DNA of 64,000 nt from Acidobacteriota bacterium (GTDB taxonomy: Bacteria; Acidobacteriota; UBA6911; RPQK01; JADFOI01), in assembly GCA_963663035.1 (NCBI GenBank), contig OY760074.1, forward strand, positions 384,001-448,000, given 5' to 3'. Position numbers and translations under genes: made by a program. The stretch's first letter is position 1. Each line of letters begins with the position of its first letter. The notes below the pieces were generated by a model. The model did not search any database. It saw only the letters and a program-made list of their open reading frames with translations, and had not been told where the DNA came from. This document shows positions 1 through 64,000 of this stretch, piece after piece.

Positions 1-2034
1 AACGTTCGCAGATTCACGCCCACCCTGGACGAAGAGGACTACTGGGTGCTGGTTCCCCGCACGGTCAGGGCCTGGGCGTCGCGATTCGGTAATCTGGAAG
101 GCCTTGAAGGCCTGACCTCGAACCGGCACGTGGAGGTTCTGCCTTATGTGGCTGGTTTTTCCACCCTTACGGGCGACAGCGATCCGCTGAATCCTTTCGA
201 TAGCGGCGGCAATCTGAAGAGCCAGGCGGGACTCGATCTGAAAATCGGAGTCGGATCGAACCTGACCCTGGATACGACCTTCAATCCGGACTTCGGGCAG
301 GTCGAGGCCGATCCGGCGGAGGTAAATCTTTCTGCGAACGAGACGATATTCCCAGAGAAACGGCCCTTTTTCACCGAGGGCGCACGCCTGATGACCTTCA
401 CCTCAGCCACCAACTTCTTTCACTCCCGCCGCATCGGTGCCAGGCCTACAGGACCGGCCAGTGGCGACTACGTGGACTATCCGCGGGAGAGCACCATACT
501 GGCTGCGGGAAAACTCACGGGTCGCCTCCCCTCGGGAACTTCTCTGGGGATGCTGGCGGCGGTGACCAATGAGGAGAGGGCAGACGTTTTTGACAACGCA
601 TCGGGAATCACCACCCCGGTCCGCGTGGCGGCCAGGACCACCTATACCCTGGCCCGAGTTCAGCAGGAATTTGGACCCAACACCTCCACGATAAGCGGTA
701 TGGCGACCGCGGTGCTGCGGAACATCCAGCCGGGGGATCCGCTGGCGGACCTTCTGGTACGCCGGGCCTTTGCCTGGGCCACCGACTCGACGCTGCGTTT
801 CAAGGGCGGCCAGTATGAGCTGGATTCCTACTACGGCATGACCTATCTCCAGGGGGAGCCGGAGGCGGTGGCCCGGGTCCAGCGATCCAGCGCCCACTAT
901 TTCCAGCGCCCCGATCGGGACTATCACCCTTACGATCCAACCCGCCGCTCCCTGATGGGTTACAAGGTGGGAGCCATCTTCCGGAAGACCGGGGGCCGGC
1001 ACTGGCTCTGGAGCATCACCAATCACAACGAGTCACCCGAGTTTGAAGCCAACGATATCGGTCGCCTTAACTCTGCCGATAGCCACTCCTTCAACGGCGA
1101 CCTGCGCTACCGCGAAACGGAGCCGGGAAAGATCTTCCGAGGCTACTCGATCGGCCTCCGCCAGAATAACGAATGGACCTACGGCGGCGATCGGCAGGTG
1201 GCCTCGATGGGTGTCTTCACCAACCAGACATGGAAAAACTTCTGGACCACGGACGTCTCCCTCACCAGGAACTTCCGGCATCCGGATTCACGCATGACGC
1301 GGGGCGGGCCGCTCATGGAGAGACCGAGCAGCTGGAGCTTGAATCTTAATTTGCGCAACAGGCGGTCCTCGCAGACGACCTGGAGCACTCAGGTCCAGCT
1401 CGGAACAACGGAGGACGGCGGTCTGACCCAGGTCTTCAACGGCAGCCTCGCCTTCCGTCCAGGGAACCAGTGGCAGGTCTCCATCGGTCCCAGGCTGCGT
1501 CGGCAGATCGATACCCAGCAGTACTTGACCACGCTGGAGGGCGGCAGGCCGGAGACCTTCGATATGCGCTACGTTTTTGGAACCATTGATCGCAACACCT
1601 ATGCGGTGCGGTTTCGTCTTGGCTACACTTTCAAGCCTGATTTGAATCTGGATGTGTACGCGGAGCCGTTTGCGGCCAGCGGACATTATTACGACCAGGG
1701 AGAGCTGGCCGAGCCGTCGACGAGGCTGCGTCGGATCTACGGCACAGACGGTACCACGGCTGTCAAGCAACCGGACGGCAGCTTGCTGGTCACCGACGGG
1801 GCCGACGCCTTCACACTGCGTAATTCCGATTTCAACGTCCATTCCTTTCGGGCCAACGTCGTGCTGCGCTGGGAATGGCGTCTGGGAAGCACCTTGTTTG
1901 TGGTGTGGGAGCAAGACCGAAGAGAGAGGGAATCGATCGGTGATCGCATCTCACTGCTGGACCCCTTCCGCTCGCTCACCGCGCCGGGAAACAACTTCTT
2001 CGTGGTCAAGACGACGTTCTGGTGGTCCCCGTGA
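1..2034 (+). CDS. DUF5916-type outer-membrane beta-barrel/hydrolase-associated protein, 5'-truncated by window edge
   Basis: Frame is open from base 1 (NVRRFTPTLDEEDYW...). Motifs NPDFGQVEADPAEVNLS and PEKRPFFTEG, plus C-terminal N-V-V-L-R-W-E-W and terminal aromatic residues, are typical of this family. Confidence 0.75.
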   Translation, partial: NVRRFTPTLDEEDYWVLVPRTVRAWASRFGNLEGLEGLTSNRHVEVLPYVAGFSTLTGDSDPLNPFDSGGNLKSQAGLDLKIGVGSNLTLDTTFNPDFGQVEADPAEVNLSANETIFPEKRPFFTEGARLMTFTSATNFFHSRRIGARPTGPASGDYVDYPRESTILAAGKLTGRLPSGTSLGMLAAVTNEERADVFDNASGITTPVRVAARTTYTLARVQQEFGPNTSTISGMATAVLRNIQPGDPLADLLVRRAFAWATDSTLRFKGGQYELDSYYGMTYLQGEPEAVARVQRSSAHYFQRPDRDYHPYDPTRRSLMGYKVGAIFRKTGGRHWLWSITNHNESPEFEANDIGRLNSADSHSFNGDLRYRETEPGKIFRGYSIGLRQNNEWTYGGDRQVASMGVFTNQTWKNFWTTDVSLTRNFRHPDSRMTRGGPLMERPSSWSLNLNLRNRRSSQTTWSTQVQLGTTEDGGLTQVFNGSLAFRPGNQWQVSIGPRLRRQIDTQQYLTTLEGGRPETFDMRYVFGTIDRNTYAVRFRLGYTFKPDLNLDVYAEPFAASGHYYDQGELAEPSTRLRRIYGTDGTTAVKQPDGSLLVTDGADAFTLRNSDFNVHSFRANVVLRWEWRLGSTLFVVWEQDRRERESIGDRISLLDPFRSLTAPGNNFFVVKTTFWWSP

Positions 2035-2217
2035 AGCGGTTCTAACCCACATTTCCCCAGTTTCTTTTCTGTCTACAGCGGGTTCGATTTGTCAGCCACG
2101 GTTGACATTTGTTGTCGAGATCCAGGTTTTCCACTTCCCAGCGGATTCTCGAATTCCGTGGATAAACCCAGAACTACGGGCTTCTGAGGCCAATAGTACC
2201 GGTACTCTTCCGCTCTC

Positions 2218-2233
2218 TGGAACGAAACTTGCT
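2218..2233 (+). promoter_or_regulatory. sigma-54 (-24/-12) promoter candidate
   Basis: TGGAACGAAACTTGCT matches TGGCACG-N4-TTGCW, with GG (2219) and GC (2231) exactly 12 bp apart; about 90 bp upstream of the ATG at 2321. Confidence 0.6.
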
Positions 2234-2320
2234 TGGAGGCGTTTGTTTGCAAAGCCTCAAGAGTCAAGTCACATCACGGAAACCTCCTGCCTGGAGGTCC
2301 CACCAAAGGAGGGTCTTAAG

Positions 2321-3469
2321 ATGGTTTACTTCAGTCACATGATGAGAGCACTACTCGTTGGAGTAACGTTGATTGTGCTGACGAGCGCGTCTGCCGCGGC
2401 ACAAGTGCGAATCGACGGAGACACGCCAGGTCTCTTGCGCGAGGAAGAGAGGGGAAGACTGGCCCCCGAATATTGTCAGGAAAGTCAGGCTAGTCATGAC
2501 CGGTTGTCTGCAACAATGGACAAAATGAAAAATGACACTGCCTACCAGATGACGATAAAACGGGCGAAGGACCTGATCAGGAGCTCCGAAGCCGACCGCC
2601 TGGCAGCGGACAAGGAAGTACAAGACCTCGTCCTCAAGACCGCTCTGAGCGAACTCATGAGTTTTGGGAAAGGTTTAAAGAGTTCGAAGACCCTGGTTGA
2701 CAAAGCCCTGAAGAGAGTTCCCGGGAAATATAACCAGGCGATACGGGAGTCTGGAGAACACGTCCAAGAGATCGCTATGAACTTCGATAAACTGGAAAAG
2801 TCTGCAAAAGCCGGTGCAGAGTATGGAATCGAGATGCAGAACGAAAGTCGTGACCTTTCCCAGAATCTCGACAGCTGGAAAAAGTTTATCAAGAAGACCG
2901 AGCTTTCTGAAGAGATTCTTTCCGCCTCAGGAGAACATTTGGCATTGACCTTCTTTGGACCTGCTGGTGAATTAGCTTTCAAATCGGCCATGTTTTCCAT
3001 CGGCTATTCCGTTTCAACAGGAAAGGGTTATATCAGTGATAGTGTTCGCAATCAGGCCATGGAGAACCTCGAGAGGGTAACCTCTGCTCGGCGGGAGATG
3101 GAAAGCAAGTTGTTCGGACTCGGAGAGGTCATTCAGGAGTGCCAACTTGCTGACCAAAGAGATCAGCAAAGGGAAGAACAGCAGGCCAACCTAGAAGGAG
3201 GGAGCAGCAGTGCTGCCACCGTCCCCATTGTCATTGGCACCGTTGCGGCTGTCGGAGCTGGTGGGGCGTATGCTGCCTCGCAAATTGATTGGAGTGGATT
3301 TGGCACTGGAGATTCCGGTGGCAGCTGCGGAAGTTCTCCTGCAGCCCAAGTGAATGCGGCCTGCTTTCCCTTCAGTTCTGGATGTAACGCGGCCATCGCG
3401 GCAATGACCTCATGGTGTCAATGTAACGGATTTAGCACCTTCAATGTCAACACTGGAGGGTGCCAGTAA
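2321..3469 (+). CDS. Exported hypothetical protein with helical core, hydrophobic Gly/Ala segment and 6-Cys C-terminal domain
   Basis: AAGGAGG RBS just before ATG 2321; signal peptide MRALLVGVTLIVLTSASAAA; the ORF-track start at 1652 is an over-extension. Confidence 0.75.
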   Translation: MVYFSHMMRALLVGVTLIVLTSASAAAQVRIDGDTPGLLREEERGRLAPEYCQESQASHDRLSATMDKMKNDTAYQMTIKRAKDLIRSSEADRLAADKEVQDLVLKTALSELMSFGKGLKSSKTLVDKALKRVPGKYNQAIRESGEHVQEIAMNFDKLEKSAKAGAEYGIEMQNESRDLSQNLDSWKKFIKKTELSEEILSASGEHLALTFFGPAGELAFKSAMFSIGYSVSTGKGYISDSVRNQAMENLERVTSARREMESKLFGLGEVIQECQLADQRDQQREEQQANLEGGSSSAATVPIVIGTVAAVGAGGAYAASQIDWSGFGTGDSGGSCGSSPAAQVNAACFPFSSGCNAAIAAMTSWCQCNGFSTFNVNTGGCQ

Positions 3470-3473
3470 GCCT

Positions 3474-4740
3474 TGACCTTGCCCCCTAAAACGAGTCCAG
3501 TTTGAATGTTAGGATTTCCGGTTTAGGAAGGAGGCAAGGATGGCAGGGAAGCGGTTTAGGGCAGAACAGATCATCATGAAGCTGCGTGAGGCAGAGGTGG
3601 GTCTGGCCCAAGGACAGAGGGTGGGACAGGTGTCGAAGCAGATGGGGGTGAGCGAGCAGACCTACTACCGGTGGCGCAAAGAGTACGGAGGGCTCCGGTT
3701 GGACCAGGCCAAGAGGTTGAAGGTGTTGGAGAAGGAGAATACCCGGTTGAAGAAGCTGGTGGCGGATCTGTCTTTGGACAAGCAGATCCTGAAGGAAGTG
3801 TCCTCGGGAAACTTCTAGGCCCGGCGAACAGGAGACGAGCGGTGATGTGGGTACGAGAGCGATTAGGAGCAGAGCGAGTCTCCGAACGTCGGGCCTGCCA
3901 AGTGCTGGGACAGGTTCGATCGACCCAGCGAAGGGAAAGGCAAATTCCCGATGATGAGGCCCGATTGGTGGCCCGGATGGTGGAGTTGGCTACGCAATAC
4001 GGGCGTTATGGCTACCGGCGGGTCACGGCGATACTTCATGGGGAAGGGTGGAAGGTGAATCCTAAGCGGGTGGAGAGGCTGTGGAGACAAGAAGGGCTGA
4101 AAGTCCCGTCCAGACAGCCGAAACGAAGGAGGCTGTGGCTTAATGACGGTTCCTGTGTTCGGTTACGAGCGGCTCGCAAGAACCACGTCTGGAGCTATGA
4201 TTTCGTGCATGAACGGACCCATGATGGGCGAGCCTTTCGGCTATTGACGATCCTGGATGAGTACACCAGAGAGTGCCTCGCCATTGATGTGAAACGGCAG
4301 ATGAATCACCAAGACGTGTTGGACCGGCTGGCGGAGTTATTCGTTGATCGGGGAGTGCCTGAGTTTATCCGGTCCGATAACGGATCGGAGTTTACGGCAC
4401 AGGCGGTCCGGGACTGGCTGCAGGCTGTTGGGGTAAGGACCTTGTACATCGAGCCGGGCAGCCCCTGGGAGAATGGGTACATTGAGAGTTTCAACGGGAA
4501 ACTACGGGATGAGCTGCTGAACATGGAGATCTTCGACACGCTGGGGGAAGCCAAGGTGTTGGTAGAACGCTGGCGGAGGGATTACAATCAGATCCGGCCT
4601 CACAGCGCCTTGGCCTATCGGCCGCCGGCGCCAGAGGCCAAACTACCTAGGTCGCAGGCACTGGATCCAATCCCTTGGAGTGGACTTCAAATGGTCCCGG
4701 GTCTAGCATAGAGGGTGGGCTCGTTCGTGGGGGCAGGTCA
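3474..4740 (+). mobile_element. IS3-family insertion sequence, copy 1 (1267 bp)
   Basis: TG...CA ends; IRL TGACCTTGCCCCCTAAAACGAGTCCA and IRR TGACCTGCCCCCACGAACGAGCCCA; orfA/orfB layout; near-identical copies at 5861-7127 and 46786-48052. Confidence 0.97.
3540..4711 (+). CDS. IS3-family transposase OrfAB (programmed -1 frameshift)
   Basis: orfA 3540-3818 has an HTH. orfB is in the -1 frame with DDE motifs ([29 protein letters not shown]). Slippery heptamer G GGA AAC at 3806-3812 lies just before the orfA stop. Confidence 0.95.
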
Positions 4741-5860
4741 GAATGTTACCTATGATGCCGCGGGACAGATACTGACGGCGACCAATCCTGCCGGCGGAAC
4801 TTATAGCTTGACCTACAACGCCGACGAAACGATGCTTTCGTTAACGGACTCCGCAGGCAACACCACAACCTTTGGTTACGACAATTTGCGACGTCTCAAC
4901 AGAGTCACTTTCGCTGACGCTGCGACGCGCGACTTCACTTACGATTCCAGAAACTACGTTCTAACCATCGAGGACAGAGGGGGTAATACAACCTCATATG
5001 CCTATGACGCCAACGGTAACATGACAGCTGTCACCGACCCAATGGGTAACCCTATTACCGGGGTCTACGACAATATGGATCGGCTTACCTCTATTGCGGA
5101 TTCGATGAACAAGTCCGCGACGCGAGAATACGACAGCTTGGGCAGAGTAAAAAGCTATACCCAACGTGATGGCAGCATCATCGGCTTAAGCTACGATGAG
5201 CGAGGAAGGTTGACATCGATTACGGATGCGGCAAGCAAAGTATGGACTCGGAGCTTCGACGCAGAAAGCGTTATTGCCGCGGCTGCCGATCCCCTGTCCA
5301 ATTCAAAGTCTTACACGTCCGATGTGATGGGAAGGATTACCCGATATTCTAGCCCCTTGGGGAACGTCATTGAATGGACGTATGACAGTATGGGGCGGGT
5401 GACTGCAACCACAAATTCCCTTGGCGAAACAACAACGACCAGCTATAACGCCAACGGTCAAGTGACCAGCGTGGCTTTAGCTGGTTCGTCCATCGTAGTT
5501 TCTTATGAAAGAAGCGTGTTGGGACAAATTACCAAAGTTAGCGATCCCAACCAAAATGTTTGGGAGCGGGCATACGATACGCAGGGCCGGTTGACTTTCT
5601 TTGCCGATCCCCTTGCTAATGCAACCTCCGTTGATTATGACACCGTTAACCGAGCGTCGAGGATCACCCTGCCTGAGGGAACCCTCGACCTCACTTACGA
5701 TGCTTCTGGCAACTTGACTCGTAAACTTTACTCCGATGGGACCGATTTGAACTACAGCCATGATCAGCGCAAGCTGATGACAAGTGCTGACGGCGTTTCG
5801 ATTACTTACGACGGCAATGGTCGTATCGTTGAGAGCAACGGCTTAACCATAGCGCGAGAC
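4741..5860 (+). pseudogene. Internal fragment of a YD-repeat (Rhs/teneurin-like) protein gene, truncated at both ends by IS3 copies
   Basis: Continuous YD repeats (YDAAGQ, YDNLRRL, YDANGNM, YDSLGRV, YDERGRL...). The apparent start and stop both lie inside IS ends; no Rhs core end or C-terminal toxin is present. Confidence 0.88.
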
Positions 5861-7127
5861 TGACCTGCCCCCACGAACGAGTCCACCCTCTATGCTAGAC
5901 CCGGGACCATTTGAAGTCCACTCCAAGGGATTGGATCCAGTGCCTGCGACCTAGGTAGTTTGGCCTCTGGCGCCGGCGGCCGATAGGCCAAGGCGCTGTG
6001 AGGCCGGATCTGATTGTAATCCCTCCGCCAGCGTTCTACCAACACCTTGGCTTCCCCCAGCGTGTCGAAGATCTCCATGTTCAGCAGCTCATCCCGTAGT
6101 TTCCCGTTGAAACTCTCAATGTACCCATTCTCCCAGGGGCTGCCCGGCTCGATGTACAAGGTCCTTACCCCAACAGCCTGCAGCCAGTCCCGGACCGCCT
6201 GTGCCGTAAACTCCGATCCGTTATCGGACCGGATAAACTCAGGCACTCCCCGATCAACGAATAACTCCGCCAGCCGGTCCAACACGTCTTGGTGATTCAT
6301 CTGCCGTTTCACATCAATGGCGAGGCACTCTCTGGTGTACTCATCCAGGATCGTCAATAGCCGAAAGGCTCGCCCATCATGGGTCCGTTCATGCACGAAA
6401 TCATAGCTCCAGACGTGGTTCTTGCGAGCCGCTCGTAACCGAACACAGGAACCGTCATTAAGCCACAGCCTCCTTCGTTTCGGCTGTCTGGACGGGACTT
6501 TCAGCCCTTCTTGTCTCCACAGCCTCTCCACCCGCTTAGGATTCACCTTCCACCCTTCCCCATGAAGTATCGCCGTGACCCGCCGGTAGCCATAACGCCC
6601 GTATTGCGTAGCCAACTCCACCATCCGGGCCACCAATCGGGCCTCATCATCGGGAATTTGCCTTTCCCTTCGCTGGGTCGATCGAACCTGTCCCAGCACT
6701 TGGCAGGCCCGACGTTCGGAGACTCGCTCTGCTCCTAATCGCTCTCGTACCCACATCACCGCTCGTCTCCTGTTCGCCGGGCCTAGAAGTTTCCCGAGGA
6801 CACTTCCTTCAGGATCTGCTTGTCCAAAGACAGATCCGCCACCAGCTTCTTCAACCGGGTATTCTCCTTCTCCAACACCTTCAACCTCTTGGCCTGGTCC
6901 AACCGGAGCCCTCCGTACTCTTTGCGCCACCGGTAGTAGGTCTGCTCGCTCACCCCCATCTGCTTCGACACCTGTCCCACCCTCTGTCCTTGGGCCAGAC
7001 CCACCTCTGCCTCACGCAGCTTCATGATGATCTGTTCTGCCCTAAACCGCTTCCCTGCCATCCTTGCCTCCTTCCTAAACCGGAAATCCTAACATTCAAA
7101 CTGGACTCGTTTTAGGGGGCAAGGTCA
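5861..7127 (-). mobile_element. IS3-family insertion sequence, copy 2 (inverted)
   Basis: Reverse complement of copy 1; same IRs and 1267-bp length. Confidence 0.97.
5890..7061 (-). CDS. IS3-family transposase OrfAB (-1 frameshift)
   Basis: Translations identical to copy 1 (orfA 6783-7061; orfB ends at 5890). Confidence 0.95.
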
Positions 7128-7147
7128 GTTGACCGTCACTGGGCCTC

Positions 7148-7474
7148 ATGAGTAGAATTGCCGCGATGCCATCATCGGAGGCTGAGCTGGTACAGATTCA
7201 AGGCACTTACGGAGGGGGCCAGCTCAACCCTGAGAGCCGACACCAGAGAGAACTCGGTGAGCGTGTGTTAAGTCGGTTGGGCTTCCGATACTGCCGGGTA
7301 CACCATCACGACCAAATTGCCAGGATTGAGGTCGAGTCTTCGGAAGAGTTTCAAAGGCTGCTTTCTCCTGAATTCCGTGATGAAGTCATAAAAAGCTTTC
7401 GGGAGATCGGCTTCACTTATACTGCTGTTGATCTGCAAGCAGGGGATCGACAGTACGAGGAGGGAGAATCATGA
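7148..7474 (+). pseudogene. C-terminal remnant of a LarE-like (TIGR00268) sacrificial sulfur transferase
   Basis: E-x-V-L-x-x-LGF-x-x-CRV-x-HH-x-x-IARIEV...F-x-x-IGF-x-Y-x-x-VDL resembles the LarE C-terminus; the N-terminal PP-loop is absent and the fragment abuts an IS end. Confidence 0.65.
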
Positions 7475-8208
7475 GAATCGCAGAAGCAAGTGCATCCACC
7501 GTCTCAGATCTTTGGACACAAATACAAGCGCGAGTCGGGAACTCCCAACACCTGGAGAATGCTGCCCAGGAGCTTGCCACTGCTGTGCATTCGCAGTTCG
7601 ATGAGTCGGTCGTGATCGCTCGAGTGTTTGTGACCGTTCCTTTCAATGCGCTGCCAGAGAGCAACAAGGACTTCGTTCGCAAACTGGCTGAGTCGGCAGG
7701 AGCGAATGAGGATTTGAAACCAGGCACGCCTGTACTTTCGCTGATCGGCACCCATGGCCAGGAGGAGGACTGGGATGATCGTCGGAAGTCCAAGGGTCAC
7801 GTTGGTATTCCGTTGATTTCCTCCTCCTTTGTGGGCACCATTCCCATGATCGCCCGCCTTTTGCAGGAACTCGGAGTCCCTCTGGACTGGGCGGACAGCC
7901 ACGATACAGAAATCATCGTACAAACTTTGGGTGGTGCACAGGGATTGTTCTTCGTGGAGGATGCCGGCCAGGCCACAGATCAGGAGGGCAGGAAAATTAT
8001 CGCTGCACAGGACTTTGTTTCCTCCTATGATGTGAAAAGTGTCTTTGGCACTGGGGGAGTTTATCCCAATGGGCAGATGTTTGTGGTGGTTGTATTCTGC
8101 CGCGACTCCTTTGCGAAATCTGAAGCCGAGCACTTTCTGGCACTGACCCAGAGCTTTCAAGGGGAGACGACTTCCCTGGCTGGGTCCGCCGCTATTTTTG
8201 CCGACTAG
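7471..8208 (+). CDS. Conserved hypothetical protein (possible GAF-like fold)
   Basis: 245-aa ORF with GGGAG RBS and ATGA overlap with the upstream ORF; globular composition. Confidence 0.75.
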   Translation: MRIAEASASTVSDLWTQIQARVGNSQHLENAAQELATAVHSQFDESVVIARVFVTVPFNALPESNKDFVRKLAESAGANEDLKPGTPVLSLIGTHGQEEDWDDRRKSKGHVGIPLISSSFVGTIPMIARLLQELGVPLDWADSHDTEIIVQTLGGAQGLFFVEDAGQATDQEGRKIIAAQDFVSSYDVKSVFGTGGVYPNGQMFVVVVFCRDSFAKSEAEHFLALTQSFQGETTSLAGSAAIFAD

Positions 8209-8220
8209 AAAAGCGTTTGG

Positions 8221-11200
8221 TTAGGGCAGGAAGGTCTTGGGTTTAGGTGGCTGGCCCCTTGGCTTCGGCTCTTCTTCTTCGACCGTTTTCTCTTCTTCGA
8301 TGGGCGGTTCTTCTTCGATGGGTTTCTCATCTTGGACTGGCCTCTCTTCTTGGACAGCCTGTTCTTCTGTTTTTTCCTCTGGAATGCTTTCTGGTAGGGC
8401 AGCAGGAGTAAATTCGCCTTGCTTCTCCAACTCCAGAAACTTCTCCACGATGTCAGGATCGAAGTCGATACCCGAGTGGGAACGCAAGTGCTCCCGTATC
8501 TCTTCAGGGGCCCAGGCTTTGCGGTAGGGGCGGTCTGAGCACAGCAGATCCCAGGCCTCAACAACTGCAAAGACGCGGGCCGCCAGGGGAATCTCTCTTC
8601 CTTTCAAACCACGCGGATAACCGGAACCGTCCCACTTCTCGTGGTGACAATGGGGAATATTCACGGCTGCGCGCAAGTAGGGAATTTCTGACATGAGTTC
8701 GAAAGCATAGCCGGGATGCTGTCGCATGATTTTCCACTCTTCCTCGGTGAGCGGACCCGGTTTGTGGAGAATGCTCTCGGGGATCCTGATTTTGCCGATA
8801 TCGTGGAGTAGGGCTCCGTGGCGCACATGGACCAGATCCCGTCCCTCCATTCCCACTCTCTCCCCCAATTGCAATGTCCACTCAGCCACTCGGTGACTGT
8901 GTCCAGTCGTCAGCTGCTCTCGGAGATCAAGGGCATAAGACACCTTTTCCAGAGTGCTGTCGTAAGCAAAACCCAGTCCTGTATTTTGACGTTGTAATGT
9001 CTCGATCAGGTCTGCATTGTCAATAGCAACAGCCGCCTGAGCAGCCACCGTGGACAAAAAGTCCAGCCACTCCGGATCAGGTGACAGAGAGGAGCGATTC
9101 AAGATCTCCAGAACGCCCTTGAGTTCGCCTCGGGCCACCAGGGGCATGGCATAATAGGCCACGAAGCCCTCGTCAGCAAGGAGTTCAGCCCGTTTGGAAC
9201 CCTCTTCTGAGTCACGCAGATCTGGGATGCGAATGAGTTCGCGTTCCAAGGCGGCTTTGCCGGCAACATCCTCTCCTATATTGACCTGAGAACGTGCGAT
9301 AGCGATGTTGCGAAATCCAAGGCCGGAGAAGTGTTTGAGAATATGGGTGTCCGGATTGAAGAGCAGTACGCTGGCCGCGTCTACTCCCAGTTGAGAGGTG
9401 AGCTGCTCCAAGATGACTTTGGCCGTGATCTGCAGATCGAGGCCGCTGGAAGTGGCAACGTCGATGGCGTGAATGACATCCAGAAGCTCTATCTGACGCT
9501 GACGTCCCTCTTCGACTTGCTTGCGCTCGGTGATGTCTCGGACAGTGAAAACAATGCCCGAGACGGGTGGGTCGCTGAGGTTCTTGCTGCTTCCCTCCAC
9601 GGTGATCCATGAATCTGCCTTGTTGTGAAGTCGAAGCTGCATCAAGGCGGTAGCACCGGGCTCTTTCTTCAACTTTTCCATGGCCCTACTGAAAACGGCG
9701 ACATCATCGGGATGACTCAGTTCACGAAGACTCTTTCCTTCCAGCTCGCCCAGCTTGTATCCCAGCATCTCTTCAAGGGAGGAGCCTTCGAAGCGCATGA
9801 CTCCATCCTGGTCGAGAATGATGAGGGCGTCTGCGGAGTTTTCCACCAGGGAGCGAAAGTATTCCGCACTCTCCTGGTCAGCTTGTTCGGCTTCCTGGTG
9901 CTCGGTGATATCGACTCCTGTCAAGATGACACAAGCCACAGAGCCCTTTTCGTCCTTCAAGGCCGTCTCTGACCAGGTCACCAATCGACGAGTTGCATCC
10001 TTTGTTACCCAATTGTCTTCATGGGTGTACGGAAATTGATCACTCTTGAGATCCTTGAAGAAGGCTTGAGCGGACCGTGCCTCATCCGGAGGCAGCAGGA
10101 AGTCCCAGAGATGCTTATTTCTGACCTCATTGACCGAGTAACCACTGAGCTCCTCACAGGCCTGGTTGAAAAGGAGGATTCGTCCTTCCTTGTCCAGGGC
10201 CAGGACCAGGCTGGCAGCTGACCTGAGAACCGAGGAGTAGAAGTTTCGTTCTTTCTTTAACTTGTCTTCAGCCTGCTTTTGTTGTGTGATTTCACGGATG
10301 GTGGAAACCAAGCCGGTGGTTTCGCCTTCTTTATCCTGAAGTCGGCTGACCGAGGAACTCACATGAATTTCTTTCCCACTGTTCAGGATGTGAGTATTCC
10401 TTCCCCGCCAAAACCCTTTTGCGGCTAAAGCTTCCCCACTTGCCTTTTCATCTTCGGCATTGAGCCAGCGTTTCTGATAAACCTCGTCCAACTTCATGCC
10501 CAGGGCATCATCGGAAACAATGTCATACATTTTTTCTGCTGACCGATTCCAGTAGGTGATGTTGCGCTCATTGTCGACCGCCACCACGGCATCAGGGACC
10601 TGAGAGAGGAGCTTGGAATGGAAGGGAAGGACTCCTTTTTTCCGCTCCTCCCCGGTGATGTCGCGCAACACCAGGAGCAGAGCCTTATTTCCGTTGTCGG
10701 TGGTAGGGGCCGCTTCCAATTCGAGGTCGATTTCCTCTCCATCGAGGCGAACGAACCTCTCCTTAAGCAGAATCCTCTTTTTGCTTGCTGCTTCCCTCCC
10801 TGGAGGCTGTTCCTCCGCCCCTTGAAGTCTTTCCTCCAGCCTCTTTCGAGTGTCCGGGTGGGCGAAATCGGCAAAGGATTTCTTCACAACCTGCTTAGGA
10901 CTTGCCGCTCCCAAGAAGTGTGCACCGACTCGATTGATGAGAGTCACCTCCCCTTGTGTGAGGAGAGCGATCCCCACCGGACAGAGCTCCAGGAGGTTGC
11001 GAGCCCGTGCGACGCCTTCTTCCAGGGAAGCCTCCGACTGTTTTTTCTCTCTTTGGACCTTGCTCTCCTGCACAACACGCTTGACCACCTGTCCCAGTCG
11101 GTTCAGTCGGGCTTTGAGCAGAAAGTCGGCCGCACCCTGTTTGAGGCACTCGACTGCCAGTTCCTCACCCACCTTCCCACCGAGAACAATAAATGGGATG

Positions 11201-11430
11201 TCCAGCTTCTTTTCCTTTAAGATTTCAAGCGCCCGCAAGGCATCGAACTGCATGAGGGCATACGGGGAGATAATGATGTCGTGTTCAGAATCGAGCTGGG
11301 TAAAGTAGTCCCGCTCACTCCTCGCAGTCTGACTTTCTACTTCAAACCCACCTCTCTCCAGTTCCTGTGTGATCGGGTCCAGGTCTTCTTCTTCGTTCCC
11401 CAACAAAAGAACACGGAGTGGAATCGACAT
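8221..11430 (-). CDS. Receiver-like + multiple PAS + GAF + HD-GYP c-di-GMP signalling protein
   Basis: HDIGK, HHEKWDGSGYPRGLKG; PAS signatures (YWNRSAEKMY, FNQACEELSGYS, HPDD, RDITERKQ); GAF (VAGKAALER...AMPLVARGELKGVLE). Start placed at MSIPLRV, after an [10 protein letters not shown]. Confidence 0.92.
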   Translation of the reverse strand: MSIPLRVLLLGNEEEDLDPITQELERGGFEVESQTARSERDYFTQLDSEHDIIISPYALMQFDALRALEILKEKKLDIPFIVLGGKVGEELAVECLKQGAADFLLKARLNRLGQVVKRVVQESKVQREKKQSEASLEEGVARARNLLELCPVGIALLTQGEVTLINRVGAHFLGAASPKQVVKKSFADFAHPDTRKRLEERLQGAEEQPPGREAASKKRILLKERFVRLDGEEIDLELEAAPTTDNGNKALLLVLRDITGEERKKGVLPFHSKLLSQVPDAVVAVDNERNITYWNRSAEKMYDIVSDDALGMKLDEVYQKRWLNAEDEKASGEALAAKGFWRGRNTHILNSGKEIHVSSSVSRLQDKEGETTGLVSTIREITQQKQAEDKLKKERNFYSSVLRSAASLVLALDKEGRILLFNQACEELSGYSVNEVRNKHLWDFLLPPDEARSAQAFFKDLKSDQFPYTHEDNWVTKDATRRLVTWSETALKDEKGSVACVILTGVDITEHQEAEQADQESAEYFRSLVENSADALIILDQDGVMRFEGSSLEEMLGYKLGELEGKSLRELSHPDDVAVFSRAMEKLKKEPGATALMQLRLHNKADSWITVEGSSKNLSDPPVSGIVFTVRDITERKQVEEGRQRQIELLDVIHAIDVATSSGLDLQITAKVILEQLTSQLGVDAASVLLFNPDTHILKHFSGLGFRNIAIARSQVNIGEDVAGKAALERELIRIPDLRDSEEGSKRAELLADEGFVAYYAMPLVARGELKGVLEILNRSSLSPDPEWLDFLSTVAAQAAVAIDNADLIETLQRQNTGLGFAYDSTLEKVSYALDLREQLTTGHSHRVAEWTLQLGERVGMEGRDLVHVRHGALLHDIGKIRIPESILHKPGPLTEEEWKIMRQHPGYAFELMSEIPYLRAAVNIPHCHHEKWDGSGYPRGLKGREIPLAARVFAVVEAWDLLCSDRPYRKAWAPEEIREHLRSHSGIDFDPDIVEKFLELEKQGEFTPAALPESIPEEKTEEQAVQEERPVQDEKPIEEEPPIEEEKTVEEEEPKPRGQPPKPKTFLP
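8270..8375 (-). repeat. Degenerate 18-bp tandem repeat encoding acidic/Pro hexapeptides in the HD-GYP tail
   Basis: EERPVQ-DEKPIE-EEPPIE-EEKTVE periodicity. Confidence 0.6.
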
Positions 11431-11552
11431 CGTAATAGTCCCCTTTTTTTGGCCAATCGAGTATAACAGCATTGAAAACTTCTGGAGTACCAGCTATTCC
11501 CTGTGCTGCGTTACAATTCAACCTCTTCCAGTTATAATGCCTCTCTTTTAGT

Positions 11553-12335
11553 ATGAAAAATCGAGATCGGCTTGTCTTGTTGACCAACGACGATGGAGTC
11601 AGGGCGGAAGGACTCCTGGCAATGAAGAGAGAACTCTCTGGGTGGGGAAAGGTAGTCGTGGTGGCGCCTTCCGAGGAGCGCAGTGCCGTCAGTCAGGGGC
11701 TCACTATTCATTCTCCACTTCGGGTCTTTGAAGTCTCTAAGGACCACCACGCCTTGACAGGAACCCCTGCAGACTGCGTTATCTTCGCACTTCGAAAGAT
11801 GTTGCCGCGCCCTCCGGATCTGGTGGTGAGCGGAATCAATCATGGTCCCAATCTTGGTGATGATATTATCTATTCGGGTACGGTTGCGGGAGCCCGCGAA
11901 GCGGCCATTCACCAGATACCTGCTCTGGCTGCATCGGCGGTGAGCAACCGAGGTGACTCTTCCTTCTCTCAAGCAGCGGTGTTTGTGCGGCGTTTGATTG
12001 AAGAATTTTTCCCCTTTCCGACTGGGACTTTCTTGAATGTCAATATCCCCGAGGGGGATCCGGTGGCTTACCGCTTTACTCGACAGGGAAGTAAGGCGGC
12101 TGAGGGTGCGATTGAAGAGAAGAGAGACCCGCGCGGGCGGACGTATTACTGGATCGCCCGTGATGAAAGCGAGTGGATGATCGAAGCAGAAACCGATTAT
12201 GAGGCGATCCGTGCGGGGGAAGTCTCGGTGACACCCTTGCAGCGAGATCAGACCGACTACGGCTCCTTGGCAAGCTACAAAAAGCAGGGAGAAGAGATCC
12301 AGTTTGCCAGAGAGAACCGTGGTTCGGGGCACTAA
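11553..12335 (+). CDS. surE: 5'/3'-nucleotidase SurE
   Basis: LLTNDDG, GTPADCV, SGINHGPNLG, YSGTVAGA motifs. Confidence 0.97.
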   Translation: MKNRDRLVLLTNDDGVRAEGLLAMKRELSGWGKVVVVAPSEERSAVSQGLTIHSPLRVFEVSKDHHALTGTPADCVIFALRKMLPRPPDLVVSGINHGPNLGDDIIYSGTVAGAREAAIHQIPALAASAVSNRGDSSFSQAAVFVRRLIEEFFPFPTGTFLNVNIPEGDPVAYRFTRQGSKAAEGAIEEKRDPRGRTYYWIARDESEWMIEAETDYEAIRAGEVSVTPLQRDQTDYGSLASYKKQGEEIQFARENRGSGH

Positions 12336-12384
12336 GCAGTAAAGTCCCAGCTGGAGATGGGTTGACCGATCACGAGGCGTTACA

Positions 12385-13008
12385 GTGGCATCTGAAGTAC
12401 CTGCTCGTTCTTTTGATCCGTTTCGCTGGCTGAGGAGGCTGTACGATTGGGTGGTCAGCCTATCTGAGCGGCCCAATGCAGTACCCTCACTGTTCGTGCT
12501 GGCCTTTGCTGAAGCTTCCTTCTTTCCCATCCCACCGGATATTCTGCTCATTGGTCTAGCCATTGGGGCTCCCAAACGGTCCCTGTGGTTTGCCACGATC
12601 TGCACCCTGGGATCGGCTCTGGGCGCCCTACTGGGATACCTTCTGGGACTGCAATTCTATGAACTGATCGGGCAGCAAATCGTCGAGTTCTATGCAGCAG
12701 GGGAACAATTTCAACGTGTCCAGGCCCTTTTCCAACAGTGGGATGTTCTGGCTATTGCCGTGGCTGGTTTTACTCCGATTCCCTTTAAAGTCTTTACCAT
12801 CTCAGCAGGAGTCTTCGAGCTCAATTTCATTACTTTTGCAGTGGCTGTGGTTTTGAGTCGGGGCGCACGGTTCTTCTTGTTGGGTGGATTGATCTGGCGA
12901 TTTGGGCCAAGCATACGGGATTTTGTGGACCGCTACTTTAATCTTCTGACCATCCTTTTTCTCATCCTTCTGGTGGGTGGATTCTTGATAATACAATATG
13001 TTGTTTAA
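12385..13008 (+). CDS. YqaA/DedA-family membrane protein
   Basis: [15 protein letters not shown] and [13 protein letters not shown] motifs. Confidence 0.9.
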
Positions 13009-13057
13009 CTCGCTGTTATACAATGGGTCGGGTTGAGAAACCCGGCATGAAATCAAT

Positions 13058-13134
<77 letters not shown>

Positions 13135-13171
13135 CCCGCTTATGGTGCATTCCGGACACATAGGTTACAGT

Positions 13172-13666
13172 TTATTCCGAAGACATAGGTAACACCTTTG
13201 CACCAAAAGGGTTATTTATAGGTTCAAACCTTCTACTGTCTTCGTCAAAGTAACCGAGGTCGTATTCCATAAACGACACCAGCCAAATTTTCTCTTTGAC
13301 CTCTTTGATTCCAACATCTTGACCAGCAAACACCGTGCTGAAGTTGATCTTTTGACTTTTCATACAGATTCTGCCGCAGCTGGTGACGGTCACGGTGCGA
13401 TCGTGCATGGGGTACTCGACGCGCCCGATTCCTCGGTAGGGACAAGATGCGGGAGTATAGACCTCGGACGGAAACTTCATGCCCAGGGCCTCATGAGGTC
13501 TCTCAGTATTGTATTCCGCCTGAAAGGCATTAAACCTCTCTTGCTGCTGAAGAAGGTTGTGGGCAGCGGGAACGACTGTGGCCTTCTTGAGGGTGAGATG
13601 AAGGCGCTCATGCCTTCCGTTCTGCTCGGGATGGCCGGGCTTGATCCTCTCGATTCGGATTCCTAG
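13172..13666 (-). pseudogene. IS481 transposase C-terminal fragment
   Basis: PGHPEQNGRHERLHLTLK and YNTERPHEALGMK motifs. Confidence 0.88.
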
Positions 13667-14188
13667 CCGCAATTATTCATAAGTTTGGGGTAGCCTAGTT
13701 CAGGGCTGAGAGTGTGTTCACGATTACAGGCGACTTGTTGAGCCAGTCGAGCCCCTGAGCTCGGCCCCAAACAATCCGTTGGGACACAGACGGGGTGATG
13801 CAAAAGGGCACAGATCCGAGAAGTTCCCGAACCCGGGCACCGGTGAGTCCGTGCTGTTGATCCGGCGGCGGAGCGTCTCAATCTCCAGGTTGTGCCAGGG
13901 AGTCCCGCACAGGTAATCCCGCAGGCGCAGGATTAAGACATAGGCCAGGGCGTGGATGAAGAGTCGGAACTGGTTGGCCAGGAAACGGTGGCAGCTCAAG
14001 CGATCCATGGCCAGATCTTTTTTGAAAGCTTTCACGAAGTTCTCGCACTGGCCCCGTCCGATGTAGTGGTCATACAGCTGCCCGGCCGTGAGATCCTGGC
14101 GGTTGGTGACCACAAAGCGACGGTTGAACCCGCGCTCGCTCACTTCCACCTTGGCCACCATGCGCCGCTCCCGGTCCCAACTGTCGGC
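13667..14188 (-). mobile_element. IS1380-family remnant (right end plus 3' part of transposase)
   Basis: SWDRERRMVAK, RFVVTN, Y-x-GRGQCENFVK, DRLSCHRFLANQFRL are IS1380-type motifs. Terminus CCGCAATTATTCAT is next to CTAG (13663-13666). The 5' junction is approximate. Confidence 0.8.
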
Positions 14189-14809
14189 CGTGCGGATCGC
14201 TTCCGGCAAACCTAACTCTTGAAAGGTTCTCTCGAATACGGGGAAAGCACCTCTTTCCTTAACACTGTCGAGAGCCTCGATGGCGAGCAGATAACGGCTG
14301 GCGTGATCGCTCACGGTGAGAGGATAACAGTACCGTTTGTCTCCCAGCATGAACTCTCCTTTGAAGTCGGCAGACCAAAGGTCATTGGGATTCTGGCTGC
14401 TGGACAATCGAGTCCCCTCTGCCTTGAACCGTCGCCGTTTTCTACAGTTCACCAGGCCGTTGCGATCCAGAACCGCGTGAACTGTGCTCACCGCAGGCGG
14501 CCGTACATTCGGAAACCTACGAATCAGGAGCGCCCGAATCTTGGGAGCTCCCCAATACGGCTTCTCTCGCTTTAGCCTGACCAGGGTCCGTTCCACCTGT
14601 TCGGGCAGTTGGTTTCCGTAACGATGCGGCTTGCGGCTCCGATCCACCAGGGCGTAAGCGCCGGTGTTTTGATAGCGGTTCCAAATCTTGTAGCCCGTCT
14701 TTCTGGATATCCCAAACTCCTCACACAGACGGCTCATGGACTCCCCATCCAACAGCTTCGCTATAAATCTCATTCTCTCGTCCATCACACAGATCTCCTT
14801 CCATGGCAT
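14189..14809 (-). pseudogene. IS481 transposase N-terminal fragment, fused in frame to the IS1380 remnant
   Basis: HTH (SMSRLCEEFGISRKTGYKIWNRY), WGAPKI, and first catalytic Asp region WSADFKG. Confidence 0.88.
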
Positions 14810-14897
14810 CTCTGGGCACCTCCCAGAAGAAGCCTATAAGTGTTACCCATGTGTCCGGTATAATTTGTTACCCATCTTTCGGAATGGGCATATCGGT

Positions 14898-15167
14898 ATG
14901 GTTGCTCGTCATTACATTGTGAAGGGTCGGGTGCAGGGAGTGGGTTTTCGCTACTTCACTCACCGCCTTGCAGTGGAACTGGATCTCAAGGGTTGGGTGA
15001 AAAATCTCGGAAATGGAGCAGTGGAGGTCCATGGGGAAGGTGACGAGAATCCACTGGAGCACTTCTTGAGCAAAATCAAAAGGGGGCCGTCTTTGGCCTC
15101 GGTCCAGGACGTTGAGACTGGGGAAGTGGAACCGGAAGGATACCAGGGTTTTTCAATTGAAAGGTGA
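14898..15167 (+). CDS. acyP: Acylphosphatase
   Basis: GRVQGVGFR and GWVKN-x-x-x-G-x-VE motifs; true start at ATG 14898. Confidence 0.95.
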   Translation: MVARHYIVKGRVQGVGFRYFTHRLAVELDLKGWVKNLGNGAVEVHGEGDENPLEHFLSKIKRGPSLASVQDVETGEVEPEGYQGFSIER

Positions 15168-15170
15168 GCT

Positions 15171-15686
15171 ATGGAAGACTTGAAGAAGAAGATCCGCGAG
15201 GTTCCTGACTTCCCAAAGCCGGGAATTCTCTTTTACGACCTCACCACTCTTTTAAAAGAGAAGGAAGGTCTTCGAAAGGTTATCGACCTCCTGACCCAGG
15301 AATACGAAGGCAAGAAGATAGATAAAGTGGTGGGAATTGAATCCCGGGGGTTCATTTTTGCGCCTGCTCTCGCTTACAACTTGAATGCGGGGTTGGTACT
15401 TGTCCGAAAGAAAGGCAAACTTCCTGCGGAATCGATCAGTGCTTCTTATGATCTCGAGTACGGTCAGGATGTTCTTGAAATGCACAAGGACTCTATTGAG
15501 CCGGGTCAGCGAGTGTTGATCGTTGATGATCTCATTGCTACCGGCGGCACTGCGGCAGCAACCGCGCAAATGGTCCTTCAGTTGGAAGGGGAGGTTGCCG
15601 GTCTGGCTTTTATTGTTGAGCTGGGATTCCTCAACGGTCGAGAAAAGCTGATTGGCTTCGATGTGTTCTCGATCCTGACCTATTAG
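15171..15686 (+). CDS. apt: Adenine phosphoribosyltransferase
   Basis: [33 protein letters not shown]. Confidence 0.97.
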
Positions 15687-16049
15687 CGCGGGTGTCCAGA
15701 AAGGCCAAGCTCTTCGTTCTCCGCGCCCTTCGATCCTCGACGTAGCTTAGTACTCACTTTCACAAATACGATAGCGTTTGTTGGGAGCGCGACGGAGCCC
15801 AAATCGAGGAGGAGCAACAAAGAGATGGGCCCGTCCCGCCCCAACCCTTCGGGCGGATGGGGGTTGCGGGCGATCTCTTTGTCACTCGTCGTCGTCGATG
15901 TCCCTGACATCGCCTCCTCCTCCCTTCGCGACCTCGCCTCGCAAGCCCCATCCGCAAACGTTACCGTATTTATGAAAGGGAGTACTTAGGCTACGCTTGC
16001 GGTCGAAGGACTTGTGCGGCCTCGATCTTGACCTGCCTGAACACCCGCG
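15687..16049 (+). mobile_element. MITE-like element family C (outer), interrupted by a family B element
   Basis: TIRs CGCGGGTGTCCAGAAAGGCCAAG and (reverse complement) CGCGGGTGTTCAGGCAGGTCAAG; central hairpin split by the insertion. Confidence 0.7.
15751..15984 (+). mobile_element. MITE-like element family B, copy B1 (nested)
   Basis: ~30-bp TIRs TACTCACTTTCACAAATACGATAGCGTTTG and (rc) TACTCCCTTTCATAAATACGGTAACGTTTG; CTTAG on both flanks; interior similar to 40359-40630. Confidence 0.8.
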
Positions 16050-16050
16050 G

Positions 16051-16803
16051 TCAGTTGTTCTCCGCCTCGAGTTGCTCGAGGTGAATTCGAGCCTCCTGCA
16101 AGTACACACTGGTCGGATACTCGGTGGTTAATCTCTGGTAAAAAACCACAGCCTCCTGAGCATTACCCGCTGCCTCATGGTTCTGGGCGAGTTGTAGGAG
16201 TATCGTGTCCTTTGGGAAGAAGCCGGTCGATTCCAGAAGTATTTCCTCCAGCAAGGCTGTCGCTCGCTGCCGGTCGTCGTTCGATTGTGCAAGTCGGACC
16301 AGGAGCTGTCGAGCCAGGTTTTTGATCTGGGGCTGAGATGAATTCTCCATCACGAAAGTCAAGTCCCCCTCAGCCTGTTCCGCCTGGCCCATTTCTTGTT
16401 TGATCAGAGCCATGTAATAGCGTGCCAGGAGACCAAGGTCAGTGTTGGCGTGATCTTCCGCGATGGTCCTGAAGTGTGCCAGGGCTTCCACTCGACGTTC
16501 TTGATCAAATTGAAACTGAAATGTGGAGGGAATGGGTTGATCCTCGCTTACCCCTGTCGTCTCCTCGCTGACGGGAGCGTGGTAGATTTCCAGGGCCTCA
16601 GCAAATTGGGCTTGAAGCTCCTCAGAGCGACTCCCTTGGTAGTTCTGCCAGAAATAGGCTCCCAGGACAGAAAGCAAGAAAATCCCGAAGAAAGTGGCCA
16701 GTACAATGCTGTTCTTAGCAGCCCACCCCAAAATGCCAGTGAGAATGGCCTGAACCTTGTCTTCCTGGACAATCTCTTTCCGAGTCAATCGTTTCGCAGC
16801 CAC
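16051..16803 (-). CDS. YfgM-like membrane-anchored tetratricopeptide repeat protein
   Basis: N-terminal RLTRKEI-x-x-D, single TM helix, TPR-like helices ending YQRLTTEYPTS. Confidence 0.8.
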   Translation of the reverse strand: MAAKRLTRKEIVQEDKVQAILTGILGWAAKNSIVLATFFGIFLLSVLGAYFWQNYQGSRSEELQAQFAEALEIYHAPVSEETTGVSEDQPIPSTFQFQFDQERRVEALAHFRTIAEDHANTDLGLLARYYMALIKQEMGQAEQAEGDLTFVMENSSQPQIKNLARQLLVRLAQSNDDRQRATALLEEILLESTGFFPKDTILLQLAQNHEAAGNAQEAVVFYQRLTTEYPTSVYLQEARIHLEQLEAENN

Positions 16804-16835
16804 GGAGATTCCTTTCTGTGCTCGTCAAAATCAAG

Positions 16836-16908
16836 TGCGCCTGGCAGGACTCGAACCTGCGGCGCAGGGGTTAGGAACCCCTTGCTCTATCCTCTGAGCT
16901 ACAGGCGC
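16836..16908 (-). tRNA. tRNA-Arg (CCT), CCA not encoded
   Basis: Minus strand GCGCCTGTAGCTCAG...AGGGG-TTCCTAA-CCCCT...GGTTCGAGTCC...CAGGCGCA. Confidence 0.95.
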
Positions 16909-17065
16909 ACGAACGGGGTAAGTGTAGCAAAACAAACGTGCTGGTGCCAGGGGTTCTGCCCTTAGAGCGACAGAGCCCTCGTCCTGGAAAAAAACACTTG
17001 GCACTCACCGCTCTTTGGGCTATATTTCTCTTCTGGCTCGAAACTGGTCTTTGGAAGGAGATCTT

Positions 17066-17128
17066 ATGCGCACCTGGATGAACGTTATCGACGCCGCGCC
17101 GCTTGGCGTGGCCGGAGCGGGTGCGTAG
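17066..17128 (+). CDS. Putative 20-aa leader peptide MRTWMNVIDAAPLGVAGAGA
   Basis: Strong GGAAGGAG RBS 5 nt upstream of ATG; immediately followed by alternative hairpins; 113 bp upstream of the ABC exporter gene. Confidence 0.65.
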   Translation: MRTWMNVIDAAPLGVAGAGA

Positions 17129-17209
17129 GACGCTCGGTTAGAGCGTCTCGAGACCCGCTCAGCGCGAGCGGGTCGAGTCCTTCCTCTTCGGTCTCTTTTA
17201 CCCCGCTCG
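17115..17209 (+). promoter_or_regulatory. Attenuator-like mutually exclusive hairpins
   Basis: GAGCGGGT (17115-17122) or GAGCGGGTC (17166-17174) can each pair with (G)ACCCGCTC (17152-17160); extra hairpin GACGCTC/GAGCGTC (17129-17147); pyrimidine-rich tract follows. Confidence 0.6.
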
Positions 17210-17241
17210 TTCTTTGGTGGTCCGTGATGTGAGGGTAGGAG

Positions 17242-19098
17242 ATGACTTCGAAGTATCGACTGATCTGGGAGCTGATGGGTGGCCAGCGCCTCCGCTACGG
17301 AGCGGCCATCCTGTCCCTCGCGATCGGTTCCGCCTTTCTCTACCTGGTGCTCCTCGTTCCCCAGGCCACTCTCGACGTGGTGCTCTCGTCGAAGCCCGAG
17401 CAGGCATCGCCCCTCATCCGAGGGGTGGTGGATCGCCTCGGCGGTGCGGACTTCCTACGCGCGAATCTCTGGCTGGCCCTGGTCGGCATGGTGACCCTCA
17501 CGGCCATTGCCGGTTTCTTCACCTATCTCCGCGGCCGCTGGTCCGCCACCGCGAGCGAGGAGATCGTGAGAAAGCTTCGCGATCGGCTTTACGATCAGCT
17601 CCAGCATCTGCCCTGCCGCTTCCACGACCGGGCCGAGACCGGCGATCTCGTCCAGCGCTGTACATCGGATGTGGAGACCTTCCGCCGCTTTCTGGCCACC
17701 CAGATCGTGGAGATCGGGCGCGCCATCATCATGCTGGCGGCCCCAATCCCGCTCATGATCGCTCTCGACATCCGCATGACGCTCGTCTCGCTCCTCTTGG
17801 TGCCGGGAATCGTGATCTACTCCATCGTCTTCTTCCGGCGGGTGCGGTCCTCCTTCAAGAAGGTGGATGAGGCGGAAGGGCGCCTGACCAGCACCTTGCA
17901 AGAGAATCTCACCGGCATCCGCGTGGTCCGCGCCTTTCACCGCCAGGAGCACGAAAAGGAGAAGTTCGACGGGATCAACGGCCGCCACCGCCTTCTCGAC
18001 TACCGTCTCTATCAGCTGATGGCGTGGTACTGGTCGGTCTCTGACTTCTTCAGCTTGGGTCAAAAGGCCCTGGTGGTCGGGGTAGGGGGATACTGGCTCC
18101 TGGAGGGAACGCTACCCGTCGGCACCTTCTACTTCTTCCTTGCCGCGGTGACGATGTTCATCTGGCCGATTCGCATGATGGGTCGAGTCCTCACCGAGCT
18201 TGGCAAGGCTCTGGTGGCCATCGATCGCATCGGGATGATCCTGGAGCACCCTCGGGAAAGCGCGTCGGCGGTGCGGCCGGTCGGGTCTCTTCCCATCTCC
18301 CGGGGGGCGATCTCTTTCGATTGCGTCTCTTTCACCTATGGTGGCGCGGACCGCGTTCTCGATGAGATCTCCTTCGAGATCGAGGGGGGGACCACCTTGG
18401 CCCTCCTTGGTCCCTCGGGTTCCGGGAAGTCGACCATCGCGAACCTGCTCCTCCGATTCTACGATCCTCAAGAGGGAACGATCGCCATCGATGGACACGA
18501 CCTGGCCGGCCTGGAGCTGAGAGAAGCTCGGCAAAAAATCTCCTCGGTAATGCAGGAGCCCTTCCTCTACTCGAAGACGCTGCGGGACAACATCCGTCTC
18601 GGCCGTTCGAGCGCGCGGGAAGGGGAGATCCACGAGGCGGCCACGGTCGCCGCCGTGCACGACACGATCCTGGAGTTCGAGAAGGGCTACGACACCCAGG
18701 TTGGGGAACGGGGTGTGACTCTCTCCGGGGGGCAGCGGCAGCGGGTGGCTCTCGCCCGCGCGCTCGTCGACGACCCGACGATCCTCATCCTCGACGACGC
18801 CCTGAGCGCCGTCGACACCGAGACGGAATCGTTGATTCTCGAGGCCCTCCGTCGGCGCAAGGGACGACAGACCACGGTGGTGATCGCCCATCGCCTCTCA
18901 ACCCTTCGCCACGCGGACAAGACCATCGTCCTGGAGGGCGGACGGATCATCCAGGAGGGCACCCACCGATCTCTCCTCGCCGAGGAGGGGATGTACCGGC
19001 GCATCTGGAACCTCCAGACCGCGCTGGAGAAGGGAAGCCTGAAGAACCTCGAGAGCGTGGTCGAGGCCATTCCGGAACAAGGACAGAACGATGAGTGA
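17242..19098 (+). CDS. Heterodimeric ABC exporter subunit 1 (TMD+NBD)
   Basis: TM domain; GPSGSGKS, LSGGQRQR, degenerate Walker B ILILDDALSAVD. Confidence 0.95.
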   Translation: MTSKYRLIWELMGGQRLRYGAAILSLAIGSAFLYLVLLVPQATLDVVLSSKPEQASPLIRGVVDRLGGADFLRANLWLALVGMVTLTAIAGFFTYLRGRWSATASEEIVRKLRDRLYDQLQHLPCRFHDRAETGDLVQRCTSDVETFRRFLATQIVEIGRAIIMLAAPIPLMIALDIRMTLVSLLLVPGIVIYSIVFFRRVRSSFKKVDEAEGRLTSTLQENLTGIRVVRAFHRQEHEKEKFDGINGRHRLLDYRLYQLMAWYWSVSDFFSLGQKALVVGVGGYWLLEGTLPVGTFYFFLAAVTMFIWPIRMMGRVLTELGKALVAIDRIGMILEHPRESASAVRPVGSLPISRGAISFDCVSFTYGGADRVLDEISFEIEGGTTLALLGPSGSGKSTIANLLLRFYDPQEGTIAIDGHDLAGLELREARQKISSVMQEPFLYSKTLRDNIRLGRSSAREGEIHEAATVAAVHDTILEFEKGYDTQVGERGVTLSGGQRQRVALARALVDDPTILILDDALSAVDTETESLILEALRRRKGRQTTVVIAHRLSTLRHADKTIVLEGGRIIQEGTHRSLLAEEGMYRRIWNLQTALEKGSLKNLESVVEAIPEQGQNDE

Positions 19099-20914
19099 AG
19101 CAGAGTTATTGGAGGACAAGGTCGACGCGAGCCTCGACTTCGCGCTATGGGCGCGGGTCCTGCGCTTCGCCCGCCCCTACCGCCGGGCGCTGACCTGGCT
19201 TGCCCTGGCGGGAATCGTGCTCGCCATGGCCGATGTCTGTCTTCCCCTGATCACCAAATGGATCATCGACGACGCCACCACACCCGAGGGAGGAGAAAGG
19301 ATCCTCGCCCTCAGTCTTCTCTACCTGGGCCTGGTGGGCGTGATCTCCGCGATGATCTGGATCTTCATCATCTTCGCGGGACGAGCTGCCACCGGGATGG
19401 CGTACGACATCCGGCGGGCCGCCTTTGCCCATCTTCAAGCGCTCTCATTCAGCTTCTACGACGAGCGTCCGGTGGGCTGGCTGATGGCCCGGTTGACCTC
19501 CGATTGCAGTCGGTTCTCGTCGATCATTCCCTGGTGCCTTCTCGACCTGTTCTGGGGATCCTCGTTCCTCATCGGGATCTGCGTGGTGATGCTGCTGCTC
19601 GACTGGCGACTGGCCCTACTGGTGATGACGATTATCCCGCTCCTGGCGGTGATCAGTCTTGTCTTCCAGAAGAAGCTCATCCGCAGTCAACGTCTCGTCC
19701 GCAAGACCAATTCGCAGCTGACCGCGAGCTTCAACGAGGGGATCATGGGAGTCCGCACCACCAAGGCCCTGGTACGGGAAGAGCAGAATCTTAGCGAGTT
19801 CCAGGGGCTCTCCACCCGGATGTACGACTACAGCGTGAGAAATATGCTCCAGGCCGCGGTGTATCTCCCCCTGGTGATGACGCTCGGTGGCCTCGGGATC
19901 GGCCTCGCTCTCTGGAGGGGGGGACTCGATCTGGGGCCGGAAGCGGGGATCTCTCTGGGCACCCTCGTCGCCTTCATGCAGTACGCGGCTCTCCTCTACA
20001 TCCCGATTCAGGAGATGGCCGCCCGATTCACCGAGTTCCAGGCGGCCCAGGCTTCGGCGGAGCGGGTCCAGACCCTTCTTGACGCGATACCGGAGATCAC
20101 CGACACGCCGGAGGCGATCTCCGGCGACGGGGACCTCAGGCGCATCGAGACCATCGAGTTTCGACAGGTCTCCTTCGCCTATCGAGGAGGAGAAAAAGTA
20201 CTCGACCGGTTCGACCTTCGCGTCGAGGCCGGGGAATGCATCGCACTGGTGGGACCCACCGGCAGTGGCAAGAGCACCATTGTCAGCCTGGTGAGTCGCT
20301 TCTACGAGCCCACCGGGGGCAGCATCGCCTTAAACGGCCGCGACTATCGATACCTTCGTCTCGACTGGTTGCAGTCGAATATGGGTATCGTGCAGCAGAC
20401 TCCCCATCTCTTTCGCACCTCGATTCGGGAGAACATTCGCTATGGACGTCTCGAAGCGAGCGACGAGGAGGTGCGGGCGGCGGCGATCCAGGTCAACGCC
20501 GAGGAGTTCATCGCCGGTCTCGAGAAGGGCTACGACACCGACGTGGGGGAGAGCGGGAATGCCCTCTCCACGGGGCAAAAGCAACTGGTCTCCCTGGCGC
20601 GGGCGGTGCTCGCCGATCCCCAGATCTTTATCCTGGACGAGGCGACCTCATCCGTGGACACCGAAACCGAACAGCTCATCCAGGCGGGGATCGAGCGAGT
20701 GCTCGAGGGACGGATCAGCTTCATCATCGCCCACCGCCTCTCGACGGTGCGACGGGCCGATCGGATCCTCGTGATCGATCACGGCCGCATCCTGGAGGAG
20801 GGAGACCATGAAGAGCTCCTGCGGCGGCGGGGGCACTATCACAGCCTCTACCTACGCCAGTTCGCGGATGAAGCCCGGGAACGGCTGCTGACCGCAAGGC
20901 AGGAGCTCCAGTAG
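19091..20914 (+). CDS. Heterodimeric ABC exporter subunit 2 (TMD+NBD)
   Basis: GPTGSGKS, degenerate signature LSTGQKQL, consensus Walker B FILDEATSSVD; overlaps the subunit 1 stop. Confidence 0.95.
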   Translation: MSEAELLEDKVDASLDFALWARVLRFARPYRRALTWLALAGIVLAMADVCLPLITKWIIDDATTPEGGERILALSLLYLGLVGVISAMIWIFIIFAGRAATGMAYDIRRAAFAHLQALSFSFYDERPVGWLMARLTSDCSRFSSIIPWCLLDLFWGSSFLIGICVVMLLLDWRLALLVMTIIPLLAVISLVFQKKLIRSQRLVRKTNSQLTASFNEGIMGVRTTKALVREEQNLSEFQGLSTRMYDYSVRNMLQAAVYLPLVMTLGGLGIGLALWRGGLDLGPEAGISLGTLVAFMQYAALLYIPIQEMAARFTEFQAAQASAERVQTLLDAIPEITDTPEAISGDGDLRRIETIEFRQVSFAYRGGEKVLDRFDLRVEAGECIALVGPTGSGKSTIVSLVSRFYEPTGGSIALNGRDYRYLRLDWLQSNMGIVQQTPHLFRTSIRENIRYGRLEASDEEVRAAAIQVNAEEFIAGLEKGYDTDVGESGNALSTGQKQLVSLARAVLADPQIFILDEATSSVDTETEQLIQAGIERVLEGRISFIIAHRLSTVRRADRILVIDHGRILEEGDHEELLRRRGHYHSLYLRQFADEARERLLTARQELQ

Positions 20915-20951
20915 GGGTGTAGCGCAGATGGGTGCTGCAATGAGTACGACC

Positions 20952-21548
20952 TCAACGATCTGACCGTACTACCTGCTCCAGTGCTACTTGAGGGCAGATG
21001 TTGTCTCTGATGTAGTCAATCAGATGAGTGGCCACGCCTCGAATCCTTTGCTCTATGGCTGGATCGGTGCTTTGACCTGATTCATCAAAGACCTTGTGAA
21101 CCGCGGCTACTGACACAGGTCCTGGGAGCACAATGGCCCCAACATGAGAGCAGACACTGCGTAGGTGTTCCAAAGCCTTTATGGCTCCAATGCTTCCGGC
21201 AGCTACGCCTATCAAGGCAACCGGTTTGCCACTTAACACTGATGGAAAGCCCAGGTGCTCGATGACCAATTTGATCACGCTACTATAACTACCGTGGTAT
21301 TCCGGTGTGGCAAAAATGACTCCTGTTGCATCGGAGACCTGTTGCTGCAATCTATCCATAACCGAAGAATCCTTGGCGGTGCCAGGCAAAGCCAGATCGA
21401 TTTTTGCGGGATCGATCACCTCAACGGCAGCGTCCTTGTGCTTGTTGATCTCATCGACGACTAAAGCCAAGGCTGCCGTCGTTAAATTGCCCGGACGCAC
21501 ACTCCCGATGAACGCCGCAATTCGGATGTCACAATCTTCCCTGATCAT
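20952..21548 (-). CDS. NADPH-dependent FMN reductase family flavoprotein
   Basis: GSVRPG, ATPEYHGSYS, LSGKPVAL; start set at MIRED after a GGAG RBS. Confidence 0.9.
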   Translation of the reverse strand: MIREDCDIRIAAFIGSVRPGNLTTAALALVVDEINKHKDAAVEVIDPAKIDLALPGTAKDSSVMDRLQQQVSDATGVIFATPEYHGSYSSVIKLVIEHLGFPSVLSGKPVALIGVAAGSIGAIKALEHLRSVCSHVGAIVLPGPVSVAAVHKVFDESGQSTDPAIEQRIRGVATHLIDYIRDNICPQVALEQVVRSDR

Positions 21549-21675
21549 GTGGCTTTCTCCTTCTTGCAGAGATTCTGACAGCATCGTGCACTGATCTCAA
21601 CACAAGAAGGAGTCTCGAACTTGTTCACCCGCTGCTGTTGGGCTAGAATCTCAGTACTGGAGAAAAGGAGAGTGC

Positions 21676-22077
21676 ATGCCATTTTCAGAGCTTGCTGATG
21701 TTCGGTTTGAAGGGGGAGGGGTGATGTTTCAGTATCTCCTCTTTGAGCTGAAAGGGGCTGCCCAGAAAAAAGCCATTGTCCGGGGTTTGAACTACAAATC
21801 CTACGAAGGTAAAACCGAGGAGCAGATCGTGAAGTGGGCCAAGGAGGAGCTGGGGGAAAGCGGCCTCTTGGAAAGTGGAGGTGAGCTCCAGATCGGGGGT
21901 GGTGGAAGCGTGTCCTTCAATACCTACTATGAGACCATCACCGTATTTGGGTCCAGCCAGACCTATGGCGTGGAAGAAGATCGAGAGGCAGTTGTAAAGC
22001 TGATAGAAACTTCATATCCGGAGCACGAGGTATCCTGGTTCAATCCCGAGTCCGCTGACTCGACTTCTAAAGAGTAA
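21676..22077 (+). CDS. Janus/Ocnus (PHPT1 phosphohistidine phosphatase)-like protein
   Basis: Colinear motif matches to PHPT1 recalled from memory: DV-x-x-x-x-x-GV-x-F-x-Y-x-L, K-x-IVRG, GGG-x-V-S, I-x-V-FG-x-S-x-x-YG, YP-x-x-EV-S-W; AAGGAG RBS. Confidence 0.7.
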   Translation: MPFSELADVRFEGGGVMFQYLLFELKGAAQKKAIVRGLNYKSYEGKTEEQIVKWAKEELGESGLLESGGELQIGGGGSVSFNTYYETITVFGSSQTYGVEEDREAVVKLIETSYPEHEVSWFNPESADSTSKE

Positions 22078-22084
22078 AAAAGCC

Positions 22085-22426
22085 ATGCCTGTTGATCTTC
22101 TGAAAGACACTGCAACCATCAAGAAAACGGAACAGCGTAAGCGCAAACCTGTTGTGATCGCTGTCATCAATGACGCCTGTACGGGCTGTGCCGGCTCCCC
22201 TGCCTGTGTGGACTACTGCCCGATAGGGAACTGTATGATCTGGGTACCTGACCAGGAACATCCTCCATTCGGCCGAATAGAAGTCGACGGGCTGTTGTGC
22301 ATCGGTTGCAAGCTTTGTATCAGTAAAGGGCCGGAAGGAGCCTTTTTGGATGGCTGTCCCTGGGACGCGATCGACATGGTCTCAATCAAAGACTATGAGG
22401 CGGAATTGGGCCCCATGCCCTATTAG
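22085..22426 (+). CDS. 2x[4Fe-4S] ferredoxin-like protein
   Basis: CTGCAGSPACVDYCP and CIGCKLC...GCPWDAI. Confidence 0.9.
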   Translation: MPVDLLKDTATIKKTEQRKRKPVVIAVINDACTGCAGSPACVDYCPIGNCMIWVPDQEHPPFGRIEVDGLLCIGCKLCISKGPEGAFLDGCPWDAIDMVSIKDYEAELGPMPY

Positions 22427-22634
22427 CCAGGACTATTCATACGCTGTCTGCTGCAGCGGCGGGATCATCCGTCCGGACTGCGCGACCCACAAGTGGGTGC
22501 CCCCGACCCGCAAGCGGGTACCCCTCGACCTTCTCGGCGTACTGCAAGAGTACGCCTGCGGGGGTCTCGGTCGCGACGCCTTGTCCTGCCGGCGCTTCCA
22601 CCGCTTCGCGACGACAGCCTATGAATAATCCGGG
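22427..22634 (+). mobile_element. MITE-like element family A, copy A1 (208 bp)
   Basis: TIRs CCAGGACTATTCATA and (rc) CCCGGATTATTCATA; flanks TTAG/CTAA; interior similar to three other copies. Confidence 0.85.
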
Positions 22635-22703
22635 CTAAGCGGGCTTCGCGCGCGTTTCAGGTTCCAGGTTTCAGTTGTTAGCTGTCAGGGGTTAGAGACT
22701 TTT

Positions 22704-23354
22704 ATGGCGAGACGAGTTGGACCCATTCAGCTTTCGCTTGCCGGTCTGGTCCTGGTAGCTTGTGTCGTGATTCCCTTTCTCTCCTGGCAGGGAACCTGGT
22801 TCGGGCGGCCTCTGGACGACGAGACACTCACCCAATACCTGGCTGATCAAGAAAAGTCCCGACGGGTTCAGCATGGGCTGGCTCAAATTGTTGAACGCAT
22901 GGAACGGGGTGATCCAGAAGTCGTGCAGTGGTACCAGAGCGTTGCGCAGCTCTCGGAGCACCCGGGTTCAGAGGTGCGAGTGACAGCAGCCTGGGTAATG
23001 GGCCAGGATTCAAGCTCTGATCTGTTCCACAAGGCTCTTCTTCAGATGCTTCATGATGAGGAAGTGCTGGTCAGGCGAAATGCAGCGTTATCACTGGTTC
23101 GATTTGGCGACGACAAGGGGCTAAACGAGTTGCGAGCTATGCTCACCTCCCCTGTCGATGCAGGGAAGGAACCGGTGACGCTTTCTCCAGATCCCACGCA
23201 TGTTTGGGAATCTCTGCGAGCCCTTGCCCTCATAGGGGGTGCTGATGAATTGCAGTTAGTCGACTCAGTCGCTGAGGATCCTCACTTCAGTGAGGAAGTA
23301 CGAGAACAGGCAGTGCTCACTCGAGAAGCGATTCAGGAAAGAATTCAGAAGTAA
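22704..23354 (+). CDS. Membrane-anchored HEAT-repeat protein
   Basis: N-terminal TM; EVRVTAAWVMG, LVRRNAALSLVRFG, EVREQAVL repeats. Confidence 0.85.
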   Translation: MARRVGPIQLSLAGLVLVACVVIPFLSWQGTWFGRPLDDETLTQYLADQEKSRRVQHGLAQIVERMERGDPEVVQWYQSVAQLSEHPGSEVRVTAAWVMGQDSSSDLFHKALLQMLHDEEVLVRRNAALSLVRFGDDKGLNELRAMLTSPVDAGKEPVTLSPDPTHVWESLRALALIGGADELQLVDSVAEDPHFSEEVREQAVLTREAIQERIQK

Positions 23355-23378
23355 GGGCACACGGCTGTGCGCCCCTAC
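23351..23378. repeat. GTAG-type REP-like palindrome between convergent genes
   Basis: GTAAGGGCACACGGCTGTGCGCCCCTAC imperfect palindrome ending CTAC. Confidence 0.55.
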
Positions 23379-23410
23379 GCAAGAAACCTGGAACCCGGGA
23401 AGCGTGCAGT

Positions 23411-24190
23411 TTAGCCCTCGAAGCTGAACTCGATTTCCTGGCTTTCCTCAGGTGCCACCGTTATGACCTGTTCCTGGGTGCCGTACTTCTCGTGCCAAAC
23501 TTCAATGGTGTACTCTCCCGGAGGCAGATTGGGGAGCTCAAAGCTGCCATCCTCTCCCGTGACCGCAAAGTAAGGGTGAGGGACCACACCGACGTAAGCT
23601 TTCATCCAGGGATGAATGTTGCACTTCACCGGAATCATGACCTCGGGGCGTGGGAAGGCTCTGGCCATCTCCTGACCCGCAGCTTGAGAAATGTTCCACT
23701 CCCGGTTCTGCTGGGGCAGGGGGTGAATGTTGTGAGTCGTGTCGTCACTGTTGCGGATGCTGATGTCCTGATTGGTCTGAATTCCAAAAACGTGGGGCAG
23801 GTAGACACACCCGTCCTGCTCCATCATTACGGCCTGGGTGGGAGTATCAAAACTGTATTGTTCCAAACCTGCCTTGACCCAAACAAAGGCATTTTTCAAG
23901 GTGCCATTTTCGTTTACGACCACTTCCTGCGAATAGACAGGACCGCCGTGTTTTTCTTCGCATACGGGCTCTGCACCCATACGAATACGGGCCATCTGAG
24001 GTTGTTCGCCCTGGAAGCTGACTTTGCCTGAAACCGCTCCCGCCTGGGAGAGATCAGGGGCGACTCCCTGCGCTTCCCCTGCCGGGGCCTCGTCAGTAGC
24101 CACCTCAGCAGGAGTTTCTCCTCCTCCGCAGGCAAGGGGAACACAGACTAGAAATAAAAGGGCGATGAGGTGCAGTTTATTTTTCAGCAT
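23411..24190 (-). CDS. Lipoprotein with cupredoxin-like copper motif and carboxypeptidase-regulatory-like domain
   Basis: Lipobox LACGG; THNIH...KCNIHPWM (H, C-x2-H-x2-M); G-S-F-E-L-P-N-L-P-P-G-E-Y-T-I-E-V-W-H-E. Confidence 0.75.
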   Translation of the reverse strand: MLKNKLHLIALLFLVCVPLACGGGETPAEVATDEAPAGEAQGVAPDLSQAGAVSGKVSFQGEQPQMARIRMGAEPVCEEKHGGPVYSQEVVVNENGTLKNAFVWVKAGLEQYSFDTPTQAVMMEQDGCVYLPHVFGIQTNQDISIRNSDDTTHNIHPLPQQNREWNISQAAGQEMARAFPRPEVMIPVKCNIHPWMKAYVGVVPHPYFAVTGEDGSFELPNLPPGEYTIEVWHEKYGTQEQVITVAPEESQEIEFSFEG

Positions 24191-24241
24191 TTTCTTTTCC
24201 TCTCTCAAAAAAAGTTAACCAAAAGGAGGGATTCGATCCTA

Positions 24242-27200
24242 TCATCTTCCTGTCAGCCGACGCTGCTCTGCGGCGGTGTATTGGAACATATAACGTACCA
24301 TGAGCTTGGCATGATCCTGGTCGTAGTCTCGCAAGCTGGGCACGTCGGCCAGACCAAAAACCCAGCGCTGTCCGTCCTGACGAAACAGCCCCGAAGGCAT
24401 GTTCGTCCCCGGTCTGATGATCTCGGGATGGACGATCCAGCGTTCAGTCCAGTCTGATTTGAGGCGCTCTGGGATGAGCAGGAAATTCGGCGCCGTGGCC
24501 GTCTGATCGCCCACCGGGTCTCCCGTAGCATGACACGTCAAGCAGGGAGCCGCCCGGTGAGTGAAGAGCTCTCGCGCCATGGTCAGCTCTCGAGCCGACA
24601 GGGGCTGAAGCACGGGTGCTGTGTAGGGGAGCGACTGCTTGGACAGAGCGACAAAGAAGCGGACCAGCTGCTGAATTTCGGCATTGGATAGATCGAAGGT
24701 GGGCATGCGAGCTTGAAGATAACTGCGGACGCCATTGCGGTTCAGGTCGTTCTCTTCCAGAGCCGGATTTTCCAGGAAGCGGGCCAGCCAGTTGGGATCC
24801 ACCCGGGCTCCTTCACCGACCAGGCTGGGAGGGAGCTGCTCTCGCCAGTCCGGATCCTGATAGAGCGGCAGCTCTTCCAGCACGGTTGCTTCCTGGCCTG
24901 GAGTGAATTGATGGCAGGCCACACAATTGTACTTCTTGACCAACCACCAGCCCTTCTGAATCTCGCTGCGCTCGTCCGATGGCTGGTAGAAAGAATTTTC
25001 AGGGAATTTCGAGTCCGTACTTCCCAGAAGAAAAGTGGTGAGCTGTGTGATCTCTTCAGGGCTCAAATCAAAGTTGGGCATGCGCAATCGTTCCAACGGT
25101 TCTTTGATTTTGCCCTGGTCGAAAACTACCGGATCCGCCAGTTTGCGCTCGAAGAAGCCCTTGAGGTTATACCAACCGCCGTGTTTTGCCTCTGAGGTCA
25201 AAAGTGCAAAGTCCAACCGTTCGAGTGGTTTGCTGCCCTCTTTGGTTAAGTCGGTGCCGATTTTCCCCTCATTCTCCAGTCCACTGATTTCGTGACAACC
25301 GGCACAACCGAAGTTCCGCACGAAAAATCGACCCTCTTCCAACAGTCCCGGGTCATCCATATAAGGGGCCGGGGGATATTCGGCATCTTCATGCTGCTGC
25401 GTCATCAGATAACTGGCGATATCCCTTGTTTCCTCCCAGCTCAGGCGCAAATTGGGCATGACGGTGGCCTGTTGAACGTGGAGGAGATGGTCGCCCAGTG
25501 GGCACTGATTGTGTTCCAGGTCAAATTCGAAGGACAGTCCCTGACTGGCGTAATCTTCCTCAGTGATCTCTCTCTGGTGAACGGGGCAGTAGGGGAGTGT
25601 CCGTTCGCGGGGGTTATGGATCCAGCGGACCAGATAGTCATAATTCGCTTTCTCCCCCACGCGACTGAGATTGGCGGCGAAGGTGCCCCCGCTGGCCTCG
25701 TCTCCCTCTCCCATGGAATGACAGGCCATGCAGCCGCGGGTTTCAAAGAGAGTCTGTCCCTGGACAGGATCTCCCGGGGCTTGCTCGGGCAACTCGGCCT
25801 CAATCCCCGATTGCCAGAGAAAAGCCGAGATGGCCTGTACCTGATCTTCCTCCAAGCGAAATCGGGGCATTTTGGTGGTGGGTCGAAAGTCATGGGGGTT
25901 CTGGATCCAATTCGGGACCCATTCCTTTTTCAACTTGAGCCGCACTTCTTTCAAGTTGGGACCCACCTTTTTGATGGCCATCATCAAACCTGCTTCGCGG
26001 GCTTGGAAGTCTGCAAACTCAGTATCGATGCCGGCGATACTCATGGTGAGAGCTTCGGCTTGGGCGTAAAGTCGCTCGGCTTCCTCATTGGTTTGGGCGC
26101 GGTCAGCAGTTCCTACCGTTCTCTCAATCTGCAACTGGGTCTCGTTTTTTCTGGTGAGGAGATCTGTTAGGGATTTTTGGGTGTCACGCAGTTCTCTGGA
26201 CTCCGGCTCAAAGCCTTCACGAGCGTGGCAGCCCATACAGCCCAGAGAAAAAAGTTGCTTTCCCGCATCCAGGGTAGAAGATAACTCCAGATAGCGGTCA
26301 GCTTCATGACACTGCAAGCAACCCGCTTCAAAATTCTCGGATGGATAGAGTGGCCACAACCAATGTTTATACTGGCCATGAGCCTCAGTCGTGCCGACGG
26401 TGGCAACCCCGTTGCCATTGTGACAGGGTGAGCAGCCGAAGGTCTCTGGGTCATGGATTTGAAGCAGTTCAGGGTTGGGGTGGCTGGTAAAAACGCGACT
26501 CCCTCCCATGGCTTCTCGCGTGATCAAAACGGGTTCCAGAGTGCCCACATGACAGGATTCACACCGATCGACCAGCCCCAGTTCGGCATTGTGAATTTGT
26601 TTGATCTCAATCCTGAAGTCGTCCAGGCCGTCCAGTAGGCCATCCACTTGGGTCTCGGTCAAACTGGTCAGACGAGCGTTCAGGAAAGCATCCCGTTCTC
26701 GTCTCAGCTCGGTCGAGTGTCTCAAAAGCTCCACGGTACGACCCTGGAGCTCTCCTTGCCGAGCCTTGAGGGAGTTGAATTCCTCTTCCATTTGCGCGTA
26801 AGTATAGTCGTTGCTTTCAATGTTTCCGTCAGCGTCTGGTATCTCCAGAAGATAGGGGCCTATCCTCAGCGCTTCCACGTCCCTCTCCAGCCCCTCCTTC
26901 TGGGCATCACCGGATGTTTCCAGTACATAGATAGCTGCCTGCAGGCGACTCCTCTCGGTGGTAAACGTTTTGGTGATGGCCGCCAGTTGCAGTCTGACCA
27001 GGCGCTCTTCGGCTTCGATCTCAGCCAACTCAGGTTCGATCTCTGTTTCGGCCTCCTGAAGCGCTTGCTGGAGCTCTGTATAACCTTGCGAGCCCCGAAC
27101 TTCCTGCTCTTCCTCACCCCGTCTGGGCTTCAGATCGATGAGCACCTGTTGGTAACGCTCCACAAAATCCTCCTGGAAACCAATCCAGGGACGCAGACCC

Positions 27201-27373
27201 CAAACTTCATCGTACAGGGCCCACACCAGGCTCAGGATGAGCAGCAGAGAAAAAATAGCAGTGGCTGTAGCCAGAGAGGATTTGACAATAGGATCCTCCT
27301 GGGGAATGGGTCGTTCGTCAAGTCTGGACCGTGATCGCCACCAGGACAGAAGACGTTGTACTGGATTGCTCAT
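24242..27373 (-). CDS. Membrane-anchored octaheme cytochrome c associated with the Rieske/cytochrome b complex
   Basis: Eight CxxCH motifs (CESCH, CSPCH, CLQCH, CMGCH, CMACH, CAGCH, CVACH, CLTCH); several class-I-like distal MP motifs; one N-terminal TM helix and coiled-coil segments. Confidence 0.92.
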   Translation of the reverse strand: MSNPVQRLLSWWRSRSRLDERPIPQEDPIVKSSLATATAIFSLLLILSLVWALYDEVWGLRPWIGFQEDFVERYQQVLIDLKPRRGEEEQEVRGSQGYTELQQALQEAETEIEPELAEIEAEERLVRLQLAAITKTFTTERSRLQAAIYVLETSGDAQKEGLERDVEALRIGPYLLEIPDADGNIESNDYTYAQMEEEFNSLKARQGELQGRTVELLRHSTELRRERDAFLNARLTSLTETQVDGLLDGLDDFRIEIKQIHNAELGLVDRCESCHVGTLEPVLITREAMGGSRVFTSHPNPELLQIHDPETFGCSPCHNGNGVATVGTTEAHGQYKHWLWPLYPSENFEAGCLQCHEADRYLELSSTLDAGKQLFSLGCMGCHAREGFEPESRELRDTQKSLTDLLTRKNETQLQIERTVGTADRAQTNEEAERLYAQAEALTMSIAGIDTEFADFQAREAGLMMAIKKVGPNLKEVRLKLKKEWVPNWIQNPHDFRPTTKMPRFRLEEDQVQAISAFLWQSGIEAELPEQAPGDPVQGQTLFETRGCMACHSMGEGDEASGGTFAANLSRVGEKANYDYLVRWIHNPRERTLPYCPVHQREITEEDYASQGLSFEFDLEHNQCPLGDHLLHVQQATVMPNLRLSWEETRDIASYLMTQQHEDAEYPPAPYMDDPGLLEEGRFFVRNFGCAGCHEISGLENEGKIGTDLTKEGSKPLERLDFALLTSEAKHGGWYNLKGFFERKLADPVVFDQGKIKEPLERLRMPNFDLSPEEITQLTTFLLGSTDSKFPENSFYQPSDERSEIQKGWWLVKKYNCVACHQFTPGQEATVLEELPLYQDPDWREQLPPSLVGEGARVDPNWLARFLENPALEENDLNRNGVRSYLQARMPTFDLSNAEIQQLVRFFVALSKQSLPYTAPVLQPLSARELTMARELFTHRAAPCLTCHATGDPVGDQTATAPNFLLIPERLKSDWTERWIVHPEIIRPGTNMPSGLFRQDGQRWVFGLADVPSLRDYDQDHAKLMVRYMFQYTAAEQRRLTGR

Positions 27374-28305
27374 ATGTTAAACCAGGGAGTGACCATGACG
27401 TTCTTGATCCGGAAGACCAGACGAAGGAACATCTTTACCGGAAGAGCCCACATGATCAGTAAGAAACTTTGTAAGGTCAGGTATTGGACAAGGGTCATTT
27501 GCTGGTAGATTTTCCGATTGAATTTATTCCAGACAAAAAGTTTGTGGGTGAGCCACCCAAAAATGACGAAATAGAGCCCCACTGCACTAGCGCCCACAAG
27601 CCCTGACCAGGGCTGGGTGGTAATGCCGAACAGCTCATGGAGGTCTCGGTTGGTCTCAAAGACCAAGCGATGGTGATCCCAGGTTTCACCGGGCCAGAAC
27701 CACATCCAGCCCGGACCCCGGATGAAGGTGCCGATAAAAACCATAGACAGCCATAAAACCATAAAACCAAAGCAGAAAGTGAGAATGGCAAACTTGCGCT
27801 GGCGAAAGGTGTAATAGCCGTTTCCCAGGGGGTTGCAGTCGACATAGGGAATGATCATCAGCCCCACCAGGATGAGAGTCGGCATCACCACACCGGCAAT
27901 CCAGGGGTCAAAGTAGACCAGCATCTCCTGGAGACCCAGAAAGTACCAGGGAGCTTTGGCCGGATTCATGGTGAGGTTGGGATTGGCCGGTTCCTCCAAC
28001 GGAGCGTTCAGGGTGATCGACCAGACCATCAGGATTCCGGTGACAATGATGGCGGTCAGAAATTCCACTCTGAGAAGGTAGGGCCAAACATAGAGCTTTT
28101 GCGCCCATCCTTCTCGATAGGGTTCAACTTTCCGGTGGTGTGTCTTGGCCAGCTCCGGATCTTTGGTCAAACGGTCAATCAGGCGATCGTTAGCCAGGGC
28201 CTGCCGAAAACCGTACCAGGTAAAGAAAGGGATCAAAAACAGAAGCGCCACGATGGGAACATTGTCAGGCGCCGAAATAATTTCCCAGAGTTGTCCCCAA
28301 TCCAT
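27370..28305 (-). CDS. Cytochrome b C-terminal (subunit IV-like) protein
   Basis: APLEEPANPNLTMNPAKAPWYFLGLQE (PEWY-equivalent), multiple TM helices. Confidence 0.85.
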   Translation of the reverse strand: MDWGQLWEIISAPDNVPIVALLFLIPFFTWYGFRQALANDRLIDRLTKDPELAKTHHRKVEPYREGWAQKLYVWPYLLRVEFLTAIIVTGILMVWSITLNAPLEEPANPNLTMNPAKAPWYFLGLQEMLVYFDPWIAGVVMPTLILVGLMIIPYVDCNPLGNGYYTFRQRKFAILTFCFGFMVLWLSMVFIGTFIRGPGWMWFWPGETWDHHRLVFETNRDLHELFGITTQPWSGLVGASAVGLYFVIFGWLTHKLFVWNKFNRKIYQQMTLVQYLTLQSFLLIMWALPVKMFLRLVFRIKNVMVTPWFNI

Positions 28306-28329
28306 TCTTTTCAGTTGCCTCCTCCCCGA

Positions 28330-29256
28330 CTACTTACGGGGAAACTTCATCTCCGATTCCAACATGACCGGGGCCGGTCCCGAAATACTTCCGTCCTTGC
28401 GGACACGCCAGAAATGCACGGTCAGGAAGATAGTGAGGATCAGGGGAATGGCAATGCAGTGCCAGATATAAGCACGCAGCAAGGCATTGGCGTCCACGAT
28501 GGATCCCCCTAAAAGCGCAAAACGCACGTCGTTGAAGGCGGTCATCCCGAGTTGAGCTCCAAAGGGGCCTTCATGGCCCAAGAGCGGTGTCGCTCGAGCC
28601 ATATTGGTTCCCACCGTCACCGCCCAGAAGCCCAACTGGTCATCGGGAAGCAGATAGCCCGTGAAGGAGAGCAGCAGGGTCAAGACCAGGCAGATCACAC
28701 CCACGGTCCAGTTGAATTCTCGCGGAGTCTTATAAGACCCGGTCAGGAAGACGCGAAACATATGCAGCCAGACCGTGATGATCATCAAGTGGGCCCCCCA
28801 GCGGTGCATATTGCGCAGCAGACCTCCAAAGGGAACATCGTTATGCAGATACATGATGTCCTGGTAGGCCTGACCCTTGGTGGGGTGATAGTAGAACATG
28901 AGAAAGACGCCGGTGATGGTCAGAACGATGAAAAGATAAAGGGTGATACCACCCATCCCCCAGGTAAAACCGAAACGGATGGCATCGCGATTCACCTTAG
29001 CCGGCTGCACGTGCAGGAAGACGTTGGTCAGGACCGCCAGGGCCCGGCTGCGGGGGGTCTCATCCAGTTTGTGGCGGAAGATCGATTTCCACAGTTGGGT
29101 CCGCTTGTAGTCTTTGGCTGCCTTAAGGTCTTGCATTCCTTTCGCGATGAAAGGATTCAAGGCTTCTTTGAGGCGGTCAATCAGAGAGGACGGCCCCGCT
29201 GAGCTCTGCTCTCCTGACTTGGATTCTTCTCTCTTGCTCTTAGCGTCGTCGTTCAT
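28330..29256 (-). CDS. Cytochrome b N-terminal (b6-like) subunit
   Basis: [11 protein letters not shown]...LHMFR, PREFNW, FTGYLLP, WHC...VHFWR heme ligands. Confidence 0.95.
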
Positions 29257-29288
29257 GGGTCACTTGTGGTGAGGAACTGCCAGGTAAG

Positions 29289-29495
29289 CCCTGATTATGC
29301 ATAGGTTCTCGTCATGAAGCGGCGGAAGTGCCGACCTGGCAAGGCGCGTGACCCGCAAGCGGGTGCCCCAGGCTCCCGCAAACGTACTCTTGAGTACGTT
29401 GAGGAGGCCGAGGGGTACCCGCATGTGCGGGTCGCGCAACGCTGGCAGGGCGGATGATTTCGCCGCTGCAGTAGAGAACTTATTCATAATCAGGG
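29289..29495 (-). mobile_element. MITE-like element family A, copy A2 (207 bp)
   Basis: TIRs CCCTGATTATGCATAGGTTCTC and (rc) CCCTGATTATGAATAAGTTCTC; reverse orientation relative to A1 and A4. Confidence 0.85.
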
Positions 29496-30065
29496 CTATA
29501 CACCCGTCAAGGAAGCACCATCATCTTCGAAGTGGCAGGTCGCTCCCGGGGCACACTGATAGAGCTGACTGGCGTCCACCACGATCTGCCCTTCAGCATC
29601 GAGCTCCAGATTTGCCCGGTCCATCGGCCGGGGCGCAGGACCTTCAAAATTAATCCCTTCGCTGTCGTATCCGCTGCCATGGCAGGGGCATTTAAATTTG
29701 TTCTCGCTCTCCACCCAATCGGGAGTGCAGCCCAGATGTGTACATTTGGCGTAGATGACAAAAAGTCCCTGGGTGTTCCGAACGACCCAGATCCGATGCT
29801 TCTGCTGAAATCGAGTATCGACCCCAAAACCGAAATCTGAAGGAGGGCCAATTCGGAATTTGGTCTTGGGTTCGAAGAGAGTTCGAGGAAAGAAAAAACG
29901 CATGGCCATCAGTAGATTGACGCCAATAAATCCAAAGACACAGGTCCAGGCGAACTTGCGTCGGTGGATGAGTTGCTTTTCGCTGGGACCCTGCTTGTCT
30001 TCACCGACCCCTTGCGCTTGATCTTCCTGTTGAACCTGGTCTTCTTGGGTCTTTTCTTCCGCCAT
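29496..30065 (-). CDS. Rieske 2Fe-2S subunit
   Basis: CTHLGC and CPCHGSGY boxes, GPAPRPM; twin-Arg-like HRRKF plus TM helix. Confidence 0.96.
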
Positions 30066-30148
30066 AGTGAGAACCTACGTTTAAGCGTTACAACTTATAT
30101 TCTGTTCCGGAACTCTGTCAAGATTTTCCTCTACTGGTTTTCTGCCGG

Positions 30149-30418
30149 CTATTTGTCCTGTCGAAAGGTGATAAAGAGTATCGTTGACATAATCGTAATC
30201 GGGGGAATTAAAAGCACTAAGATACCCATTTTCACGGCCTCAATGGCGCTCTCCGCCTGACCCTCCAGGGCAGTCCTGCACATGGCGCAGCCCTGGGCTG
30301 CGGCCGGGGAGGAGAAAAACAGAAGGAACAAACAGGAAAAGAACAAGAGAGGAAGGATGGAGTGCTGTGCTTTCCTCCTCTTTTGTGTTCCGGTGTTCAT
30401 TGGGTTCATTGCTCTCAT
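30149..30418 (-). CDS. Small membrane protein with CAMC motif
   Basis: Signal-like N-terminus ending AAAQ, then GCAMCRTAL and a C-terminal TM helix; lies within the operon. The longer track ORF is an over-extension. Confidence 0.7.
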   Translation of the reverse strand: MRAMNPMNTGTQKRRKAQHSILPLLFFSCLFLLFFSSPAAAQGCAMCRTALEGQAESAIEAVKMGILVLLIPPITIMSTILFITFRQDK

Positions 30419-30420
30419 CG

Positions 30421-30726
30421 TTACCTGCGCAGTTCCAGGAGCCTCAAGCTGTCGGGGAAGAAAATAAACAGTAAGGCGATGCAGATCACCACAGCCGGAA
30501 TGAGCGTCAGTGTGAGGCTGAGCTTCTCGAATCGAAGATGCATAAAGTAGGCTACAATCAATCCCGTCTTGATCAGAGAAAAGCCTACCAGGAGGATCAG
30601 CATCGGAGTCACAGGAATAGCCAGATAAGCCAGGATCACTTCTGCGATCGTCAAGGCCAGCAACCCCACCCAAACCGTCAGGTAAAGCCGGTTGCCATGA
30701 CTTTGATGTGCTGCTTCCATATTCAT
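30421..30726 (-). CDS. Cytochrome c oxidase subunit IV family protein
   Basis: Y-x-x-VW-x-x-LL-x-LT-x-x-E and K-x-x-LIVAYFMHLRFE motifs. Confidence 0.9.
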   Translation of the reverse strand: MNMEAAHQSHGNRLYLTVWVGLLALTIAEVILAYLAIPVTPMLILLVGFSLIKTGLIVAYFMHLRFEKLSLTLTLIPAVVICIALLFIFFPDSLRLLELRR

Positions 30727-30749
30727 CTTGCTGGGCTCTCCTTGGTTGT

Positions 30750-31373
30750 TCAAATCTTCCAGGACAGCAGGTAGACCATGGGAAAAATAAACATCCAAAC
30801 CAGGTCCACGAAATGCCAGTAAAGTCCGCTGATTTCCACGTCCTCGGAAGTAAACTTTCCCTTTCCGAACCCCCAGGCAATCACTCCCAGGTAGATGACG
30901 CCGCCTGTGACGTGGGTCATGTGAAGACCGGTTAAGGTGAAGAAGGATGCACCGAAGAGCGGAGCTCCCCAGGGATTGCCAAAGGGTGTCACTCCTTCAT
31001 GGATCAGCTCCAGCCACTCGTTGGTGTGCAGGATAATAAAGAGTACCCCCCCCAGGATGGTGGCTAAAAGCCAGCCCACGGTCCGCCGTAGCTCCTTTTG
31101 CTTGGCTGCTGCTACAGCCATGACCATGGTTAAAGAGCTGGAGAGCAGACAGAAGGTCATCACGCTGGCCATGAAAATACTGAAGCCTTCAAAGGGCCTC
31201 GGCCAGTCTTCACTGGCAACGCGCACAAAGCTGTAAGCTATCAGCATCGCCGAAAAAGTCAGTGTATCGGAGAGAAGGAAAAGCCACATCCCTAATTTAT
31301 TCGAGCCAATGGCGTAGGGAGATCTTCCGCCTCCCCAGGCAGAGAGCCTGGTCTCACTTACCATGTCAGCCAT
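30750..31373 (-). CDS. Cytochrome c oxidase subunit III family protein (second copy)
   Basis: KLGMWLFLLSD, FFTLTGLHMTHV, GLYWHFVDLVW. Confidence 0.93.
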   Translation of the reverse strand: MADMVSETRLSAWGGGRSPYAIGSNKLGMWLFLLSDTLTFSAMLIAYSFVRVASEDWPRPFEGFSIFMASVMTFCLLSSSLTMVMAVAAAKQKELRRTVGWLLATILGGVLFIILHTNEWLELIHEGVTPFGNPWGAPLFGASFFTLTGLHMTHVTGGVIYLGVIAWGFGKGKFTSEDVEISGLYWHFVDLVWMFIFPMVYLLSWKI

Positions 31374-31377
31374 CCAT

Positions 31378-32037
31378 TTACCTCCAGATCAGAAGCAGGA
31401 GAAACAGGTAAATCCACAACCCGTCCATGAAATGCCAGTAGAGCGCAGTCACACCCAGGGTGGTTTCTCCCAGACCACCAGAGTTCCTCCGCCACACTTT
31501 CCAGGAAAGGTAGGAAAGGGCCATCACGCCTCCTAAGAGGTGGACGCCATGAGTTCCCGTTAATAAATAGAAAAAGGAGCTGCTGGGATTCGTGCTGATG
31601 TATACTCCACCCGCCACCAGTTCCCGCCAGGCCAGGAGCTGTCCAACCAGGAAGCTTACCCCCAAGCCAGTGGTCGCCCACCACCAGCGTTGAAAATGAG
31701 CTTGGTTATGACGCCAGCGACGAGCTTTTTCGAAAGTCAGACTACTGGCCAGCAGAATCAGTGTGTTGGGCCACAAAATTCCCGGGAGTGCTATAGGGAG
31801 CCAGTCATCGGACAGGCCCTTGCGGACAACGTAAGCACTGGTAAAGGCAGCAAAAACCATCAGGATAGCGGCCAATCCAAGCATCATGCCAGTATAGTAT
31901 CTCCGATCGGGAAGAGATGCGGGGCTGTCAGATCCGTCTCCCTGATTGCCACCCAAACCACCTCCAGCAACACCGCCACCTTTTCCTCCTGGTGATATCG
32001 GCTGTTTGGTGGGGAGAGGAGGGGCAATGGTGGCCAT
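31378..32037 (-). CDS. Cytochrome c oxidase subunit III family protein (first copy)
   Basis: NTLILLASS, FFYLLTGTHGVH, YWHFMDGLW. Confidence 0.93.
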   Translation of the reverse strand: MATIAPPLPTKQPISPGGKGGGVAGGGLGGNQGDGSDSPASLPDRRYYTGMMLGLAAILMVFAAFTSAYVVRKGLSDDWLPIALPGILWPNTLILLASSLTFEKARRWRHNQAHFQRWWWATTGLGVSFLVGQLLAWRELVAGGVYISTNPSSSFFYLLTGTHGVHLLGGVMALSYLSWKVWRRNSGGLGETTLGVTALYWHFMDGLWIYLFLLLLIWR

Positions 32038-32040
32038 GGC

Positions 32041-33822
32041 TTAGCTCGCGGGTGTCTTCTGGGCGGTCTGCATCGTATAGTCCTGAGGTTCGTCCGGCAC
32101 GCTGTATTCATAAGGTCCCTGGTACACCACCGGAAGTCTCCCGGCAAAGTTGTCATGGGGTGGGGGCGAGGGAATCTCCCATTCCAGGGTGGTCGCTTGC
32201 CACGGATTCTCCTCGGCCTTTCTGCCTTTGAACATACTCCAGAAAAGGTTGACAATAAAAATCAGTTGGGCAGTGATGGTGATGAATGCAGCGATGCTGA
32301 CGAACAGGTGAATCTGCCCTAAGGGCTCGAGGAAATCAAAAGCGGTCAACTCGGCATAACGGCGTGGGTTACCCGCCATGCCCAGAAAATGCATGGGCGT
32401 AAAGATGGCGTACACGCCGACGAAGGTCAACCCGAAATGCACCTTTCCCCACAACTCACTCATGTGCCGGCCGAACATCTTGGGGAACCAATAATAGGTG
32501 GCTGCAAACATTCCGAAAATGGAGGCCACCCCCATGATCATGTGGAAGTGTGCCACCACGAAGTAGGTATCATGGAGAAAAATATCAGTGGAAGGTTGAT
32601 TCAGAAACAAGCCGCTGAGTCCACCGGTGACAAACAGAGAGACAAAACCGATGGCAAACAACATGGGTGTGGCCAGGCGAATGTTGCCACGCCACAGAGT
32701 TCCCAGCCAGTTAAAAGTCTTAATGGCGGAGGGGACTGCAATAACGGTCGTCAACAGGGAGAAAGCGATGGCGGTATAGGGACTCATGCCACTCATGAAC
32801 ATGTGGTGTCCCCACACCATAAAGCCCAGAATGCCAATGCCGAGAAGGGCATAGACCATTGCCCGGTATCCAAAAATCGGTTTGCGCGAGAAGGTGGAGA
32901 GAATCTGGGAGGTGACCCCCATGCCGGGAAGGATGGCAATGTAGACCTCGGGATGGCCAAAGAACCAGAAGAGGTGCTGCCAAAGCAGGGGAGATCCCCC
33001 CTTGTGGTCGATTAGCTGATCGCTGACGACCAGCCCGCCGGGGATAAAGAAACTGGTCCCGGCCGAGCGATCCATGAGCAGGAGAACGCCGGCAGCCAGC
33101 AGCACGCCGAAGGCCAGCAGTCCCAGGATGGCCGTGACGAACCAGGCCCACACGGTCAGAGGCATTCGCATTAAGGTCATTCCCTCGGCGCGCAGGTCGA
33201 TGGTGGTGGTGATGAAATTCAGGGCTCCCAGCAAGGCTGCCACGCAGAAGATGGCGATACTGTAGATCCACAATGTTTGACCTGTCCCCAGACCGGGACC
33301 CGCGATTTCTCCCAGTGCGCTCAAAGGTGGGTAGGCTGTCCATCCCGATGTGGGAGGACCTCCTGCCACAAAGAAGGAGGCCAACAGAACCACCAGTGCC
33401 AAAAACGTGAACCAGAAGGAGAGCATGTTCAAGATCGGAAAGGCCATGTCAGCGGCCCCAATCTGGATGGGCAGGAAATAGTTTCCAAACCCGCCCTGGG
33501 GAGCCGTGGTCAAGACGAAAAAAACCATGATGGTCCCGTGCATGGTCAAAAAAGAGAGATAAAACTCCGGGGTCATCACGCCCCCGGGAGCTCCTGTTGG
33601 GAAAAAGGTCTCCAGCAGGGGAAGCTCCGTGCCTGGCCAAACCAGATTAAAACGAATAAAGATCGACAGGATCATCCCCACCACAACCGAGAAAAGAGCT
33701 AAGAAGAAGTATTGAAGGCCGATCACCTTGTGGTCTGTGCTAAAGATCCACTTTCGAATGAAGCCTGTGGGTGCTTCATGATGGACGACCTGGCTGCTTG
33801 GGGCGGCATCTGCCATAGTCAC
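32041..33822 (-). CDS. ctaD: Cytochrome c oxidase subunit I (A1 type)
   Basis: STDHKVIG, HGTIM, WFFGHPEVY, WGHHMF, HDTYFVVAHFH, PRRY. Confidence 0.97.
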   Translation of the reverse strand: MTMADAAPSSQVVHHEAPTGFIRKWIFSTDHKVIGLQYFFLALFSVVVGMILSIFIRFNLVWPGTELPLLETFFPTGAPGGVMTPEFYLSFLTMHGTIMVFFVLTTAPQGGFGNYFLPIQIGAADMAFPILNMLSFWFTFLALVVLLASFFVAGGPPTSGWTAYPPLSALGEIAGPGLGTGQTLWIYSIAIFCVAALLGALNFITTTIDLRAEGMTLMRMPLTVWAWFVTAILGLLAFGVLLAAGVLLLMDRSAGTSFFIPGGLVVSDQLIDHKGGSPLLWQHLFWFFGHPEVYIAILPGMGVTSQILSTFSRKPIFGYRAMVYALLGIGILGFMVWGHHMFMSGMSPYTAIAFSLLTTVIAVPSAIKTFNWLGTLWRGNIRLATPMLFAIGFVSLFVTGGLSGLFLNQPSTDIFLHDTYFVVAHFHMIMGVASIFGMFAATYYWFPKMFGRHMSELWGKVHFGLTFVGVYAIFTPMHFLGMAGNPRRYAELTAFDFLEPLGQIHLFVSIAAFITITAQLIFIVNLFWSMFKGRKAEENPWQATTLEWEIPSPPPHDNFAGRLPVVYQGPYEYSVPDEPQDYTMQTAQKTPAS

Positions 33823-33832
33823 ACTCTCCTGC

Positions 33833-34612
33833 TTAGAATTCAGCCTGCTCCTGTAGCCATTGGGCGTAATCTTCGTCCGATAACACCTCGAGGAAGCTTC
33901 TCATGCGATGATGTCCCAGGCCACAGAGCTCGGCGCAGGCGATCTCATAGGTTCCGGCTCTTGTGGCAGTAAATCGAAGGGGGATCATCATTCCCGGTAC
34001 CGTGTCCTGTTTGATCCGCAGCTCTCGCACCGAAAAGCTGTGGGTGACGTCTTTGGAGCGCAGGAGTAACTCAATGGGACGGTTCAGGGGAACAGCCATG
34101 GTGGGAAGCACGAGGTCATCTTCTGCAGCTGGATCCTCCAGGTCTAACCCCAGGGGGTTTCCCCCGGAATCGTCAATCAGCTCCGGTTGGATATTGCCAA
34201 ACTGACCATCGGGACCTGGGTACCGAATGTTCCAGGCAAACTGCTGTCCCGTCACTTCAATTTGAATGGCATCCTCAGGGGCAGCGTCAATATACAGATC
34301 GAACCAGGCCTGAAAGCCGAGCAGGACCATCCCAAAGAACAAGGCCGTAGTGGCCAGGGTCCAGGCCACCTCCATTTTGTTGCTTCCATGGTAGTAGTAG
34401 GCCTTCTGACCCGGCCGCTCCCGATATTTCAGCACAAAATACCCCAGGCCCACCTGGGCCAGGATAAAAACCACTCCCGTGACCACCAGGGTGTAGAAAA
34501 ACTGTGTATCTACGATCTCCCCGTGAGCCGAAGCGGACTCGGGGAACCACTGTCCGGTAAACAGAATCACAGTGATTAGGGTAATAATCCAAATGGTGAT
34601 CGCCAGTAACAT
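33833..34612 (-). CDS. ctaC: Cytochrome c oxidase subunit II (CuA, no fused heme c)
   Basis: DVTHSF, CAELCGLGHHRM. Confidence 0.96.
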   Translation of the reverse strand: MLLAITIWIITLITVILFTGQWFPESASAHGEIVDTQFFYTLVVTGVVFILAQVGLGYFVLKYRERPGQKAYYYHGSNKMEVAWTLATTALFFGMVLLGFQAWFDLYIDAAPEDAIQIEVTGQQFAWNIRYPGPDGQFGNIQPELIDDSGGNPLGLDLEDPAAEDDLVLPTMAVPLNRPIELLLRSKDVTHSFSVRELRIKQDTVPGMMIPLRFTATRAGTYEIACAELCGLGHHRMRSFLEVLSDEDYAQWLQEQAEF

Positions 34613-34734
34613 GAATTTGTATTCTCCCCTGCCCCTTTTTTTGAGAACCCCCTCAAAAACCGCTGGCTATTGTACCAACAAAAAATCAATTATCAACGGG
34701 TTTAAGGAATTTATTGTGCAGCGGTGTTCTAAAG

Positions 34735-34802
34735 TGCCTCGCTCCTTGACCTCGCCTCGCACGACCCATCAGCAAACGTCATCGTATTTATGAAACGAGG
34801 CA
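34735..34802 (+). mobile_element. MITE-like family B, internally deleted copy B3 (~68 bp)
   Basis: TGCCTCG...CGAGGCA ends; interior GCTCCTTGACCTCGCCTCGC...CATCAGCAAACG...CGTATTTATGAAA matches the right arms of B1 and B2. Confidence 0.7.
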
Positions 34803-34809
34803 CTAAGCC

Positions 34810-34980
34810 TCAGGATTCGATTGCTTGACCGCACTTTCGGCAGTGGATTCGTCTTTGAGCGTTGAGCGTTCTACACTCAGGACAGCGGTTGTACATGGAG
34901 CGGGCAAGAAATTGCGTGAACCAGGCGCTGCCGATGAGAATGGCGGCGACCAGTAAAAATCCCAGAATTGTCTCTGTCAT
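34810..34980 (-). CDS. 56-aa membrane-anchored zinc-ribbon protein (not in ORF track)
   Basis: Hand translation MTETILGFLLVAAILIGSAWFTQFLARSMYNRCPECRTLNAQRRIHCRKCGQAIES: TM helix plus CxxC-x10-CxxC. Confidence 0.8.
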   Translation of the reverse strand: MTETILGFLLVAAILIGSAWFTQFLARSMYNRCPECRTLNAQRRIHCRKCGQAIES

Positions 34981-34999
34981 GAGCAACCAAAGTCTCTAG

Positions 35000-35195
35000 C
35001 CGGTATTATGCATAGGTTCTTCTTACGAAGGGGCGAAAGGACCGGAAAACAGAGCCGTGGGCTTTAGCCCACGGGCCCGCAGGCTAAAGCCTGCGGCTCC
35101 GACTGGCGCGCGAGGGGTACCCGGCTGCGGGTCGCGCAACACGGTCAGGGAGGGTGATTTCGCCGCTGCAGTAGAAAACCTATGCATAATCCTGG
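35000..35195 (-). mobile_element. MITE-like element family A, copy A3 (196 bp), carrying a REP-like doublet
   Basis: TIRs CCGGTATTATGCATAGGTTCT and (rc) CCAGGATTATGCATAGGTTTT; CTAG direct repeat on both flanks. Confidence 0.85.
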
Positions 35196-35214
35196 CTAGT
35201 ATATAATGCTTTGA

Positions 35215-36339
35215 ATGAGGCTGGCCCCTTACGCCATGCGGGATGACTTGACCGAGGGGAGGCGTTTTCCGGAGAAGCCTCATCCCTATCGCTCTGAGTA
35301 TCAAAGAGATCGAGACCGGATCATCCACACCAAGGCCTTCCGCAGGCTGGAGAATAAATCACAGGTCTTTGACCCCGATTATTGTGATCACTTCCGCAAT
35401 CGACTGACTCATACCATTGAGGTCAGCCAGATCACTCGAACCATTAGTGAAGCCCTTGGACTCAACACCGATTTGTGCGAGGTTCTGGCTTTGAGTCATG
35501 ACATCGGTCATCCCCCCTTCAGCCACCAGGGAGAGCAGGTGTTGGATCAGTTGATGAGGAACTACGGCTCCGGGTTTGATCACAACCTCCATGCCCTGCG
35601 GATTGTGGAGGATTTTGAAGAGAAATACGCTGCTTTCCGGGGTCTCAATCTCACCTTTGAAGTTCGCGAAGGAATCGTCAAACACAGTCGAGACTGTACG
35701 GAAGAGGAGGTGTCCTACGTCGATCTCAGTGAGTATCGTCCAGGTGAGCGGCCCCCGCTGGAAGCACAGGTCATCGATCTGGCCGATGAGATTGCTTACA
35801 ACACAGCTGATCTGGATGATGGCTATGATTCAGGACTGTTGACGGTTGAGCAGATGGTAGAGCAGATGAAGCTTTTCCAGAGTGTCTATGAACAGGTGGA
35901 GTCAGAATACCCAGATACTCCTGAAAAGCTTCGGGTCAGTGCGACGGTCCGACGAGTCATCGATGTTCTGGTGACCAGTCTGATATCCCAAACTCGCAGA
36001 GAGCTGGATATTCATGGCATTCATTCTGTGAAAAGGGTGCGCCACTTTCCAAGCCGCCTGCTGGGCTTGGAGGATCACATTGCTTCCCAGAATCGGGAGT
36101 TGAAGGAGTTTCTCCATCGAAACCTTTATGATCATAAGGTGATGAGGCAGTCCCGAAAAAAGTCCCGACGTGTCATTCAAGAACTGTTCCGAGAGTATGA
36201 GGAGAATCCCCAAAGACTTCCCGAGAGCCATTACTCGCGCATTGCTGAGTTGGGCTTGGAGCGTATTGTTTGTGACTACATTGCTGGAATGACTGACAAA
36301 TTTGCACTGACACAGCATGAAGACACGTTGACAAAATGA
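35215..36339 (+). CDS. dgt: Deoxyguanosinetriphosphate triphosphohydrolase
   Basis: RDRDRIIH-x-x-AFRRL, RNRLTHTIEV, HDIGHPPFSH-x-GE, DEIAY, DYIAGMTD. Confidence 0.95.
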   Translation: MRLAPYAMRDDLTEGRRFPEKPHPYRSEYQRDRDRIIHTKAFRRLENKSQVFDPDYCDHFRNRLTHTIEVSQITRTISEALGLNTDLCEVLALSHDIGHPPFSHQGEQVLDQLMRNYGSGFDHNLHALRIVEDFEEKYAAFRGLNLTFEVREGIVKHSRDCTEEEVSYVDLSEYRPGERPPLEAQVIDLADEIAYNTADLDDGYDSGLLTVEQMVEQMKLFQSVYEQVESEYPDTPEKLRVSATVRRVIDVLVTSLISQTRRELDIHGIHSVKRVRHFPSRLLGLEDHIASQNRELKEFLHRNLYDHKVMRQSRKKSRRVIQELFREYEENPQRLPESHYSRIAELGLERIVCDYIAGMTDKFALTQHEDTLTK

Positions 36340-36357
36340 AGTGATGTGAGGTAGAGT
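36328..36357 (+). promoter_or_regulatory. sigma-70 promoter candidate for the yceD-rpmF-fab operon
   Basis: TTGACA-N18-TAGAGT. Confidence 0.45.
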
Positions 36358-36401
36358 TTTTTGTCTTTCTTGAGGAAAATAATCCCGTTAAATGGTAGTG
36401 G

Positions 36402-36938
36402 ATGATGGTTGTGGATGTTAATGAACTCAGAGATCGAGAGAAGCCCCTTCACATCGTTAAGGACTTTGGTGACAAAGACCTCAAGGTCGATAACCCCATC
36501 AGTTCTCTACGGGGTCTTGTCCACTCGGACGTGGAGGTTTCCCTGTGGGGAGAGCGAGTGCGTGTGGAAGGAGAACTGGGAGCTGAAATAGTGCTGACCT
36601 GTTCTCGTTGTCTGAAGTCCTTTGAGCGAAAGATTCAAAAGGGATTTGAAGTGGAGTTTTTGCCTGATCCTGTGGTGGAGACGGAGGGAGAGGAAGTAGC
36701 CCTCACCTACACGGATCTGGATTTCGGTTTCTATCGAAACGACGGATTGGATGTCAGATCGGTGATTTCCGAACAGATCGCCTTGGAGATTCCCATGCAA
36801 CCGATCTGTCAGGAAGCTTGTAAGGGTTTATGTGACCAGTGCGGAGCCGATCTCAACGAAGGTGACTGCAACTGTCAGGGCCAAACAATCGATCCTCGAT
36901 TTGAGGCTTTGCTGGAATTGAAGAAGAGACTTAGGTAA
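36402..36938 (+). CDS. yceD: DUF177/YceD family protein
   Basis: CSRCL, PMQPICQEACKGLCDQCGADLN, DPRFEAL; upstream of rpmF. Confidence 0.93.
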   Translation: MMVVDVNELRDREKPLHIVKDFGDKDLKVDNPISSLRGLVHSDVEVSLWGERVRVEGELGAEIVLTCSRCLKSFERKIQKGFEVEFLPDPVVETEGEEVALTYTDLDFGFYRNDGLDVRSVISEQIALEIPMQPICQEACKGLCDQCGADLNEGDCNCQGQTIDPRFEALLELKKRLR

Positions 36939-36955
36939 GTAACGGAAAGCACACC

Positions 36956-37138
36956 ATGGCCAATCCCAAGAGAAGGCATTCGAAATCACGGAGAGGGAAG
37001 AGACGAGCGCACAGCTTTTTGACTGCTCCCAATCTCTCGATTTGCAGTCACTGTGGATCTCCAGTACTTCCACACAGAGTCTGTCCCAACTGTGGTTATT
37101 ACAAGGACAGGCAAGTGATTGAGGTCAAGGAGTTGTGA
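36956..37138 (+). CDS. rpmF: 50S ribosomal protein L32
   Basis: MANPKRRHSKSRR...CSHCG...HRVCPNCGYY. Confidence 0.97.
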   Translation: MANPKRRHSKSRRGKRRAHSFLTAPNLSICSHCGSPVLPHRVCPNCGYYKDRQVIEVKEL

Positions 37139-37150
37139 TGTCGTGCATTC

Positions 37151-38095
37151 ATGACTTCGTGCCTTGGTGACATGGTAGCGTTTGTTTTCCCTGGACAAGG
37201 TTCTCAGTACCCTGGAATGGGGAAGGACGTCGCACAGGAGTTTGCAGAAGCTGGTGAGGTCTTCGCCCAGGCTGATTCCGTTCTTGGCTTCTCCTTGAGC
37301 CGGCTCTGCTTTGAGGGGCCCGAGTCCGAGCTTCAGCTGACTGAGACGACTCAGCCTGCCGTTCTGGCGACTTCCATCGCCCTCTTTAGAATCCTTGAAA
37401 AGCAACAGAAATTGCCTGATTTTGTGGCGGGACACAGTCTCGGAGAGTATTCTGCATTGGTGGCTGCTGGTGGGCTTGATTTTCAGGATGCTGTCGGCCT
37501 GGTTCGTCAGAGAGGCCGCTTCATGCAGGAGGCGGTGCCTGTGGGAGAGGGTGCGATGGCAGCGGTGCTGGGCCTGGAGGAGCCAGTTATAGAGGATATC
37601 TGCCGGGAAGCGGCTCAAAGCGAGGTGGTCTCTCCGGCCAACATCAATTCTGCCGACCAGATCGTGATTTCTGGCCATCGCCGAGCCGTGGAACGAGCGG
37701 GTGAGCTAGCCAAAAGGAGAGGAGCACGGAGAGTGCTTTCCCTGCCCGTTAGCGCTCCCTTTCACTGTGCACTGATGGCGCCCGCGCAGGAACGCCTTTC
37801 AGAGGTCATTGGGGAGATCCCATTCCATGACCTCAAGATTCCCCTGGTGAACAACGTCAGAGCTCAACAAGTGACGCGGGGAGAGGAAGCACGCGAGGGC
37901 TTGGTGAGACAGGTTTCATCGGCAGTGCTCTGGTGTGATTGTGTCAAGGAGTTGGTCCGTGCCGGTGTCTCGACTTTTGTCGAGGTGGGACCGGGTAAAG
38001 TGCTCAAGAGTCTCATCCGGAGAATCGCACCCTCGGTTCAAACTCTGAATATCGAAAATCGAGAGCAATTGGAAGACTATGCAGGACTTTGCTAA
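37151..38095 (+). CDS. fabD: Malonyl-CoA:ACP transacylase (start may be 37172)
   Basis: FPGQGSQ, GHSLGEY, VSAPFH, EVGPG. Confidence 0.96.
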   Translation: MTSCLGDMVAFVFPGQGSQYPGMGKDVAQEFAEAGEVFAQADSVLGFSLSRLCFEGPESELQLTETTQPAVLATSIALFRILEKQQKLPDFVAGHSLGEYSALVAAGGLDFQDAVGLVRQRGRFMQEAVPVGEGAMAAVLGLEEPVIEDICREAAQSEVVSPANINSADQIVISGHRRAVERAGELAKRRGARRVLSLPVSAPFHCALMAPAQERLSEVIGEIPFHDLKIPLVNNVRAQQVTRGEEAREGLVRQVSSAVLWCDCVKELVRAGVSTFVEVGPGKVLKSLIRRIAPSVQTLNIENREQLEDYAGLC

Positions 38096-38822
38096 CCAGG
38101 TTGCTCTGGTGACAGGAGCTTCACGCGGTATTGGTCGAAAGGTGGCTGAAGAGCTGGCCTCCCAGGGAGCTTATGTCGTTTTAGCGAGTCGATCCCAGGC
38201 TGAGGTTGAAGCCGCGGCTCAGGAGATTCGTGAAAAAGGGGGAGAAGCCCTGGCCGTGCAGATGGATGTCGGACAAATCGATCAGGTCCGAGGGGCCCTC
38301 TCCAGCATAAAGGATAAAGTTGAGAAGGTGGATATCCTCATTAACAATGCCGGTATCGCCCGCGACAACCTGCTGCTTCGAATGAAGGATGAGGAGTGGG
38401 ACCAGGTATTGAGGACAAACCTGGATGGTCTTTTTTATGTGACCAGGGAAGTGGTTACGGGAATGGTTCGCCAGCGCTATGGCCGGGTGATCAATATCAC
38501 TTCCGTGGTGGCCCAGATGGGAAATCCTGGACAGGTGAATTATGTCAGCAGTAAAGCGGGAATCATTGGATTTACCAAAGCTCTGGCGCGAGAAGTTGCC
38601 TCTCGCAACATTACCGTCAATGCCATTGCCCCGGGTTTCATTGAGACAGATATGACGACCGAGATGGGACAGAAGATGAAGGATGAGCTTCGGGGCAGCA
38701 TACCCCTCAAGCGGCTTGGAAGCGTTGAGGACGTCGCATACGGTGTCCTTTTCCTTGCGGCGAAGGAGGCTGGATATGTCACGGGGCATGTGCTAAATAT
38801 AAACGGCGGTATGTACATGTAA
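38079..38822 (+). CDS. fabG: 3-oxoacyl-ACP reductase
   Basis: [29 protein letters not shown]. Confidence 0.96.
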
Positions 38823-38848
38823 CCGTCGGGAATGTGAATGGAGGAGAA

Positions 38849-39085
38849 ATGGCATCAGTAGAAGAACTCATCAAGAAGATCATCGTGGAGCAGCTGGGGG
38901 CCAACGAAGCTGATGTAACGCCGGAAGCTCATTTTGTAGATGATCTTGGAGCCGACTCGTTGGATACGGTTGAACTGGTAATGAAGTTTGAAGAGGACTT
39001 CGATATCGAGATTCCGGACGAGGACGCTGAAAAGATTCAGACAGTGCAAAACGCTATCGAATACATCAACTCTCATCAGAAATAA
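38849..39085 (+). CDS. acpP: Acyl carrier protein
   Basis: [14 protein letters not shown]; GGAGGAG RBS before ATG 38849. Confidence 0.97.
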
Positions 39086-39100
39086 TTTCCGGAGTCAAGC

Positions 39101-40342
39101 TTGGCAAGAAGGGTTGTAGTGACAGGCGTGGGGCTGGTTTCGGCCCTGGGTCTGGACACAGACACGACATGGAGAAGCCTGCTGCAGGGCAAGAGCGGGG
39201 TTGGCCCTATTACGCACTTCGATGCCAGTGACTTTTCCGCCAGAATCGCTGCCGAAGTCAAGAACCTCGATCCTGTGGCCTATGTGGGTGTCAAGGATGC
39301 GCGCAAGATGGACCTCTTTATCCTTTACGCCATCGCGGCCAGCGACCTTGCCTTTAGCAGTGCCTCTCTTCGAGTCACCAAGGAAAATGCCGAGCACATA
39401 GGAGTTTACATCGGTTCGGGCATCGGTGGATTCGGAACCATTGAGGAACAACACACCAATTTCCTGAACAAAGGTCCCCGCAGGATTTCTCCTTTCTTTA
39501 TCCCGGCCACCATTGGGAACTTGGCCACCGGGCAGGTTTCCATTCGGCTGGGGACGACCGGTCCCAACTCCGCCACTTGTACCGCCTGTTCGGCGGGTAG
39601 TCATGCCATTGGAGACTCCTTCAAGATTATTGAGCGCGGGGCTGCTGATGTGATGATCGCAGGAGGCGCGGAAGCAGCCATTACTCCCATGGGAGTGGGA
39701 GGGTTTGCGGCCATGCGGGCGCTCTCCACTCGCAATGAGGAACCGGAGAAGGCCAGCCGACCCTTTGACCGCGACCGCGACGGTTTCGTGATCGGTGAAG
39801 GCGCGGGTATTGTTGTGCTGGAAGAGTTGGAGCACGCTCTTAGCAGAGGCGCTTCGATTGCTGCTGAGATCGTGGGCTATGGCATGAGTGGGGATGCGTT
39901 CCATATCACTGCTCCTCCGGAGGATGCTTCTGGAGCAGTTCGGGCGATGAGAGCCACCCTCGAGGACGCCGGTGTTGATCCCACGGAAGTCGACTACATC
40001 AACGCCCATGGGACCAGTACTTCGGCCAATGACCGTATCGAGACCAAGGCCATCAAGGCGGTTTTTGCAGAGCACGCTTATAAGCTGGCCATCAGCTCCA
40101 CCAAGTCGATGACCGGGCACCTTCTGGGTGCTGCTGGCGGCCTGGAAGCAGGGGTCAGCGCACTTGTCCTAAGAGATCAAGAGATACCGCCCACCATCAA
40201 CCTGGAAAACCCGGATCCAGAATGCGACCTGGATTATGTGCCCAATAAGGCTCGGAAGGCAGACCTTCGCTATGTGATGTCCAACTCGTTTGGCTTCGGT
40301 GGTACCAACGCCTGCCTTTTGCTGAAGAGGTACCAGGACTAA
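39101..40342 (+). CDS. fabF: Beta-ketoacyl-ACP synthase II
   Basis: [27 protein letters not shown]. Confidence 0.97.
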
Positions 40343-40358
40343 CCAGCGGACTAGCTAG

Positions 40359-40630
40359 TGTCTTGTCCCATGAATACCATGACGTTTGTGGCGAGCGCGA
40401 CGGCTTCGAGTTCGCGAAGCGACGACGACGAGATGTCTGTGTGCATCGCGGAGGAGGAGCGACAAAGAAATCGATGCTGTCCCGGCGCCACCCTTCGGGC
40501 TGATGGGGGTTGCGGGCGATCTCTGTGTCGCTCGTCGTCGCCGATGTCCATGACATCTCCTCCTCCGCGCTCCTTGATCTCCCCTCCCAAGCCCAATCAG
40601 CAAACATCTGGGTATACATGGGACGAGACA
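40359..40630 (+). mobile_element. MITE-like element family B, copy B2 (272 bp)
   Basis: TIRs TGTCTTGTCCCATGAATACC and (rc) TGTCTCGTCCCATGTATACC; interior CCCTTCGGGC-x-GATGGGGGTTGCGGGCGATCTCT shared with B1. Confidence 0.8.
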
Positions 40631-40641
40631 CTTACAGATTG

Positions 40642-40650
40642 TGGTATAAT
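40642..40650 (+). promoter_or_regulatory. Extended -10 promoter candidate
   Basis: TGGTATAAT (TG-N-TATAAT), 125 bp upstream of the HD-7TM gene. Confidence 0.5.
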
Positions 40651-40775
40651 ACCCTGGTACAGGAAGATGACTCCATCCTTGCTTTCCCACATTCCCAAAA
40701 AGCCCCTATTTCTCGCCTGTGGCTAGAAACCAATCGCGGGTGTGATGTCCCGCACTCTTATGTCTTTAATTCCCA

Positions 40776-43142
40776 ATGGCTGATAAATCTTCAGGAAAAT
40801 CAAGTCAAAGAAGCCGGTTGGCCAAAATCTTCCTGGGAAGCAGGAAGACGTCCAAGGACCGGGTTGCCCCGCTGACGCTTCTCGAGATCCTCATCGGGAT
40901 TGGAATCGCGCTGGCGGTGACCTCATTGTTGGTGGGATTTGAGTTTCAGAGCATCCCTGATTACCAGATCGGTGACATTGCGGACCGGACGATTGAAGCC
41001 CCACGTGACTTTACCGTTGAAGATCAAGAGGCCACTTTTCAAGCCCGAGAGGAAATCCGAGAGACCGTGCCCGTGATTTTTGATCTTGATCTGAGAGTGA
41101 ACAGCTTGACGACAGCAGAGCTGCGAGGCGCCTTCACAGAAGCACGGCGGTTGATTGCTGAAGAGGGATTAGGTGCTTCTGAGACCAACCGGCTGTCCCG
41201 ACAGGCCCGTGCCGCTCTGCTCCCGCGCTTGAGGGAAATCCTTCCGAGATTGGCTCAGGGTGATGTACTGGAGATTTGTCTGAGACAATCCTTCTCTCCC
41301 TCCCTGGAGAATCAGATGCTGGCGTTGGTTCAGGAGGGGATGAAGCCTCCAGGCGTGGTCTTGCGCCGTGATGAGCTCCTGCGCTACCAGGACCGGGGAT
41401 TGATTCTGCGCAATCTGATGACAGGCCAGGATGAACTGCTCAACGACTGGATGGCTATTCGAGACTTAAGTCAGGCACGCGACCTCCTTCGACAAAATGA
41501 GTATCAGCTGACTGCAGTTAGCGGCGAGGAGAAAAAAGAGATTATTACTTTTCTGGACAGCTGGATTGTCCCCAATGTGAGCTACAACCAGAGCGAAAGC
41601 CGTGCTCTGGAAGATCTTGTCATGCAAGAGGTGGACCCGGTTCTGCTACAGATCAAAAGGGGAAGGATTCTGGTTCGCGCTGGAGATGAGGTTGAAGCCA
41701 GAGACAGGGTACTCTTGCAGCAGCTCATGACGCTTCAGCAGCCACGTCGACTGTTGGGCCAGTTCATCGGCATCTTCCTGATTGTGAGCTTCTTCTCCCT
41801 GGCAATCTGGCAGTATCTCCTGCTTTACCTGAAAAAGGAGAGAAAGATTCGCAATCGCTATCTGCTGCTTGCTCTGATCTTGTTTGGGAACCTATTGCTG
41901 ACCAAGATTTTCATTTTTCTGGTAGATGTGTTTGCCCTACGCCTGGGCGAAGAGCTTCAGGACCCTCTGAATTTTTATTTTCTGGCGCCTCTGGCACTGG
42001 GAGCGATTCTTACCATTCTCCTGGTGAACATCCAGATCTCTATTCTCTACGCCCTGACATTTTCCGTCTTTATTGGTCTTCTCACCGGAGAGACCGGGCT
42101 ATTCATCTATTCGCTGGCGGGAAGTTTGGCGGCCATCTATATTTTGGACCAGTACCGAGAACGGGCAGCCATCATCAAAGGGGGAGCCGTGGTTGGCCTT
42201 GTGAATATCGTGGTGGTGCTGGCTCTTCAGCTCTCCGCTTCGGAAACCGCTTTTCAAGCGGTCCCGTTTGCGGCGCGCGCTTCCAGCGGATTATTGAGTG
42301 GTCTGTTCGCGGCCATGTTGGCCTCGCTCCTTTTGCCCCTCCTGGAATCCTTGTTCGAGATTACGACCGATATCAAACTGCTTGAACTGTCGAACTTGAA
42401 CACTCCTATTTTGCAACGCCTGGCTGTGGAAGCTCCTGGAACCTACCACCACAGTATTATCGTCGGGACGCTGGCGGAGGCAGCAGCGGAAGCGACAGGT
42501 GCCAGTGCCCTGTTGGTTCGCGTGGGCGCCTATTATCACGACATTGGGAAGTTGAAGACGCCAGAATACTACGTGGAGAACCAGATATACGTTTCCAATA
42601 AACATGAGAAGCTCTTACCCAGTATGTCCAGCCTGATCCTGGCCAGCCACGTCAAGGACGGTCTGGCCCTTGCCGAGGAGATCAACCTGGTTCCCGAGGT
42701 TTCTGACCTCATCCCTCAGCACCACGGCACCAGGTTGATGAAATACTTTTATGAGAAGGCAAAAGACGCTGCTGGGGGAAAGGACCGGAAGGTCAACGAA
42801 AATGAGTTCCGATATCCTGGCCCCAAGCCTCAAAGTAAAGAAGCTGCTATCCTGATGTTGGCGGATCAGGTGGAGGCTGCTGCCCGGACCCTGCAGGATC
42901 CGGGTCCGAGTCAAATTCGCAACTTGATCAGGCGCTTGATCGAGGTCAACATTCAAGACAAACAGTTCGACGAATGTGACATCACCATGAAAGATCTGGA
43001 CAAGATTCTCCAGACTTTCGAGCGGGTGCTTACGGGTGTACATCATCACCGGATCGAATACCCGGGTTTTGACTTTAATAAGCAGGTGGATGAGAAGCAA
43101 CAGTTTGAGGAGACGCAAACCGAAGGTCAACGTATTCAATAG
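40776..43142 (+). CDS. 7TM-HD (HDIG) membrane phosphohydrolase, PgpH-like
   Basis: Extracellular domain, ~7 TM, EAPGTYHHS, YYHDIGK, QHHGT, FRYPGPKPQSKEAAILMLAD; upstream of ybeY. Confidence 0.92.
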   Translation: MADKSSGKSSQRSRLAKIFLGSRKTSKDRVAPLTLLEILIGIGIALAVTSLLVGFEFQSIPDYQIGDIADRTIEAPRDFTVEDQEATFQAREEIRETVPVIFDLDLRVNSLTTAELRGAFTEARRLIAEEGLGASETNRLSRQARAALLPRLREILPRLAQGDVLEICLRQSFSPSLENQMLALVQEGMKPPGVVLRRDELLRYQDRGLILRNLMTGQDELLNDWMAIRDLSQARDLLRQNEYQLTAVSGEEKKEIITFLDSWIVPNVSYNQSESRALEDLVMQEVDPVLLQIKRGRILVRAGDEVEARDRVLLQQLMTLQQPRRLLGQFIGIFLIVSFFSLAIWQYLLLYLKKERKIRNRYLLLALILFGNLLLTKIFIFLVDVFALRLGEELQDPLNFYFLAPLALGAILTILLVNIQISILYALTFSVFIGLLTGETGLFIYSLAGSLAAIYILDQYRERAAIIKGGAVVGLVNIVVVLALQLSASETAFQAVPFAARASSGLLSGLFAAMLASLLLPLLESLFEITTDIKLLELSNLNTPILQRLAVEAPGTYHHSIIVGTLAEAAAEATGASALLVRVGAYYHDIGKLKTPEYYVENQIYVSNKHEKLLPSMSSLILASHVKDGLALAEEINLVPEVSDLIPQHHGTRLMKYFYEKAKDAAGGKDRKVNENEFRYPGPKPQSKEAAILMLADQVEAAARTLQDPGPSQIRNLIRRLIEVNIQDKQFDECDITMKDLDKILQTFERVLTGVHHHRIEYPGFDFNKQVDEKQQFEETQTEGQRIQ

Positions 43143-43533
43143 ACAGCACAAGTTTGTTATTGAGATGGAGGAGTTGAGAAACTTTCTTGATCAGCTCTCC
43201 AGTCAGATGGTCCTGCAGACCGGTTTTTCAGTGGTGCTGGTCAGTGATGCGGCGATGAGAGACTACAATCGGGAATTTCGCGGAAAGAATCGATCCACCG
43301 ATGTTCTCTCATTCCCCAACCAGGAGGATGAGGGGGACGAAGAGCCTTATTTGGGAGATATTCTCATCTGTGTGGAGGCCGCGGCCCGCCAGGAGAAACA
43401 CAGTTTACTGCAGGAACTTCAGGTGCTTTCCCTTCATGGATTGCTCCATCTTCTCGGATACGATCACGATACCGATCAAGGAGAGATGGAAACGCTGGAG
43501 AGAAAACTGAGGAGGAAATTTCAACTTCATTGA
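43090..43533 (+). CDS. ybeY: rRNA maturation RNase YbeY (start uncertain)
   Basis: TDVLSF, LGDI, HGLLHLLGYDH. Confidence 0.93.
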   Translation: MRSNSLRRRKPKVNVFNRQHKFVIEMEELRNFLDQLSSQMVLQTGFSVVLVSDAAMRDYNREFRGKNRSTDVLSFPNQEDEGDEEPYLGDILICVEAAARQEKHSLLQELQVLSLHGLLHLLGYDHDTDQGEMETLERKLRRKFQLH

Positions 43534-44810
43534 GTTGGTCTAGCCTGGGGTTTTTCACAGTCGCCTGTCTCGTTCTCTTGCTCTTCTTGCTCTCCATACT
43601 GGAGAGTTCCATCTCGCGCCTCTCCCGACTGACACTGAGAGTTCTGGCCGAGAGAGAAAAGAGCCCCAAACTCCATCTTTTGGAGGCCATCGCAGAAGAT
43701 CGTATCCAGTTTCTGCTGCCCCTGAAGTTTGGAGCTCAGCTGTCCATTGTCAGCTCAGCCGTCCTCATCTCCTGGTTGCTCTTCCGTTTAGATGTAGCCT
43801 ATGCTGCCGGGTGGGCTTTGGCTGGGATGGTGGCAATCGTATCCCTGTTCCGGCAGTTGTTTCCGAGACTGATCACTCAGTCTCGGGCGGAACGGGTTCT
43901 CCTCCGTTTTCTACCTCCTTTCAGAAGCTTCTATCCGGTTTTGTGCTGGGTAAGTTCTCCACTGTCCACCCTCCTGCGGTTTTCCAAGGCTTCCAATGAG
44001 AGGAACCATCTGCCCAACGGTTCCGAAGAAGAAGCCAGTGAGGAGGAAATACAGGCTTATCTCGGAGTGGGAGAGGAGGAAGGAATCATAGAGGAGGATG
44101 AAAGTGAGTTGATCCAGTCTGCTCTCGAATTCGGGGACAGGCTGGTCCGTGAAATCATGACTCCACGCACGGAAATCGTGTCTATTGAGGAAAAGGCCAC
44201 GATTGCTGAAGTGAAGGATCTCATCGTCTCCAGCAAGTTCTCGCGAATCCCGGTATACCGGGATTCGCTCGATCAGACCATCGGCGTCGTGTTCGTCCGC
44301 AATCTTCTGAGTTATCTCAGCGACGGGGGAGGGGAGGCTCCCATTACCCCATTGATCCATAAGGCATTGTTTGTGCCTGAGACAAAAAAAGTATCGAAAT
44401 TGTTAAAGGAGATGCAGCACAAGGCGGAGCATCTGGCCATCTTGATTAATGAGTACGGAGCTGTATCAGGATTGGTGACGATGGAGGATATGATCGAGGA
44501 GATTGTGGGAGAGATTCGTGATGAGGACGAGCTTGAGAGAATCGATCTGACTGACGCGGGGGACGGAAGCTACATCGTCAGTGGAGGAGCCGAGATTAAG
44601 GAGTTGGAAGAGACCCTCAGCATCGATTTCGGAGATCTGGATGTGACCACCGTGTCCGGGCTCATTGTGGGTCATCTGGGTAAAGTTCCTTCGCCCGGCG
44701 AAACCGTCCAGTTAAACGGACTGTTAGTTGAAATTCTCAGCGCGGATCAGAAAAGGATTCAAAGCATGCGAATGAGGAAGTCGGAACACAGAGAGAGAGA
44801 CAGTCAATAA
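43530..44810 (+). CDS. Hemolysin/CNNM-CBS-CorC family protein
   Basis: N-terminal TMs, VREIMTPR, FSRIPVY, NEYGAVSGLVTMEDMIEEIVGEIRDE. Confidence 0.92.
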   Translation: MSWSSLGFFTVACLVLLLFLLSILESSISRLSRLTLRVLAEREKSPKLHLLEAIAEDRIQFLLPLKFGAQLSIVSSAVLISWLLFRLDVAYAAGWALAGMVAIVSLFRQLFPRLITQSRAERVLLRFLPPFRSFYPVLCWVSSPLSTLLRFSKASNERNHLPNGSEEEASEEEIQAYLGVGEEEGIIEEDESELIQSALEFGDRLVREIMTPRTEIVSIEEKATIAEVKDLIVSSKFSRIPVYRDSLDQTIGVVFVRNLLSYLSDGGGEAPITPLIHKALFVPETKKVSKLLKEMQHKAEHLAILINEYGAVSGLVTMEDMIEEIVGEIRDEDELERIDLTDAGDGSYIVSGGAEIKELEETLSIDFGDLDVTTVSGLIVGHLGKVPSPGETVQLNGLLVEILSADQKRIQSMRMRKSEHRERDSQ

Positions 44811-44848
44811 AAGAGAGCAGGGCGGAGCTGGGAGACGAAACCGAAGCA

Positions 44849-45940
44849 GTGCACGAACGGTTCATGAAGCGGGCCTTCGCTTTGGCCCGTCGGGGGATGG
44901 GGCGAGTCAGCCCGAATCCCCTGGTGGGAGCAGTAGTCGTCCAGAACGGGCAGATTGTGGGTGAGGGGTATCACCTCTACCAGAAAAAAGATCATGCCGA
45001 GGTTGTGGCGCTCCAGAGGGCCGGCCCAGGGAGTGCCGGGGCGAGCCTTTACATCAATCTGGAGCCCTGTACCCATCACGGAAGAACCCCTCCCTGTGTG
45101 GATCGAATCGTTGAGGCCCGTGTGAGCAGGGTGTTTGTGGCTGGAAGGGATCCCAACCCGCAGGTAGCCGGCCAGGGAATTGGACGGCTACAAGAACAGG
45201 GAGTCGGTGTTCATGAGGATCTCTGCCGGGAAGAGGCCATTCACCTCAACGAAAAGTTTCTTCACTTCATTGAAACGAGCCGGCCCTTTGTACTCCTCAA
45301 GCTGGCACTGACGCTGGACGGCAAGATCGCTACCAGCGGTGGTGAATCTCAGTGGATCACCGGAAAAAAGGCACGAAAAGAGGGCCACCGGCTCCGTTAC
45401 GAGTATGATGCGATTCTGGTGGGAATCGATACCATTCTGCAAGACGATCCCGCCCTGGACGTTCGTTGGACCCGCCCCAACTCCATTGTCAAGGTGATTC
45501 TGGACTCGAAACTGCGCACGCCCAGTAAGGCCAGGCTTTTCAACTCCTCTGATCGCATCATCATCTTCTGTGGCCGCGACGCACCAAAAGGAAAGTTCGA
45601 GACCTTATCCAAACAGGCCACCGTCATTCAGGTGCCCGGGAAAAAGGGACAGCTTGATTGGAGAGAAGTCCTGACAGAGCTGGGTCAGTTGAAAGTGACC
45701 AGTCTGATCATCGAAGGGGGCAGCCGGGTTGCTGCCTCGGCCCTGCAAGCAGGCATCGTTCAAAAAATAAATTTCTTTTACGGCTCCAAGATTTTTGGAG
45801 GCAGTGGCCGCTCTGGCATTGAAAACCTGGGGGTTGGACGCGTGGAGGAGGCACTGAAACTGAGGGGAATTCGTCTGAAACGCCTCTCAGGTGATTTTGG
45901 AGTGGAAGCTTACCTGGACACTTCAGTTTCCCTCTCGTGA
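44849..45940 (+). CDS. ribD: Bifunctional riboflavin deaminase/reductase
   Basis: PNPLVGAV, HAE, LEPCTHHGRTPPC, LDGKIA, SQWIT, IEGG. Confidence 0.96.
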   Translation: MHERFMKRAFALARRGMGRVSPNPLVGAVVVQNGQIVGEGYHLYQKKDHAEVVALQRAGPGSAGASLYINLEPCTHHGRTPPCVDRIVEARVSRVFVAGRDPNPQVAGQGIGRLQEQGVGVHEDLCREEAIHLNEKFLHFIETSRPFVLLKLALTLDGKIATSGGESQWITGKKARKEGHRLRYEYDAILVGIDTILQDDPALDVRWTRPNSIVKVILDSKLRTPSKARLFNSSDRIIIFCGRDAPKGKFETLSKQATVIQVPGKKGQLDWREVLTELGQLKVTSLIIEGGSRVAASALQAGIVQKINFFYGSKIFGGSGRSGIENLGVGRVEEALKLRGIRLKRLSGDFGVEAYLDTSVSLS

Positions 45941-46410
45941 GTCTCACTTCCACGATCCTCAGGAGAGCTCTCAGGATTCCCGGAACCTGCGAATGCCGGG
46001 TGTGTATTCAAAAACGTGTCAAGATGCCCGGAAAAGTCCTGGAAATAATCCTTTGAGCGCAATTTGCAATTCACCGGCTCGGTGGGATGCTGTGCCTTTT
46101 GAATGAGAGCATTTTCAAACCTGCGAATGGGGCCCACGATCCGGTGGCTGAACAAGATGCTGATGAATCCAACCAGGCCAAGAGCAAAAATGAATTCCCA
46201 CCAGTGCTCCATACAGAAAGAGAGCAACGAGTAGAGGGGTTGTAATTTTTCCGTGTCGTTACCCATCAACTGGTTGGCAATCGGGTCTGCCAGGGACAGG
46301 ACCAGAAAAAACAGAGGAAAGAGCAGGGCATAAAGGACAAGCTCCATAGCAAAGCGGAGCTGCTGCTTTTTGTCGATGAATTTAGTCCGCCGAGCTCCCT
46401 TGTAGTACAT
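45910..46410 (-). CDS. Hypothetical two-TM membrane protein with HAMP-like segment
   Basis: Two hydrophobic segments followed by FSHRIVGPIRRFENAL...LRSKD; GGAG RBS. Confidence 0.7.
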   Translation of the reverse strand: MYYKGARRTKFIDKKQQLRFAMELVLYALLFPLFFLVLSLADPIANQLMGNDTEKLQPLYSLLSFCMEHWWEFIFALGLVGFISILFSHRIVGPIRRFENALIQKAQHPTEPVNCKLRSKDYFQDFSGHLDTFLNTHPAFAGSGNPESSPEDRGSETHERETEVSR

Positions 46411-46486
46411 CTCTTTGCTCCTAGATATACTTTCCCATATTTACCGAGGTGGGAGCAATTTGACGCCGGGCAGGCACGATTTTCGA

Positions 46487-46785
46487 TCAGAATGCCGGCT
46501 CGGCATCTGGAGTGATTTCGCGCAACCCTTCCATTTTGTAGGGGAGAAGGCTGAGTGCGAGTCGGATGCCGCTTTTCTGGTAATAAAGCTTGGAGGGTTG
46601 CCCGTCTTCATCAATCTCGAAGTCGGGAGTACTGTACGCTCCACCGTCAATGAAGGTAGACAAAAGGCCACCCAATATACGCACCTCACCATCGTCATCG
46701 AAGTCAAGTTGTTCTGCATTGACCAGAACTAAGCCGCGGAAGGTGAAGTCCCCTTCAAAGTCCAGTTTAGCGTTATTTCCCCCAC
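46487..46785 (-). pseudogene. 3' remnant of a gene truncated by IS3 copy 3 (resembles the C-terminus of PilX-like pilus proteins)
   Basis: Frame open from the IS end: GGNNAKLDFEGDFTFRGLVLV...RILGGLL...YYQKSGIRLALSLLP...LREITP; no 5' half is recognisable beyond the IS. Confidence 0.55.
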
Positions 46786-48052
46786 TGACCTTGCCCCCTA
46801 AAACGAGTCCAGTTTGAATGTTAGGATTTCCGGTTTAGGAAGGAGGCAAGGATGGCAGGGAAGCGGTTTAGGGCAGAACAGATCATCATGAAGCTGCGTG
46901 AGGCAGAGGTGGGTCTGGCCCAAGGACAGAGGGTGGGACAGGTGTCGAAGCAGATGGGGGTGAGCGAGCAGACCTACTACCGGTGGCGCAAAGAGTACGG
47001 AGGGCTCCGGTTGGACCAGGCCAAGAGGTTGAAGGTGTTGGAGAAGGAGAATACCCGGTTGAAGAAGCTGGTGGCGGATCTGTCTTTGGACAAGCAGATC
47101 CTGAAGGAAGTGTCCTCGGGAAACTTCTAGGCCCGGCGAACAGGAGACGAGCGGTGATGTGGGTACGAGAGCGATTAGGAGCAGAGCGAGTCTCCGAACG
47201 TCGGGCCTGCCAAGTGCTGGGACAGGTTCGATCGACCCAGCGAAGGGAAAGGCAAATTCCCGATGATGAGGCCCGATTGGTGGCCCGGATGGTGGAGTTG
47301 GCTACGCAATACGGGCGTTATGGCTACCGGCGGGTCACGGCGATACTTCATGGGGAAGGGTGGAAGGTGAATCCTAAGCGGGTGGAGAGGCTGTGGAGAC
47401 AAGAAGGGCTGAAAGTCCCGTCCAGACAGCCGAAACGAAGGAGGCTGTGGCTTAATGACGGTTCCTGTGTTCGGTTACGAGCGGCTCGCAAGAACCACGT
47501 CTGGAGCTATGATTTCGTGCATGAACGGACCCATGATGGGCGAGCCTTTCGGCTATTGACGATCCTGGATGAGTACACCAGAGAGTGCCTCGCCATTGAT
47601 GTGAAACGGCAGATGAATCACCAAGACGTGTTGGACCGGCTGGCGGAGTTATTCGTTGATCGGGGAGTGCCTGAGTTTATCCGGTCCGATAACGGATCGG
47701 AGTTTACGGCACAGGCGGTCCGGGACTGGCTGCAGGCTGTTGGGGTAAGGACCTTGTACATCGAGCCGGGCAGCCCCTGGGAGAATGGGTACATTGAGAG
47801 TTTCAACGGGAAACTACGGGATGAGCTGCTGAACATGGAGATCTTCGACACGCTGGGGGAAGCCAAGGTGTTGGTAGAACGCTGGCGGAGGGATTACAAT
47901 CAGATCCGGCCTCACAGCGCCTTGGCCTATCGGCCGCCGGCGCCAGAGGCCAAACTACCTAGGTCGCAGGCACTGGATCCAATCCCTTGGAGTGGACTTC
48001 AAATGGTCCCGGGTCTAGCATAGAGGGTGGACTCGTTCGTGGGGGCAGGTCA
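46786..48052 (+). mobile_element. IS3-family insertion sequence, copy 3 (1267 bp)
   Basis: Same IRs, length and translations as copies 1 and 2. Confidence 0.97.
46852..48023 (+). CDS. IS3-family transposase OrfAB (-1 frameshift)
   Basis: orfA 46852-47130 and orfB to 48023; proteins identical to copy 1. Confidence 0.95.
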
Positions 48053-48298
48053 CAGGACAGCTTGCCCTTTTCTTTATCAGCAGTCATCAATTTCTCGAAC
48101 CACAGGCCCCTCGTGACCCATTTAGCCAGTTATTTGGCAAACTTAACTGAACAGGCAATTTCCATTCCACAGTGTGACGAATTCAGGGTCGCATCTGCGC
48201 AATGCCTGCAGTTGCAGGGATTACCACTCAATGATGGGAATCTGGGGGGGGCGATTCTTCCCAGCGATGTTAACCAGGGTTTACGAATCGTGCAAGGT

Positions 48299-48985
48299 TT
48301 ACTCGAAGAGGAGAGGTTCCATCAGTTTTTCAGGATCCGAGATCAGAAAATAACCTTTCTCGACGCTGAGGACGTCTTCAGTCTGGAGTTGTCCCAGCAC
48401 TCTCGTTGCAGTTTCGCGGGAGATTCCTGCCAGTTCGGCTAGCTCGCGGTGGGTGAGGTGTAAGTTTATCCTCATTCCCTGCTCGGTTCTGATGCCGCGG
48501 TTTTGGCACAAGTGATAGAGCGCGCCACGAACTCTGGCATCCGCATGGTGGAAAGCGAGAACTGAGATTTGGGCCCAAGCATCGCGACAGCGTCTGCACA
48601 GCATCTTCAAGAACACACTGTTAACCTTGGGGTTCTGGAGCAAGACCGAGAAGTCGTGACGAGTGATGACCAGGATCGTAGTAGGAACAACGGCTGTCAC
48701 GTTGGCAGGAGTCGTTCCTCCATCGATGAGAGACATTTCCCCAAAGTACTCTCCGACTTTGTGGAAGGTCAGAATGGCTTCTCTCCCATTGGGTAGGGCT
48801 CTGGAAACCTTCACACGCCCTTTCTTAATGACATACATGTACTTTCCTGTGTCTTCTTCCAGGAAGATAACCTCATTCCTTTTGTAAGTCCGCTCCTTGA
48901 ACATCTCTGCCACTGATTCCACTTCTGCTTCGGCCAGATCTTCGAAAATTGCGACCTCTCTGAGGAAGTCCTGGTTCTCTGTCAT
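48299..48985 (-). CDS. CRP/FNR family transcriptional regulator
   Basis: cNMP-binding fold (FGEMSLIDG) and HTH LTHRELAELAGISRETATRVL. Confidence 0.95.
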   Translation of the reverse strand: MTENQDFLREVAIFEDLAEAEVESVAEMFKERTYKRNEVIFLEEDTGKYMYVIKKGRVKVSRALPNGREAILTFHKVGEYFGEMSLIDGGTTPANVTAVVPTTILVITRHDFSVLLQNPKVNSVFLKMLCRRCRDAWAQISVLAFHHADARVRGALYHLCQNRGIRTEQGMRINLHLTHRELAELAGISRETATRVLGQLQTEDVLSVEKGYFLISDPEKLMEPLLFE

Positions 48986-49584
48986 ATTTTCCCTAACAAG
49001 ATGAGAAGTGTTTCAAGGCTCTGCAAATGATAACGTTCAACCAACTCCTCAAGGAGGTCTGGCACTGTTTCCAGATCCTGCAGATGAGTTTGAACTTGGT
49101 CGATCAGAGGTTCACTTCGAAAGACTAGATTACCACAACGGAGTGCGTGTCTGGCCCCTACTCTGGCCAAATGGTGCCCCAGAGTGCGGGCCGCCGGGTA
49201 GAAGAAGAGAATGTTTGGACCAGGCAGGGGAATCAGGGGTAACCCAACAATTCCCCCCACTATGGAGAAAAAAGCGTCAATCCGAACCCAACGGCTGTGC
49301 TTGAGGTAGCGAGCTTTGAGGAAGGCGAGAAGCCTTTCCTGTGCCTCAGCCGAATCGATACTGGCGGGATGGTAGACCTGCAAATCAGTGGCGTGTCGCA
49401 GTTGAGAACACAGTCGCTCGTGGTAGTCCAGTTTATCCATGAGTCTCTGATAGGCCTGCTGTACTCCGTGCTTGACTCGGTCCCATGTCCCTGAGCCTGC
49501 GGCCATTCCTTGGTTGGGTCTAGAAGCCTTTTCCAAAATGGGATAGCTTTCGCCATCATGGGTTTCAAACAACAGCAAGTTCAT
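48982..49584 (-). CDS. Hypothetical membrane protein, possibly Mit_KHE1-like
   Basis: VYHP...KH-x-RW...TM...PLPGPNILFFY-x-x-x-R-x-x-x-H-x-x-A-x-x-G motif; overlaps the CRP gene start. Confidence 0.6.
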   Translation of the reverse strand: MNLLLFETHDGESYPILEKASRPNQGMAAGSGTWDRVKHGVQQAYQRLMDKLDYHERLCSQLRHATDLQVYHPASIDSAEAQERLLAFLKARYLKHSRWVRIDAFFSIVGGIVGLPLIPLPGPNILFFYPAARTLGHHLARVGARHALRCGNLVFRSEPLIDQVQTHLQDLETVPDLLEELVERYHLQSLETLLILLGKI

Positions 49585-49593
49585 GGTCAGACT

Positions 49594-50229
49594 CTAGTGA
49601 GACTCCTGTCCCAGGGCGAGATACTGGGATACTCGTTTAGCTGGATTGGGGGCATTCACGATGTCGGAGATCACAGCCACTGAATCGGCACCCGCTGCCC
49701 ACACCTGTGCAGCGTTATTCAGAGAGATTCCTCCGATCGCCACCACTGGATACCTGCTCTCTGCAATGAGCCTGCTCATGGTTTCCACTCCCAGGGGTGG
49801 ATTTCCCCCTTCCTTGGTTGAGGTGGAGAAGACGGGGCCGATGGCGATGTAGTCGATATCTTGGGACTGGGCCTCCAGAAACTGGTCCTGATTGTGGGTT
49901 GAAAGCCCAATGAGAGCTTCTTTTCCTAACAGCTCCCGGGCCACTTTCACGGGAAGATCTCCTTGACCCAAATGAACTCCGTCAGCTCCCCCAGCCAGGG
50001 CCAGATCGACCCGGTCATTCACCAGAAATTGTGCCCCCAGAGGCTGGCACAAAGATTGAATCTGGAGAAGCTGTGGATAGAGGAGAGAATCGGAAAGGGT
50101 GGGTTCCCGCACCTGAAGAAATCGTGCCCCTCCCTCCAGGTAACGCTTGGCTAATTGAGCGTGGTTGAAACCGTTGCAGTTGTTCGAGTGGGTGACGGGA
50201 TACACTTTTCCCAAGTGGAGCTGCCTCAT
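49594..50229 (-). CDS. thiE: Thiamine-phosphate synthase
   Basis: LQVRE, VNDRVDLA, DGVHLGQGD, GLSTH, GPVFSTSTK, VAIGGI; start set at MRQLH. Confidence 0.93.
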   Translation of the reverse strand: MRQLHLGKVYPVTHSNNCNGFNHAQLAKRYLEGGARFLQVREPTLSDSLLYPQLLQIQSLCQPLGAQFLVNDRVDLALAGGADGVHLGQGDLPVKVARELLGKEALIGLSTHNQDQFLEAQSQDIDYIAIGPVFSTSTKEGGNPPLGVETMSRLIAESRYPVVAIGGISLNNAAQVWAAGADSVAVISDIVNAPNPAKRVSQYLALGQESH

Positions 50230-51569
50230 CAGGCTGTAAGAGACGTTACCAGGATGACTGCGATAGCCGCCGGGCACGCATAGCGAACTAAGAAGCTCCA
50301 CAGTTTTGCCAGTGGGAAGGAGGGGTAGCCGCTGCGAATTTCTTCCAGGGCCTTGTGAATACCCCACTTCCAGCCGGCGAAAAGGCAAATGAAGAGAGCT
50401 CCCACTGCCAGGGCAATTTCCCCAAAATACCAGAAGACCTGATCCAGGAACCCAGAAAAGAGAGAGACCGAGCCGTTGCCCAGCGCACTGGGAATTCCCA
50501 TCAGAAAAGCGGAAGAGCCCACCAGTAGGGTCGCACTCTTTCTTTGCAATCCCTGTTGGTCGATGAAATAGGCCACCACCACTTCGAGGAGGGAAATGGT
50601 TGAGGTCAAGGCTGCAATAGCCAAAAGGAAGAAGAAGATCGTCCCGAACAGTTGTCCCAAGGGAATGGCATTAAAAATGTTGGGAAGCACGAGAAAGATA
50701 AGGCTCGGACCGGCCTCCGGAGACAGGCCGGGAACGGTGAAAAGGGCTGGAAAGATGGCGAATCCGGCAAGAAAGGCAATCATCGTATCGGCCAGGCTGA
50801 CATAAAGGGCACTGGAGACCAGATTGTCAGTGCGGGTAATGTAACTTCCATAGGTAATCATGGCTCCCATGCCCAAACTGAGGGTAAAGAAAGCATGTCC
50901 GAGCGCTGTCCTGACCACGGAAAAGTCGACCTTGCTGAAATCGGGGTTGAGATAAAAGCTGAGGCCTTGTTGAGCTCCCGGGAGTGTGACGGAGCGAATG
51001 ACCAAAAGAACGAGGAGGACACTCAGAACCGGCATCAGAATCTTGGTGGCTTTCTCAATGCCTCCCTCAATACCACCACTGACAATCCAAGTGGTCGCTG
51101 CCATAAAGAGGAAGTGAAAGAGAAGGACCATAGGGCCATCTGCGATAAACTCGTTAAAAATGCCTTCAATTGTTTCTGCATCCACCCCGGAGAACTGGCC
51201 GCTCAAGAGGATCCAGATATACTCCAGAGTCCAGCCTGCCACGACGCAGTAGGCACTGAGGATCATGAAGCCGGTGAGAACTCCCAGAGCGCCCACTGCT
51301 TTCCACCAGCTTTTCGGTGCCAGGGCTTTAAAGGCACCCACCGGATCGCTGCCGGTTCTGCGGCCAATGGAGAGTTCAGCGATCATCACGGGAACGCCAA
51401 TGAGAAGAACACAGCCCAGATAGATCAAAACGAAGGCGGCCCCTCCGTTTTGCCCGGTCATGGTCGGGAATCTCCAGATATTTCCCAATCCGATGGCGGA
51501 TCCCGAAGCAGCCAGAATGAATCCGACCTTTGATCCCCAACTCCCTCGACTGGAAGGCTGTTTACTCAT
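50229..51569 (-). CDS. Sodium-dependent transporter (NSS/SNF family)
   Basis: [36 protein letters not shown]. Confidence 0.95.
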
Positions 51570-52903
51570 GAAGCGAGCTGATCCAAGAATGAAGTGTCGA
51601 ACTGACCATTGACGAAGCTCGGATGGTTAATGACTTTCTTATGCAGCGGAATGCTGGTTTGAATCCCTTCTATGACGAACAAATCCAGAGCTCGATTCAT
51701 GCGGGCCAGGGCCTCTCGTCGGTCCCTGCCATGTGCTATCAGCTTGGCGATCAAGGAATCGTAGTGGGGTGAAACCTCATACTCAGTGTAGGCGGCAGAA
51801 TCAACTCGGATGCCGGGACCGCCGGGTGGATGGTAGGCGGTGATACTTCCGGGAGAAGGTGTAAAGTCTTCTGGACTCTCCGCATTGATTCGGCATTCGA
51901 CACTGTGCCCACGAAAGACGATGTCCTTCTGGGAAAAGCGCAATTTCTGCCCGGCTGCCGCTCGAATTTGTTCCTTGACGATGTCCAGTCCTGTGACCAT
52001 TTCTGTAACTGGATGTTCCACCTGAACCCGAGTATTCATTTCCAGAAAGTAATAACTGCCGTCCTGGTCGAAAAGAAATTCTACAGTTCCAGCATTTTGA
52101 TAGTCGATGGCTTTCATCGCCTGAACGACTTTCTCCCCCAATTCTTGTCGGAGTTCCTCAGAGACAATGGGGCTTGGAGATTCTTCGATCAGTTTTTGAT
52201 GGCGGCGTTGAATGGTGCACTCACGTTCTCCCAGATGAATGACGTTTCCGTGTTGGTCCGCCAGAATCTGAAGTTCGATATGGCGAGGCTTCTCCATGTA
52301 GCGCTCTATGTAGATAGCAGAATTTCCGAAGGCGCTCTCAGCTTCTGCTTGAGCAGTGGCCAGGGCAGCATGAAGTTGCTCGGTCTTGGTCACCACTCGC
52401 ATTCCTCTCCCTCCCCCTCCTGCAGCCGCTTTGAGAATGATCGGGTGACCAACCTCTTCCGCAATCTGCTCCAGCTTCACATCAGTTTCCTCGATAATAC
52501 TGGTGCCGGGAAGAATAGGCAGACCGGCTTCCTTCATTCTCTTTCTGGCCCGCGTTTTATCTCCCATGAGTTCTATCACTCCGGCGGGGGGGCCGATGAA
52601 CTTGATGCCGCATGTTTCACACACCTCGGCAAAATAAGAGCTTTCGGCAAGGTAGCCGTATCCGGGATGGATGGCGTCCACGTCAGCGATTTCAGCTGCA
52701 CTGATGATACTGGGGATGTTGAGATAACTTTCCTGACTTTTGGCCGGGCCAATGCAGACGGCTTCGTCAGCAAAGCGAACATGCAGGGAATGGCGGTCTA
52801 CTTCTGAGTAAACCGCTACCGTCTGTATCTGCAGTTCCTTGCAGGCACAAATGACACGCAGAGCGATCTCACCACGATTCGCAACAAGGACTTTTCTGAA
52901 CAT
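51566..52903 (-). CDS. accC: Acetyl-CoA carboxylase biotin carboxylase
   Basis: [38 protein letters not shown]. Confidence 0.97.
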
Positions 52904-52907
52904 CGGT

Positions 52908-53378
52908 TCAGCTTTTCACCTGGATTTCAAATAAAGGTTGGCCGTATTCCACGGGTTGTCCATTCTCGACAAGTATTTTGATGATTTCTCCCTCTCTGTC
53001 GCATTCAATTTGGTTGAAGATCTTCATGGCTTCAATGATGCATAAGATAGTCTTTTCACTTACCTGATCTCCTGGTTGGACAAGAGGTTCCGCATCTGGC
53101 TTGGGCGTAAGATAGAAGGTTCCAATGATAGGAGCCTTAAAGATGTAATTTTCTTCTTCTTTTTCTCTTTCTTTTTCTTTAGGGGTCTCCTCTGTCTGTG
53201 TCTCTGCTGCGGGAGGGGGTGAAGGCGTCTCCGTTGCTACAGTCTCAGCCGGTGGGGTGGTTGGAACTGCCAATGTTTTCCGGATTCGTATTCGAACTCC
53301 AGATCTCTCCATCTCGAATTCATCAACGTTGGATTGCTCAATCAACTTGATGAGCTCTCTGATCTCCTTAATGTGCAT
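52908..53378 (-). CDS. accB: Biotin carboxyl carrier protein
   Basis: [18 protein letters not shown]. Confidence 0.96.
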
Positions 53379-53453
53379 CCCTTCTCCCTGCTCTGCTGCA
53401 GCCTAATACAGCGTTCATTGTCCTTAGTTGGCCTTCAATAGTCAATAAAGCAT

Positions 53454-54524
53454 CTAGCGACTGCGGTCTGAAAGTAACTCGCATCCGTTATGGGTGACCG
53501 CAACGGCGTCCTCGATTCGCACACCGTACTGGCCAGGCAAGTAGATTCCCGGTTCGACAGTGAAAACCATCCCTTCCTGAAGTTCACGAGGCCTACGGGC
53601 GGATACCACAGGCAACTCGTGCACCTCCAGGCCGAGGCCGTGGCCGGTACTGTGGCCAAAGTTCTCTCCGAATCCATGCTGTGAGATGACGCTGCGCGCG
53701 GCGTCATCGATCTGGCTGGACAGGACCCCCGGTTTTATCAGGGTAAGAGCTTTCTCCTGAGCTTCCTGGACCACCTGATAGATGGCGGGTCGTTTCGCAT
53801 CGGGAAACAGGTGAATGCGGGTGAGATCACTGCAGTAGCCCTGGTATTTCAGGCCAAAGTCAATCAAGACAAACTCGGTTGATTCGATCCTCTTGTCCGT
53901 CGAAGAGGCGTGAGGGAGCGAAGTCCGAGGTCCTGAAGCAACGATGGTTTCGAAGGCGAGACCCTGACCTCCTGCTTGGCGGAGTTCGAATTCAAGGATC
54001 CCGACCACTTCCGATTCTGTCATTCCTGGTCGAATCTTTTCTCCGAAGTTGTGGTAGGCCTTTTGAGCAATCTGAAAAGCCCTTTCCAGGAGCTGTATTT
54101 CTTCCTGGTCTTTGATCATTCGCAGTTCTTCAATCAGATTACGGGTAGGGACCCACTCAATGTTGGTTTGCCAGGACTGGAGTCGAAGCACGAAGTCGTA
54201 GGAGATATGCTGGGCTTCCAGGCCGATCCTGGGAGTGTGACCCTGGAAGCGTTCGGGAGTCGAAAGAAAGGATTTGAGAGTGTCCTCGAGGGACTTCTCC
54301 GCCAACACACTCTGGCAGTTGCGGGTCTGGGAGGCAGCCTGCTCGATGTAGCGTGAGTCCACAATCAGATGGCTTTCTGTAGCCAGGCAGCAGGCCAAAC
54401 CGGCAGACCCGGTAAAGTTAAAGAGGTAGCGCAGATTAGGTGGGTGGGTGACCAGAAAACCGTCCAGGCGATGTGATTCCAAACACTCTAGCCATCGCCT
54501 GAAGCGGGTTTCATACTCGGGCAA
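53454..54524 (-). CDS. Xaa-Pro aminopeptidase (M24 family)
   Basis: IDFG, YCSDLTR, HSTGHGLGLEVHE, TVEPGIY, GVRIED; start set at TTG directly after the pilQ stop. Confidence 0.93.
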   Translation of the reverse strand: MPEYETRFRRWLECLESHRLDGFLVTHPPNLRYLFNFTGSAGLACCLATESHLIVDSRYIEQAASQTRNCQSVLAEKSLEDTLKSFLSTPERFQGHTPRIGLEAQHISYDFVLRLQSWQTNIEWVPTRNLIEELRMIKDQEEIQLLERAFQIAQKAYHNFGEKIRPGMTESEVVGILEFELRQAGGQGLAFETIVASGPRTSLPHASSTDKRIESTEFVLIDFGLKYQGYCSDLTRIHLFPDAKRPAIYQVVQEAQEKALTLIKPGVLSSQIDDAARSVISQHGFGENFGHSTGHGLGLEVHELPVVSARRPRELQEGMVFTVEPGIYLPGQYGVRIEDAVAVTHNGCELLSDRSR

Positions 54525-54525
54525 A

Positions 54526-55908
54526 TCACTTCTGGATTCGGGCGGTAATGAAGAACAGGATCTCGCGGGTGTCCTCCTGGTTAGAAGAGGTTTTGAACAA
54601 GTTCCCAATCACCGGGATTCTTCCCAGACCAGGCACGCGGTCTTCACTCTGACTCTGCTCTTGAACATAGATGCCGCCAATCACGGTCGTTCCCCCATCT
54701 GACACCAGGACCTCGGAGGTGGCCTGGCTGGTCAGAATTTCAGGAATTCCCAGGACTGTCCTGCCGAAGTTGGGTCGATTATTTTCCACCGAGATTTTTA
54801 ACATTATTGTGTTGATGTTCGTTACTCGGGGAAGGACGGTGAGCTGCAAAGCGGCAGTCTGGAACTGCACGGTGGTTGTGAAGTTCTGTGTAACGGGAAT
54901 TGGAATCTGTTCACCCTGAGTGATCGTTGCTTCCGAGTTGTTCAGTACCATCACGTGGGGCTTGGATAGGACCTTCGCGGTACCTTCCCTTTCAGCTGCC
55001 GTGATAATGGCGTCCAGGCGAAAGACGTCCAGGAGTCCCCCCGTTGAAAAGATGCCCAGGCTGGTAAATCCCTCAGCCGGGCGGTTGATTCCGGTCGCGC
55101 CAGTGCCTCCTACCCGTGGAGCCCTGATACCTGTCTCCGTATCATCTATAAATCTCGTGATCGTGGGATCGTCCTGTAAGTGGTCGAAGTCAAATTTTCC
55201 GGCACTGATTCCCAGCTGAACCCCAAGGCCACGGGCAAAGTTGGTCGAGGCCTCGATGATGCGAGCCTCGATTTCCACTTGTTTTTCGGCCACGTCCAAG
55301 GTTTCGAGCAGGTCGCTCACAGCCCTGATGCCCAGTGGAATATCGCTAATGATCAGGGTATTGGTCCGCGCGTCGACGTTCATGCTGCCGCGAGGGCTCA
55401 GATGGGGCTCCAAGGTGCCCATGATCTCATCTCCGGTGGCGTAATTGAGACGCTTGCTCACGGTAATGGTGTCTTCCGCCAGAAAGGTAGCTTCGTTCAG
55501 TTGTTGGCGGGCTTCTTGTTCCTGTCTTAACTTTCCCTGGGTGGAAATGCGCACCAGATTTCCCTCGATCCTTTTGGCAAGTCCCTGGCTCTGTAGAACC
55601 GCCTCAAAGAGTTGGTCCCAGGGCACCTGTTCTACATTCAGCGTGAGCGATCCAGCCACCTCCGGGTCAATCAGAATGTTCAGGCCGCTCAGTTCCGAAA
55701 TGGTTCTGAAGAAATCGGAGACAGAGATCTGGACCACCTTCAAGGAAACAGGTTCGCCCTCGAAAGAAAGCTGCTCGACTGCCAGTGCCGCTGGAAGGTT
55801 CCCTTGAGCCCGTGCGTTGACCGAGTAAAACGGAAAGGAGCACACGACAGCCAGAAGGAACACTTGAGATAGGCCTTGTGGTAAGACGTATTTTTTTGTA
55901 TTGGTCAT
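54526..55908 (-). CDS. pilQ: Type IV pilus secretin PilQ-like (short, no AMIN domains)
   Basis: VPWDQ, DARTNTLII, QVEIEARIIEA, DGGTTVIGG, VPGLGRIPVIGNLFK. Confidence 0.9.
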   Translation of the reverse strand: MTNTKKYVLPQGLSQVFLLAVVCSFPFYSVNARAQGNLPAALAVEQLSFEGEPVSLKVVQISVSDFFRTISELSGLNILIDPEVAGSLTLNVEQVPWDQLFEAVLQSQGLAKRIEGNLVRISTQGKLRQEQEARQQLNEATFLAEDTITVSKRLNYATGDEIMGTLEPHLSPRGSMNVDARTNTLIISDIPLGIRAVSDLLETLDVAEKQVEIEARIIEASTNFARGLGVQLGISAGKFDFDHLQDDPTITRFIDDTETGIRAPRVGGTGATGINRPAEGFTSLGIFSTGGLLDVFRLDAIITAAEREGTAKVLSKPHVMVLNNSEATITQGEQIPIPVTQNFTTTVQFQTAALQLTVLPRVTNINTIMLKISVENNRPNFGRTVLGIPEILTSQATSEVLVSDGGTTVIGGIYVQEQSQSEDRVPGLGRIPVIGNLFKTSSNQEDTREILFFITARIQK

Positions 55909-55916
55909 TCTCTCTC

Positions 55917-56366
55917 CTAATCTTCTTCGGACATCAGCCTTTTGACCACCCTCAGGTTCTCCGCATTGCCCCGGGCGTCAAAGGCTTCCTGAATGAACAC
56001 GACCTCTTGCTGGGAAATTTCGAATATATACCCGTCAAACAGCCTGGCGTCTTCTCGGGCCATGTAGGTGAAACCGTCAACGCCCATCAGAAGGACGACT
56101 TTAGACTCCTCCCCAACCGCCACACCGGTGATGGCCACCTCTTCGATGGCAAGTCCCACCAGGCCCAAGGGTCTTTCGCTCAGGGGCGGGAGTTCGGGAA
56201 TGAATACCTCGGGTTGTTCTTCGCGAAACAGCTCGTCCAAGTCGACAAAGGGATCTCTCCTCCCTCTGGGATCATAGATTTGAGCCTGAAGCTCTACGGG
56301 CAGGCTCAAGCCACAAGAGAGCACGATCAGGAAAGTACTGAGAAACCCCTTACAAGCCTTTGCCAT
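55917..56366 (-). CDS. PilP-like pilus assembly protein
   Basis: Signal peptide, YDPRGRRDPF motif, position between pilO and pilQ. Confidence 0.75.
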   Translation of the reverse strand: MAKACKGFLSTFLIVLSCGLSLPVELQAQIYDPRGRRDPFVDLDELFREEQPEVFIPELPPLSERPLGLVGLAIEEVAITGVAVGEESKVVLLMGVDGFTYMAREDARLFDGYIFEISQQEVVFIQEAFDARGNAENLRVVKRLMSEED

Positions 56367-56400
56367 CTTCTTCCTTCTTTCCAAGTTACCGTTGCGGGTT

Positions 56401-56967
56401 CTAGCTCGACTCTGGTTCCACAAAAACAAAAGTGGTGGCGGTACAGGTTGCCGATATGGTCCGGTCTGGATCCGCGTTGGAAAGGGCTCTGATTTCGATG
56501 TTCTTGACGTTGATAATTCGTTGGAAATTAGCCACCCTTTGGAAGAAAAGTCCCAAGTTGTTGTAGCTGCCTTCCAGAGACATCCGAATCGGCCAATCTT
56601 GGTAAAATTCGTGTTGTTCCGTTGCCTGGGGGGTGAAGCTTCTGATGCTGAGATCAGATTCAACGGCTAACTCTTCAATTCGACGAACGATTTCGGCTGT
56701 TTCTTTCTCATCGGGCAGAACCTGATTGAGTTCATCCAACTGGCTCTCCAGCTCACCAACTTCCAGTTCGAATTGGGGAAGTCTGTCCGCTACGGTCCGC
56801 CCCGCCTCGACTTCGTTGGTGAGTTGAACTATGCTGTCCCTCTGGGAAGCGATTTCGACAGTGGCAGGATTGATCACGGAGTACCAGAAAAAACCCAGCC
56901 CAACTACAGCCAGGCCGGCAAGTAGGATTTGCTGCTGTTGCGGTAAGTCAGCAATCTTCTGGATCAT
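56401..56967 (-). CDS. pilO: Type IV pilus assembly protein PilO
   Basis: TM plus coiled coil, LPDEKE, FYQDWPI, GSYNNLGLFF...RIINV. Confidence 0.9.
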   Translation of the reverse strand: MIQKIADLPQQQQILLAGLAVVGLGFFWYSVINPATVEIASQRDSIVQLTNEVEAGRTVADRLPQFELEVGELESQLDELNQVLPDEKETAEIVRRIEELAVESDLSIRSFTPQATEQHEFYQDWPIRMSLEGSYNNLGLFFQRVANFQRIINVKNIEIRALSNADPDRTISATCTATTFVFVEPESS

Positions 56968-57510
56968 TCGCTTTCGTCCTCAGTCGCAGTCTCACAATGC
57001 AGTTGGAATTTGATACTGCTTTCCTGGTCCTGTTCCCAAAATTGAAGATCGACATAATTGAAGGCACGAGTATTGTCCAGAGCGGCAATAAAATCGGCCA
57101 CAAATGGCACGTCAAACGCCCGTCCCTCAATAGTGAGGAGGTTATCTTGCTGGACCAAACTTGTCAGCCACAGTCCGGGAGGGTTGTTGGGAACGCTGCC
57201 AATTACAACATTCATCAACTCCACAGGCCCTGATTTGGTTGTCCTTGAGCCGTTCGATAATGGCAATCCGCTCCTCCAGTGACCGTTTCCGGTCTTCAAA
57301 TTCCTCAACCTTGGCCGTGATCTCCTGCAGCCTTATACTTTTCGCCTGGAGCTGGTCAACCGTCACCTGCAGGCTGGCACGAGTGCTGGTGACGTTCCAG
57401 TACCAGCCTCCCACGCCCATCGCAGCCAGGAGAATCCCTAAGATGGCGTACTGCTGCACCGGTGTGGATGTAACTGCCTCGAAGGTTGGGTAGAGGTTGA
57501 CTCTTATCAT
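56964..57510 (-). pseudogene. pilN: PilN-like gene split by a +1 frameshift near 57235
   Basis: MIRVNLYP, TM and coiled coil to KDNQ in one frame; SGPVELM...LWLTSL...IEGRA in the next frame. Removing one T from TTT (57234-57236) restores KDNQSGPV. Confidence 0.8.
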
Positions 57511-57971
57511 CGGTCCCTAACGCTCCTCAGGCTCCACATCTCAAATTGACTCATACATGTACGATATCCGAAAGTCTTCTGGAGTTCCAGAATCGGTCCT
57601 TCCGAGACCGATCGCAATCTGGATCCGGCAGTCCTCTCATGCTGGATTTTCTGAGCTTCGTATGGATTTCCGCTGTCTGGCCTGACCGGAAACAGGGAAA
57701 CGGCAAACATACCGACACTCGCACTTACCAAGCTTCTTGCTTCCCCAGAAAACAAAGCAGCAAGCTCCTTGAGCGAAGCTGACTGCGGAACACTGCCTAC
57801 CATAGGATCCTAGTATGACAGTTTCCGGAACCGAGTTAAATTTTTTCCACAATTTTTTCACAGTTTTTCCACTCGCCGGGGTTATGCAGTAGAAAACCTG
57901 TTGCGTCATTCCGGCTCGAGCCATTAGCCCTTCAAGAGGTCTTCTGAAGCTCTGTTTACTACCCCGAAAAC

Positions 57972-58001
57972 TTGACAGTGATGAACTCGTTCCTGTATTT
58001 T
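57972..58001 (+). promoter_or_regulatory. sigma-70 promoter candidate for the rplM operon
   Basis: TTGACA-N18-TATTTT upstream of rplM. Confidence 0.4.
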
Positions 58002-58047
58002 TTGCGTTTACTTTTTAGACGGTTGTAAAAAGTATAGGGGCCCATCT

Positions 58048-58476
58048 GTGAAGACGTACATAAAGCCTGTGAATGAGATCGAGCGGAAATGGTATCTGGT
58101 GGATGCTGAAGATCGAATCTTGGGCCGTCTGGCCTCACGCATCGCCTCCATTCTCATGGGCAAGGAAAAGCCGTGGTATTGTGATTTTCTCGACACAGGC
58201 GATTTCCTGATAGTGGTCAACGCCGACAAGATCACGCTCACCGGGAAGAAGTGGGAAAAGAAGACTTATTACGCCCATAGTGGCTATCCTGGCGGTCTCA
58301 AGGAAATCCGAGCCAAGGACTTGCTCAGCAAGCACCCTGAACGTCTGATGAGGTTTGCCGTAAGAGGGATGCTTCCCAAGAACAAGTTAGGGCGGAAGAT
58401 GTTAAAGAAGCTAAAGGTCTATGCTGGTAGCGATCATCCGCACCAGGCGCAGAGGCCTGAGGCCCTGGTGTTTTGA
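58048..58476 (+). CDS. rplM: 50S ribosomal protein L13
   Basis: [31 protein letters not shown]. Confidence 0.98.
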
Positions 58477-58490
58477 GGAGATTATAAGGA

Positions 58491-58883
58491 TTGGAAAAGA
58501 CTCAGTACTATGGAACTGGCAAAAGGAAGACCTCAACGGCCCGAGTCTTCTTAATGCCAGGGACGGGGCAGATTGTAGTGAACCGCCTCGATTTTCAGGA
58601 TTATTTTAAAAGTAAGGTCCAGCGCATGGTTGTCACCCAGCCGCTGGTTTTGACGGAACAGTCCGATGCGTTTGATGTCTACATCAACGTCAAGGGCGGA
58701 GGCTATACCGGACAGGCGGGTGCCGCTCGACTGGGAATTGCGCGGGCGTTATTGGAATTTGATTCTGGCCTGCGTGAGAAATTGAAAAAAGCGAGGTTTC
58801 TCAACCGCGATTCACGAATCAAAGAACGCAAGAAATACGGTCAGCCAGGCGCCAGGAAGCGCTTTCAATTTTCCAAACGATAA
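58491..58883 (+). CDS. rpsI: 30S ribosomal protein S9
   Basis: [31 protein letters not shown]. Confidence 0.98.
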
Positions 58884-58897
58884 TCAGGAGGAGCTGT

Positions 58898-60067
58898 TTG
58901 GGAGCGATCTCGATAAAACAATTGCTGGAGGCGGGCGTTCATTTTGGTCATCAGACTGGGCGCTGGAACCCGAAGATGAAGCCTTTCATCTTTGGGAAGC
59001 GCAGCGGTGTTCACATCATCGATCTCCAGAAAACCCTCCGGCTTTTCAAAGAAGCTGTCGAGTTTGTCACCAATATTGCCGCCCAGGGGAAGACAGTTCT
59101 CTTCGTCGGGACCAAGGGCCAGGCCCAGGAAACAGTCGAGGAAGAAGCGCGTCGCTGTGGGATGTATTGGGTGAACAATCGATGGTTAGGCGGATTGCTC
59201 ACCAACTTTCCCACTGTTCAGAAGAGCATCAAGCGTTACCGGGAACTGGAGTCCATGCGCGACAATGGATTTTACGAAAAGCTTTCAAAAAAGGAAGTTG
59301 CACGCCTTGAGCGTGAACGAAAAAAGCTGGAGAAGAATTTACTGGGGATCAAGGATATAGAGCAATGTCCCGATGTTCTGTTTGTGGTGGATTCAAGACA
59401 GGAAACCATAGCCGTCAAGGAGGCCGCCAAACTGAAGATTCCGATCATTGCCATCGTCGATACCAACAGTGACCCCGATTCGATCGACTACATCATTCCC
59501 GGCAATGACGATGCCTTGAGAGCCATCAAATTGTTTGCCGGAACCATGGCTGACGCCATCCTGGCAGGGAAGGCTCTCCATACGGCTCGCGTGGAAGCTG
59601 AAACGAAAGAAACCGATGACAAGGCCGCCAAGGAAGCAGCTCAGCGCCAAGCGGCCAAGGAGGCGAAAGAGGCTGTCCTGAAGGCTACCAGAGAGCGGGA
59701 TGAGGCCGAGGGGTTGGCGACTGCGACTGCTGAGGAGGAAAGTGGAGAGGTCAAGGAAACCGAATCAGGAGCGGTCGAGCCAGCTGTGGTCGTCGAAGAG
59801 GCAACAGACGAAGGGACAGCCCTCCCGGCCCGGGAAATGAAGAAGGAAGAGAAAGAAGAGGCGCCCAAGAAGAAAAAGGCACCAGCCAAAAAGGCGAAAG
59901 GTGAGGCGAAAAAGGCCAAATCGACTCAGGCGGCCAAAAAGACAGCTTCCAAAACCCGCAAGACTGCCTCTGCAAAGAGCAAGTCCACGAAGCCCCGGGG
60001 CAAGTCAAAGACCCCTACAAAGCCTGATTCTGAGGAACCTTCTGCTGCTTCCAGCTCTTCCAGCTGA
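58898..60067 (+). CDS. rpsB: 30S ribosomal protein S2 with long C-terminal extension
   Basis: [31 protein letters not shown]. Confidence 0.98.
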
Positions 60068-60128
60068 GGCTGAACAAGGCCGATTCTTATAACCCCGCCA
60101 GCCGAAAAGACAGAGAAGGAGGACGTTA

Positions 60129-60722
60129 ATGGCTATTTCTGCGGAACAAGTAAAAGCACTTCGAGATCAGACTGGTGCTGGAATGATGGAGTGTAAGAAG
60201 GCCCTTGTGGAAGCCGACGGCGATTTCCAGAAAGCCGTTACCCTCCTTCGGGAACGGGGTTTGGCGGCAGCTTCGAAGAGAGCGGATCGCGAGACGAAAG
60301 AAGGAATCATCGGTCAGTATATCCATGCCGGGGGAAGGCTTGGTGTTTTGTTGGAGGTCGACTGCGAAACGGATTTTGTGGCCGGCACTGACGAATTTCA
60401 AGAACTGGTCCGCGATCTCGCGATGCAGATCGCCGCTTCCAGTCCGTCCTTTGTGCGGCGCGAAGATGTCAGTCAGGAAAACATCGAAAAGGAAAAGGAA
60501 ATCTACCAGAAGCAGGCACTGGCTGCTGGTAAACCTGAAAAGGTTGTAGAGAGAATAGTTGAAGGAAAGCTCAATAAATACTATTCTGAAGTCTGCCTGT
60601 ACGAGCAGCCGTTTATTAAAGATTCTGAAGTGACCGTTGAGGAATTGATAAAGTCCAAGATTGCCATCGTCAAAGAGAATATCTCTGTGAAACGGTTCGC
60701 TCGTTTTAAAGTCGGGGAATAA
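60129..60722 (+). CDS. tsf: Elongation factor Ts (short form)
   Basis: [26 protein letters not shown]. Confidence 0.98.
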
Positions 60723-60738
60723 ATAGGGGAAAAGGCAG

Positions 60739-61509
60739 ATGACTCGGGAAGCGGCTCACAAGGAAAAACCAGCTTCCGTGGAAGCTGTCGAAGTCCAAAA
60801 GCCTCGCTATTCGCGAATTCTCATAAAGCTCAGCGGAGAAGCCCTGATGGGCTTTCAAACATTTGGCGTGGATCCGGCAGTGATGGGGAAGATTGCCCGC
60901 CAGGTCGTGGAAGTTCATCAACTCGGGGTTGAAATCGCGATCGTCGTGGGAGGAGGAAATATCGTCCGAGGTGTCAAGGTGAGCGAAGCCGGTTTCGACC
61001 GAGCCACCGGGGATTATATGGGCATGTTGGCTACGATGATTAACGCCCTTGCACTGCAAAGCGCGCTGGAGAAAGAGGGCGTTTTTACTCGAGTTCTGAG
61101 TGCGATCCAGATGTCCGAGGTGGCCGAGCCGTTTATTCGACGCAGAGCCATTCGACACCTGGAGAAGAAGAGAGTGGTCATCTTGGCTGCCGGCACAGGT
61201 AATCCTTACTTCTCTACCGACACCGCCGCTGTTTTGAGAGCCATGGAGGTCCAGGCGGAGGTTATTTTGAAGGCGACCAAAGTGGATGGAGTTTTTGACA
61301 GCGATCCAGCGGAAAACGAAAACGCTAAGCTCTTGAAGAAGGTCACTTACTTTCAAGTCTTGGAGATGGGTCTGAAGGTCATGGATTCGACTGCCATTTC
61401 CCTGTGTATGGACCATGGGCTACCCATTGTCGTTTTCAACTTGCGGAAAGAAGGTAATATCAAGGAGGCAGTGCTGGGACGGGAAGTGGGATCAGTCATC
61501 ATGAACTAG
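60739..61509 (+). CDS. pyrH: UMP kinase
   Basis: [31 protein letters not shown]. Confidence 0.98.
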
Positions 61510-61513
61510 CCCG

Positions 61514-62077
61514 ATGAAAGAGATTCAAGAAATTCTCACAGAAACCAAACATCGCATGCAAAAGACCCTCGAAGACCTGACGAGGGAGCTTTCCACAATT
61601 CGAACGGGACGAGCCTCGGTTCACCTTCTGGACCACGTGAGTGTGGACTACTATGGGACTCCAACTCCCGTCAACCAGCTGGCGACTCTGCATGCTCCAG
61701 AACCCAGCCTGATTACCATCCAGCCCTGGGACCTCTCCCAAATCGAGAGCATTGAAAAAGCCATTCTCACTTCCGATTTGAGTCTCAACCCCTCTAACGA
61801 TGGCAAGATCATTCGAATACCCATCCCGGCTCTGACCCAGGAAAGACGCGAATCCCTGGCCAAACAGGTTCGCAAAGCCGCTGAGGATCACCGAACTGCA
61901 CTCCGCAACATTCGTCGAGATGGCAATGAAAAGCTGAAAAAGTTACTGAAAGAGAAAGAGATCTCCGAGGATCTGGAACACCATGGACTGGATCAAGTCC
62001 AGGAGGCGACCGACAAGTACATCAAAGAGATTGACGAGCTGGCCAAGCAAAAGGAAAAGGAAATCATCGAAGTCTAG
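61514..62077 (+). CDS. frr: Ribosome recycling factor
   Basis: IRTGRAS, YYGTPTP, LNPSNDG, RNIRRD. Confidence 0.98.
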   Translation: MKEIQEILTETKHRMQKTLEDLTRELSTIRTGRASVHLLDHVSVDYYGTPTPVNQLATLHAPEPSLITIQPWDLSQIESIEKAILTSDLSLNPSNDGKIIRIPIPALTQERRESLAKQVRKAAEDHRTALRNIRRDGNEKLKKLLKEKEISEDLEHHGLDQVQEATDKYIKEIDELAKQKEKEIIEV

Positions 62078-62628
62078 CCCGGCAGGAAGACAGCGGCTGC
62101 CACAGCCGTCGTCCACAAACCCCCTTTGTCACCTACTGCGGACTGAGTAATGTTTGTTGTTTGGACGATTTTACCTGAGATCTTCCAGCGTTCTCTCTTC
62201 TCGTCCCAGTCTTGATCGGGATTGAACTCGACTCCCAGAATTGTCGCCAGCATCTCAGCAGCGACATCTTCCGAATACTCTCCGGCTTTTTCTTCTCTTT
62301 CTCCGAAACTGTGGTGTTCACTGAGGTATCCGTACAGGTTGGGATCCCTCGGCATGGCGACACCCACAGCTGCAGCTAGCAACCGATCGGGCTCGTTGGT
62401 GGCCACCTGGCTCATGACTGAAAAAACGACTTGACCAGGTTGGAGCTTCGCTAATCCCTGGCTCTTCGGTACGAGCTTACAGTGAGGGGGAAAGATGCTG
62501 GTAACCTGAACGAGATTGAAGGCCCCGATGCCAGCATCTCTCAGAGACATCTCGAAGCTGGTTAACTTTTCCCGATGTGTACCTCTGCCTCTTGTTAAAA
62601 AAATTTCCTTTGTAATCGATGCTGTCAA
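62074..62628 (-). CDS. pdaD: Pyruvoyl-dependent arginine decarboxylase
   Basis: SFEMSLRDAGI-x-x-FNLVQVTSIFPP (Thr-Ser self-cleavage site), YGYLSEHH; start set at TTG after an AAGGAG RBS. Confidence 0.88.
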   Translation of the reverse strand: MTASITKEIFLTRGRGTHREKLTSFEMSLRDAGIGAFNLVQVTSIFPPHCKLVPKSQGLAKLQPGQVVFSVMSQVATNEPDRLLAAAVGVAMPRDPNLYGYLSEHHSFGEREEKAGEYSEDVAAEMLATILGVEFNPDQDWDEKRERWKISGKIVQTTNITQSAVGDKGGLWTTAVAAAVFLPG

Positions 62629-62641
62629 CGCGAACTCCTTG

Positions 62642-62845
62642 CCCGCATTATGCATAGATTTTCTGCTACAGTGTCGCAATCATCCGCACTGACGGCGTTG
62701 TGCGACCCGCAAAGCGGGTACCCCTTGCGCTCCTCGACGTACTGCATGAGTACGTCTGCGGGGCGCGACCCGCAGGTACCCCTCACACGCCTTGTCATTG
62801 CGGCGCTTGCGCCACTTCGCTGCGAAAACCTATGCATAATGCGGG
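62642..62845 (+). mobile_element. MITE-like element family A, copy A4 (204 bp)
   Basis: TIRs CCCGCATTATGCATAGATTTTC and (rc) CCCGCATTATGCATAGGTTTTC; flanks CTTG/CTAG. Confidence 0.85.
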
Positions 62846-63026
62846 CTAGCCATTTCAATCTTCCGGAAACCGTGCACATTCTCGCCCATCAGCAAGCTGT
62901 CAACAAGGAAAATTTTTGGAGTCGCTGCAACAGCATTGATATGGCTCGAATAGACTCGGTTCTCTTTTTTTGTAAATATGTTGTCGGTTAGCGGAAGGGA
63001 GAAGGGGGCGCAAGATAGAGTCTCAG

Positions 63027-63617
63027 ATGGCAACTGAACAGGAGTTATTTCCCGATTCAAGGGTGGATTTGACCCAGGAAAAGGAGATGTCAGTGGATGC
63101 TCCCTCTCCGGGTCAACAAGTTCGTGGGTGGGTCAGAGATATTTCCCTTACCGCACTCGCCGCAATTCTCATAGTGATTTTTGTGGTGCAGCCGGTGAAG
63201 GTGGAAGGGACCAGTATGGAGCCGAGGTTCGAAGCACAAGATCGAATCCTTGTGAATAAGTTTGTCTATTATTTTTCAGAAGTTGAGCGAGGAGACATCG
63301 TAGTTTTCTGGTATCCGAAGGATCAGACAAAATCCTTTATCAAACGAGCCATTGGCCTTCCGGGGGAGACGGTTGAAATGCGATCGGGAGTGGTTTACCT
63401 GAATGGGGAAGAGCTATCGGAACCCTACCTCCCCACAGAATCTGACTACAGATCTTACCCTCTTCAGGTTGTCCCTCCTGATCACTACTTCGTTTTGGGG
63501 GACCATCGGACATCCAGTAACGACAGCCGGGACTGGGGTTTTGTCCCAGGACAGAACATCTTTGGCGAGGCGGTCTTTCGTTACTGGCCCCTCTCGAAGC
63601 TGGGATTGATCCGATGA
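63027..63617 (+). CDS. lepB: Signal peptidase I
   Basis: [35 protein letters not shown]. Confidence 0.95.
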
Positions 63618-64000
63618 ACCAACGAAGAGCTGTCCTGTTCCTGGAAGATGGGAGACTGTTTGAAGGCCTTGGTTTTGGTGCCCAGCAGGAGTCTGTAGGA
63701 GAGGTGGTCTTCAATACCTCCATGACAGGTTACCAGGAGGTGTTAACCGATCCGTCTTACGCCGGCCAAATCGTCGTCATGACGTCGTCGGAGATTGGGA
63801 ACTACGGTGTGAACCCGGAGGACGAAGAGTCACACAGACCATTTGTGGAGGGCTTTGTTGTCCGTCAATGCAGCCCAACCTTCAGTAATTGGAGGGGGCA
63901 GGGAACTCTAGAGGACTACCTCCGGGAGAATTCTATTCCCGGAATTGCAGAGACCGACACACGTGCCTTGGTTCGCCACATCCGTGGGCAGGGAGCTATG
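63614..64000 (+). CDS. carA: Carbamoyl-phosphate synthase small subunit, 3'-truncated by window edge
   Basis: Hand translation [13 protein letters not shown]...[26 protein letters not shown]...IGNYGVN...[10 protein letters not shown]. Confidence 0.96.

What the first reader, a model, noticed from the sequence alone, without database searches (positions are those of the whole stretch)
21676..22077. Bacterial homologue of eukaryotic PHPT1/Janus lacking the catalytic histidine
Seen versus recalled human PHPT1: LADVRFEGGGVMFQYLL ~ IPDVDIDSDGVFKYVL; KAIVRG ~ KEIVRG; GGGSVSF ~ GGGRISH; ITVFGSSQTYG ~ IHVYGYSMAYG; SYPEHEVSW ~ KYPDYEVTW. The match is colinear over the whole length. The His53-equivalent region (AEYHADI) reads GKTEEQI, and the Lys21 and Arg78 equivalents are Gln and Ser. 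Known: the family is described mainly in eukaryotes. Inference: a pseudo-phosphatase or repurposed fold acting with the adjacent ferredoxin.
Basis: partly seen in the sequence, partly recalled or inferred. Interest (0 to 1): 0.75.

Follow-up and report, generated by a model that had tools for sequence, protein, structure and literature searches.

The report
Histidine-less PHPT1-fold partner of a ferredoxin
A small Acidobacteria protein has the fold of the animal phosphohistidine phosphatase PHPT1 but has lost its catalytic residues, and it always sits just upstream of one ferredoxin gene, so it has probably been reused as that ferredoxin's binding partner.

Summary
Window 21676..22077 (+) is a real 133-aa gene under purifying selection (dN/dS about 0.2). 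It matches Pfam Ocnus/Janus (2e-10, 41.1 bits, cut-off 23) and human PHPT1 by sequence (5e-6). Its model matches PHPT1 by fold (VIA Z 15.4, rmsd 2.0 A over 111 residues, next Z 4.8).

In 21 diverse bacterial relatives the His53 column holds no His (0 of 21). The Arg78 column is Ser, Thr or Ala and the Lys21 column varies; only Arg45 is kept.

The gene occurs in 48 of 76 genomes of one Acidobacteriota order. A 113-aa 2x[4Fe-4S] ferredoxin occurs in 46 of the same genomes, always directly downstream on the same strand. The median spacer is 7 nt.

A complex prediction supports binding (ipSAE 0.72, best control 0.01). The ferredoxin's beta face and C-terminal tail sit on the former PHPT1 substrate site.

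Best reading: a non-catalytic, repurposed PHPT1 fold that serves as a dedicated ferredoxin subunit. What the pair does is open. The ferredoxin with a HEAT-repeat membrane protein lies next to cytochrome oxidase genes in several lineages.

The parts
21665..21670 (+). Shine-Dalgarno AAGGAG, 5 nt before the ATG of the Janus-like gene
   Evidence: Read directly from the sequence. All homologues align from Met1.
21676..22077 (+). Janus/PHPT1-fold protein, 133 aa, acidic (pI 4.56), no Cys, a single His (His117). PHPT1 His53, Lys21 and Arg78 correspond to Glu44, Gln19 and Ser78.
   Evidence: dN/dS is 0.19-0.22.
22085..22426 (+). 113-aa ferredoxin. It has two Cys motifs (C32-x2-C35-x5-C41-x3-C45-P and C72-x2-C75-x2-C78-x12-C91-P), a basic RKRKP N-terminal stretch and a C-terminal G-x-[LM]-P-[YW] tail. 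It starts 7 nt after the Janus-like stop codon.
   Evidence: Pfam Fer4_7 27.5 bits, cut-off 27. Alignment A3 has all 8 Cys invariant in 26 rows. Found in 46 of 76 genomes of the order, always next to the Janus-like gene. dN/dS is 0.05-0.11.
22704..23354 (+). HEAT-repeat protein with one N-terminal hydrophobic helix. It is a conserved neighbour of the ferredoxin, but on the opposite strand in most genomes, so it is linked rather than co-transcribed.
   Evidence: Pfam HEAT_2 4.8e-15. Adjacent to the ferredoxin in 33 of 35 loci, on the opposite strand in 27. Also near the ferredoxin in 7 of 9 loci of families that lack the Janus-like gene.

Best explanation
The 133-aa protein is a true homologue of eukaryotic PHPT1/Janus that no longer works as a phosphohistidine phosphatase. 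In a branch confined, as far as searched, to one order of Acidobacteriota, three things changed: the general-base histidine was lost, the two phosphate-anchoring basic residues were lost, and the gene became fixed directly upstream of a conserved 2x[4Fe-4S] ferredoxin gene. The two are most likely made from one transcript and form a 1:1 complex. In that complex the ferredoxin's small beta-sheet face and its C-terminal tail (G-x-L/M-P-Y) lie on the surface that in PHPT1 binds the phosphopeptide substrate.

The protein would thus be an accessory, stabilising or adaptor subunit of the ferredoxin rather than an enzyme.

Shown: homology, fold, loss of the catalytic residues, co-occurrence and synteny. 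Inferred: binding (model only), loss of activity, and the role of the complex. The role may lie in aerobic respiration, because the ferredoxin and its HEAT-repeat neighbour sit beside cytochrome oxidase genes in several lineages, including this window.
For: Homology and fold:
- Pfam Ocnus 2e-10; PHPT1 5e-6.
- AlphaFold2 model: pLDDT 83.2, pTM 0.76.
- Foldseek: 5 hits at E <= 0.001, all PHPT1 (best 7.7e-10, TM 0.72/0.81), next hit E 0.09.
- VIA-align against 48,161 chains: PHPT1 Z 15.4, next Z 4.8.

Site loss in 21 rows of alignment A2:
- His53 column: 0 His.
- Arg78 column: S14, T6, A1.
- Lys21 column: K8, Q7, R5, N1.
- His102 column: D, N, E or Q.
- Arg45 column: R in 21 of 21.
- His53 is described as the general base, and Lys21 and Arg78 as anchoring the substrate or stabilising transition states, in passages of PMC11277029 and PMC4817053.

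Selection: dN/dS 0.19-0.22.

Linkage:
- Janus-like gene in 48 of 76 genomes of the order; ferredoxin in 46 of 76.
- All 46 ferredoxin genes lie within about 600 bp downstream of the Janus-like gene, on the same strand.
- The 2 extra Janus-like hits lie at contig ends.
- Same strand in 35 of 35 loci (28 genomes), with a stop-to-start spacer of median 7 nt, range -1 to 150.

Binding:
- ipSAE 0.72, 0.71 and 0.73 in three runs; best of 3 controls 0.01.
- That mark was reached by 58 of 80 solved complexes and 2 of 110 mismatched pairs.
- The runs agree in at least 84% of contacts, and the partner's pLDDT is at least 81.
- No PHPT1-ferredoxin complex turned up among solved structures, so a pass from memory is unlikely.

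Interface:
- It includes the equivalents of 7 of the 10 PHPT1 site residues named in PMC4817053 (positions 19, 42, 43, 45, 78, 93, 95).
- Conserved columns are enriched there: 8 of 26 interface positions against 10 of 107 others, Fisher p 0.009.
Against: - No experiment supports binding or loss of activity. The complex score is a model's confidence, obtained with my own alignments and with clusters riding along, unlike the calibration.
- Arg36 (Arg45 in PHPT1), the GGG loop and Ser/Thr78 stay invariant or nearly so. Glu100 and Arg103 are also invariant. A changed catalytic site is therefore not excluded.
- The same ferredoxin exists at 59-73% identity in 14 genomes of five other Acidobacteriota families where the Janus-like gene was not found. 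The ferredoxin does not need this partner in general.
- Ferredoxin columns that separate partnered from unpartnered ferredoxins are not significantly enriched at the interface: 3 of 24 against 4 of 89, p 0.16.
- No fused Janus-ferredoxin protein was found, which is weak evidence.
Confidence: 0.6

Rival explanations
1. It is still an enzyme, a hydrolase or phosphotransferase with a remodelled active site. For example, the retained Arg36 would hold the phosphoryl or carboxylate group and the invariant Glu100 would replace His53 as general base. It would act on a small molecule or on a modified form of the ferredoxin or of another protein in the same pathway.
For: Arg36, Gly75-77, Glu100 and Arg103 are invariant in 21 of 21 rows. 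Ser/Thr78 is present in 20 of 21, and Asn39 and Asn82 are nearly invariant. Purifying selection is clear. PHPT1 uses a general-base mechanism without a covalent intermediate (passage of PMC11277029), which another base could in principle take over.
Against: Of the PHPT1 phosphate-binding set, only Arg45 survives. Lys21, Arg78 and His53 are lost, and the Ser94 column is S11, N6, D2, L1, A1. The E-x-(D/N)-R motif with Glu100 and Arg103 also occurs in the His-bearing homologues P0064 and P0067. It is therefore a feature of that branch and not a replacement for His53. The former pocket is predicted to be occupied by the ferredoxin.
Confidence: 0.15
2. It works in the same pathway as the ferredoxin without forming a stable complex. 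It could be a ligand sensor, a regulator, or an assembly or maturation factor that is only co-expressed with the ferredoxin. In that case the predicted interface would be an artefact.
For: Operon linkage alone does not show binding; the tool's own test found that 7 of 44 blind-picked neighbours passed (tool description). The ferredoxin occurs without this gene in other families. In family f36 an unrelated 94-aa ORF with no Pfam match holds the upstream position.
Against: The complex score of 0.72 against 0.01 in controls is a mark reached by 2 of 110 mismatched pairs. Conserved residues concentrate at the predicted interface. Co-occurrence is strict, 46 of 46.
Confidence: 0.2
3. It is a decaying relic of a horizontally acquired PHPT1 gene with no function.
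For: The catalytic residues are gone and the taxonomic range is narrow: 14 of 301 genomes sampled from the phylum, all in one order.
Against: dN/dS is about 0.2. The frames are intact and single-copy in 48 of 76 genomes across 12 of 16 families of the order. There are 12 invariant columns at 28-89% identity. Position next to the ferredoxin is conserved.
Confidence: 0.02

Closest known systems
Human PHPT1 (14-kDa phosphohistidine phosphatase; PDB 2hw4, 2nmm, 2ai6)
   Same: Same fold and colinear sequence: 23-26% identity, Z 15.4, rmsd 2.0 A over 111 residues. The GGG loop, Arg45, Tyr52, Gly92, Tyr97-Gly98 and the C-terminal YP-x-x-x-V-x-W are shared.
   Different: His53, Lys21, Arg78 and His102 are replaced. 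Helix 1 is 9 residues longer and the 30-36 loop is missing. The protein is acidic rather than carrying a positive active-site surface (pI 4.56). It is encoded in an operon with a ferredoxin. PHPT1 is a stand-alone enzyme (recalled).
Drosophila Janus-A/Janus-B/Ocnus and other eukaryotic PF05005 members
   Same: Same Pfam family. The nearest Atlas clusters after its own are eukaryotic Ocnus clusters, score 0.90.
   Different: The His-bearing sequences found here (P0060, P0064-P0070) keep x-H-x-(D/E)-I and GGGR. They lie across a 98/96 branch from the His-less group.
His-bearing bacterial Ocnus homologue in a Candidatus Saccharibacteria MAG (P0067, locus L048)
   Same: Bacterial, small (113 aa), and shares the G-x-E-P-(D/N)-R motif with the Acidobacteriota branch.
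   Different: It keeps His53, Arg78 (GGGR) and Lys at the Lys21 column. I saw no ferredoxin-like Cys motif in the 12 ORFs of at least 80 aa listed for L048 1500-7000; no family search was run on them.
Pseudophosphatases / pseudoenzymes in general (such as STYX; recalled, not tested)
   Same: A catalytic fold that has lost its catalytic residues and is kept for binding.
   Different: A different fold, and here the predicted ligand is an iron-sulfur protein. I know of no pseudo-PHPT1, and my searches found none.
SixA, the bacterial phosphohistidine phosphatase
   Same: It is the bacterial counterpart in function of active PHPT1 (titles and abstracts of PMC7948535 and PMC6282199).
   Different: An unrelated family. 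Nothing here suggests that the window protein does SixA's job.

Membership tests
Janus/Ocnus family (Pfam PF05005), as a sequence family | Score over the curated gathering cut-off along most of the profile | tested here: met
   41.1 bits against 23, profile positions 5-107 of 108. 40.8 bits in the genome search. All but one of the 33 close homologues carry the precomputed PF05005 label.
Janus/Ocnus family, as a fold | PHPT1 alpha/beta fold (six strands, two helices) | tested here: met
   Model pLDDT 83.2. Foldseek E 7.7e-10, TM 0.72/0.81. VIA Z 15.4, rmsd 2.0 A, 111 residues aligned, next Z 4.8.
Phosphohistidine phosphatase (PHPT1-type enzyme) | Catalytic general-base His53 | tested here: not met
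   Glu44 in the window protein. 0 of 21 rows have His in this column: E7, A4, V3, R3 and others.
Phosphohistidine phosphatase (PHPT1-type enzyme) | Phosphate- and substrate-anchoring Lys21 and Arg78 | tested here: not met
   Gln19 and Ser78 in the window protein. The columns read K8/Q7/R5/N1 and S14/T6/A1. The roles of these residues are taken from passages of PMC4817053.
Phosphohistidine phosphatase (PHPT1-type enzyme) | Arg45 near the active site (recalled as part of the basic pocket) | tested here: met
   Arg36, R in 21 of 21 rows. The term Arg45 did not occur in PMC4817053, so its role is recalled.
Phosphohistidine phosphatase (PHPT1-type enzyme) | Hydrolysis of phosphohistidine or phosphoramidate | not testable with these tools
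   Needs an enzyme assay.
2x[4Fe-4S] bacterial-type ferredoxin (the partner, 22085..22426) | Two Cys motifs that together give eight cluster ligands | tested here: met
   C32, C35, C41, C45 and C72, C75, C78, C91 are invariant in 26 of 26 rows. Fer4_7 scores 27.5 bits against a cut-off of 27. No NCBIfam model is reached.

The most novel reading that the evidence does not exclude
An ancestral bacterial PHPT1-type phosphatase was turned into a pseudoenzyme. Its emptied phosphopeptide-binding cleft now clamps the C-terminal tail and beta face of a dedicated 2x[4Fe-4S] ferredoxin, giving a heterodimeric ferredoxin specific to one order of Acidobacteriota. This ferredoxin, with its membrane-anchored HEAT-repeat neighbour, would serve the aerobic respiratory chain. 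One possibility is supplying electrons for haem A synthesis or oxidase maturation, because the ferredoxin-HEAT pair sits beside cox genes and DUF420 in other families and beside the bc/cox cluster here.
Probability: 0.12. Interest if true: 0.75.

Novelty: new variant of a known kind. Interest (0 to 1): 0.55.

Why it matters
PHPT1 is studied mainly as an animal phosphohistidine phosphatase, and its fold has no other solved relatives.

A bacterial branch that has lost the catalytic set but is strictly conserved next to a ferredoxin gives three things:
- a natural example of how this fold binds a protein ligand at its substrate site;
- a probable first pseudoenzyme of the family;
- a handle on an uncharacterised ferredoxin that is conserved across Acidobacteriota (over 1000 relatives) and linked to cytochrome oxidase genes.

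The His-bearing homologue in Saccharibacteria shows that the family is not purely eukaryotic.

The finding is of moderate reach. It concerns one order of mostly uncultured bacteria, and the role of the complex is unknown.

Tried and rejected
- **FG-GAP hits.** Long proteins of 500-3000 aa that matched query 72-127 several times in the representative search are FG-GAP repeat proteins (3 of 3 tested: P0055, P0057, P0059). The match is compositional, not homology.
- **Fused or longer forms.** None found among 388 candidates, which is weak evidence.
- **NCBIfam.** No family for the Janus-like protein. Only sub-threshold hits for the ferredoxin and the HEAT protein.
- **PDB sequence search with the ferredoxin.** No hit at E <= 0.01.
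- **AlphaFold2 of the ferredoxin alone.** pLDDT 50.2, too poor for a fold search, so none was run.
- **The search for related loci with the broad alignment A2.** It failed for lack of a conserved stretch. I used the genome search instead.
- **Ferredoxin columns that separate partnered from unpartnered ferredoxins.** Not enriched at the interface (3 of 24 against 4 of 89, p 0.16) and confounded by kinship.
- **Expression.** Two metatranscriptome runs hold exact contig pieces only inside the ferredoxin gene (22216-22375 and 22296-22471). No contig lay on the Janus-like gene. These are contigs of low depth, DNA carry-over is possible, and absence of cover shows nothing.
- **Promoter and terminator scan of 21400-23500.** Nothing above shuffles on the + strand.
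- **FMN reductase (20952..21584, -), read divergently.** Present only in the nearest relative (L002 and L009, which are the same place), so it is not part of the unit.
- **HEAT protein as a lipoprotein.** The LVAC motif in the window copy is not conserved in 18 orthologues, so I rejected this. Topology is unresolved.
- **Earlier findings of this scan.** None for the Janus-like protein. One unrelated note for the ferredoxin query.
- **Literature.** Searches listed no paper on bacterial PHPT1/Ocnus homologues or on a PHPT1-ferredoxin link, judged by titles and abstracts only.

Full report
**The gene.** Window 21676..22077 (+) is an ATG-initiated ORF of 133 codons. AAGGAG lies at 21665-21670, five bases before the start. 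The protein is acidic (pI 4.56). It has no Cys and a single His, His117.

**Similarity to PHPT1 is real.**
- Pfam-A gives PF05005 (Janus/Ocnus) at E 2e-10 and 41.1 bits, against a cut-off of 23, over profile positions 5-107 of 108.
- phmmer against all PDB chains returns 4 sequences at E <= 10. The top three are human PHPT1 (5e-6 to 7e-6, query 8-123 on chain 11-122). The fourth, a nanobody at E 0.19, is noise.
- An AlphaFold2 model built on 21 relatives has pLDDT 83.2 and pTM 0.76.
- Foldseek against the PDB finds 5 chains at E <= 0.001, all PHPT1 (best 7.7e-10; TM 0.72 by query, 0.81 by target). The next hit is at E 0.09.
- VIA-align against 48,161 representative chains gives PHPT1 2nmm_A at Z 15.4 (rmsd 2.0 A, 111 residues). 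The next Z is 4.8.

**The catalytic set is gone, family-wide.**
- From the HMMER alignment: Lys21 -> Gln19, Arg45 -> Arg36, His53 -> Glu44, Arg78 -> Ser78, His102 -> Asp102.
- Passages of PMC11277029 describe His53 as the general base that activates water, and His102 as important for activity.
- Passages of PMC4817053 list Lys21, His53, Ala54, Arg78, Ser94 and Ala96 as the catalytic site, and Glu51, Tyr52, His53, Tyr93 and Met95 as substrate-binding residues.
- In alignment A2 (the window protein plus 20 relatives at 28-89% identity) the columns read as follows:

| PHPT1 residue | Residues in the 21 rows |
|---|---|
| His53 | E7, A4, V3, R3, Y, Q, D, N (no His) |
| Arg78 | S14, T6, A1 |
| Lys21 | K8, Q7, R5, N1 |
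| His102 | D11, N6, E3, Q1 |
| Arg45 | R21 |

- Invariant columns are G15, V16, Y20, L21, R36, G75-77, Y84, G92, E100 and R103. Nearly invariant are F18, N39, Y43, L59, N82 and G98.
- The only column rich in His is 117 (H15, Y5, C1), which aligns with Tyr116 of PHPT1.

**Relatives and range.**
- The word-indexed search found 33 proteins at 56-96% identity, one of them named as from an Acidobacteria MAG.
- The exhaustive search of 1.84 billion representatives found 37 proteins at E <= 0.001. They fall into three groups:
  - His-less small proteins. The 16 I fetched from P0034-P0051 are all His-less.
  - Eight long proteins. The three I tested are FG-GAP repeat proteins, so the matches are spurious.
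  - Weaker hits that include eight His-bearing PHPT1-like proteins (P0060, P0064-P0070).
- One of the His-bearing proteins, P0067 (Ocnus 83.6 bits), is encoded in a Candidatus Saccharibacteria MAG. Canonical-looking members therefore exist in bacteria.
- In a tree of 29 rows the 21 His-less and 8 His-bearing rows fall on either side of one branch, with support 98/96. One loss of the His suffices. The root is unknown, so no direction of transfer is claimed.
- The Atlas places the protein in a cluster of 62 members, commonest phylum Acidobacteriota. The next clusters are eukaryotic Ocnus.
- In whole genomes, the A2 profile matches 48 of 76 genomes of the window's order, in 12 of 16 families.
- It matches 14 of 301 genomes sampled across the phylum, all 14 in that order.
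- The Pfam model alone detects fewer, 10 of 301.
- The gene is single-copy and lies in open frames.
- dN/dS against three relatives is 0.19-0.22.

**Linkage to the ferredoxin.**
- Seven bases after the stop codon begins a 113-aa protein with two Cys motifs (Fer4_7 27.5 bits). All eight Cys are invariant in 26 rows.
- Searched as a protein at E <= 1e-10, it is found in 46 of the same 76 genomes.
- Comparing the coordinates, all 46 copies lie directly downstream of the Janus-like gene on the same strand.
- The two genomes with only the Janus-like gene (G320, G327) have it at a contig end.
- The remaining 28 genomes have neither gene. They comprise all 25 searched genomes of four families, plus three genomes of the window's own family that are 65-89% complete.
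- In 35 of 35 fetched loci (28 different genomes, 7 places fetched twice) the genes are co-oriented. The stop-to-start spacer has a median of 7 nt, range -1 to 150.
- The ferredoxin is far better conserved (66-93% identity, dN/dS 0.05-0.11) than its partner (37-89%).

**Predicted complex.**
- The job used the ferredoxin (alignment A3), two 4Fe-4S clusters and the Janus-like protein (A2).
- It scored ipSAE 0.72, 0.71 and 0.73. The three controls scored 0.00, 0.00 and 0.01.
- That mark was reached by 58 of 80 solved complexes and 2 of 110 mismatched pairs. The calibration differs from this job: I used my own alignments, and small molecules rode along.
- The runs agree in at least 84% of contacts, and the partner's pLDDT is at least 81.
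- The Janus-like interface is residues 14-17, 19, 39-43, 45, 47, 77-78, 80, 82-85, 89, 91-93, 95, 122 and 124.
- By the alignment, this covers the equivalents of Lys21, Glu51, Tyr52, Ala54, Arg78, Tyr93 and Met95. That is 7 of the 10 PHPT1 site residues.
- Conserved columns are enriched at the interface: 8 of 26 against 10 of 107, p 0.009.
- The ferredoxin side is residues 27, 29-30, 48-49, 52, 54, 66-71, 97, 99, 103-104 and 106-112. These are its short strands and the C-terminal tail, which ends G-x-[LM]-P-[YW] in all 19 partnered rows.
- It is my inference, not a result, that the retained Arg36 may now hold a carboxylate of that tail.

**Wider context.**
- The ferredoxin family is large: 1028 proteins at E <= 1e-5.
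- It also occurs, at 59-73% identity, in 14 sampled genomes of five other Acidobacteriota families where A2 finds no Janus-like gene.
- In 7 of 9 such loci a HEAT-repeat protein with an N-terminal hydrophobic helix lies near the ferredoxin, together with a DUF420 membrane protein (PF04238, 160 bits). In four of them cox genes are present too.
- In the window the HEAT gene (22704..23354) is followed by a cluster on the opposite strand. It holds:
  - a 1043-aa multihaem cytochrome c;
  - a split cytochrome b;
  - a Rieske protein;
  - COX3 (two copies), COX1 and COX2.
- In most other families of the order the trio lies instead among housekeeping genes: EF-P, an AddAB-like helicase-nuclease and an ABC-2 permease. 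There the HEAT gene is convergent with the ferredoxin (27 of 33 loci).
- The stable unit is therefore Janus-like gene -> ferredoxin, with the HEAT gene as a linked but separately transcribed neighbour.
- A respiratory role for the ferredoxin is a lead from the neighbourhood only.

**Verdict.**
- The protein belongs to the Janus/Ocnus family by sequence and fold. It fails the defining catalytic features of a PHPT1-type phosphatase.
- Its most likely role is a non-catalytic binding subunit of the downstream ferredoxin (confidence 0.6).
- Rivals are a remodelled enzyme (0.15), a pathway partner without stable binding (0.2) and a relic (0.02).
- I found no paper on such bacterial proteins (searches; listings and abstracts only). 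Supplementary files were not consulted.

Noticed in passing
window 22430-22700 (core about 22504-22640): The spacer between the ferredoxin and HEAT genes holds one copy of a dispersed repeat of about 135 bp. There are 43 further matches in the window's own genome at 69-100% identity (most 69-93%). Depth in a DNA run rises from about 15 to about 4900 over it. The RNA fold is not clearly better than shuffles (z -1.9).
   Followed up: partly
window 23411-34612 (- strand): A respiratory supercluster: a CarboxypepD_reg-domain protein, a 1043-aa multihaem cytochrome c, a split cytochrome b (C-terminal and N-terminal parts), a Rieske protein, two COX3-like proteins, COX1 and COX2.
   Followed up: partly
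L040 6338-6622 (-), L041 6345-6689 (-), L047 6699-6983 (-): In family f36, which lacks the Janus-like gene, a conserved ORF of about 94 aa (114 aa in L041) with no Pfam match lies directly upstream of the ferredoxin on the same strand. The ferredoxin there also ends in MPY or MTF. It may be an unrelated protein in the same role.
   Followed up: no
L048 4001-4342 (+): A 113-aa Ocnus-family protein that keeps His53, GGGR and Lys at the Lys21 column. It is encoded in a Candidatus Saccharibacteria MAG, so it is a canonical-looking PHPT1 homologue in a bacterium.
   Followed up: partly
L042 7178-7609, L045 4538-4972 and five other loci: In Acidobacteriota families without the Janus-like gene, the ferredoxin-HEAT pair lies near a DUF420 membrane protein (7 of 9 loci). 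In four of these loci it also lies next to COX1 and COX3 genes.
   Followed up: partly
window 13724-14809 (-): A transposase ORF (DDE_Tnp_1_4 together with HTH_32/HTH_28 domains) lies about 7 kb upstream of the finding.
   Followed up: no
window 20952-21584 (-): An NADPH-dependent FMN reductase (PF03358, 5.9e-29) is read divergently from the Janus-like gene. This neighbour was seen only in the closest relative (L002 and L009, one place fetched twice), so it is not a conserved part of the unit.
   Followed up: yes
L028 9550-10419 (-) and orthologues: Outside the window's genus the HEAT-repeat neighbour is longer (about 280-300 aa against 216). It carries weak matches to biotin-lipoyl / HlyD barrel-sandwich models after the HEAT repeats.
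   Followed up: no
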